A stretch of DNA of 63,716 bases, counting the filler, from Octopus bimaculoides (lineage: Eukaryota), in NCBI RefSeq assembly GCF_001194135.2. It is 11 parts of 9 records of this genome, joined end to end, with 100 filler letters (N's around TTAATTAATTAA, not from the genome) between each part and the next. Parts side by side here need not be neighbours in the genome. Positions count along the whole stretch, not along the records: positions 1 to 3,329 come from NC_068997.1; 10 more parts are not named here. The stretch is one strand, 5' to 3'. Of this stretch, positions 1-63,716 are shown piece by piece. The translations under genes and the position numbers were made by a program. The notes below the pieces were generated by a model. That model was not told the origin of the DNA. It ran no database searches and saw only the letters and a list, made by a program, of their open reading frames with translations. The stretch's first letter is position 1. Every line of letters begins with the position of its first letter.

Positions 1-316
1 TATCTAGCTCAGATACCAGGAAACCCCAAAATGGCTGAAGTTCAAAAGATAGTGCTCATGGGAACTGCCTATATCCTACGTAAAATACTGTCTATGTGAT
101 CTCAAATTTTGAAACAAACATATAATTTTCTTATGGTTTCTTAAACATTCACTAGAACAAAACTGTACAAATCCAAATATATGGTACCCTAGGCATAACA
201 CCTACATGAACTTCTAACTTGTTGTCTCTTGAGGTCTCTGGGTGAGACTTGGATTCAACTTGTACAAATGGAAAACAAAAGTCAAACATAAAATAATAAT
301 AATAATAATAATAATA
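1..316 (+). mobile_element. 3' end of an RLE-type (R4/Dong-like) non-LTR retrotransposon with (AAT)n tail
   Basis: Frame 1 reads YLAQIPGNPKMAEVQKIVLMGTAYILRKILSM* (1-99), the typical C-terminus after the restriction-like endonuclease. A 3' UTR follows and ends in (AAT)n at ~293-316. Confidence 0.8.
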
Positions 317-1640
317 TAGTTTTAACATCATTAACTGGAATTTGACAGAGCTCCAACGCCTGGACAGGAAAACAAGAAAAATACTCACTTATATGAACAT
401 GCACCACCCCAAAACAAATATTGATTGTCTGTACCTCCCTAGAAGTATTGGGGAAAGAGGAATGAATGATGCAGACAGAAATGTGCTATAAGACCTCCAC
501 AATATCAATTAGCAAGTACCTATCTAGTACAAAGGACTGGATATTGCGACTTGTGAGCAAACACGAAAGCAGCAAAAAGTCACATTCGATTGTTAAGGAA
601 TCTTGCAAATTCGCAAGGTAACTTGACATTAATCTTGAAATAGTTGAAGAGCCTAAAACCGCTGCCTCAAAACAAGCAAAATGGATCAAGCAGACTGCAA
701 TAATGAATGGACAGAAACAAATTGAGGAGCTGTGGAGCCAGAAACCTCTGCATGGTCAGTATATGCTTCGAAGTCGAAATGCCGATGTAGATCAAGCAAT
801 AATCCATCAGTGACTGAGAAGTTGAGGACTGAAAGCAGAGACTGAAGGTTTTATATTGGCGGCACAAGATCAAAGCTTGCTTACCCAAAACTACCAGGCT
901 AAAGTCTTTCAAAACAGTTCTGACTCAAAATGCAGATTCTGCGACATATTTGACGAAACAATAGACCATTTCGTCTCGGAATGTCCTGCGCTGACACCAA
1001 ACGAATGTAAAAGTCGCCACGATACGGTAGGACAGTATTTACATTGGAAAATATGTAAACACTACAAAATCATCACTCCTGCTTACTGGTACAAACATCA
1101 TCCTGAGTCTTGAAGGTAAAAGTTTGACTATTCTCTGGGATTTTCCAGTCAACACTGACAGAACGATCCAGGCTAATCGACCAGACATAATTATTAAATA
1201 TAGGGGAAAAAGACTTGTACACGATTAGATATAAGTGTTCCCACTGATAAAAATATATCTGTCAAGGAATTTGACAAACTAAGTAAATATAAGGACGTGG
1301 AAATTGAACTACAAAAGATGTAGTATCTTAAAACGAGAATTGTTCCTGTTATTGTAAGTGCCCTAGGAATGATAAAAAAGCGATGTCAGAGACATCTAGA
1401 TAAGATCCCAGGAGAACCATGGCTCAGAGAAATCCAAAAGATTGTGGTGACAAGTACTGTCCACATCCTTAGAAAAACCCTATCCATTTAAATGTCTGTT
1501 TTGTATTACATGAAGATATTCACTACCTCCCCTCCACAAGCTTTCAGTTATAACAACTCTTATCCTTCACTCGCCCTAGGACGCTGGGTGTGTCTCGTCA
1601 AATGACTATAACAACCATGCTGATTAAAAGTAAAAATGAC
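313..1640 (+). mobile_element. 5'-truncated, decayed RLE-type (R4/Dong-like) LINE: zinc knuckle plus restriction-like endonuclease
   Basis: ORF 856-1113 has CRFC..ETIDHFVSECP..RHD..LHW.IC.HY (CCHC knuckle). Downstream frames give ILWDF..NTD.TIQANRPDI and EIQKIVVTSTVHILRKTLSI*. Multiple stops and frameshifts. Confidence 0.9.
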
Positions 1641-1704
1641 AATAATGATAACAACAGCAACGTAATATAAATAAAATGCCAAATGTCTTTGTGCGTGTAT
1701 ATAT

Positions 1705-1749
<45 letters not shown>

Positions 1750-1986
1750 AATGCAAGTGTGTGTGGTTATATATGTGCGTTTAGCCCCAAAACGCTGCAT
1801 CTTCAAGAAAAACGAATTTGATTTTCGAATTCTGCATCCCACAGACAATGTCGTTTGAAAATAATAAAATATACTTTGTAACGAGAAATAACTTCTAGAT
1901 CGACAAATTTCCAACTCTCTATCTGTCATCATCAAACTATCTCTCTAGGTATATTTATCTGACTCTTTGACACTCACTTTCATTGT

Positions 1987-2157
1987 GTGTATATTAACTC
2001 TCACCATTGCCTTCATTTTGTTTTAACACCTTTTATGTATGTATATAAGCTATGTATGTATGTATGTATGTATGTATGTATGTATGTATGTATGTATTAT
2101 GTATGCATGTATATATGTATGTATGTATTTATGTATGTGTGTGTATATATGTATGTA

Positions 2158-2195
<38 letters not shown>
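1987..2195. repeat. Compound (TATG)n/(TA)n microsatellite
   Basis: Directly visible; explains ORF 1987..2196. Confidence 0.9.
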
Positions 2196-2197
<2 letters not shown>

Positions 2198-2407
2198 AAA
2201 GCAAATTAGCTAGTTAGAAAAGATGAAAGCAGTAACTATACTGTGAAGTAATGTTTATCAACACTTTAACATGGTTGTTCCATAGGAATCATCGTTACTA
2301 CCATTTTAACCCGAGGAGGATGCTTCCTCCAGCTGATTATTCGATGCAATCTGCACCCGATATATATTGCAAGTAGAGGAGCGGACCGTTACTGCCTTCC
2401 AGTGACG

Positions 2408-2469
2408 GGACAACCAGACAGCACTGTTTCGAACTATTTGTGCTCATCCTCAGTGGTGGATACTTGTCC
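2408..2469 (-). ncRNA. Type I hammerhead ribozyme, intact core, GUC cleavage site
   Basis: Minus strand: GGACA-AGUAUCC-ACCA CUGAGGA U GAGC-ACAAAUA-GUUC GAAA CAG-UG-CUG U C UGGU-UGUCC. All core nucleotides are present, with stems I, II and III. Predicted cleavage is between 2417 and 2416. Confidence 0.8.
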
Positions 2470-2717
2470 ACTAGAGATAACAGTACTTCGTTCCAGCTCG
2501 CAATATATAGAAAATAAGTGACTACCAGTCACTGATCATGTAACAAGCAAATTAGTTAAGTAGAAAATCTCTATAAGAGATTAAAGAAGTAACTATACTG
2601 AAAAGTAATGTTTATCGCCACTTCAACATGGCGTTTCTACCATTTTAACCCCAGGAGGACGCCTCCGCCAGCTATATATTGTGAGCTGCATATGTATAAG
2701 TAAGCACAAATGACGTA

Positions 2718-2810
2718 TAAAATTTACAACAGCTGTTTCGGTAGAATTTTAGTAATGCATTCATAGATTATATTATAACATACAGTTCATCATCATCAGG
2801 TAAAATTTTA
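2718..2810 (-). ncRNA. Degenerate type I hammerhead ribozyme
   Basis: Minus strand: UAAAAUUUUAC CUGAUGA U G...C GAAA CAGCUG U U GUAAAUUUUA. Stem I is 5+5 bp with one bulge and stem III is palindromic. Stem II is poorly paired with a long AU-rich insert. Confidence 0.5.
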
Positions 2811-3329
2811 AACGGGTCAGATTTTAAAACAAGTGGTACTTCTTGCATTAACCTGGACGGATCAAACGTCTGCTGGATCAGCTGATGTTGGATATGTTGC
2901 TCTGCGATACACTTCGACATCAGACGGTGTGGCATACCGTGCGCTTGTACAGGTAGTGGGGATTTGATAGAGGGAGTGAGCTAATGCATGGCACAAACAT
3001 TTGATTACAATAAACAAATGAGCTATTCAGATTGTTCATTTGTCGTCCACAACACGAAAATTAACCATGTGTGTATGTGTGTGTCAAGGAGCGGACTGAG
3101 CCGTCGTTCAATCGGGTACTACCCGAGAGTCCGGAGCTCTGAGAGGCCTGCACTCTACATGTTAACTCAACAAAAACATACATTCAAAAGAACCCGGTAA
3201 ACAGTTATGTCCAAGGGCCCATAAAACGCACAGTCCACTCCTGTGTGTGCGTATGTATATGTATTTGTGTGTGTGTGTGTGTGTGTGTATGTTTTCGCGC
3301 GCACCTGAGTGTGTGTGTGTGTGTATATA

Positions 3330-3429
3330 NNNNNNNNNNNNNNNNNNNNNNNNNNNNNNNNNNNNNNNNNNNNTTAATTAATTAANNNNNNNNNNNNNNN
3401 NNNNNNNNNNNNNNNNNNNNNNNNNNNNN
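3330..3429. other. Artificial 100-bp scaffold gap (44 N + TTAATTAATTAA + 44 N); also at 5972, 19835, 29448, 40098, 49984, 55028, 57376, 59434, 62327
   Basis: Identical geometry ten times; the linker gives stop codons in all six frames. Confidence 0.97.
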
Positions 3430-4860
3430 AAGCCAGTATGTTCTGATGGATGTGTAATGTCAGTGTGCATACTAGACAGTATCATTACCTTGAGAGAAAA
3501 GTTGAACTTAAGAAGCATCAGTTGTGGGGTGCAAGAGAGACGATTGCGCTGGTATGGTCATGTAGCGAGAATGGATGAGGATAGCTGTGTGAAAAAGTGC
3601 CACACCTTAGCAGTTAAGGGAACCTGTGGAAGAGGTAGACCCAGGAAGACCTGGGATGAGGTGGTGAGGCACGACCATCGAACATTGGGCATCACCGAGG
3701 CGATGACTTCTGACCGAGACCTTTGGAAATATGCTGTGCATGAGAAGACCCGGCAAGCCAAGTGAGACCTAAATCTATGGCATCAGCCAGTCCACTTATG
3801 CATACCTTCCTTCATTGGANNNNNNNNNNNNNNNNNNNNNNNNNNNNNNNNNNNNNNNNNNNNNNNNNNNNNNNNNNNNNNNNNNNNNNNNNNNNNNNNN
3901 NNNNNNNNNNNNNNNNNNNNNNNNNNNNNNNNNNNNNNNNNNNNNNNNNNNNNNNNNNNNNNNNNNNNNNNNNNNNNNNNNNNNNNNNNNNNNNNNNNNN
4001 NNNNNNNNNNNNNNNNNNNNNNNNNNNNNNNNNNNNNNNNNNNNNNNNNNNNNNNNNNNNNNNNNNNNNNNNNNNNNNNNNNNNNNNNNNNNNNNNNNNN
4101 NNNNNNNNNNNNNNNNNNNNNNNNNNNNNNNNNNNNNNNNNNNNNNNNNNNNNNNNNNNNNNNNNNNNNNNNNNNNNNNNNNNNNNNNNNNNNNNNNNNN
4201 NNNNNNNNNNNNNNNNNNNNNNNNNNNNNNNNNNNNNNNNNNNNNNNNNNNNNNNNNNNNNNNNNNNNNNNNNNNNNNNNNNNNNNNNNNNNNNNNNNNN
4301 NNNNNNNNNNNNNNNNNNNNNNNNNNNNNNNNNNNNNNNNNNNNNNNNNNNNNNNNNNNNNNNNNNNNNNNNNNNNNNNNNNNNNNNNNNNNNNNNNNNN
4401 NNNNNNNNNNNNNNNNNNNNNNNNNNNNNNNNNNNNNNNNNNNNNNNNNNNNNNNNNNNNNNNNNNNNNNNNNNNNNNNNNNNNNNNNNNNNNNNNNNNN
4501 NNNNNNNNNNNNNNNNNNNNNNNNNNNNNNNNNNNNNTACCGCCTGACTGGCCTTCGTAGGATTTCCGAGCGAGATCGTTGCCAGTGCCCCTGGACCGCC
4601 TCTTGTGCGGATGGCACATAAAATACACCATTTTGAGCGTGGCCGTTGCCAGTACCGCCTGACTGGCCTTCGTGCGGGTGACACGTAAAAGCACCCACTA
4701 CACTCTCTGAGTGGTTGGCGTTAGGAAGGGCGTCCAGCTATAGAAACTCTGCCAAATCAGATTGGAACCTGGTGTAGCCATCTGGTTTCACCAGTCCTCA
4801 GTCAAATCGTCCAACCCATGCTAGCATGGAAAGCGGACGTTAAACGATGATGATGATGAA
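3430..4860 (+). mobile_element. RTE-clade LINE 3' end (spans an N gap) with (GAT)n tail
   Basis: ORF 3457-3765 has RRLRWYGHVARM..CVKK..GRGRPRKTWDEVV, typical of the RTE C-terminus. The 3' UTR ends ...GGACGTTAAACGATGATGATGATG at ~4860. Confidence 0.85.
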
Positions 4861-6071
4861 GTATTTTCCTTTTATATTCCTTTAGCTATATCTGTTTCCT
4901 CTATCATTCTCCTCACACCTCTAATAACTAACAACTCTTCAGTCATATTTATTCCATTCTGATACCACAGCAGTAATTTTTAAAGAATTGTTTGTGCATA
5001 TTACAATTTACTTGCAGTATTCTTTTTGGCTCTCTGTGCTTGGAGTTCAAATCTCACTGAGGTTAACTTTCTCTTTCATCCTTTTGGGAGTTGCAGTCAA
5101 GAGCTATGGCTTGGCAGAATCCTTGACGTATTGAAATACTTTGAGGTATTTGTTCTGGTTCTTTACATTTCTGAGTTCTTGGGTGTTAGGCTTAATCTCC
5201 TGGCTTAGCATCACCACCTGGTCCTTGGGTTCTTTCACAGTACTTCCCCTGTTGCAAGCATCCTCTAAGGTTGTGACAAAATAATGGATGTAGTATTTGA
5301 CACAGTATGGAAGCATACTTAAAAAAAAAATATCCCTCGTGTATACCGGCCTTCTAAAGATTTATCTCTTATGTACTTAACTGTACAGAAACCTGGATGT
5401 AGGCATAGTGGTGTGGTTAAGAAATTTGTTTGACAACTGTGTGATGCTGCTTTTAGTTCAGCTGAGCAGCATATTGTCAAAATGTCTTACCATAGCCTTA
5501 GGAGTGAAATTTGATAGACATAAATTATTTGGAAGCCCATGGGAAGTATAGTTTCTATTCTTGGTTGGAAGACTTAATGCATCACTCGATTTACCACCAC
5601 CATCTAGATATTGGGTTTCTTTTACAGAAACTACTCTTTTGCAAGCATTTGAGCCAGATGTGAAAATAACTTACCCCTCCTTGTAAGGTCATGATTGCAG
5701 TTCTTCTGCCTTTAGTTAAACCATAAAAATGATGTAAAGGTAGTGAAACAGTGTTTCAGAAAGAATTGACCAAATAGTTTCATCACACCATATTCTTGCT
5801 GCCGCAACATAAGCTAGAATACATATATGTTTCTTCTGCTGATGATTATGATGATAATGTTTTCTTTTGTTCCAGATTTGTTAAACCATTCCCACATGCT
5901 GTGAAAGATATATCAGACAGTAGCAGCTCTATTTCTCCATCTTTTAATGCTTGAATAATGGAGTTAGGAGTNNNNNNNNNNNNNNNNNNNNNNNNNNNNN
6001 NNNNNNNNNNNNNNNTTAATTAATTAANNNNNNNNNNNNNNNNNNNNNNNNNNNNNNNNNNNNNNNNNNNN

Positions 6072-6109
<38 letters not shown>

Positions 6110-7109
6110 CGACAACGGATTTGTACCACAAAGAAAGATTCCGGTTACTTTTGGGTATCTCGTACATATGTCTGTGTGTGTAATGTGTGTGTGTGTGAAC
6201 GAGTGAGGGTAACCTCGAACAAAGACATTTATTGGTAGATGTTTTTTACGTCTGGTGATTTCTACATTTCGTCCTCTTCTGAGTTCAATAAATTCACTAT
6301 CGAAGTACAAAGCATAGGTCAATATGACCGGCACAAAGTCTGGAAAGTGGTACTCGAGTATGGCCACTAAACAAATACTGGAGATCCTTAAATGAATAAA
6401 ACGATAAATTATGTGATTCGATCTGGAGTTTTCATTATTTCAGTTTAACAAATCAATTTCATGTTATCCGATTGTTGGATAATATTTGATTGAAATGCGG
6501 TGATGGAAATATAAATCCTTTGAAAATTATCTTTATTTGTTTGGCAAGAAAAATAATTTGATAATAGCATTTAAATATCTGCTTATCTGTTACACTTAAG
6601 ATCTACGACAATCATTTATTATTAATTCATTAATTTTAACGCAAATCACCAGTAAGTCTTTTGAAAAGACGCTTAAAGTATTAGGATTAATTACATTTAA
6701 TATATTATCCTTCAGTTTGTTCCGTAATGAATATGTAGGTGATTTTCCGAAAATGGCTGCCAAGTTACAGACATAAATCTTTAAACTTGAAGATATAGGG
6801 AATCAGGATAAATGGTCTGATTTCTATCATTTTCCAGCGTATGTAAGGTACTCATATCATACAGTTCTTTCAGACAAATCGAAACTAGGTCATCATGGGC
6901 AATATATTGCTACCATGGACTTACTAACATATTGCAAACTTTCAAAGTATTAGTCACTGCGCTTAATCTACAAATGTTTGTTTGTATTTGCGAAATTCTG
7001 TGCCTTCTCTTTGCCATTCCACCAATCAGTGCCTCTGACTACAACTAGTACAGGGTGAGACTCCAATTTCACCTGGAGAGTATTTTAAAAGAGAACATTT
7101 ATGTAGAGC

Positions 7110-7290
7110 CGGAACAAATACTGTACAGCATTTAACCTGTCTTTGCGTTCTTAGTTCAAAATACGTGGAGGTCGACTTTGCTTTTCAACACTTCAGAGTC
7201 GATGAAATAAGTACATTTCAGCCTGAGATCAATGTAACAGACTAGCCATTTTCTCCAAAATTTCGGGCCTTGTGACAATAGTAACGAAAA
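7110..7290 (+). mobile_element. SINE family B (decayed); other copies at ~5010-5110, 10015-10150, 37285-37495, 51705-51915
   Basis: Shared core (C)TGAGTTCAAAT..GCCGAGGTCGACTTTGCCTTTCATCCTTTCGGGGTCGA with a B-box-like GTTCAAA. Confidence 0.7.
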
Positions 7291-7304
7291 TTATTATTAT
7301 TATT

Positions 7305-7460
7305 GGGTGAAAGAGCAGCACATGCCAGACACATGCACCACATATGTGCGTGACATGATGATCTCATATCAAGATAAACAGCGCTTGACTTTGAATTTTC
7401 TTAAGATCGAGTGGCCCATTTCACACAAAAGGTCCCTAAAAAGGATGTTGAGCGAAACAC
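7305..7460 (-). mobile_element. Retroposon 3' end with (AAT)n tail; longer copy at 9350-9600
   Basis: Shares GATCTCATATCAA(G/T)ATAAACAGCGC...GAATTTTCTT...GGTCCCT with 9365-9600. Both abut (ATT)n on the + strand. Confidence 0.7.
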
Positions 7461-7519
7461 CCAAGAATCCAGAGGTAAATTATTCAAACTCTGAAAGATT
7501 CCTCTCAACACATGGTTAA

Positions 7520-9320
7520 TCTGCATGTTTGTTACAAACACCTGCCGAGGTACACACAGCGTCCTAGAATGAGTGAAGGATAAGAGATGTTATAGTATGA
7601 CTGGAAGCTTAGGAGAGGAAGTGGCAGGGGCTGTAGAGAAATATTTACATGTAATACAACACAGACACTTAGATTGATAGGGTCTTTCTAAGGATGGGGG
7701 CAAGACTTGTCAGCACAATATTTTGGATTTCTGTGAGACATGGTTCTCCTGGGATATTATCTAGATGTTTCTGACATCCCTTTCTTATAATAACCAGGGC
7801 GCTCACAGTAACAGGAATAGTTCTCACTTTAAGAAGCCTAATCTTTTGTATTTCAACAATCAGGTCCTTATATTTAATTTGTCAAATTCTTTTACAGATA
7901 TATACATATAAATGGGAACACTTACATCTATTAGTCTACAAGCATTTTCTTCCTTATCTTTAATGACTATGTATGGTCGATTGGCCTGGATTGTACTGTC
8001 AGTGTTGACTGTAAAATCCCAGAGGATTATGACATTTTTAATTTCAGTGACTGGCTCAGGATGATGTTCGTACCAGTAAGCAAGAGTGCTGATTTTGTAG
8101 TGCTTACATATTTTCCAGTGTAAATGCCGTCTCACCCTATCGTGGCGATTCATATATTCGTTGGTGTCAGCACAAGACTTCTCGAGACGAGATGGTGTAT
8201 TACTTCATCATATTTATCGCAGAATCTGCATTTAGGGTCAGAACTGTTTTGAATAACGTTAACGTGGTAGTATTTGGTAAGGAAGCTTTGATCTTGTGCC
8301 TTTGATCTTGTGCTTTGATCCTTCAGTCTCAGCTTTCTGTCCTGAGCTTCTCAGCCACTGATGAGGTGTTGCTTTGTCTACATCAGCATTTCGGCTTCGA
8401 AGTATATACTGTTCATGCAGAGGCTTCTGGCTCCACCCACTCCTCAATTTGTTTCAGCCCGCTCTTTTTTGCAGTTTATTTGATCCGTTTTGCTTATTTG
8501 GTGGTAGTGGTTTCAGGTTCGTCATCTAATTCAGGGTTAATGCCGCATTTCCTTGCGAATTTGCATGCTTCCTTGACAGTATAATGTGATTTTGTTGTTG
8601 CTTTCGTGTTTGCACACAAGCCGCAGCGTCCAGTCCTTTGTACTAGATAAGTACTTGCTCATTGCTAATGTGGAAGACCTATAGCACAGTTCTACCAGCA
8701 TCATTCCTCTTCCTCCATTACTTTTAGGTAGGTACAGACGATCAACGTCTGCATTTGGGTGCTGCATGTTAGTAGTTAGTAGTGTTCCTGTCTTCCTGTC
8801 CAGGCGTTGGATCTCTGTAAGATTCCAGTTAATTATGTTAAAACTATATTGGACTATTAGAAGTGCCAGGGTATTAATGGCTTTGATGCGATTTTTGGAG
8901 TTGAATTCAGTTTTTAGTATGAGACTTACTCTCCTATGATACTCCTTTTTTTCATTTCTTCCTTCATAGTAGCATGTTGTATACCATCTGCTTCGTTTAT
9001 CCCCAGATGTTTATAGGTTTATTGTCAGTCAAGCTCTATGTTTGTAGTGTCGGTATCTAATTCAATGGAAGCTGATTGTTTGCGCTTGCCCCTTTCAAAA
9101 GTTGCTATAACACACTTATGAAGGCGAAAATACATCCGCATGTTATTGCTGAACTCTTTAACAGTTATTAACAGCCCTACTAGCACTTCGTCATTTCCAG
9201 CAAACAGTTTCAGATCGTCCATATAAAACAGATGGTTTACTATGATGTTATACACTTCGAACCCATAACTGGTGTTATTCAGTTCGTTTGAGAGTGGGAT
9301 CAGTGCGATGCAAAAAAGTA
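7520..9320 (-). mobile_element. RLE-type (R4/Dong-like) LINE fragment: RT to 3' UTR, same family as 313-1640
   Basis: Minus ORFs read NHLFYMDDLKLFA (RT YxDD), HPNADVDRLYLPKSNGGRG and RHD..HLHWKICKHY..ILWDF..TD..QANRP. The 3' UTR matches 1490-1630. Confidence 0.9.
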
Positions 9321-9349
9321 GTTATCATCATCATCATCACCATCATCAT

Positions 9350-9600
9350 TATTATTATTGAGTGAGAGAGCAGTGCATGCCATCAAAGTGACACTGGGGT
9401 TAAACATACGAAGCCCATTATACCCATCATGACTACCCGTCTGATAAGGGCACACCAGGCATATGCATCACAACCATGTGCACGACATGGTGATCTCATA
9501 TCAATATAAACAGCGCATCACCTCGCAGGTGGGGCCCAGTTAGAATTTTCTTCAGGTCGAGTAGCCCATCCCGTTCAAATGGTCCCTGGATAAGGTTTAT
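9350..9600 (-). mobile_element. Retroposon 3' end with (AAT)n/(GAT)n tail
   Basis: Homologous to 7305-7460; the tail is CATCAT...ATTATTATTATT on the + strand at ~9325-9360. Confidence 0.7.
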
Positions 9601-10357
9601 TTGCGCTTATTTACGTGGTAGATATATGAAATTTCACTAAAGGTATCATATGTATCGCGGTAGATATTTGAAATTTCACGAAAGGCATAATATGTACGGG
9701 GTATTTTATTTATTTATTTATTTTTTTGGTTTATGGGAAAAACGGAAAAATAGGATTGAATATCTATTTTATCAGTGAGTCTATATAATTGTGCATAAAT
9801 ATATAAAGTGTATATATAAAGTGTTCATCATCGTATTCCAATTTCTATCACTTTTCAGCGAGTAGCAGATGAGCGACTATCTTTCCATACGAACACAACA
9901 CAGGCTACGCTTTCAGGTTTTGGGGATGAAGTTTTCAGAAACCCAATAGGTTTTCCATTAATTCTATGAAATATTCACGGGTCTCGCTAGTTATCAATAA
10001 CAACATAAATGCGGAGAACTGGCAGAATCGCTTGCACACCGGGAGAAATTCTTCGCAGCATTTCGTTTGTCATTACGCTCTGAGGTCGACTTTGTCTTTT
10101 ATCATTTCTCTTATCATTTCGGAGTCGGAGTAATCGACAAGCTCCATCCTCCAACATTTCATGTCTTGTGTCTATAGTAGAAAGGGTCATCAATAACAAC
10201 ATAAAGTAATACCACTCATAACTTAATATGGTACCTAACGGGTTTAGTACCGAGATATTGCATTATAATATGACAGCCAGAATTAAAGAAGATTCAACTT
10301 TACATGTAATCTTGTATTAAACTAGTGTCCCTAAAGTATTTCATGAGTATTGGAAGT

Positions 10358-10437
10358 ACTACTTCGTGCTGCATTAGAACCACTACTTCGTGCTGCATTA
10401 GAACCACTACTTCGTGCTGCATTAGAACCACTGCTTC
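10358..10437. repeat. 24-bp minisatellite, 3 exact copies plus a partial
   Basis: ACTACTTCGTGCTGCATTAGAACC x3. Confidence 0.95.
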
Positions 10438-11123
10438 ACATGAATATTTCTACAATTCATTTTCCATATTAAACAAAACTATTCACATAACGAAAGTACC
10501 AAATGGCTGGAGGTTAAACAGTTTGTATTCTGTCAGAGCAGTTTCTCAGTATCTCTGACAGAAAATTTAAAATCGCAATTGCTTTATTACGATCCACTGC
10601 TGCGAGCATCTGAAGATACTCTCAGTGTATCTTGTGTACAATCAACAAGTGTTTTGGTAGCCTAGAGTACTGAGCGACAATCCTAAATATGAGAAGAGAA
10701 ATTGTGTGAACAACACCGTATGCTGTCTGAAATCAGTGCAAGAATACCATTAATAATCGAGTAATCAATACATACATACATACGAGATGTGCAATAGTGG
10801 AATTCATTTGCCCAGAAGAAGCAAAGTTGATGTTGAAGATTAGTGAAAAAGGAAGAGTAAATAAGTAATAAAGACATCATTGCTGAACTAATTAGAAATC
10901 TGCAACAAACTTCATTTTGTTTAATAAGTCCCCGTTTTTATGAATAATTATTGGGGTACGCGGACGTGTAAATAGCTATTTCATTATGAATAGTACCGAA
11001 ATAGGGGAGTTGGGCTTCACAAATCCAGAGACAACACACATAATTAAAAAAATTATAGCCAGTCATGATCCGCAGTGTGAGAATACGGTGAATATTCCAG
11101 AAATTTAACGTACAATGGGTGCA

Positions 11124-11193
<70 letters not shown>

Positions 11194-11449
11194 ACACACA
11201 CACTTTCTATCTATCTATCTATCTGTCTGTCTGTCTGTATGTATGTATGTATGTCTGTCTGTCTGTCTGTCTGTCTGCTTGTATGTATGTATGTATGTCA
11301 GTCTGCTTACAATTATATGTACATGCGTTTGAAATGAAAACATTAATGTACACATATAAGACGAAACAAAGATTCATACGTGCAATGCTATCTACGTAAG
11401 TGCGCATGTATACATGTGCTCTCAAACATTCGTACATACATAGTTACAT

Positions 11450-12320
11450 GCAGGAGGAAGGAATGGAGTATGGGGATGCGCCGAACAACTTTTCACAAAC
11501 AGAGCTGTACTGTCTAAAGTGGAAAAAACACAGTAGGAGCCTTACAACAGTATGGCTTAATTGTAGGAAAGCATTCCACTCCATTCCCCACACATGGTTG
11601 TTGAAGTATCATTTGGTAAAAGTGTCTGCTACCTTAATTGCTGCCATTGAAAGGTTCACAAAGACCTGTGCATCAATTTTTCATTTAGAACTGAGAGCGG
11701 GACAATCGTCTCCGATATTATAAATATTTCAAAGGGAAAATTTCAAGGAGATAATCTTTCAGTAATTCTGTTCATTTTGGCATTCATTCCATTATTATTC
11801 CTGCCACAAGAATCAAATGGCTATATGCTAGGGTCTGCAGGTGCTAGAGTTTTTATTGTAACCCATAATTTCATTTTTATGTTAAAAATTTTAATAATTT
11901 AATAATGACCTGGATGTAGTGGTCATGAGTCCAAGAGAGGATTGGCATACCATAAGAAAAAAAAGAAAGAAAATGACCATGCACGGGTATGTTTCCCGAG
12001 GACTTTAAGCAGACAGGAATGTCAATATGAAGCGCCGTTTCATGTCGATATTGGACTCGAGACCACTACATCACACTTCGAATGTTGTGCATTCGCAATT
12101 CAGAAACAGAAGATTGCTGCGAAATACATATTAAACAATAGAGGCAGTAAAGCCCTTGCAACCAAAAACGTAGATTATGTCATATTTCTGAGGACGACAT
12201 CTTGCATGTCATTAGCAGCTGCCCAAAAATATCTTCAAAGTTCTACCTCCCTATGCGACATGACTTTGTCGCAAAAATAATGTACAATGCCATTCGGGAA
12301 ACAAAACGACTGTCCTGAAA
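11450..12320 (+). mobile_element. Heavily decayed RLE-type LINE, different subfamily, internally deleted
   Basis: Remnants read CRKAFHSIPHTWLL (cf. KAFDSIPH) and FQGDNLSVILFILAFIPL (RT), then SHFE..FAIQKQKI and RLCHISEDDILHVISSCP..RHD (knuckle). Confidence 0.75.
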
Positions 12321-13360
12321 TAAATATTGAGCATACACCTGTTATTGAGTGCATACACAAATATCGTAAATCTAAAATAATTTTCATGTTTTAACTATAG
12401 GTTTTTGTTTGTGCGTATCATCATAGGCACAATGAGTTACATAACAACAGTTTGGTATAAAGCTTGTTAATTCTATGATTGTCCAATTTTATCGCATTAT
12501 GATAATTTGTAAGACATTTCATAAATTCTCAAACTGAGCTACCTGGAATGAACATATACACACCTGTGCAAATGGAATACATACATATGGAATACATACG
12601 TATATACTTATATACGTATGTTCGTGGGTACAAGCATACAAACATATAAACATATATACATATTAAGTAATCACACTCGCATTCTTAAGAGACATTTTCA
12701 CCTATTGGATGATTGCAAGTATATCCATACATACTTCACATATAAGTATGCATTAACTCACAAATACCTGGAATTATCTTCACTAAAACAAAATCGCTTT
12801 CTCACTTTGTTGGCAACCGGTGTGAATTTCACGAAAACCATCGCCTAGATTCTCGAGAAAACTATCACGTAGATTCCACAAAAAAAAAAAAAATGTACAT
12901 ATAGCCTTACATATCTGCATGTATGAATATGTTTATAAGTACTTACATATGTACATCAGGACTAGATACAGGCAAGAAAGACAAATGTATCAACATCAAC
13001 GTTAAATATTATATAAACAACTTTGAAACTTACTTCAAAGATGTCAGCAAGCTGTAAAAAGAAAAAATAACATCGGGAAAAGAACAAATAGTTGGATACT
13101 GGTGTTATACGTCGCTTTTCTACAGAAAACCTGATATTCAATGTATATTTAACTCTTTTGATGCCAACTCACGCGAGACTGTCCCTGATTCCATGGATCA
13201 AATTTCCTTTCTTAAAGTAATCCAAATAAATGCCTTCCAGGAAAATATCGTGTTAATTTATGTCCAAACGTAAGCTTAATAATGACAGTTATTTTATTAA
13301 ATTCTTTATTATTTTCTAAACGAATTTAAACAAATCAATGTATTCCAAGGAAGTCTAGAA

Positions 13361-13549
13361 CAGTTGTTCTCAACCCTTTTAATATAATATCTTATTATAT
13401 TTATATAGTTAAACATAGAATTGCATAGAAAAACTGTTAAAATATTTTGTGTATTGTAGAAGTATAACTAATTTATTGTACATAAACTTCAACAACAAAA
13501 TCTGATATGGACCCACGAAAGTCATATGGACTCTGGTTGAGAACCACTT
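13361..13549. mobile_element. hAT (Charlie-like) MITE
   Basis: TIRs CAGTTGTTCTCAACC / GGTTGAGAACCACTT. The 8-bp TSD GTCTAGAA / GTCTAGAT has the TCTAGA core preferred by Charlie elements. Confidence 0.8.
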
Positions 13550-14414
13550 GTCTAGATAAATACACTAAATTAGCTTTCAAAGCGTGGACAATCTTGTTGC
13601 CAAGAATGGAAACACTGGCTTGCTTAAGCAATATGAATAAAGTTTACACAAGGGTTTTAAGCCTCCAGAACCATTGCAATTCAGCGAAGCAAGCTGGAAA
13701 GAAGTGAATGTAAGATGTGTACCAAACGACCTTTAAATAAATAATGCTGTGGTGTCTGAAGGAAGAGAATACCACGGAGAACTGGTGACTATGGAAGTCG
13801 ATTAAAAAAATGTATTCGATGACACTCCCTGTTCGTCGTTACTTGGATCAAAACGTTAAGGAAAAGAGCCTTTGCAAGGCATACAAGTATCATGTAACCG
13901 TAAGTGGAAAGGTTATCAACGGTGTTACAGTGTTACAAATCCTTCAAAATGAATATTCCAAGAACTTCTGTTCATTTGACATTAACTTTAATAATATCTT
14001 TTACAAAATTCCAGTGGTTTTATTTTAGGGTCTACAAAGTGAGGATGCCTCGCTGGCGGCATGCTGTCAAACGTAACTCATATGTAACACGCTGTCTAAA
14101 CTACTATACAGGGCTGAAATATTTACTGAAGGTAGAACGCAAACTAGAAAATAATATTGTATGAAGAAAAACTAATATCCTTTAGAGGCTTAAGTAAATT
14201 AATTAAATATACTGGTAGGGTCAGAATAAAACCGAAACACATCCACGACTAGAATAATTCTTTGTATCGAAAGAATAATAAACGATTGTTCAGTAGTTTT
14301 GAATTTTTAACAGCAATAATTCCTAATTATTTTTCGTTTTTTTGTTGCTACTATTTTATCAAGAATTTGCATATCTTCTTTGTTACGATTATATGTATTT
14401 AGTATGTAATATAT

Positions 14415-14785
14415 TTCCAATTCTTTATCTTTTACCTGTTTCAGTCATTGTTCTGCAGTCATGCTAGGGCACCGCCTTGAAGGTTTTAGTTGCAGAAATC
14501 AATCTTACTTTGTAGTTTGATACTTATTCTATCGATCTCTTTAGCTGAAGCTATGTTATGAGAACGGAAGCGAACCAATACCGGTTGCGAAGCGGTGATA
14601 GGACAGACACAAGCACAAAGACACATTCGCACATACACAAACATACGCACATATATAAGTTGGGATTCATAGTTTCCGTCAACCAAATTCACTCACAAGG
14701 CATTAGACTATAGCAAAAAGCTCATGTCCAAGATGCCGTGGGACTTAACCCCAAACCACGTGACTGCATATTAAACTACCTATGC
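14415..14785 (-). mobile_element. SINE family A, near full length (tRNA-like head, internal microsatellite, conserved 3' half)
   Basis: Head and tail match copies at ~5398-5545, 19655-19810, 22437-22520, 23335-23530, 23715-23920, 27205-27365(-), 37130-37230, 40320-40440(-), 50110-50270(-) and 52080-52210(-). Heads carry A-box-like TGGCTGTGTGGT and B-box-like GGTTCAGTCC. Confidence 0.75.
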
Positions 14786-14849
14786 GATCTACAAATGATT
14801 ACAATGCTTTAGAGATGGCAGAAGAGTCTGATTTGGAAAGTCTACGAAA

Positions 14850-15510
14850 AGTAGATAGCTCGGCAGTTGATACCCGATGTGCATGAGGGAGTTGTGGAAG
14901 CCTACTCTGATTTTCTGGAAGCATTTGAAGCCAGTTGAAGGCAGTTTTTTTTCCGATCTGGTGGCAAGAGTTGAAACGTAGAGGCAAATGAAGGCTCACT
15001 TTATGCAATGGAGTCACATCTCTTCTCCAAGATCAAAGTTCAAGATGGAGCGAAAGTAACGGTAGCTGTGTTTTAGGATGACAAGTGTGACATTTCTTCG
15101 AATTTTGGAACGTGACTGTACCATGAATAGCGAGTAGTACATCCTAGACACTCAAAATGCTTGGCAAAGCCACAAGGAGGGAAAACTCAAACAAGAATCT
15201 AAAAATGATTCACATTGACCATGACAATGCATGACCACCCGCATCAGCAAAAGAGGCAGTTAGCAAATTAGGCTGGTCAGTGGTCCCCTGTCAATTGTAC
15301 AGTCCAGATCTGACACGGTCCGACTTCCACTTGTTCGGTCTAACGAAGTACAGTCTTCGTAGACAAGGATAGTCAGGGTCAAAATGGCTGTAAAGTAGGT
15401 ACGACATGTACATACAATCGTACTACCTGAAATAATTTCATGGAAAATGTAAGTTGGGCTCAACGACGGTGCAAATGCATAGCTTGTGATGGTGAGTAGT
15501 ACCTTTGTAT
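14850..15510 (+). pseudogene. Highly decayed mariner transposase fragment
   Basis: Remnants read MQWSHISSPRSK..KVTVAVF*D (cf. KVMATVFWD), HDNA*P, YSPDLTRSDFHLFG and QRRCKCIACDG. Confidence 0.75.
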
Positions 15511-16287
15511 AGATGAAGTGTTATTCTACTTGTTGGTGCAATTTAAACAATCTGTGTCAGTTAATAAAAAATTACGGTCACTGTTGCTATAACTCTTGTA
15601 TATTATATTATATTATAATTAAACTCACCAACAAAATGTTTTCAACTCTTAATCCCCACGTAGAAAAAGGTAGATTAAAGGAAAAGTTTACTATTTCATG
15701 CCTAAATTATTATGTGGGATGCTTGTAACTTCACTCTAAAACTATAAGCCCGAAATTAATAGTATTAAAATCTTCGTTTTCTGCACTAACGTAGGAGGTC
15801 ATGGCTTGTAATAAGCAAGGGAAATGGGATCTGTAAGTTTTATGATAGCTATTTTAGTATCCCCTGTTGTTGAATTAACTTTGTCGTTTATCACTCCGGT
15901 AGTTAGTAAAACAAGATTCTTCAATATAATAGGAACAAGAAAGTAGTTAGCTTTAAAAAAAAATCGATATCATTTATAAACGTGTAAATGGATCAACGAC
16001 ACATTAGTAAGTTCTTCGGGAGGTAAATCTACAGAATAATTTCCCCAAGCTAGATTGTATATTGTTCCCGATTTTCCAGTTTGTGTTGGAAATAATTGGT
16101 TTCTCGAATTGCTGAAATGTCCCTCGTGGTTGTTGAAGATATTCACCTGCTGGTAGTTACTTTCTGAAAGAGGGCTTTAGCATGGAATAAGATTTTTGAT
16201 TACGCCAGCTATTCTATGCAATCTCTAACATCATCCTTATTTTGAACAAATTTCGATAGACGGCAACTATGAAAATGTCGGTAGCTT

Positions 16288-16341
<54 letters not shown>

Positions 16342-19300
16342 GTATGTATGTATGTATGTATGTATGTATGTATGTATGTACGTCAGGCAGTTATGTTTCA
16401 TGTACTAATCTAACTATCTGTCATTTTTCCTTCGTCGATATATATCTGTTTCCACGGTTTTCACGTCAATGTTTACATGCTTACATTGACGCGGAAACCA
16501 GGGCACTTTGATCAAAGTACTTAGACATATTTGACATATACCAAGTTACAGACACTTCGTTGTCATCTTCCCCGCCAGAATTGCAGTAGACCAGTAATTG
16601 GTTTGTGGCAAACCTAAACAACAAGGTGAATTCTCGACATCTGTAGCATAAACTAACTAACTAACTAAATAAATAAATAAATAAAACGGAAAAGGAGTTT
16701 GAATCAAATGGCAAAATGCTAGACACGCACGACTGACTGACTCCACTCTGAAGTTGAAGGTTTCCAGATTGTTCTGATATTTATGCACGACAGATATATA
16801 AACTGAGATAATTTTACCTAAGTCTTCTGCTCATAAAAGGGGAAGAAAAAAAAGCAATCGCAGATTTTTGCAACATTGACAAAGGAACAGACAGTACAAC
16901 ACATCATCTACGCTGCTACGTTGCATTTATTTTCTCTATTACAAAACAATTCATGCATATTATAACTCGTACTGGAGAAATTGTCTGGTATATCATAACC
17001 CCCGATATTGTTAAAGTGCTTTGTTCGTGATTGTCGTAATTGATCAGGTTTTCATTGTGAAGAAGAGCAAAAGGCGTTTATGTTCTATTATTAGTGTTGC
17101 GTTATGCACCTAATAATGACTTATAAGGCTCAATAATCCGCATCACTTAGGTATTAATACGCACTTCAGGATTCTTGCTACTATTCTCAGTGAGCAATAG
17201 GAGTAGCAATGAGTGATTAATAAGGAATGATTTCTAAGAAATGAGTGATTTCTAAAGAATGATATACTTTAATCTTTTCAAATGAATCTAAAACTGAAAA
17301 GATGGGCTTCACCGGAGTGTCGTTCAACGGCAATCTAACCAACTGTAACAAACAACAAACAGAAGCGTTTTAAGGCGCTTACAATGTTTGCTTCGCAACC
17401 ACGTGACTCCGGGTTTGTTCCTACTGCAATTGCACAATACCGATGCATAGAAATCAGCTGGTAAAAACTGTGCGGAAGCCCACAGGAAATATGTAGGAAC
17501 AATTTCTTTTCTATTTTCGTTTGGCAAGAGAATAATAAAGTGAATTTACATTTGTTTTAGAGCTTCACACTGAAAGCTTTAAATACTGTAGTTTATCTAG
17601 TTTAAATTTTTCTCTGTTTTTAACCACTATGTGTTGTGCATAAATACTTATTAATTATATATATATATTTAATCGCGCAAGTGTATATATATATATATAT
17701 GTTCTAAATTTCAGATTCCAACCATAAATTGATTGCAATAGAAATATGGCATTGATCCGCCAGTTCATCAATCATGTTCAAAAGAAGATCAATTTTCATA
17801 TAATACAAAACAAAACCTGTCATAAAAGCATTAGTGAACAACATATTTATTCTCTACTGAATTCCCCGCAAAAATAAATAATTAATGATAGAAGTGTTAC
17901 CTATAATACAGCAAAGCACAAAAATAAACAGAAAGACATACATTAATAACAAGGAAAATTAAGGACTCGACTGAAGGTATGTAAATCTAACGATCAAATT
18001 TCAAATTCCAGTATTAACGCTTGCACGAATCTCATTGGCCTGCTTTCTATAAAGAGTCAGTCAAATAGGCCAACAACAACTCAGCCTCAAGATGAGCCAC
18101 GAAAAGTCTAAAAACTTCGATGATGGGTTTGCGAATTTTACTATTCTGAAGTCATATGAAAATACAAATAGTTATTACTCTACGAAAATCAATAAAACTA
18201 GAACAGAGTTGTATAATCAATACGTTAATACATGTCTAAAAAAGAAAGCCGTTAGCTGTATATACATATTTGTGTGTGCGTGCACATACGTATGTGTGTG
18301 TGAGTGTGCTTGTGTGTGTGCGAGTGAGTTTTTGTATGTGTGTGTGCGAGTGAGTTTTTGTATGCGTGTGTTTCTATATTTCATCGAGGTATATCGATCA
18401 AGAGAACCTATAAACTAGAGTACTTCAAATGAAGCCCTTTGTCGTATTTGTTCTGTCCCGAGGTACAGATACTTTTGTGTTAATCTCCCTGCGACATTCT
18501 ATAGACCAGTAACTGGCCTATTTTAAATTTGTAAGTAGTAACGATATTGCTCACTAATTTTCCATATAAGCTAACATACTTCACCAGCTGCCCGATATAC
18601 TTATTGGTTCCGAACATTATTACAAAAGTTAACATTATGGTATATCACAGGTACTTGGTTTATCGATTCCGACAAAGACGAAATCAAAGAATTCAGAACG
18701 GAGGGCTATATGATAAATACTAAAAGGCATTTAGCCCGAACCCCGATTGATTCTGATATTACAACCATATTCAATATAGACAGACAATTACAAATTCAGG
18801 TAGAGGGAGCAGTCTTGTTCTTCTTAGTACCTGTTTTATTATATAGCTGGCAGTTACATAATATATTTCGTTATGTAAGGAAGAAAAGCAAAAATGGATC
18901 ACTTTGGAATTTGAGGCCAGGACATAGAGAAACATAGCTGCATAGTGCATGAAAGCATAACATTTTTATTCGTTGTTCTTCTGATTCTATCTCCGGCCCA
19001 CCCTTGGCTCTGTTGTAATAATAGTATAAAACGAAGGATAATGTTGCTATCTAAATTTGGCTCAAATATACAAATTATGCAGAGAGAAAGGTAAAAATCA
19101 ATACAATCCACTCTAGAATTTATTCTATATTATGCGATTCATGCACTTGACTCTATTACTTAACAATTATTTGACTCAAGTACCTATGTCTTGTAATTAT
19201 TTCTATTACTTGATTCATGTACTTCATTCTAAATACGTCATACATCTGTAGTTCTATAAGGAGAGCTACGAGTCTTACAGAAACTCAATGGTATTTCGTA

Positions 19301-19514
19301 AGATATTTGTAAGTAGCTTTATCTCTCAATCCAATAAATACTTTATATATATGCAATACTCCATCAAATTTCTTCCGGATTAATTTGGAAGAAACTACAG
19401 TAAAATAGTATTCTTGAACTTGTTCGGAGTTGTTCATCATATACTTTATTATTATATTCATTTGCATGCATTGTAGTTTTTTATAGATCAGTGCAGTCAA
19501 CCAGTAAATTTATC

Positions 19515-19603
<89 letters not shown>

Positions 19604-19934
19604 ACCTGGCTGTCTGTTTACCTGCCTATCTGTCCGTCTATTTCTTTGTCTATCTGTGTGGTAAGAAGCTTGCTTCCCAACCGTATGGTTCCGGGTTCAG
19701 CTCCACTGCGTAGCACCTTGGGCAAGTGTTTTCTACTATTGCCTCAGGCCAACTAAAGCCTTGTGAGTGGAATTGGTAGACGGAAACTGGAAGAAGTCCG
19801 CTGTGTATATCTATCTATCTATCTATCTATATATNNNNNNNNNNNNNNNNNNNNNNNNNNNNNNNNNNNNNNNNNNNNTTAATTAATTAANNNNNNNNNN
19901 NNNNNNNNNNNNNNNNNNNNNNNNNNNNNNNNNN

Positions 19935-20232
19935 TGCTGGTGTCCCTGGGCTGGCTCTTGTGTGGGTGACACATGGGGTTTCTCGAGCGAGATGAGCATG
20001 GCCGTTGCCAGTACCGCCTGACTGGCCTTCGTGCGGGTGACACGTAAAAGCACCCACTACACTCTCTGAGTGATTGGCGTTAGGAAGGGCATCCAGCTGT
20101 AGAAACTCTGCCAAATTAGATTGGAGCCTGGTGTTGCCATCCGGTTTCACCAGTCCTCAGTCAAATCGTCCAACCCATGCTAGCATGGAAAGTGGACGTT
20201 AAACGATGATGATGATGATGATGATGATGATG
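19935..20232 (+). mobile_element. RTE 3' UTR with (GAT)n tail, near-identical to 4620-4860
   Basis: About 230 bp align almost base for base with the 4.6-4.86 kb copy. Confidence 0.85.
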
Positions 20233-20459
20233 ATAATAAAATTTATTTTAATTTGTTATATTTTCTCTTGACCATACATTTTGTTTTTGTTAACATATTG
20301 AAAAATTAGATAATATGAAATATGTTGCTCAAATTTAGTTCACCTTCTTTAACATTAAATAGATTATTAATTTTTTTTAAGGGGTGCAAAGACGTTGTAA
20401 AAAATGTTTAGGAGTGCAGGCAAAACAAAAGGTTGGGAACCACTAATCTAAAGCATCTT

Positions 20460-21510
20460 CCTTACCCTTGTAGCATCTGACTATGATGCTGCTACACCAT
20501 TAGTGGATGACAATATTCCTGAATAACCTGATTAACTATACAGGTTACTAGACCATATCCTACACCTCAAGATATTTAAAGCATGTCAACTTTTCCTCTC
20601 TTCATATCCTTAATTGCCTCATCTAACATACTGCAGTCAAGACAAAAATCTAATCCCTCTGTTGGGTTTACATAGAGGAGATTCCCTTTCTCCCTTCCAT
20701 TCTCCACATCTAATAGCTTTTCATAGAAGCACTTCCACACCTCTTTCTATTTGGGGTCACTGAGAGCAAGCATACCATTATCTCTCTGTAGGCACTTCTC
20801 TCTGACACACTGTCTAGCAATTCAGACTTTGATCTTCCTTTCTGTGTCTGCCCTTGCTAGATAAACCTGTTGCCTAGCTTCCCACTTGGCCACCTGATAT
20901 AGATCTTTGCTGCCTCCATTTCTCCACTCTTTTCAAACCAGTCCCTTTGCTTGTAAGGCCCTGTTTACTTCACTGTCCGATCATCAAGTCATTCTCCATC
21001 TGGCATAGATTTTGTCCTAGCCGCAGATTTGGTCTGCAACCTTCAGAAGGTTGTCCGTTAAGAACTTCCAGTCATCCTCTATTTTATACACATCACAACC
21101 TCCTCCGCTTTCTCATTAAATGCTTTAATCAGAATGTTTATAAACCCCTGACTGTTTGATGGATCTTTTGAGCTTCCATAACTTCCTTTTCTGAACTGCT
21201 TTCTGTCCCTGTGTCTATCTAGTCCAAAGTCTGAAGTTGCTAGCTACTAACTTATGTTGTGTTGTACTTTCCTCACTGGGAAAGGACCTTTGCATTTGTA
21301 AGCATCTGTCTATATATGTTTCTGGTGAGGAAGTAGTCAATCTGGCTGAAATACCCAGCAAATAGATAAGAGATTAGATGGCTGACTGGTTTCCTGAAGT
21401 TAGTGTTGTAGACTAACAAGTCATTTGCCTCACAGAACTCCAGAAGCCTTGTTCTATCTTTGCTTCGAGTGCTAAAGCTGAAACTTTCATGCACACCATA
21501 AAATCCATTA
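20460..21510 (-). mobile_element. Decayed RTE LINE fragment (AP endonuclease to pre-RT linker)
   Basis: Minus ORF 21273-21494 reads RLLEFCEANDL..NTNFRKP..SQIDYFL (APE C-terminus). Confidence 0.8.
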
Positions 21511-22539
21511 GTGTCTTGTCACCACCACACACACACACAGAGTTATTGCTTTTGTGTGTATGTGTACAAAGCATTAATGTGTGAGCATTTAAACAAGAGA
21601 ACGTAGGAGATTACCGGAATGGCCAATGGGATCTTCAGACCTTGAAATAGCATCAAACTTGGTGTGTGCAGAGGCCATCCTTGCTAATAAGCCAGCATGA
21701 TAGCGTGTTGCCACCTTCACCAATTGCTCCCACTGATCTGCTACAGCCAACTTCAAAGCCATGCAGATAAAGGTTATTTATTTCTTTTTACCTCATTTAA
21801 ATGAAATGCAAACATGACACTAACATCACACACACATAATGCGCATACATATACATTATTGGTTGACCATTGACTGACCTGAATTTATACACTGTGATTA
21901 TGTTTTATGTATACATACGTAAATACATACATATATGCATACATACATACATACATACATACATGCATACATACAGACATATGTATATACATAGTATGTA
22001 TGTATGAGTGTATGTATGTATGGTGTAGGGATGAATGGATGGGTGGCTACATTAGTGTATGTATGTAAGTATATTCACATATACATAAAACACAAAAAAC
22101 ACATAATTTAAAGCTCACGTATGCACAAATACATAGATGTACAAATAGATGAATATATACAAACAACCATATACACTTATTCTCCACAAAGACATTTACA
22201 AATATATTCATGTATAGTTGTGTACAGTTGCATGCATCACTACACAGACAAAATAAATATAACAGGAAATAGGTAACAAAAGTAAACATTTCTTGGGTGA
22301 GTGCTTGATAGGTAAATGGGTAAAGATTGAATAATTAAATAGATTCCTAAATAAATAGGTAGATGCATAAATGAATAAATGAGGAAATTGAAGGAATAAA
22401 AAAATAAGATAACGAAAATGGTTGTGGCTGTAGGCACAGATGTGGCTGTGTGGTAAGAAGCTTACTTCTTAACCACATGGTTTTGAGTTCAGTCCCACTG
22501 CATGGTACCTTGGGCAAATGTCTAGTGGCATCTCTAAGT

Positions 22540-23330
22540 CTCTCTCTTTGCAGCATCATTATATGCAAGTGAGCCATTATCCATGTGGACACATTTCTCT
22601 CCTGTGACATCATGATTGTCTCTCTCACACACTGTCTTGCAATTTGAAGTATGTCTAGTCTCTGGTCCTCACGATGCAGAACATTGACAAATCTCTTCTT
22701 TTCTGCTTCCCCTCTGGCTAAGTAAACCTGTCTCTTAGCTTCCCTTTTGGCTATCTGATGCAGTTCACTGCTGCCACCACACTTCCAGTCTGTCCAGGCC
22801 TGCTTCTTTTCCCTAATGGCTCTGTCAACTATATTGTTCCATCAGCATGTCGCCTTAGGTCGAGACAGGGATTTTGCACCAGCCACAGATCTGGTCAGTA
22901 GTCCTCAATAGTTTGTCCTGTAGGAACCTCCAGTTGTCCTGTAGGAACCTCCAGTTGTCCTCCACATTACATGTCGGTATATCCTCCTCTTTTTAGTCAA
23001 ATGCTTCAAGTATTACGTCTCTAAATCTCTATCTATTCAGAGGATCCTTAAGTTTCCAGACCCTTCTTTTCCACACTGGTTGTCTTCTGGATAGCCATTT
23101 AGCCCTGATCCTGAAGTTGCTAACAACTAATCTATGTTGTGGAGTGCATTCTTCACCTGGGAAAGTTTTGGTATTTATAAGCAGCCATCTTTCTCATTTC
23201 CTGGTGAGAATGTAGTCAATCTGACTAGTGTGGCCACCACTAGTGTGGTACTGGAAGGTGAACAGGTGACTGGCAGGTTTCCTGAAGTTAGTATAACAGA
23301 TCATAAGATCATTTGCAGTGTGTGTGTTTC
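22540..23330 (-). mobile_element. Second decayed RTE fragment of the same region
   Basis: Minus strand reads AIREKKQAW..GGS..IAKREAKRQVYLARGEAEKKRF. Homologous to 20760-21450. Confidence 0.75.
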
Positions 23331-23551
23331 TTAGTGTTTGTGATTGTTCCCTTTCACCATCTGACAACTGGTGTTGGTTTGTTTATGTCCCCATAACTTA
23401 TTAGTTCAGCAAAAGAGACTGACAGAGTAAGTGCCAGACTTATGAAAATAAACAGTGGGGTCAATCTGACTAAATCCTTTAAGGCAGTGCCCCAGTATTA
23501 CCACAATCCAATGACTGAAACAAGTGAAAGACAAAAAGAATAAAGATGTAT

Positions 23552-23627
<76 letters not shown>

Positions 23628-25070
23628 ATGAGTTTGTGTGTGTCTTTGTGTGTGTATGCAAGTGCATGTATGAGTGTGTGTGTGCTTGTGTGTGTGTGTG
23701 TGTGTGTGTGTGTCTTTGTCTCTGGGTTTGTACCCCATCACCACTTGACAACCGGTGGTGTGTGTTTACGTCCTCATTACTTAGCAGTTTGCCAAAAGAG
23801 ACCGATAAAATAAATACAAGGCTTAAAAAATAAAAATACTTGGTCAGTTAATTCGACTAAAAATTCAAAGCAGTGCTCCTGTATGGCCACAGTCTAGTGA
23901 CTTAAGTAAAGAATAAAAGATTACTAAAGATTATACATTGAGTTCTATATCTCATTTGTTCTACCAGGCCGAAACATATACATGCATACTCTCTTCTGAC
24001 TATCCATTCCTTTTCTCCAGACTTCGTTACACTTTCTAACGAAGAGCCATTCTTAGAACGTCATATTTTTACTTTTAATTTCCCATTTAAAACCTCCCGA
24101 GCGTCAGGCTAATAAATTCATTGTGTACGTCCATTTGGCTTTAGTTGCTTTTGTTTTTGAAGTCACCCTTCGTCACCGATTTACGCACATCCATCCATTC
24201 ATAAGAATTTTTATAAAATTCCGAGTGATCGTGAAATAATTCTTTTTTGGAACTGTGAATCTTGGAGCATATAAAGCTACAGATAATAAGATATAAATAT
24301 TGGGTTGAAAAACCCTTTCAGAGAGAAAAAGTCGATGGCTACCTTTGGGACATGAACCCACATATCTTGTAGACATGAAAAGCATTTTACTGTTGTCCGC
24401 TCCTGTCCCCCGGGCAGCCTTTGACTTTTCCTATTCATAAGGACTTTTCAATTCAATATATACATGCTATGATTTATGAATTTATTAGATCTATGTGCTT
24501 CGAGACACATTATTCCCAAAAAGTAATGAACACGCACACGCACACGCACACGCACACACATACATGCGCGCACGCGCACACAATATATATAATGCAGAAA
24601 CAAACAGTACAGTATTTCTTATCTACTTCACACTTTCAATATTTTTATATTGTCTTCCTAATCTACTTAGTTACGAAAGTATCCATCCCTGTTCTCTAAG
24701 TTTTAAACCTATACAGAACGAAAACAGTACAACAAATATTTTCACATAGTTTATTATATCACTTTGTGCTATCCATAGTTTACCCTCGACCCTATACAAC
24801 CACGATAACACTTATTTTAGTTTCCTTGGAGAAGTCAAGTGTAGTGATCGGAACGACTCTTTTATCAGGTAAGTGATTTTTTGTTATGGTAACAGCTAAT
24901 AACAGTTCTTGTTTTAAGCACCATCCATTTACCCGTCCATCCATCCATCCATCCCGCACTCCGGCCGTGAAAATCCTGAGAAAAGATAAGCTCTAAGTCA
25001 TGTTTAATTTATTGTCCTGGTATTCGCAGCCTCTGAGTCATTCTTTGTCTCCCAACAACTGTCGCCAAAT

Positions 25071-25140
<70 letters not shown>

Positions 25141-26699
25141 CTGTTTGCGTGTGCATATGTTTGTGTATATGTGTATATATGCATGTGTGTGTACATCAGT
25201 CCCCATCCTTGTATAGATTACTTTAGCTAACTGTCTTTCTTCTTAAGAGAAACTATATATATTATAAAACAGTTTTTAAATTCTCCTGTCGTCATTTTCC
25301 TTGCACGAAAAAGAAACAAAATAGAAGATAAATCGTTGTTTCTCCCCATTTTTGTAATCTTTAACCAAGTTCTTGTTTAGTTCCTCTTACTTTTTTCAGT
25401 CTTTCCTTATCGAAAATAATAAGTAAACTTCACGCACTTGCCGTCTAATGTTTATATAGTAGGATCGATTAGATGAATGTTTACTAAGCAGATTTGTGAA
25501 TACGAAGTAAACGAGAATGTTATTTTTCTTTTTGCACTTCAGTGTATGTACTTTTAATGATTTTGTCATTTATTTCTTTTGATTAAATGACATTCAAATC
25601 GCAGATTTCGATCATACTGAGAAACTAATGCTTTTATTTATTTATTTATTTATTTATTATTTCTTGTAAAGTTGAATATAATGACCGAATCAATGATTTT
25701 TATTATTTTATCGGTGCTTGAAATACTGGCTTTCGTTTTGTCAGTTTCCTTCTATCAAGTCATTTAGTACACACAAACAGACACTACGAACATCACAACA
25801 AACAATATCAAAAACAGTGTCACTTAAATACAATGTTTTTGCCTTCCCTACTTCATTACAGTTTAATTAAAATTATTTTGTAACTTAAAAGTCGAACCAC
25901 AAATTGTTCATGCATAATTTACTGCCTAAGTATGGCACTCCTTCCTATCCTGGACTTATTTAAACCCCATTTTTAAGTGCAAGACGTACACTTTTGATAA
26001 TGGTTGGAAAAGCTATGAAAACAAATATTTCTTTGTTCTCTCTCTCTCTCTTGTACTTTAGGAACTTTTTGCAATAATACTACAAATAACGACAGCTAAG
26101 AAGTTTAAACTTCCTCATTTTATCATTGTTCAGATTTTTTAATCCTGTCGTGCCCAACTTTGCTATTCATTCATCCAGGGTCCTTAAACTAAAATATCAG
26201 TTATATACTGCAGTTGATATATAATCAACTAATTTCTTGCTTGCAAACCTGAGACATCTGCCAAACAGATTTCTCTTATAGAGACTAGCTCATAGTTAAC
26301 AGTTATTTATTTATATTGAATATCATCTAATTATAATTTGTTCGTTTGAAATTTCCTAAGTAAAACACTGGAAATATATTTTAGAACATGCTACTTGTTT
26401 TTGAAACTTTGCTAATGTCACAGTCAATGCTGTGATACATTATTCATATTTTTCTGCTGTCTCCAGTTTGCCTGGAGACAGCAGAAAAATAACAGGATTG
26501 GCTTTGATTTCATGATTTAGTATTTAGCTGTAAGAAGAACAAATCTTTTAATATGAATATATTCTCCAGCTATAAGCCAATTTTCAAATATGCAAAAAAA
26601 TAATAAAATAAATAAAAATATCCCCATCTATGACAACTTAGAGGACAGGTGCAAAAATCAACACAGGAACCTCTATGTTAAAATTATATAATGGGGGCA

Positions 26700-26960
26700 T
26701 CATCATCATCATTGTTTTACCCCTCACTTTTCTATGCTTACAAGTGTGAAACGGAGTTTATTGAGGCATATTTTCAATAGCTGGATGCCCTTCCCAGCCA
26801 GAGTGGACTGAGTGCTTTTTACGTGGCACCAGCACAGGCGAGGTCAGTTTTGGCATGGTTTTGATAGCTGGATGCCTTTCCAAATGCCAACCACTTTACA
26901 GTGTGGATTGGGTGCTTTTTAAGAGGCACCTGCACTGGCAGGGTCACCAAATAAGTTTGC
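26700..26960 (-). mobile_element. Diverged RTE-type 3' tail; similar relic at 34600-34770 with a 28-bp tandem duplication
   Basis: Reverse complement of ...GTAAAAAGCAC...GGAAGGGCATCCAGCT...GATGATGATG. Confidence 0.65.
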
Positions 26961-29167
26961 AAGATAAAGAATCTTTGAGAGGGGAAGTGGCATTGAAGGA
27001 GGTGATCTTGTGTCAGATGATGAAAGGTTAGTGTGACAGAGAGACAGAAACAGGTGTCTTGCTGTAGAAGAGGTACATGGTTACCTGGCTAGAGAGAGAG
27101 AGAGAGAAAGTTAACAAGAATGAGGACAGAAGCAGGTATCCTGCTGTAAAGGAGATACATGGTTACCCAGCCAGAGGGAAGAGCAAGAGATACACATACT
27201 CATACAATGAACATCTTTCAGTTCCCATCTACTGAATCCATTCAAGGCTGTGGTAACCTAGGTTTGTAGGGGAAAACACTTGCCTGAGGTGCCTTGCCTT
27301 GGGACTGAACCAGAAACCATGTGGTTGGGAAGCAAACTTCTTAACCACCCAGCCACCCCTGCATCTACAGAGACTCAGTAAATAATTACTGAAGTCTTTT
27401 ATTGAAGTCTTGTAGTCATCCATGTAATGCTGTAGTTGTCCCATTAAATAATCAAACTCCTACATAGAATGTTGCTTCATTTAATAACCCAGCTCATGTG
27501 ACCATGTAGTTGAGTTACATGACTTAGCAAGTGTGTCAGGCTTACCATATCTTAATCACAGGAATTTTATATTTCTTCCTTCCTTTTACAATGCAATTGA
27601 TCTTTGACATACTCCTACTTTCAAAACCAAGCCAGCTGTGCATAGATTAGTTTTCAAATTCCTGGTGATTGAATCTGAATTAGTTTCCAAACTCATGTTG
27701 TTTTATTATGGATGAGTTTTAGACCTGTGATACTGGGACATGGATCAGTTTTTAAATTCATTGAGTTTGATCACTTTTGTGCATTAGGTGTAATGTAAAT
27801 TCATTGTCATTTAGTATATCTGAACCTGTGTACAAATATAATCCAAAACTATGTTAAAATTGCCGCACCTCGACCACTGGAATGTTATAGTTCCCTCTTT
27901 CACAGTGTACTTAACCTCTGGTACACTCCTGTTTCAAACTCAAGCCAATTGTGCCTGAAACTATTTTTCCAACTAATGGTGCTTTGGCAGGGATTATCTT
28001 CAAACTCATGTTGTTTAGGCATGGGTTAGCTTTGGGCATCCATACTATGTAAAATTTTGTTGTCATTCAGCATTTTTTAACTTAGTCAATATTACAGTAA
28101 GCCCTGTGAGTATTTGCTCAAGTCCTTTATTGAAGTCTCACAGTAAAATATTCATCCAAATAATGTTGTAGTCACATGTGGATCTTTAACTCTAGAAGCA
28201 TTATCTAATTGTATAACCACACACCCAGATTGAGCTGCTAGCCTGGATTTATTCTGTTTGGCTGTCACTTTTCAGTTTCTGCAACTTTTGTTCCAATTGA
28301 TTTCATATTTGATTTGTTGGTGTAGTTTTGTATGGTAATTATTGACATGAAATTCATTTTTACCATAAATCAATAAATAAAGAGTTAATAGCTTTTAAAG
28401 TTAGAAAATCTGGGGCAACTTTAGCCAATCAAAAGTCACAAACATATAGGTGTCTGTTTCCATAATAACAAACTAAGCTGCTTACCCATATGATCATTTT
28501 TCGTTTATTAAATGCTTAAAACACATGAGATATGAGGTGGTCCTCAGATGTGCTAAAACAATAAGCTAAATAGGCCTTAAACCATGCACAATTTTTTTTT
28601 CTTTTTACATAATTGTATTCCTGTGTGTGGAATACAAATTCACAAAATTTTTCTGAAAATTTCAACAAATAAACAAGTTATGAGAGGTTATATAACATGC
28701 ATAAAGCAGAATTTTGCCAATATTTCATTTGTTTACAGTTGCCAACGCGCAGTCACATACAAAATGACAGCTTCCAATTCCTGTTTTCTGACTGGGTAAA
28801 AATAATCAAACTTTAAACCTCTAACTTTTTTTTTTTTAATTTCTGGAAAAAGTGGATTAGCCCCTGAGATTTAGCATGGAAAATTACATCAATACATCAG
28901 ATTTTAAAATTTTCACTAAATTTTAAAATTTACACAGGTGCAGCCAAACAGAAAAGATCCACTAGTCCTGTTAAACAGTCTGCTTCATGTGCCCTTCAGG
29001 TTGAGTAACAAGACAGAAAATAATGTGGATGACAATAAATATGGTGGATGTGAACCCTTTTAATACCAGTGGTAAACTTTAAGTGTATTTGAATATGTAT
29101 ATCTGAGCTGAGAAAAATAAGGTAGCTTTTATTTTAGAAATTGATAGGTTCATCAGCTTATATTATA

Positions 29168-29258
29168 CTAGCAGAAATACCCGGCGTTGCCCTGGTTAAA
29201 GAGAATAATGAAATCTAAAAACGCCGTCTAGACTACGCATCATCTTTATATATAGAGA
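29168..29258 (-). mobile_element. 91-bp non-autonomous Helitron
   Basis: Minus strand: A|TCTCTATATATAAAG...ACCAGGGCAACGCCGGGT ATTTCTG CTAG|T. It has a 5' TC, a 3' CTAG, an imperfect subterminal GC hairpin, an A-T target and no TSD. Confidence 0.8.
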
Positions 29259-29691
29259 TTACAGCTTTGAGCTTAAGTATTAAGCAATTTGTTTTCATAT
29301 TGGCTTTTAGTTACCTTATTGACAATTGGTTTCAAATTTGAATGGAGACAAAGAAGTTCCCTAACCAAATCTTCCCCAAATCACATCTTAGCCACTGAAA
29401 AAAAAAAGTAAACATTAGGTAATATAGTTCTAGGTACACTGTGACTGNNNNNNNNNNNNNNNNNNNNNNNNNNNNNNNNNNNNNNNNNNNNTTAATTAAT
29501 TAANNNNNNNNNNNNNNNNNNNNNNNNNNNNNNNNNNNNNNNNNNNNTATATATATATATACATACATATATATATATATATATGTCTGTCTCTGCATCC
29601 ATTTATACATATCTACATACATATATATGTGTGTGTGTGTGCCTGTGTCTGTATGTATGTATATATATGTATATATATATGTGTGTGTGTA

Positions 29692-29757
<66 letters not shown>

Positions 29758-29814
29758 TGTGTTCGTGTGTATGTGCGAATATGTGTGTATATATAAATAT
29801 TTGTGATTGTGTGA

Positions 29815-29856
<42 letters not shown>

Positions 29857-30334
29857 GGTCGTGTGTGTATAACACATATATGTATGTATATATTATTGTG
29901 TGAATGTGTGAAATATATAATATATGTATAATATATACATTATATATATATAATGTATATGTATGTGTGAATATGTGTGTATGTATGTATACGCGTAAAT
30001 ATAAATTTGTGTGTGTGCGCTGCGAATAGAATCCTATATGACACCCACCATCTGCCAATATGGTCCCTTCTTTTATTTTTACAACGTTCCGGGGGTCTCC
30101 GACTCCCTAGAATTTGTTCCCCTCCTCTTCACCTTTCTCTTCCTCAACCCCCTTCTTTCATCCCCATCATCATAAGTTCTGTCGTTCCCTCTTCACACAC
30201 ACACACACACACACGTACTCGTACGCAAGCACATATACACACGCACACACTCATTAACGTTTTCATGTAGTTTCTTTTATTGTCGTTTGTTTCAATCATG
30301 TGATTGCGCCCATGCTGGAGCACCACCTTTTAGT

Positions 30335-30650
30335 CGGACAATTCGAAGCTTGGGGGCGTGACGGAGCAGTGTGTTTAGCTTCCTTTTCTGGTGAAATGGC
30401 GAGTTGGACGGAACCGCTCTCCTGCGTGCCTCGTTCCGCGATGGGAGCTCATCTGGCATTTCAGATAAGAATTTGGCCCAGATGCTCCTTGAACAATTCG
30501 GCATCTACACCTCTCAGAGGTCCGAGATTGTTTGGTAGAATGTTGAATAGTTTTGGACCCCTGACACCCAAGCTGTTTCAATACTGGGTCCTTTATTCAA
30601 GATGATGAAGACAGGAACCTTGGCATTATGCAGTGCCGTCCAGTTCGGTG
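30335..30650 (-). mobile_element. CR1/L2-superclade LINE 3' fragment
   Basis: Minus strand reads GPKLFNILPNNLGPLRGVDAELFKEHL...PDELPSRNEARRRAVPSNS, matching the GPRLFN.LP....FK..LD..L...PDEP C-terminal pattern. Confidence 0.65.
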
Positions 30651-30686
30651 GATGGTATAGCTTTTACGATATACGTAAAATACATA

Positions 30687-30740
30687 CAGCGATATACGTA
30701 TGGAAGATTCCCTCCAAGATCTTCCATACGTATATCGCTG
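30687..30740. repeat. Perfect 22-bp inverted repeat, 10-nt loop
   Basis: CAGCGATATACGTATGGAAGAT / ATCTTCCATACGTATATCGCTG. Confidence 0.95.
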
Positions 30741-31751
30741 CATATCTCTCACGCTTTCTCTCCAAGTAGTAGAGCTTAATTTCCTTCCAGTAACTTGTAA
30801 AATCAGTTTTTAAACATCGAATGGCTGTGGTTCTGCTCCACCAGAATAAAATAGTATTTCAAAGGGGACAGATATTTGAGGACCCCTACTCTAGATCATC
30901 TGTAAACCGGCTGACCATATAAAGGTATTCAGCCGTGATTTTGTACACGCAACATAATGTTTCTATTAGTAGGTAATCTATCTTTATTTCAAAGCAGTAA
31001 TCTGGTGAAATCGGCGTCAGAGTCAGGTGGAGGATTACTAACAGAACAAGTGCTGGCAGTTCTTCGATGTGGTTCTTCTAGAACTTCGAACGTTGGGATC
31101 GTTCGATGTCCAGCACCGTCGGATCATCTTCCTATGCAGTTTAATCGCGACAGATATTGACATTTGTAGGAATGAGCCCCATGAAATGAAATGGCTCTTG
31201 TAGCGCACTTCCATCATCATTCCTCGGTGTAGCACATTCACCATATTGTCTGCTGGAACTACGAAACATTGTGTGGATAAGAAGTTCCCTTCGCATTCGG
31301 CGGTTTCGTGTTGAGTCTCGCTTTGTGACACTTTCGGCCAGTGTCTTCTGCTATTATAGCTAATAGTATGTGAGCGAATTCCGTAGACGGAAATTCGCTG
31401 TGTGTGTATTTTACCAGCACCGCGGCTTGATAACCGATGTTGGTTAACTTACGACCCTGTAACATTGTTTCGGTAAAAAAAATTGCCGAAATTTAAGGAG
31501 AATGTGTTGCTTACAGTGTTTTAAACTCTCAAATGCTTGAATGTATGCCCTATGGGAGATAACTCTTCACACGCAGTGTATTACTTTTTGTTTCAAAAGC
31601 AGTTATTTCCCTTGTAGTTTACTCTGACTTACGAATAAACGAACCGCTTAATGACATTGGAGTTGGTTTTTTATGTTCCGAGCGTTCATTTTTTTTCATT
31701 CTCACCGAGAAATTATTTAATCACTATTTTACCAATTCTGCTAGTTCCAGT

Positions 31752-31802
31752 CATCTCGCCATTTCCATACCGTGTCAGACACGGTATGGAAATGGCGAGA
31801 TG
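31752..31802. repeat. Perfect 25-bp palindrome with 1-nt spacer
   Basis: CATCTCGCCATTTCCATACCGTGTC A GACACGGTATGGAAATGGCGAGATG. Confidence 0.95.
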
Positions 31803-32360
31803 TCATACACGCCAGCTCAATTTGAATCATTTTCTTGTTATATTCGTAATTGTGTACCATGTTCTCCGTTTTTATTATTTTTTTTCGTCTTTGTTGCCGT
31901 ACACATTCGCTAGCTTTCTTATAGGGGGGGGGGTCTAATGCTCTTAGCTTAAACTCACACACGCACACATTTCATATATTTGAAGCTGTTGCTTCACTCT
32001 GCTGTTACTCCGAGGTTCTGCCAAAATTTTAAATCGTAGCCATGGAGATAAGCTCAGAGGGAAGTGCCAACTTTGGATTAACACACCTGTATTAAGACTC
32101 ACTGTAGCCGCAGACAGTGCACGTGTTGATGATGATGATGATGATGATGTTGTTGTTTGAGTGAAGAAAGAGTAGAACTATCACGACGGGGATGCCGGCG
32201 AAAGGAGAGGGTTGAGGACGTAGGGAAATGGAAATCCCGGAACGTTGTGAAAATAATACAAGGAACCAAATTGGTAAATGGTGGGTATGATAGAGGCACC
32301 TATGGAAGTTTATATACGCATACATACACATATAAACACAGACATGCACACGCGTGTATG

Positions 32361-32410
<50 letters not shown>

Positions 32411-33714
32411 AATGAACTGTGATAATAGATAAAACTGAGAATTCCTACTACTGTTGCCTTTCATTTCGATGTATTTAATTTTGCAAACTTTTAAAGTGTT
32501 TATTTTTAAAATCTTTTACAGACNNNNNNNNNNNNNNNNNNNNNNNNNNNNNNNNNNNNNNNNNNNNNNNNNNNNNNNNNNNNNNNNNNNNNNNNNNNNN
32601 NNNNNNNNNNNNNNNNNNNNNNNNNNNNNNNNNNNNNNNNNNNNNNNNNNNNNNNNNNNNNNNNNNNNNNNNNNNNNNNNNNNNNNNNNNNNNNNNNNNN
32701 NNNNNNNNNNNNNNNNNNNNNNNNNNNNNNNNNNNNNNNNNNNNNNNNNNNNNNNNNNNNNNNNNNNNNNNNNNNNNNNNNNNNNNNNNNNNNNNNNNNN
32801 NNNNNNNNNNNNNNNNNNNNNNNNNNNNNNNNNNNNNNNNNNNNNNNNNNNNNNNNNNNNNNNNNNNNNNNNNNNNNNNNNNNNNNNNNNNNNNNNNNNN
32901 NNGCTGCTGTTCTATTCTGTCATTGGTAGTGACTCAACTGTGCCGTAGGAATGAAAGCTGATTAATTAGTCATCATTGACTAATTTCCTTCTTCGAGCCA
33001 TTGTGAAGTCATTCGCGCGCACATATATAACACTGGGAATGCATTTGAAAGTATATAACATATGAAGTTGTTTCGGTGGTCGTTGTTCTCGTTGTGGTGG
33101 TGTTTGCTTCTTCCATGCATGGTTTCTGGCTGTACTCCAATCTTGACCATCGCGTTTTTGTCATTCAGACCACCACTGAATTATGTGCCTGTCTATTTAA
33201 CGCAGGGGTCGGCGAACTGGGGTAAAAGACTCACTGTATATATATATAAACAAATAGTAAATGAGTATATGCATATATACGTACAGGTATGTGCATACCG
33301 ACATCCACCTGTATGTATAGGTGCATATCTGGGTACAGGACATTGCAAACAAAACAGAGACGAGAAAACACACAATCCACATAGAGAACATTCTACTTCA
33401 TCAGCTACCTCTGTTTTAACACCGGTGTTTCGAAGAGCTAGGCAGGACGCATCGTTAAATATATATATTTATAACATGTGTTCCCTGCCATCTGTGATTT
33501 TCTTCCATTCGAATGAAAGGGGTAACGTCGGTGGAAATAAATATATTTTGGGGTAATTGGTTTAAAAAAGTTCCGTGACCCTTGGTTTACGAGAGAGAGA
33601 GAGGGAGATGGCTTTCATTTTATGTATGTGTATGCATGTTTTTTTGTTTCTCCTTACACACAGAAGGAGGAACATCTATCTATCTATTTATCCGTCCGTC
33701 TGTCTGTCTGTGTG

Positions 33715-33749
<35 letters not shown>

Positions 33750-35332
33750 CTATCTACACACACGTGTGTGTCCCCCCATGTTAGCATGGACAACAGACGT
33801 CAAATGGTGTGTGTGTGTGTGATGTTAGTTGGAGGCAGAAGTGTGTAAAAGATGTTTAAAAATATGGGAGCGAATACTAGAACTATGAATCCTCTGTTCC
33901 TTTTCTATTACTAAGCAATGGACCTTTATGATTTAAAAAAAAAAAAAAAGGCAGTTGTTCATTCGCGTTGTGGTTGAAACACTGATGTATAAAATCGCCA
34001 TGACGCTGCTGCTATCGGGTTTATGGGGACTCTAGTGGGACCACACGCTGTTGCAAGCATTCGAGCGAAATCTTTGGCCTGGGCCTAAATACGCGTCTTC
34101 TTGCGTCCAGCCTTCAGAAGCCATTTGAAAGTTAATGGCTGTTGCCCTTTGTTTATGTCTGAAGTGTTGTTAAAAAATAAACAAACGTNNNNNNNNNNAA
34201 AAAAAAAAAAAAAAAATAATAATAATAGCAACGTGCAACGCTTTGCTTTAGTTTCCGTTATAAAGGGAGGTAAATGTGTGGCAACTCGATGTAAGGTTAC
34301 TAACTCTGGAATGCTCTAGTTATTTGTTACCCCCTCCGTCAGCCCCACAATGACATCAGGAAGAGGTTCGTCCGTGGTCATTCGACCTGCTAGAAATGAC
34401 AGTGAAATGTTTCTTCCTACTTTTGAAAAGAAAACTTTAGGTCCAGTTCGGATTTTTCTGTCAAGTCCTTACGTTCATTAAAAGTAACATATTGAAAGTA
34501 AGAATCTGAACTCGCACCTTTAACATAAGTAAAATCGACGTAACGCTGCAGGAAACCAAACCAGACCTTTCGAACTTCCTGGATAATCTATTCGACGGAT
34601 TTCTACACTGTTTCAGCCGATTGAATTTAAACTCAGAAAGGTCGGATGGTTTGACCAAGGCCGGCAAGCTGCACGAGACTCCATTCTGATTTAGTGTGGT
34701 TTCTACGGTTGGATGTCTTTCCTGTGGTTTCTACGGTTGGATGTCTTTCCTAACGCTTAACCGTGTACAAAAATAAAAATCTACATTCGTGAAGAAGCAT
34801 TAATATGGTCACTCGCTAAATTCCCTTCAAGTTTCACTAAATTCGTTTAAAAAAGAAAGTGTACAATGAATTACTGGGGCATTCAGAGCGGAAGCCTCAT
34901 TCTGTAGTTATCTACCTTACTTTAAACATCTTCAATTATCTCCCTTGCACGCTTAATCCTCATTTATTCAAGATTATCCCTAAATTTTGATATCATTGGG
35001 GAAGAACTTGAGAAAGAACATGGAAAATAACAGGAAGATGCTCTGAAGAATGTCCTTCCATATTAGATACAAATATGGTGTGTAGTATTGTTTAAATTCT
35101 ATGAATGCATGTATGTATGTATTTATCTTGCTAGATAAATAGACAGATTGATCGATATATATATATATATAGATGGATAGATGGATATTTATTTACCTAG
35201 ATAGATAGATAGATAGCTAGCTAGGTAAATATCCATCTGTCTAGCTATCTATCTCTCTAGCTTGCTAGCTGTCTGTTTGTCTGGCAGTTGTTCATTCGCG
35301 TTGTGGTTGAAACACTGATGTATAAAATCGCC

Positions 35333-35386
<54 letters not shown>

Positions 35387-35876
35387 GTCTGTCTGCATGT
35401 ATGGCATGTGTGTATTTCTGTGTAATTTATGCTCGCGCGCGTGTGTGTGAGCTGTTTAGTTTTCAGTTTGTGTAGATAATCACATATGCAAAATATTTGC
35501 TTGTAAACATTTAAAAAANNNNNNNNNNTAATAAACACCAAAAGAAAAAAAGAAAAAAAACCCAGAAAGATTACCATTGCATAACATTTTGCGGTAAGTC
35601 TTAATTTTAGATCTCCTTCTCTTCCTCTTTTTTCCTTCTTCTAACTTGCAATTCTTCTTTGAACATAAAAGCTACCCTTCCACACTCGGCCCCCACCACG
35701 TAAATAACTGTACATATACCAACGTATGTAGTGTGTGTAATTCTATGGATCCTCCATCACTTTCGGCGATGAGCAAGCAGTAGGAGAATCTTAATTAACA
35801 GAGCTACATGATAAAAGAAGGTGTGTACGTGTGAGTGCATATATAGTGTGAGTGCATATATATATACATATGCACA

Positions 35877-35916
<40 letters not shown>

Positions 35917-36489
35917 NNNNNNNNNNNNNNNNNNNNNNNNNNNNNNNNNNNNNNNNNNNNNNNNNNNNNNNNNNNNNNNNNNNNNNNNNNNNNNNNNNNN
36001 NNNNNNNNNNNNNNNNNNNNNNNNNNNNNNNNNNNNNNNNNNNNNNNNNNNNNNNNNNNNNNNNNNNNNNNNNNNNNNNNNNNNNNNNNNNNNNNNNNNN
36101 NNNNNNNNNNNNNNNNNNNNNNNNNNNNNNNNNNNNNNNNNNNNNNNNNNNNNNNNNNNNNNNNNNNNNNNNNNNNNNNNNNNNNNNNNNNNNNNNNNNN
36201 NNNNNNNNNNNNNNNNNNNNNNNNNNNNNNNNNNNNNNNNNNNNNNNNNNNNNNTGTGTTTGTGCGTTCGTATTACTATTCTTGTTATTTGTTGTGTATT
36301 CGGGATAGGATTGGATGTGCCAGTGTGTGCTGTAATGGGATTGATATATATATTTTTAAGGGTGGGACGTAAAATGCAGAATGATTGAAATGCGTGACCA
36401 AAAAAAGAAAAAAGAAAAAAACCTTATGTCATTTAGTTCATAGCTCTTTTACGCTTCGAGATCAAATCCTACTATGTCTAACTCTAACT

Positions 36490-36710
36490 TTAGAGCTGGT
36501 TCTCCGGTTTCCATGCCGTATAATTTAACCGAGAACTGAGCAGCTCATTTGAGTGGGACACCAGCCCGTCGTAGGGTCACGCATTTACAGCGGAATGGAC
36601 TGGTGCAGCGTAAAATGAAGTGTTTTGATCAAGGATACGAAACACATCGTCCGGCCTGAGATTCGAGACGGCGATCTTACGATCGGGAGTTCAACAACTG
36701 CGCCGGATGC
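36490..36710 (-). mobile_element. SINE family C (decayed)
   Basis: Minus strand has a tRNA-like head with GTCTCGAATC, then GTATCCTTGATCAAAACACTT...CCAGTCCATTCCGCTGTAAATG...GACGGGCTGGTGTCCC, resembling a conserved SINE central domain (superfamily not certain). Confidence 0.55.
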
Positions 36711-37703
36711 CTTCTCTTTTATCCTTGAAGTATTATCGTAAAATTAAGTATTTTACCATTCAACAACTGGAGTCGAGGTAATCGATTGCTCCCCGCCTGT
36801 GCACTAAATATCTGACCTTGTGACTATGTTAGAAATAGTCAAAATAAATAAAGGTATTATTATGAAACCGGTCTGACTCTGTGGTTAGATTTGGCACTGT
36901 TTTAGGGTCTCAATTCGGATCTCTGTATGCTTTGCCATGCTGTCAATAAATAAATATTACAATGCACCGATGCGCACAGGGCCTCACTCTTAATCTCCGT
37001 AGACCGTGGCTTACTGTGAATAAATAGATGTTATAGGGCCCACTGTAGTGAATTGCCTAGGGGACTGACTCGCGAGCCTAGGGGCCCAGTTCTAAATGTA
37101 AGTCTAAATACAAGCCCCTGCTAAGATGGTCCTGTGTGTGATTAAGAATTTCACTTCATAGCCCTAAGGATTCGGAGTCAGTCCTACTTCGTATCACTTT
37201 GGGGAAACTGTCTTCTAGTATCCGAGTACTGGGGTCGATCTAATCGACTATCCCACTCTTCCAAAATTTCAGGCCTTTTGCCTCGGCGTGCTGGCAGACT
37301 CGTTAGCACGCCAAGCGAAATGCTTAACAGCATTTCGATCACCTTTACGTTCTGAGTTCAAATACCACCGTGGTCGACTTTACCTTTCATTCTTTCGGGG
37401 TCGACCAAATAAGTTCCAGTTGAACAGTGGGGTCGACGTAATCGTTTAATTCCTTCTTTCAAGTTTGAGGCTTTGTGCCTATAGTAAAGGATCATTATTA
37501 TTATTACAGTTGCTGTTTTTCATTTGATGATATTGGATGTGATGATGTTGATTATGATGATGACATTCCAAAGCTCTTGTATTTTATTTTTGTACAGTTT
37601 TTTTCTTTCTTTTCATAATTCTTTGTATATTTACTACCTTTGTTCTTTCTGTGATTAAAACTCATTGAATCAGCGTACCTACCTATACGGCTGCTCTGTT
37701 TTG

Positions 37704-37751
<48 letters not shown>

Positions 37752-37937
37752 TTCTTTCTCTCTCTCTGTCTCTCCTCATTATGTTGTTACATAGAGTAGT
37801 GAGCATTTATAACATGCATAGTTAATCGACTATTGAATGTGATAGAGGTTTGACCTAATTTTTTTTCAACTTCAGCGATTACATTCGTTTCTTTAACGTG
37901 TTCCTTTATTACTTAGGTGTTAGCTTTGCAATAATTA

Positions 37938-37978
<41 letters not shown>

Positions 37979-38619
37979 ACAATATGCATATCTATGTGTA
38001 TATATACACATGTGTAAGGATCTGGCGTATATAACATAGTTGCTGGGAGAAATAAAATAGTTTTATCTATGCAATTAGCAGAGAAAAAAGACCCCTGTCA
38101 GCGTGTTTAAAATTTATAAAGAAACAGGGGAGAGAGGTGGGGGTGTGATTTTTAATCTGAAACACTTGTTGAGGGAGTTTTTTGTACTAATAACCTGGAT
38201 AATCTAACCTCAATGAATCGACGTTTATTGTTTCATTGTATGAGTTGTGCGAGTCACTATACCATAGAGTATTTTTCACGCAGGAAAGGACGGAATCCTA
38301 AGGTAATTTCCCTGGGCCCATTGATTGTGTGTATGTGTGTGTGTGTGTGTGTGTGTGTATGCTGAAATGATTGGATGGATAGTTAAGTTGCAACCATCAG
38401 ATCTCTGGTTCGTTTCTATTGTGTGGCGTTTTAGACACATTCGTCTAATATAGCTGCGGGTTGAACCAAACCTTGTCGCATTGTTTTGCGTTCGATCCCG
38501 CTTAAGAATTACGTTAATGGTACACATATCTGTAGAGTACTCAGCCACTTCGTACACTAATTCACTGGGTGGATCATCAAATCGAAAACGGAGTGCATTA
38601 TGTTCGTGTGTGTGTATTG

Positions 38620-38664
<45 letters not shown>

Positions 38665-38815
38665 NNNNNNNNNNNNNNNNNNNNNNNNNNNNNATATATA
38701 GTCTGTGTGTGCCTGTGGGGATGTTTGTATGCATATGTATGTGTGTATAAGTGTTTTTTGTATACATATGTCTTGCGCCCAAACAAACACACTGCCATAA
38801 ATTTACATCATCACG

Positions 38816-38861
<46 letters not shown>

Positions 38862-53327: not shown

Positions 53328-54056
53328 CTCCATTTTACATGCACACACATACTCACACAGAGTTGAAACGCTCCCATGACCAGTTTGCCATCGCCCCTTC
53401 CTTATTCATCTATCACCCCTTTCAATCCCATTCATATGTTGCGACGGAGAAAAACACGAGAGTATTATTATAGTAGATTATCTTTCTTGTATCTCCTTTT
53501 CCTTCTTGTGCGTATACGCAGCATCTTTGGTTACTATGGAAGCAGAGATCTTCGCCACGGTGATATGTAAAATACTCGCTTCTGATTTGCTAAAATACCC
53601 AAATTTTGCAAATGTTAAAGGCTAATAACTTTTTTATTATGGATTTATAGGGAAAATGAATTCCATTTTCATAATTAGTATACAAAACTCAATCCACATA
53701 CCAAATTCGAAAACAGTTGGAACAAAATTGTAAACAGTGACGAAAACCACAAAGATCCCCATCAAAATGTTCTCCATTTGAAACAGTGCATCAGTCCAGG
53801 CGAGTTTTTCACTATTTGAAGCAGTGCTGGAGCTCTTTCCTTTCTTTGGTTTATTCATATGTATTGTTTTATGCTTACCGCTTCTCGATACTGGTAAATA
53901 TGTATAGATATATGTATATGTATCTGAATGTGAATATACACATTCTTATGTTGATGTGTGTGTGTGTATGTGTGCGTGTATACACATATATGTACACATT
54001 TAGATAAACAATTTATGTTTCTCGTTCTGTCTTGCTGTTTATCTTATTCATTCTAG

Positions 54057-54174
54057 GCGAAACCAGGAGAAGAAGAACATGGAGGCTATGGGATGGAGGA
54101 TTGACCTAAGCGATATCAAATTTGGTACCGCCAAACTACGTAGTGGAACCAGTGTGAACTATTGTGGAAGTCAA
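54057..54174 (+). CDS. Next exon: cytoplasmic juxtamembrane segment, receptor guanylyl cyclase-like
   Basis: Polypyrimidine tract plus TTCTAG acceptor; joins the previous exon in frame (AG|G = Arg). Peptide RNQEKKNMEAMGWRIDLSDIKFGTAKLRSGTSVNYCGSQ resembles the E..L....WRI...DI segment of NPR-type cyclases. Donor is CAA|GTTGGT, or alternatively AGT|GTGAAC at 54153. Confidence 0.75.
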
Positions 54175-55239
54175 GTTGGTATAATTTGAATCTTAGTAAA
54201 CTGTGTATTCAAACTCACTTGCATAAAGGCATAAGAAAACACCGATTAAAAAAACACACACACAAAATATATGACAAGATATATACATGTGCATACGACG
54301 TATAAATAATATCCAAATACATTTGCTCGATCAGAAACGACCCAGGCAAAATAGCAACTATTGATACATTATCATCTCTACAATTTTCTGCAATTTTCTA
54401 AAAATAGGAGCCAGCTAGAATGCTTTTTATTACAGGCCTGCTAAATGAAGACTGACCTGGCTTAAACCACATCAAGATCCGCTTTAGATTTTAGTCCTCA
54501 CACCCTAGACATTCATTAGTACGAGTTCATTTAAAACATATGGTTTTCTATTTCTTATTCATTTTGCAGTGTTAGCTGCTTTAACTTTGATTTCAAATTC
54601 CCTAGAATAACAATCGCATGACTGAAAATTCTAGGTTAATGATGCTGACCTTGTTAAAACTACGAACTTTTGACAGAACGAGAAAGAAATCTCATCGGCT
54701 GGGTTTGACAGAGTGACGAATGGAATAAGAAAGAGACTTAACCCTTTTTTTTTAGCTGGTTTGAACAGCAAAACTACATTTACTTTTTAATTCAGAGCCT
54801 ACGCTGAGGTGGTGTTCTAGTAATTAAGGCCGACCGTCATTGTGTAACTGAATCGTGCCCGACAGAATCTTGCTTACATCTCAAAACGGAAACCCTCCAC
54901 TAATTTGTCTCAGCATCATGGGAAGGCAAAGTAAAATCATTGTTAAACTGCAAAAACAGGACTAGTTGGTTCGACTCTCATCCTAGGCTATCGTCTCGAA
55001 ATCTATTTGTCTCACTTCAATATATATNNNNNNNNNNNNNNNNNNNNNNNNNNNNNNNNNNNNNNNNNNNNTTAATTAATTAANNNNNNNNNNNNNNNNN
55101 NNNNNNNNNNNNNNNNNNNNNNNNNNNGTTCCTAGCAATTGAGCTGATTGATGCATACATACATGAATACATACATACATGCATACAAACATACGTACGT
55201 ACATACTTACATACATACATATATACATACATACATACA

Positions 55240-55273
<34 letters not shown>

Positions 55274-55325
55274 CGTACATACATACATACATGCATGCAT
55301 GAACGCAAACACACATACAATCATG

Positions 55326-55388
<63 letters not shown>

Positions 55389-55414
55389 ATGCACACACAT
55401 ATATATATATATAT

Positions 55415-56660
55415 AAGTACTCGCCGTTTTTTTAAATTGTGGAATTTACTGCGTTTTTAAATTTTGGAATCTACTTTTCACAGAATTCTATTTTTGAATC
55501 ATTTTGGAATCTATTTTGTTGTTTTGTTTTGTTTGTGTTTTTCTTTTCTAGTTAAGTTTAGTTAATTTTTGTTTATTTTCAGATAATTAAAATGGAATGT
55601 CAAGTTAAGAAAAACGAGCATTTTCGACACCTCCTTCTTTTTGCTTTTAATCAAGGTTTTCGTTTTTAATCAAGGATTTCGTTTTTAATCAAAGCCGCAA
55701 AAGCTGCTCGAGACATTTGTGCTGTGTATGGAGAGGGTGCCATAGCTGAAAGAACCGCTCGTGATTGGTATGCCAAGTTCAAAAATGGAAATGTTGACCT
55801 CAAAGACGCACCTCATTCTGGCCGTCCAGTTGAGTTCGACGAAGAGCGATTAAACCAACTTTTTCACGAAAATTCTCGTCAAACGACAAGGGAACTGGCA
55901 GATAAAATGGAATGCTCCCACACTGCTATAGAGAAGCATCTTCACTCGATGGGAAAGGTTCAGAAGTATGGAGTATGGGTTCCGCATGCTTTAAGTGACA
56001 ACAACAAAAATCAACGAGTCACAGTCTCCGCTGGTTTGCTTGCTCGTCATTGCTCAACTCATGGACACAAGCAACGATTTCTTTACCGAATCGTTACTGG
56101 CGACGAAAATTGGTGCCTGTACATCAATATGAAGCAGCGTAAGGAATGGCTTAGCCCCGGTAAACAAGCAACACCGTGCGTGAAACAAGATCTTTATCCG
56201 CGTAAAACGATTTTGTGCGTATGGTGTGACTGGGAAGGGATTATCCATTACGAATTGCTTGAACGGAACCAAACGGTCAACGCAGAACTCTATGTTCAAC
56301 AGATGGAACGATTCAACACGGCTATTCAAGAGAAAAGACCTAATCGTCAGCATGGAGTTTTGCTACACGACAACGCCTGCCCTCATATCGTCAATATGAC
56401 CAAGGAAGCCATTCAAACACATGACTGGGAAGTGCTGCCATACCCGCCGCACTCTCCTGATTTGGCACCAACAGATCTCCACCTCTTTCTATCTCTTTCA
56501 AATTCTATGCCCAGAGTTTCGTTCAATATTGATGTAGAATTGAGAGCTTGTTTGGATGAATTTTTCGAGTCGAAATCGGGTGATTTCTACAAACGTGGTA
56601 TTGGAAATCTTATTGATTCATTAGTTGTTACTTTTCATTAAACATTAAAAAAAATTCAAA
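55415..56660 (+). pseudogene. Mariner (DD34D) transposase, nearly intact but inactivated; right end truncated
   Basis: ATG 55592 gives MECQVKKNEHFRHLLLFAFNQG, with an in-frame TAA at 55667 inside a 19-bp triplication. Motifs WVPHAL, IVTGDENW, LLHDNACPH and HSPDLAPTD are present with 34 residues between D2 and D3. The usual C-terminal RW...G.Y segment is missing. Confidence 0.92.
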
Positions 56661-56830
56661 TTAAAAGGATACATACTAACATACATCCATCATTCAATCT
56701 ATCGTTTCTTTCATCCATNNNNNNNNNNTAGATAATTATTTAAAAATGGGTCTTAATACCAAAACAACACAAACATCCACACATATAAACATACATACAT
56801 GAATACATACATATATACATATATACACGT

Positions 56831-56889
<59 letters not shown>

Positions 56890-56890
<1 letters not shown>

Positions 56891-57375
56891 GTATATTTCT
56901 TTATTGGCCATACAGGGCTGAACACAGAGGGAACAAAATACAAAGTAGAGCTTTTCTTTTTAGAAGAGAAAGAAAAAAGTGTATGGGGGTAGAATTTCGA
57001 TCAAAAGGGATCGCGGAAAAAAGAAACAAAAGTGGGGAAGCCGATCAATAGGGATCGTGTATCACAGAAATGTCATAGTATAAATGGGAAACAGATTAGG
57101 TTTATCCGTGGATAGAAAAGCCTACGGAAGAGACCACGGTAAATTCGGGCAATGTCATACAAAAAACATATTACAGTAAGTGACTCTCTTTTTTCCTTTT
57201 TTTTTTTCGTTTCATAGGATTATGCTCACGGTGGCTCCCTCATTCACACGTGCCGTCCTTGCTACATTCTCTCATCTTTTTTGAAACATTTACGAGACAA
57301 AACTTCTCTCTCTACTCTCAAGTGATACCTGAAGAAGTTGATGAGAGATTGACCAGTGAGAAAAGTGTTTGTCTC
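56890..57375 (-). mobile_element. Tx1/L1-clade LINE 3' end plus UTR
   Basis: Minus strand reads ETNTFLTGQSLINFFRYHL(R)VEREVLSRKCFK..W.NVARTARVN..IL*, followed by a UTR running into (TCTA)n. Confidence 0.6.
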
Positions 57376-58500
57376 NNNNNNNNNNNNNNNNNNNNNNNNN
57401 NNNNNNNNNNNNNNNNNNNTTAATTAATTAANNNNNNNNNNNNNNNNNNNNNNNNNNNNNNNNNNNNNNNNNNNNTATTGATAGAAAGGACAACAAAAGA
57501 AAGAAAGACACCTCGATATTATGTAAATAGAGGAACTTATCTGTAAAAATATGTGACACTTATTCGGTAGCCATGATAAAACTCCGAGTTTCGGATGCCG
57601 GGGTGGGAACCCACGCCAACATCCCTTCAGTTATCCGGCCATTGAAAATTCCTATACGAATAAAGATATATGAAATACCACACAAGATAAAGACAAATGA
57701 TTTTCTAAAATGTTTCTTCAATATGTGTGTGTGTGTGTGTCTGTGTGTGTGTGCGTGAAAGACAAGCTCAAGCAAGATAGAAGAAATATAATATAAGCTA
57801 AGACAATTATATTAAATATCAATCGGAACATGAAAATAAACTAGCCTTCATTTGCGCACGTAAATGTTTTTATCTCTCCACTGAAAATGATATTTAGCAG
57901 CTTTTTAGAAACACCTAGTTAGTCCCAAGTATTTCTTTTTAAAGTTCTAAAAGAATTCTTAAAGTTAGGTCTAGAAGTTACATGTTGAAAACTGTGGGCT
58001 TTCATCGTTCTACGAATTTTGTGTATGTTTCTTTGAGTTTTTCTTTTTAAGTTTCACCTGGCTTGTATTCTTAGCAGATTGAAAAATCTTTCTCTTTGCA
58101 GGTTAATTTGTATCACTCATCCAGACATTATAAAATCTTTGTATATTCCCGAGACGTGGTTGTATTTAAAGATAATTTTCACCAATCCAATTTTCTTTTA
58201 AAGAACTTGTTTATATCAGCAAATTCAGCTCTTTATATTGTTTCCGCACTGCTTCTACACTTTGAAGAAAACTGAAAAGTCACGTTCATCTTTTCCTTAA
58301 CAGACTTAAGTCCACACGAACTCTCAGATTACACAGAATTCACAAAACTTACATTAAGGCCTAAAACAGTAAGTGCAAAAAATTTTCGAGGAACGGTGAA
58401 TAGAGAAATACTTATACAAGCGCTGGTGTGGTTGTGTGTTAAGAAGTTTGTCTCCCATGCTCACTGGCTAATCACGACACCATCTGGTACTGTTACTCTA

Positions 58501-58644
58501 TATATCGCTGGTGGGGAGATGAATCGCTGCCATCTCTCGCGGTCGAGTGTCCATCACCGACGAGACCAAACGAAGTTGAAATCATGTGATTTGGTGGTCT
58601 CGGCGCTGGAGGTGACGGGGATTTATCTCCCCACTAGCGATATA
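58501..58644 (+). mobile_element. 144-bp TA-flanked foldback element (25-bp TIRs) carrying a hammerhead-like fold at its tip
   Basis: TATATCGCTGGTGGGGAGATGAATC / GATTTATCTCCCCACTAGCGATATA (2 mismatches, both G:U-compatible), with internal pairing continuing to the centre. Confidence 0.8.
58551..58597 (+). ncRNA. Type I hammerhead ribozyme variant (U4C, G10.1-U11.1)
   Basis: CCAUCA CCGACGA GAC-CAAACGAA-GUU GAAA UCA-UG-UGA U U UGGUGG: 6-bp stem I, 3-bp stem II, stem III with a UG loop, and an AUU site. Confidence 0.6.
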
Positions 58645-58840
58645 AACAAGTGTGCATGTTGCACCAAAAGCCAATATGAGAGTTTCTCTCATGGTAACAA
58701 CTACAGTATAGTTTATTTTAACAGAACATCTACGTTTAAGTGGGGATAGATATTACGTCTCGGTATCAATACTACCTCTGTCGCTATTATATATATATAT
58801 ATGTATTATGTACACACACACATGTACACATACATATATA

Positions 58841-58873
<33 letters not shown>

Positions 58874-58882
<9 letters not shown>

Positions 58883-59020
58883 TACATAGTTAAGGATAAA
58901 ATCAATTAATGATCTTATCAGTGACCAGTATGTAAAAAAACATGCAGGTAAACATTAATATAAATATATAACTATAAGATCATTAATTGATTTTATCCTT
59001 ACTTATGTATGCATATATAT
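58874..59020. mobile_element. AT-rich MITE-like foldback, ~45-bp inverted repeats, next to a (TA)n tract
   Basis: ATATGCATACATAGTTAAGGATAAAATCAATTAATGATCTTAT vs ATAAGATCATTAATTGATTTTATCCTTACTTATGTATGCATAT. Confidence 0.75.
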
Positions 59021-59533
59021 TTATTTATTCACTCCGGTCTTGATATTTACTGCGGTTTTATCTTGATCAAATACGCATGTGACTGAGAAGAAATAATTGG
59101 ATTTGCCTCATATATAAGTGTAGATATATGTATATATTTGTATATATACGAATGTATTTGTATGGGTATCTATATCTATTTATATTTATGTACTTCTGGT
59201 ATATTCTACAGATGACGGTAAAGCGATTCGTGTTACTAAACCATAAATCGGACGTTCTAGAATTAACCTCAAAATCTTAGAAATCCATTTTATTCATTTG
59301 CCCTCTTTCTGCCTTGTGCTAATGGAGTGCAATTTGAAGTGGGTTTGTTTTTTAGAGACTTTTGACGTCTATTTCTAGCGTGTAGGTGCTGTTTCTCAGT
59401 ACCCTTAATTGTAATTATATCTATTTAATTATANNNNNNNNNNNNNNNNNNNNNNNNNNNNNNNNNNNNNNNNNNNNTTAATTAATTAANNNNNNNNNNN
59501 NNNNNNNNNNNNNNNNNNNNNNNNNNNNNNNNN

Positions 59534-59579
<46 letters not shown>

Positions 59580-60062
59580 GTGTAAATGTGTGTGGACGCA
59601 AATGTGTGAGTGTATGTGTATGTGTATTTATACATATATGAGGATGTGTATGTACGTTTGTGTGTGCATGCATATGCGAGTGTGTTTGTATATGTACGTG
59701 AGTGTGTCCGTGCGCGTATGTGTGTGTGTGTGTGTGTGTACGTTCGTCCGTCTAAGTTTCTGTTCTACTCTCATAGAATATTTATAGATTCCACGGCGTT
59801 GTAAACATCACCAAAATTTCACCCGATAATCAGCAATGTCTCGAAGATTAGACTTAATCTCCTTATACACGTATGATACAACACCATCTGCAGAATGTGC
59901 ACACGTTGCCATTGTCTCACTCTTTGTTCTTTTTCTTATTTGTTGTTTGTTTCTTTTTGTTTATCTACAGGTTGTATTACGTAATGCCGAAATAGATTTT
60001 AATGTCTGGCATATCTTCATGTATATATATATATATATATATATCTATATATATATCTATCG

Positions 60063-60097
<35 letters not shown>

Positions 60098-60737
60098 NNN
60101 NNNNNNNNNNNNNNNNNNNNNNNNNNNNNNNNNNNNNNNNNNNNNNNNNNNNNNNNNNNNNNNNNNNNNNNNNNNNNNNNNNNNNNNNNNNNNNNNNNNN
60201 NNNNNNNNNNNNNNNNNNNNNNNNNNNNNNNNNNNNNNNNNNNNNNNNNNNNNNNNNNNNNNNNNNNNNNNNNNNNNNNNNNNNNNNNNNNNNNNNNNNN
60301 NNNNNNNNNNNNNNNNNNNNNNNNNNNNNNNNNNNNNNNNNNNNNNNNNNNNNNNNNNNNNNNNNNNNNNNNNNNNNNNNNNNNNNNNNNNNNNNNNNNN
60401 NNNNNNNNNNNNNNNNNNNNNNNNNNNNNNNNNNNNNNNNNNNNNNNNNNNNNNNNNNNNNNNNNNNNNNNNNNNNNNNNNNNNNNNNNNNNNNNNNNNN
60501 NNNNNNNNNNNNNNNNNNNNNNNNNNNNNNNNNNNNNNNNNNNNNNNNNNNNNNNNNNNNNNNNNNNNNNNNNNNNNNNNNNNNNNNNNNNNNNNNNNNN
60601 NNNNNNNNNNNNNNNNNNNNNNNNNNNNNNNNNNNNNNNNNNNNNNNNNNNNNNNNNNNNNNNNNNNNNNNNNNNNNNNNNNNNNNNNNNNNNNNNNNNN
60701 NNNNNNNNNNNNNNNNNNNNNNNNNNNNNNNNNNNNN

Positions 60738-60788
<51 letters not shown>

Positions 60789-62746
60789 CATATACACATA
60801 TATATTCGCCTTTGTATATGTTTATATGTATATATGAACATATATATGTATATATATGTGTATACAAATATACACACACACAAACATATGTGTGTGTGTA
60901 TGTGTACATAATTTGTTACTATTCCAAGTTACAAATGATTATTTCTCGATTCTGCTATGTATTCTGCAGCTACTTTCCATTTTATACTTCGTATTTTCGT
61001 TGGTTACTAGTGTGAAGGCATTAGTGTTAAACTCCGATTAAGAACTTGGCATGAGCGTGTTAGTCTTAAACTCCGATAAAACTAGTCCTGATCACTTCTT
61101 AAGTTCCTCAGATTTTCGCTTAGTGCAGATTATATTCTTTATTTACTTCGAGATGTTTCTCGTAAGGACGGATGGAAAAAAGACCAAAAGTATTCCATCA
61201 AAGCTGCTTACCTCAGGAAAATCCCGCGAGAGTTAACTGGTATGACCCTGTCAAAAGTTAGGCGTTTCTGCGAAGAGCGATGTGACAATCACCGAAAGAA
61301 ATTATAGCTAAGCACACGATTCTGCTTGGCTGGAAATATTACCAACCGAGCTCCAAACGGTCCTTCGGTGTCCATACAAATGTGTGCCGTTAAAACTTAT
61401 TTTATTTAATCTTTAGGGTAAAAATATAGGAGGTAAGTTAGGGGTATTTTCTTGTTAGTGTTAGGGTAAATATCATGACGTGTTGATTTAATGACAGCCA
61501 TTCAATTATTGAATCGGCATTTCGACAATTAGTCATTTCAGGTTAATTATCTTTTTAAACACGTTGTGCGCTACCTGGCTTACATCTTCGATATTGTTTG
61601 CAGCCAGGATTTTCCTGCAATTAAAATTAATTTTAAACATTCAAATATGTTACCACACACCTCGTCCAATATCCAAAATCTTCTACATTACGTGCTTTTG
61701 GAGTTGAAAGCGTATGAATACTGCTTTTTTCTTTTATCAATTTCTTCAGAAAAGTTGCACGAGCTCTTTGTTTGGACACGAAATGTTTGTATTTGCCAAA
61801 AAACGCAAAAAGAGCTGTTTATCCTGTTTTATAACGTTAAATTCTTTGTAATTTATCGGGGATCTTTTGTGTTTCATATTTATAATTTTTTTTTTTACAT
61901 TTGTTTCTGTTTGTCAAGGTGGCAGTAGTTATTTCCCGATTTAACTGTTTTATTATTAAGTTGTCATTCTTTCTGTTTCTACTAGTGTGTTAACCCTGGT
62001 TCAGTTTAGGTGAAGACATGATATAAAACTTTCCAGCCTTGGACGTCAGTTTCAATTTTATCAGGCCTAGAAGCACTAGTACTACATAATCCCGTCTCAT
62101 TTGTGCTTAAGACGGCAAAGACTGAACCGAAGAGCATTTGACTGTCATGTTCAACGCGCTGAATAACCACCTACAAATTCCGACGTCGGTTAATGAAATA
62201 GGATTTTATTGTTGTTGATGTTGTCATCGTTGTTGTGGCTGGTGTTGTTATTTGAGTGCAAGTTTCGCATTATGAAGCAATGTTATTATAGATCACGCAG
62301 TATCTACTATATATATATATATATATNNNNNNNNNNNNNNNNNNNNNNNNNNNNNNNNNNNNNNNNNNNNTTAATTAATTAANNNNNNNNNNNNNNNNNN
62401 NNNNNNNNNNNNNNNNNNNNNNNNNNTATCTATCTATCTATCTATCTATCTAGCTAGCTAGCTAGCTAGCTAGTTAACTAGCTAGCTAGTTAACTAGCTA
62501 TCTAACTAGCTACTTACCTATCTCTAAAGTTCTCTATCCAATTTTCTATCTGTATCTCTGATTTACCAACTTGTACGAAAATGTACATGTTAATATGCTT
62601 ATGTTCACACGTATATCTCTGAAGTATATTTATGAGTTTCAATAAATATCCACATGTTGCTATTATATATATGTGTGTGTATGCATATATATGATAGCAT
62701 TCATACGTGTGTGTATGTATATACATAGAGAGATAGATAGATAGAA

Positions 62747-62780
<34 letters not shown>

Positions 62781-62803
62781 NNNNNNNNNNTAGATAGATA
62801 GAA

Positions 62804-62840
<37 letters not shown>

Positions 62841-63716
62841 TTGATAGATAGATACACACACATATGTATCTGTAAATATAGATATATTTATATGGATATA
62901 CATATAGTTATATATATATGCATATACATATAAACACTAGATATATGTGTACATATATTTGTGCATGTATGTATGTATGTATGTATGCATGTATGTATGA
63001 ATGTTTGTATGTGCTTGCATTCCAGCACATAAAGCTTATATAATATACATAATTAACATGACACTATGTTAGTTTGTATTTCTAAAAGCATTTACAAATG
63101 TATGTATATACTCATCTAAATAAACTTGTAAATGTGTATGATTGGAGGAATTTGCGTGTGAGTCAGTACCCGTGTATATACATATGTGTGTGTGTATTTA
63201 TGTATTGATGTATGCATGTATGTATGAACCAACAAATAGTGGAATGTACAACCATACATACAAATACGTATATACGTATTTACATAAAAACATACGTTTC
63301 TAACTATATACATATACATGCTATCATTATATAGATAATATATTTGTATATCTGTCTCTATAGAAATATGAATCTCTGTGTGCATGCATGTGTGTAACAT
63401 ATATATATATATATATANNNNNNNNNNTATATATATATATATATATGTATAAATATATGTATGCAGGAGAGCCAGGGACTTCGTCAGGGTGGAAAACTGT
63501 AATTTATATAACACTCAATATGAAATTAATGCATAGCTCTGTGTTGTATATAATATGTATTGTAACTGTATGGAATTATTATTTGCTGGAATTGCTTCCT
63601 CCTTGTGTATCGTTAGAGTATGGTATAAGTAGTCAGACTAAGTAATCATTCCATTCTGATATACACACATACATGCATACATGCATACATGCATGCATAC
63701 ATACATACATACATAC

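What the first reader, a model, noticed from the sequence alone, without database searches (positions are those of the whole stretch)
2361..2509. Intact hammerhead ribozyme capping a 149-bp rod-shaped, TA-flanked hairpin element
Seen (- strand): CUGAGGA core, one extra U, 4-bp stem II, GAAA, stem III with a 2-nt UG loop and a canonical GUC site. Stem I has 4 bp, a 7-nt bulge and 5 bp, then continues imperfectly (CUAGUG/CACUGG, UACUG/CAGUA, GAGC/GCUC) to terminal UAUAUAUUGC/GCAAUAUAUA. Known: natural type I hammerheads use a stem I bulge to dock on loop II; an extra nucleotide between A9 and G10.1 occurs naturally (e.g. CChMVd); short or palindromic stem III implies dimeric cleavage in Penelope-associated ribozymes. 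Inference: a probably active self-cleaving RNA that repeat finders would label a plain MITE.
Basis: partly seen in the sequence, partly recalled or inferred. Interest (0 to 1): 0.85.

Follow-up and report, generated by a model that had tools for sequence, protein, structure and literature searches.

The report
Hammerhead ribozyme in an animal repeat
The minus strand carries a complete type I hammerhead self-cleaving RNA motif of the kind already known in thousands of copies from animal retrozymes and Penelope-like retroelements, so it is a real but ordinary find, and whether this copy still cuts is untested.

Summary
On the minus strand (2461-2407) every invariant hammerhead nucleotide is present, with helices I, II and III and a GUC site; cleavage would fall between 2417 and 2416. 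It sits at the apex of a 149-nt imperfect palindrome (2509-2361). The descriptor occurs once in the window and in 0 of 6000 dinucleotide shuffles.

Rfam Hammerhead_1 gives only 13.8 bits (threshold 34). That model also misses natural relatives with the same extra U after A9. I found 12 such motifs in metagenome contigs; their helix I covaries. A model built from them scores the window at 41.4 bits.

[quoted passage not shown] Loop 2 (CAAAUA) and a UAU bulge seven to nine bases before the core match canonical retrozyme hammerheads.

"Probably active" is not established. The inactive rod fold is 11.8 kcal/mol more stable than the hammerhead fold, against 1.8-7.5 for 20 canonical relatives.

"MITE" is not supported. 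Two 85%-identical ~140-nt units, 339-357 nt apart, flank the hairpin, and a copy of the hairpin terminus precedes the upstream unit. This suggests a ~1.4-unit retrozyme-like repeat. A new member of a known kind.

The parts
2407..2461 (-). Type I hammerhead ribozyme motif: helix I, core CUGAGGA plus extra U, helix II, GAAA, helix III, the GUC site, and the helix I 3' strand.
   Evidence: Read from the sequence. The descriptor hits once here and 0 times in 6000 shuffles. Rfam RF00163 gives a full-length alignment at 2459-2411 with 13.8 bits and E = 1.6 in a 191-nt search. Model R1, built from 8 relatives that carry the extra U, gives 41.4 bits and E about 3e-12.
2416..2417 (-). Predicted self-cleavage site: 3' of C17 (2417), before U1.1 (2416), in the context GUC|UGGU.
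   Evidence: Its position follows from the hammerhead numbering applied. Cleavage itself has not been tested.
2361..2509 (-). A 149-nt imperfect palindrome ('rod') with hammerhead loop 2 at its apex. Terminal repeat UAUAUAUUGC/GCAAUAUAUA.
   Evidence: Fold energy is -50.8 kcal/mol (z = -3.6) on the minus strand and -52.4 (z = -4.6) on the plus strand. The arms match at 47 of 77 aligned positions.
2199..2341 (-). Direct-repeat unit A, copy 1, downstream of the hammerhead on the minus strand.
   Evidence: About 85% identical to copy 2, with two indels (families D4-D6).
2545..2680 (-). Direct-repeat unit A, copy 2, upstream of the hammerhead on the minus strand. Start-to-start spacing to copy 1 is 339-357 nt.
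2672..2688 (-). A copy of the hairpin's 3' terminus (CAGCUCACAAUAUAUAG) lying directly upstream of unit A2. It is 16/17 complementary to the hairpin's 5' end at 2510-2494.
   Evidence: inverted repeat I14, and direct repeat D8 (2351-2369 against 2663-2681, 79%).
2510..2544 (-). Linker between unit A2 and the hairpin. It holds a perfect 7-bp hairpin, AGUGACU-GGU-AGUCACU, followed by UAUUUUC.
   Evidence: and the sequence.
2034..2195 (.). Microsatellite, (TA)n and (TATG)n, abutting the end of unit A1. It may be the 3' tail or the target of the insertion.
   Evidence: (period 4, 41 copies).

Best explanation
This is a type I hammerhead ribozyme inherited by descent from the animal lineage of hammerhead-bearing retroelements: non-LTR retrozymes and the terminal repeats of Penelope-like elements (PLEs).

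It sits in an old, non-coding, non-autonomous repeat copy. That copy is most likely a ~1.4-unit fragment of a ~346-nt tandem unit. On the minus strand the order is: the last 16 nt of a previous hairpin, unit A2, a linker, the hairpin with the hammerhead, a spacer, unit A1, then a microsatellite.

How it would work when the minus strand is transcribed:
1. Helices I, II and III assemble around the core CUGAGGA...GAAA.
2. G12 and G8 catalyse attack of the 2'-OH of C17 on its 3' phosphate.
3. The RNA is cut between 2417 and 2416, leaving a 2',3'-cyclic phosphate and a 5'-OH.

In a full tandem array, two such cuts release a unit-length RNA. A tRNA ligase (RtcB) can circularise that RNA, and a retroelement reverse transcriptase can copy it back into DNA.

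This locus has only one intact ribozyme. It can cut a transcript once at most, so it is a dead-end copy.

Shown here: the motif is present, it is far beyond chance, and it matches a covarying natural class. Inferred: descent from retrozymes or PLEs, the tandem-unit reading, and the life cycle. Untested: catalysis. I put the chance that this copy still cleaves detectably in vitro at about 40%.
For: - The complete core and three helices are present at 2461-2407 on the minus strand.
- The descriptor hits 0 of 6000 shuffles.
- The pattern CTGANGAN{0,1}GNNCN{0,1}CAAATAGNNCGAAAC recovered 63 metagenome contigs that carry type I hammerheads.
- Twelve of those motifs have an extra base after A9, and in all 12 it is U. 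Seven also have the 7-nt loop 2 seen here.
- These motifs fall into five or more unrelated repeat families that share only the ribozyme.
- Their helix I, which the search pattern did not specify, covaries. 86.5% of cells are paired against about 30% with slid partners, and 5 of 6 helix I pairs change on both sides.
- Model R1, built from them without the window, scores the window at 41.4 bits.
- PMC4209133 lists the nucleotide between 9 and 10.1, the G10.1-C11.1 pair and the palindromic 15.2-16.2/loop 3 as PLE hammerhead hallmarks. It also says most copies are solitary.
- PMC7229834 describes animal type I hammerheads in 170-400 bp tandem units with under 50% GC that give circRNAs.
- The preprint 10.64898/2026.07.22.740005 derives retrozymes from PLE terminal repeats and reports frequent monomer derivatives.
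- For the tandem reading: two A units 339-357 nt apart, and a 16/17-nt copy of the hairpin terminus directly before A2 (I14 and D8).
Against: - Rfam RF00163 is below its gathering score (13.8 against 34) and reported nothing in the 3.3-kb scan.
- No homologous copy of the hairpin or of unit A was found, so conservation of the core among true homologues is untested.
- No PLE reading frame lies in the window.
- Only one hammerhead is intact. The sequence upstream of A2 shows no significant similarity to the hairpin interior.
- The hypothetical unit RNA folds as a branched structure rather than a clear rod (z about -3.5, mostly from the hairpin).
- The deviations from the canonical consensus could equally be neutral decay of a once-canonical ribozyme in an old copy. 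They are three small insertions, UAC to UAU, GCUC to GUUC, and a C.U mismatch in helix I. The two A units have diverged by 15%.
Confidence: 0.75

Rival explanations
1. Fossil ribozyme. The motif descends from a canonical retrozyme hammerhead but this copy is catalytically dead. The extra U, the extra A in loop 2, the UG insertion in helix III and the C-to-U changes are neutral decay. On this view the RNA simply folds into the rod. This rival differs from the best explanation only on activity.
For: - The rod fold is 11.8 kcal/mol more stable than the hammerhead fold, against +1.8 to +7.5 for 20 canonical relatives.
- The UG insertion creates the CACUG/CAGUG helix that buries C3-G5, and the extra U can pair with G12.
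- Helix II has only two G-C pairs, while relatives have GGCC, GUCC or GGUC.
- The A units are 15% diverged with indels, so the insertion is old.
- Canonical relatives score 49-56 bits in Rfam and this copy scores 13.8.
Against: - All invariant core nucleotides, the G10.1-C11.1 pair and the GUC site are intact.
- Both single-base insertions fall where natural, covarying hammerheads carry them.
- Viroid and retrozyme hammerheads are known to coexist with more stable inactive rods and to cleave during transcription (PMC4209133, PMC7229834).
- Nearest-neighbour energies ignore the loop-loop tertiary contacts.
Confidence: 0.45
2. The 149-bp hairpin is an independent MITE-type DNA transposon, with terminal inverted repeats and a TA duplication, that carries a hammerhead. 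It inserted between two copies of an unrelated repeat A.
For: - A perfect 10-bp terminal inverted repeat and a strongly folding palindrome on both strands.
- TA-rich borders.
- Removing the hairpin leaves two A units about 197 nt apart.
Against: - Six of the ten terminal bases are TATATA, which is self-complementary by nature.
- The TA duplication cannot be told apart from the repeat.
- The arms match at only 61%.
- A 16/17-nt copy of the hairpin terminus lies directly before A2 (I14, D8), which ties the hairpin and unit A into one repeat unit.
- No other copy was found.
- No hammerhead-bearing MITE family turned up in the papers I read.
Confidence: 0.1
3. A chance resemblance: a palindromic, AT-rich repeat that happens to spell a hammerhead.
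For: - The Rfam score is below threshold, with E = 1.6 even in a 191-nt search.
- The scan read many windows, so rare chance hits are expected somewhere.
Against: - 0 hits in 6000 shuffles.
- Beyond the descriptor, loop 2 is the family's CAAAUA, and a UAU bulge sits seven to nine bases before the core, where relatives have UAC.
- The insertion after A9 is the U seen in all 12 relatives that have one.
- Model R1 gives 41.4 bits.
Confidence: 0.03

Closest known systems
Minimal and variant type I hammerheads of Penelope-like elements (Cervera & de la Pena 2014, PMC4209133)
   Same: Both have an unpaired nucleotide between A9 and G10.1, the G10.1-C11.1 pair, and a short near-palindromic helix III that allows a double hammerhead. 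ACAGUGCUGU pairs with itself over 10 bp with two G.U pairs. Helix I is short. Most genomic copies are solitary. The Drosophila virilis variant likewise has a 2-nt insertion in helix III.
   Different: Helix II here is 4 bp with the canonical CAAAUA loop, not the 6-8 bp of PLE minimal hammerheads. A loop 1 bulge (UAU) sits in the canonical register. No PLE reading frame or second terminal repeat lies within the 3.3-kb window.
Hammerheads of metazoan non-LTR retrozymes (Cervera & de la Pena 2020, PMC7229834; preprint 10.64898/2026.07.22.740005)
   Same: Both are type I with a 4-bp helix II and CAAAUA loop 2, a bulge in helix I, and a short helix III with a tetraloop. Both sit in non-coding repeats with under 50% GC. 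The unit length implied by the A-unit spacing (339-357 nt) is inside the 170-400 nt range. The self-paired hairpin resembles retrozyme RNA structure.
   Different: Only about 1.4 units and one intact ribozyme are present, not an array. The extra U and the 7-nt loop 2 are not canonical. Circular RNA and expression are unknown.
Schistosoma mansoni Sm-alpha hammerhead, the consensus behind Rfam Hammerhead_1 (RF00163)
   Same: The alignment to the model is full length, 1-45. Shared strings are CUGA.GA, CAAAUAG, CGAAAC and GUC, and helix I starts ..CCA/UGG...
   Different: The score is 13.8 bits against a gathering score of 34. This is due to G7, the U insertion, the loop 2 and loop 3 insertions, weak helix II pairs and a helix I mismatch. 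Canonical metagenome relatives score 49-56 bits.
Extra-U hammerheads in metagenome contigs
   Same: The core is CUGANGA-U-G.., loop 2 is (A)CAAAUA, helix III is near-palindromic, and L033 and L036 also have G7. A model built on them scores the window at 41.4 bits. Like the window, they are missed by Rfam or fall below its threshold.
   Different: Their helix III is the 6-nt ACAUGU or ACGUGU. Helix II is GC-rich. They have no UAC-type bulge. There is no sequence similarity outside the ribozyme. Their source organisms are unknown.
Chrysanthemum chlorotic mottle viroid (+) hammerhead with an extra A between A9 and G10.1 (De la Pena & Flores 2001, cited in PMC4209133; the paper itself is not held)
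   Same: It is a natural, active hammerhead with one extra nucleotide at the same core position.
   Different: It is a type III viroid ribozyme, and the extra base is A rather than U. From my own recollection of that paper, which I could not check here, a U at this position was tolerated.

Membership tests
Hammerhead ribozyme, type I (Rfam RF00163) | Invariant core: C3 U4 G5 A6 N7 G8 A9, G12 A13 A14, A15.1-U16.1, and H17 that is not G. | tested here: met
   CUGAGGA is at 2453-2447, GAAA at 2430-2427, U16.1 at 2418 and C17 at 2417. One extra U (2446) follows A9.
Hammerhead ribozyme, type I (Rfam RF00163) | Three helices in type I topology (helix I open), with helix II closed by G10.1-C11.1. | tested here: met
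   Helix I is 4 bp (ACCA/UGGU) plus 5 bp (GGACA/UGUCC), or 6 bp with one C.U mismatch. Helix II is 4 bp (GAGC/GUUC). Helix III is 3 bp plus a tetraloop.
Hammerhead ribozyme, type I (Rfam RF00163) | Score at or above the curated gathering threshold of 34 bits. | tested here: not met
   13.8 bits, E = 1.6 in a 191-nt search, and not listed in the 3.3-kb search. The same model fails on extra-U relatives: L043 gets 22.9 bits, and L012, L033, L034, L036, L044, L054 and L060 are not reported.
Hammerhead ribozyme, type I (Rfam RF00163) | Site-specific self-cleavage giving a 2',3'-cyclic phosphate and a 5'-OH. | not testable with these tools
   This needs in vitro transcription and end mapping. Energetics are unfavourable compared with relatives (ddG +11.8 against +1.8 to +7.5 kcal/mol).
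Hammerhead ribozyme, type I (Rfam RF00163) | Conservation and covariation among homologues of this element. | not testable with these tools
   No homologue of the hairpin or its flanks was found in any reachable collection. Covariation was shown only for the motif class.
Hammerheads of Penelope-like elements (PMC4209133) | [quoted passage not shown] | tested here: met
   U at 2446. All 12 metagenome motifs with an insertion there also have U.
Hammerheads of Penelope-like elements (PMC4209133) | Palindromic 15.2-16.2 and loop 3, giving dimer-capable helix III. | tested here: met
   ACAGUGCUGU is self-complementary over 10 nt if the two central U.G/G.U pairs are allowed (read from the sequence).
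Hammerheads of Penelope-like elements (PMC4209133) | A long helix II (6-8 bp) and no loop-loop contacts. | tested here: not met
   Helix II is 4 bp with the canonical CAAAUA loop. A UAU bulge lies 6 bp from the core, as in canonical hammerheads.
Hammerheads of Penelope-like elements (PMC4209133) | Location in the terminal repeat of an element that encodes a reverse transcriptase and a GIY-YIG endonuclease. | tested here: not met
   None of the six longest stop-free frames (46-71 aa) of 1560-2060 and 2680-3329 has a Pfam hit. The only coding remnant is a LINE tail on the opposite strand. The paper notes that most copies are solitary, so this does not exclude descent from a PLE.
Metazoan non-LTR retrozyme (PMC7229834) | Head-to-tail tandem units of 150-450 bp, each with a type I hammerhead. 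| tested here: inconclusive
   Two A units lie 339-357 nt apart, and a 16/17-nt copy of the hairpin terminus precedes A2. Only one hammerhead is intact. The upstream region has just a CGAAACAGCUGU box and no significant similarity.
Metazoan non-LTR retrozyme (PMC7229834) | Non-coding, with GC below 50% and no LTR, PBS or PPT. | tested here: met
   GC is 45.6% in the hairpin and 37% in the window. There is no reading frame of 50 aa or more in 2199-2700.
Metazoan non-LTR retrozyme (PMC7229834) | Expression as a unit-length linear and circular RNA. | not testable with these tools
   No transcript data could be reached.
MITE (non-autonomous DNA transposon) | Terminal inverted repeats plus a target-site duplication. 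| tested here: inconclusive
   There is a 10-bp terminal repeat, but six of its bases are TATATA. The TA duplication cannot be separated from the repeat.
MITE (non-autonomous DNA transposon) | Many dispersed copies with the same ends. | not testable with these tools
   The source genome cannot be reached. No copy was found in the loci fetched or among predicted proteins.

The most novel reading that the evidence does not exclude
The hairpin could be the founding example of a hybrid hammerhead class. It would combine the canonical loop 1/loop 2 docking elements of retrozyme ribozymes with the PLE-type unpaired U after A9. A built-in rod-to-hammerhead switch would come from the UG insertion, which creates a CACUG/CAGUG helix that masks the core. 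The carrier might be a mobile palindromic element rather than a tandem retrozyme. Current Rfam models systematically miss the extra-U class.
Probability: 0.1. Interest if true: 0.5.

Novelty: new member of a known kind. Interest (0 to 1): 0.25.

Why it matters
Type I hammerheads in animal repeats are already known in very large numbers: over 6000 in a coral and over 120,000 in the axolotl (PMC7229834). One more copy does not change the picture.

Two practical points are worth keeping.
- Rfam's Hammerhead_1 model misses the natural class with an extra U after A9. Of the eight extra-U relatives scanned, one got a sub-threshold score and seven got none, and this window scored 13.8 bits. Genome annotations therefore under-count these ribozymes.
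- If this copy cleaves, it would be a natural example of a canonical-looking hammerhead that tolerates the 9/10.1 insertion while competing with an unusually stable inactive rod. That bears on how such ribozymes are switched.

Tried and rejected
1. Rfam on the whole piece found no hammerhead at E up to 10. The sub-threshold hit appeared only in a 191-nt search.
2. A scan of viral contigs with the hammerhead pattern found 0 matches.
3. A look-up of the window's 85-aa ORF, to reach the source contig, found nothing on record.
4. The nearest LINE relative (P0001, contig L001) gave only an unnamed ENA metagenome sample. Its sample codes are in no paper held.
5. I concatenated stop-free translations of the hairpin and unit A and searched for spurious ORFs on homologous repeats. 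Of 1555 candidates, none scored.
6. BLAST and Smith-Waterman of the window against all 63 metagenome loci found no similarity outside the 28-nt motif above the shuffled background.
7. A second hammerhead upstream (CUGAUGA at 2801, CGAAACAGCUGU at 2745) was rejected. It has no helix II, no Rfam hit, 8.8 bits with R1, and alignment to the hairpin no better than shuffles.
8. I looked for a PLE reading frame in the window and found no Pfam hit.
9. A tRNA-like or SINE origin was tested with ARAGORN, which found nothing. The bacterial promoter scan is irrelevant for a eukaryotic repeat.
10. The double-hammerhead energy could not be computed. The intermolecular helix III crosses helix I, which the nested cofold model cannot represent. 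The unconstrained dimer is simply two swapped rods.
11. The supplement of PMC7229834 holds no string matching this ribozyme.
12. De la Pena & Flores 2001 is not held.

Full report
**The observation**

- Helix I, 5' strand: GGACA (2469-2465), a 7-nt bulge AGUAUCC, and ACCA (2457-2454).
- Core: CUGAGGA (2453-2447), then an extra U at 2446.
- Helix II: GAGC/GUUC, closed by the loop ACAAAUA.
- GAAA (2430-2427).
- Helix III: ACAG-UG-CUGU.
- C17 at 2417.
- Helix I, 3' strand: UGGU and UGUCC.

Cleavage would fall between 2417 and 2416. The outer pairings down to UAUAUAUUGC/GCAAUAUAUA are all part of the minimum-energy fold (-50.8 kcal/mol, z = -3.6).

Five corrections apply.
- A 2-nt hairpin loop cannot form, so as a monomer helix III is 3 bp with a GUGC tetraloop.
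- Helix I can also be read as the canonical 6 bp (CCACCA/UGGUUG) with one C.U mismatch.
- The 'TA flank' cannot be separated from the TATATA of the terminal repeat.
- The arms match at only 47 of 77 aligned positions.
- The plus strand folds as well as the minus strand (-52.4 kcal/mol, z = -4.6). The rod is therefore a DNA palindrome and not evidence of selection on the RNA.

**Is it more than chance?**

A hammerhead descriptor hits once in the window and never in 6000 dinucleotide-preserving shuffles. The descriptor was CUGANGA, 0-1 inserted base, helix II of at least 4 bp closed by G-C, GAAA, helix III of at least 3 bp, H17, and helix I of at least 4 bp. A relaxed scan of both strands found no other credible motif.

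Rfam's Hammerhead_1 (RF00163) aligns over its full length but gives only 13.8 bits against a gathering score of 34, with E = 1.6 in a 191-nt search. It reported nothing in the 3.3-kb search. The alignment does show that loop 2 (CAAAUAG) and CGAAAC match the family consensus.

**Relatives**

One metagenome scan with CTGANGAN{0,1}GNNCN{0,1}CAAATAGNNCGAAAC returned 63 contigs. Most carry canonical type I hammerheads, for example CUGACGAGUCCCAAAUAGGACGAAAC-AGCUGU-C. These have a 6-bp helix I preceded by a CUAC bulge.

Twelve motifs carry an extra base after A9, and in all twelve it is U. Seven of them also have a 7-nt loop 2, and in six of those it is ACAAAUA as here. L033 and L036 share the G at position 7.

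These twelve motifs fall into at least five repeat families that share only the ~35-49-nt ribozyme. Their helix I was not part of the search pattern, yet it covaries. 86.5% of cells are paired against 15-39% with slid partners, and five of six helix I pairs change on both sides.

Rfam gives canonical relatives 49-56 bits. It gives L043 22.9 bits and reports none of the other extra-U motifs. Failing the Rfam threshold is therefore a property of this class and not evidence against the window.

A covariance model built from the eight distinct extra-U sequences, without the window, scores 2461-2407 at 41.4 bits, with a rough E of about 3e-12. The next best hit in the window scores 8.8 bits. This test is only partly independent, because the relatives were found with a pattern that the window also satisfies.

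**What the literature says**

Cervera & de la Pena 2014 (PMC4209133) describe hammerheads in the terminal repeats of Penelope-like elements (PLEs). [quoted passage not shown] The paper also reports dimeric action, low activity in vitro, and mostly solitary copies taken to be truncated PLEs.

Cervera & de la Pena 2020 (PMC7229834) show that canonical animal type I hammerheads lie in 150-450-bp tandem repeats with under 50% GC, called non-LTR retrozymes. These are expressed as ~170-400-nt linear and circular RNAs. Invertebrate hammerheads with a 2-bp helix III plus tetraloop cleave well as monomers. RtcB, not the ribozyme, does the circularisation.

A 2026 preprint (10.64898/2026.07.22.740005) derives retrozymes from PLE terminal repeats and reports many monomer derivatives.

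The window's ribozyme mixes both types. From the canonical type it has a 4-bp helix II, the CAAAUA loop, and a UAU bulge at positions -9 to -7, where relatives have UAC. From the PLE type it has the extra U and a near-palindromic helix III.

**Context**

The window is animal-type repeat DNA. The plus strand of 314-1633 is a decayed LINE 3' part. It is 81% identical in DNA to an ENA contig, has protein relatives in Clytia, Penaeus, Asterias and Montipora, and has a weak zf-RVT match. Another LINE end lies at 1-100. Microsatellites follow each LINE end. No PLE reading frame is present.

Two direct copies of a ~140-nt unit A (2199-2341 and 2545-2680) flank the hairpin. They are about 85% identical, with indels, and lie 339-357 nt apart.

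The 17 nt at 2688-2672 (CAGCUCACAAUAUAUAG) lie directly upstream of A2. They are 16/17 complementary to the hairpin's 5' end and resemble its 3' terminus (I14 and D8). Each A unit is therefore preceded by a hairpin terminus. This ties the hairpin and unit A into one ~346-nt unit. The locus then reads as: the 3' end of hairpin 0, A2, linker, hairpin 1, spacer, A1, microsatellite, or about 1.4 units.

Upstream of 2688 there is a CGAAACAGCUGU box at the expected distance, and a CUGAUGA box further up. There is no helix II, no Rfam or R1 hit, and no similarity above shuffles. I treat this as an unproven wreck at most. A hypothetical 346-nt circular unit folds as a branched structure, not a rod.

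**Is it active?**

This cannot be settled in silico, and the signs are mixed.

For activity:
- Every invariant nucleotide, the GUC site and the G10.1-C11.1 pair are intact.
- Helix III is at least as strong as in active invertebrate retrozyme hammerheads.
- The loop and bulge elements for docking are in register.

Against activity:
- Helix II has an A-U and a G.U pair.
- The rod fold pairs CACUG (including C3-G5) with CAGUG of helix III, and pairs the extra U with G12.
- Forcing the hammerhead fold costs 11.8 kcal/mol. That is -39.0 against -50.8 for the 149-mer, and -13.5 against -25.3 with 22-nt flanks. The cost is 1.8-7.5 kcal/mol for 20 canonical relatives treated the same way.
- The deviations from the canonical consensus are three small insertions and a few C-to-U changes. 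This is also what neutral decay would produce in a copy whose flanking units have diverged by 15%.

I put detectable in vitro cleavage at about 40%.

**Verdict**

This is a genuine hammerhead of the animal retrozyme/PLE lineage, in a solitary and probably dead-end copy of a non-autonomous repeat. The activity claim is unproven, and the MITE label is not supported.

It is a new member of a known kind and of low interest. The useful by-product is that Rfam's type I model misses the extra-U class.

No same-genome homologues could be reached. The decisive comparative test therefore remains to be done on the source assembly.

Noticed in passing
window 314-1633 (+) and 1-100 (+): A decayed LINE 3' part with frameshifts and stops, a CCHC-type zf-RVT tail and a conserved C-terminal domain. 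It is 81% identical in DNA to the ENA metagenome contig L001. Protein relatives occur in Clytia, Penaeus, Asterias and Montipora. A second LINE C-terminal end lies at 1-100. Each end is followed by a microsatellite: (ATA)n at 288-316 and (TG)n at 1704-1746.
   Followed up: partly
window 2801-2725 (-): CUGAUGAUGAUGA is flanked by AAAAUUUUAC/GUAAAUUUU, and 60 nt downstream lies CGAAACAGCUGU, the canonical palindromic helix III box. The box sits 52 nt before the copy of the hairpin terminus, against 48 nt in the intact unit. There is no helix II, no Rfam hit, only 8.8 bits with R1, and no similarity to the hairpin above shuffles. It may be the wreck of a second unit, or chance.
   Followed up: yes
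window 2494-2510 and 2672-2688: A 17-nt inverted repeat (16/17) encloses the linker and unit A2 (161 nt). It is a better terminal pairing than the hairpin's own 10 bp. On an RNA, the hairpin's 5' end could pair with either partner.
   Followed up: partly
window 2533-2510 (-): A perfect 7-bp hairpin, AGUGACU-GGU-AGUCACU, followed by UAUUUUC, lies just upstream of the hammerhead hairpin. The T run could act as a Pol III stop signal for an upstream unit. This was not tested.
   Followed up: no
window 2434-2426 and 2476-2469 (-): GUUCGAAAC (the helix II 3' strand plus GAAAC) resembles a Pol III box B. UCUAGUGG, 35 nt upstream, resembles box A only weakly. ARAGORN finds no tRNA-like fold, so this is probably coincidence.
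   Followed up: partly
L012, L033, L034, L036, L043, L044, L054, L060 (metagenome loci): A natural class of type I hammerheads with U inserted after A9 and an ACAUGU or ACGUGU helix III. It occurs in at least five unrelated repeat families, and helix I covaries. Rfam RF00163 reports only L043 (22.9 bits, below threshold), so the class is under-annotated.
   Followed up: yes
L006, L027, L030 (metagenome loci): Each contig carries two canonical hammerheads on opposite strands, 225-450 nt apart. This matches the arrangement of dual motifs on opposite strands noted for PLE-related hammerheads in PMC4209133.
   Followed up: no
window 2196-2185 and 2712-2700 (-): The sequences bordering the putative 1.4-unit insertion are similar: CUUAUACAUAU upstream and CUUUAUCAUAUAU downstream. 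They could be a ~10-nt target-site duplication, but both are low-complexity and TA-rich, so chance is likely.
   Followed up: no
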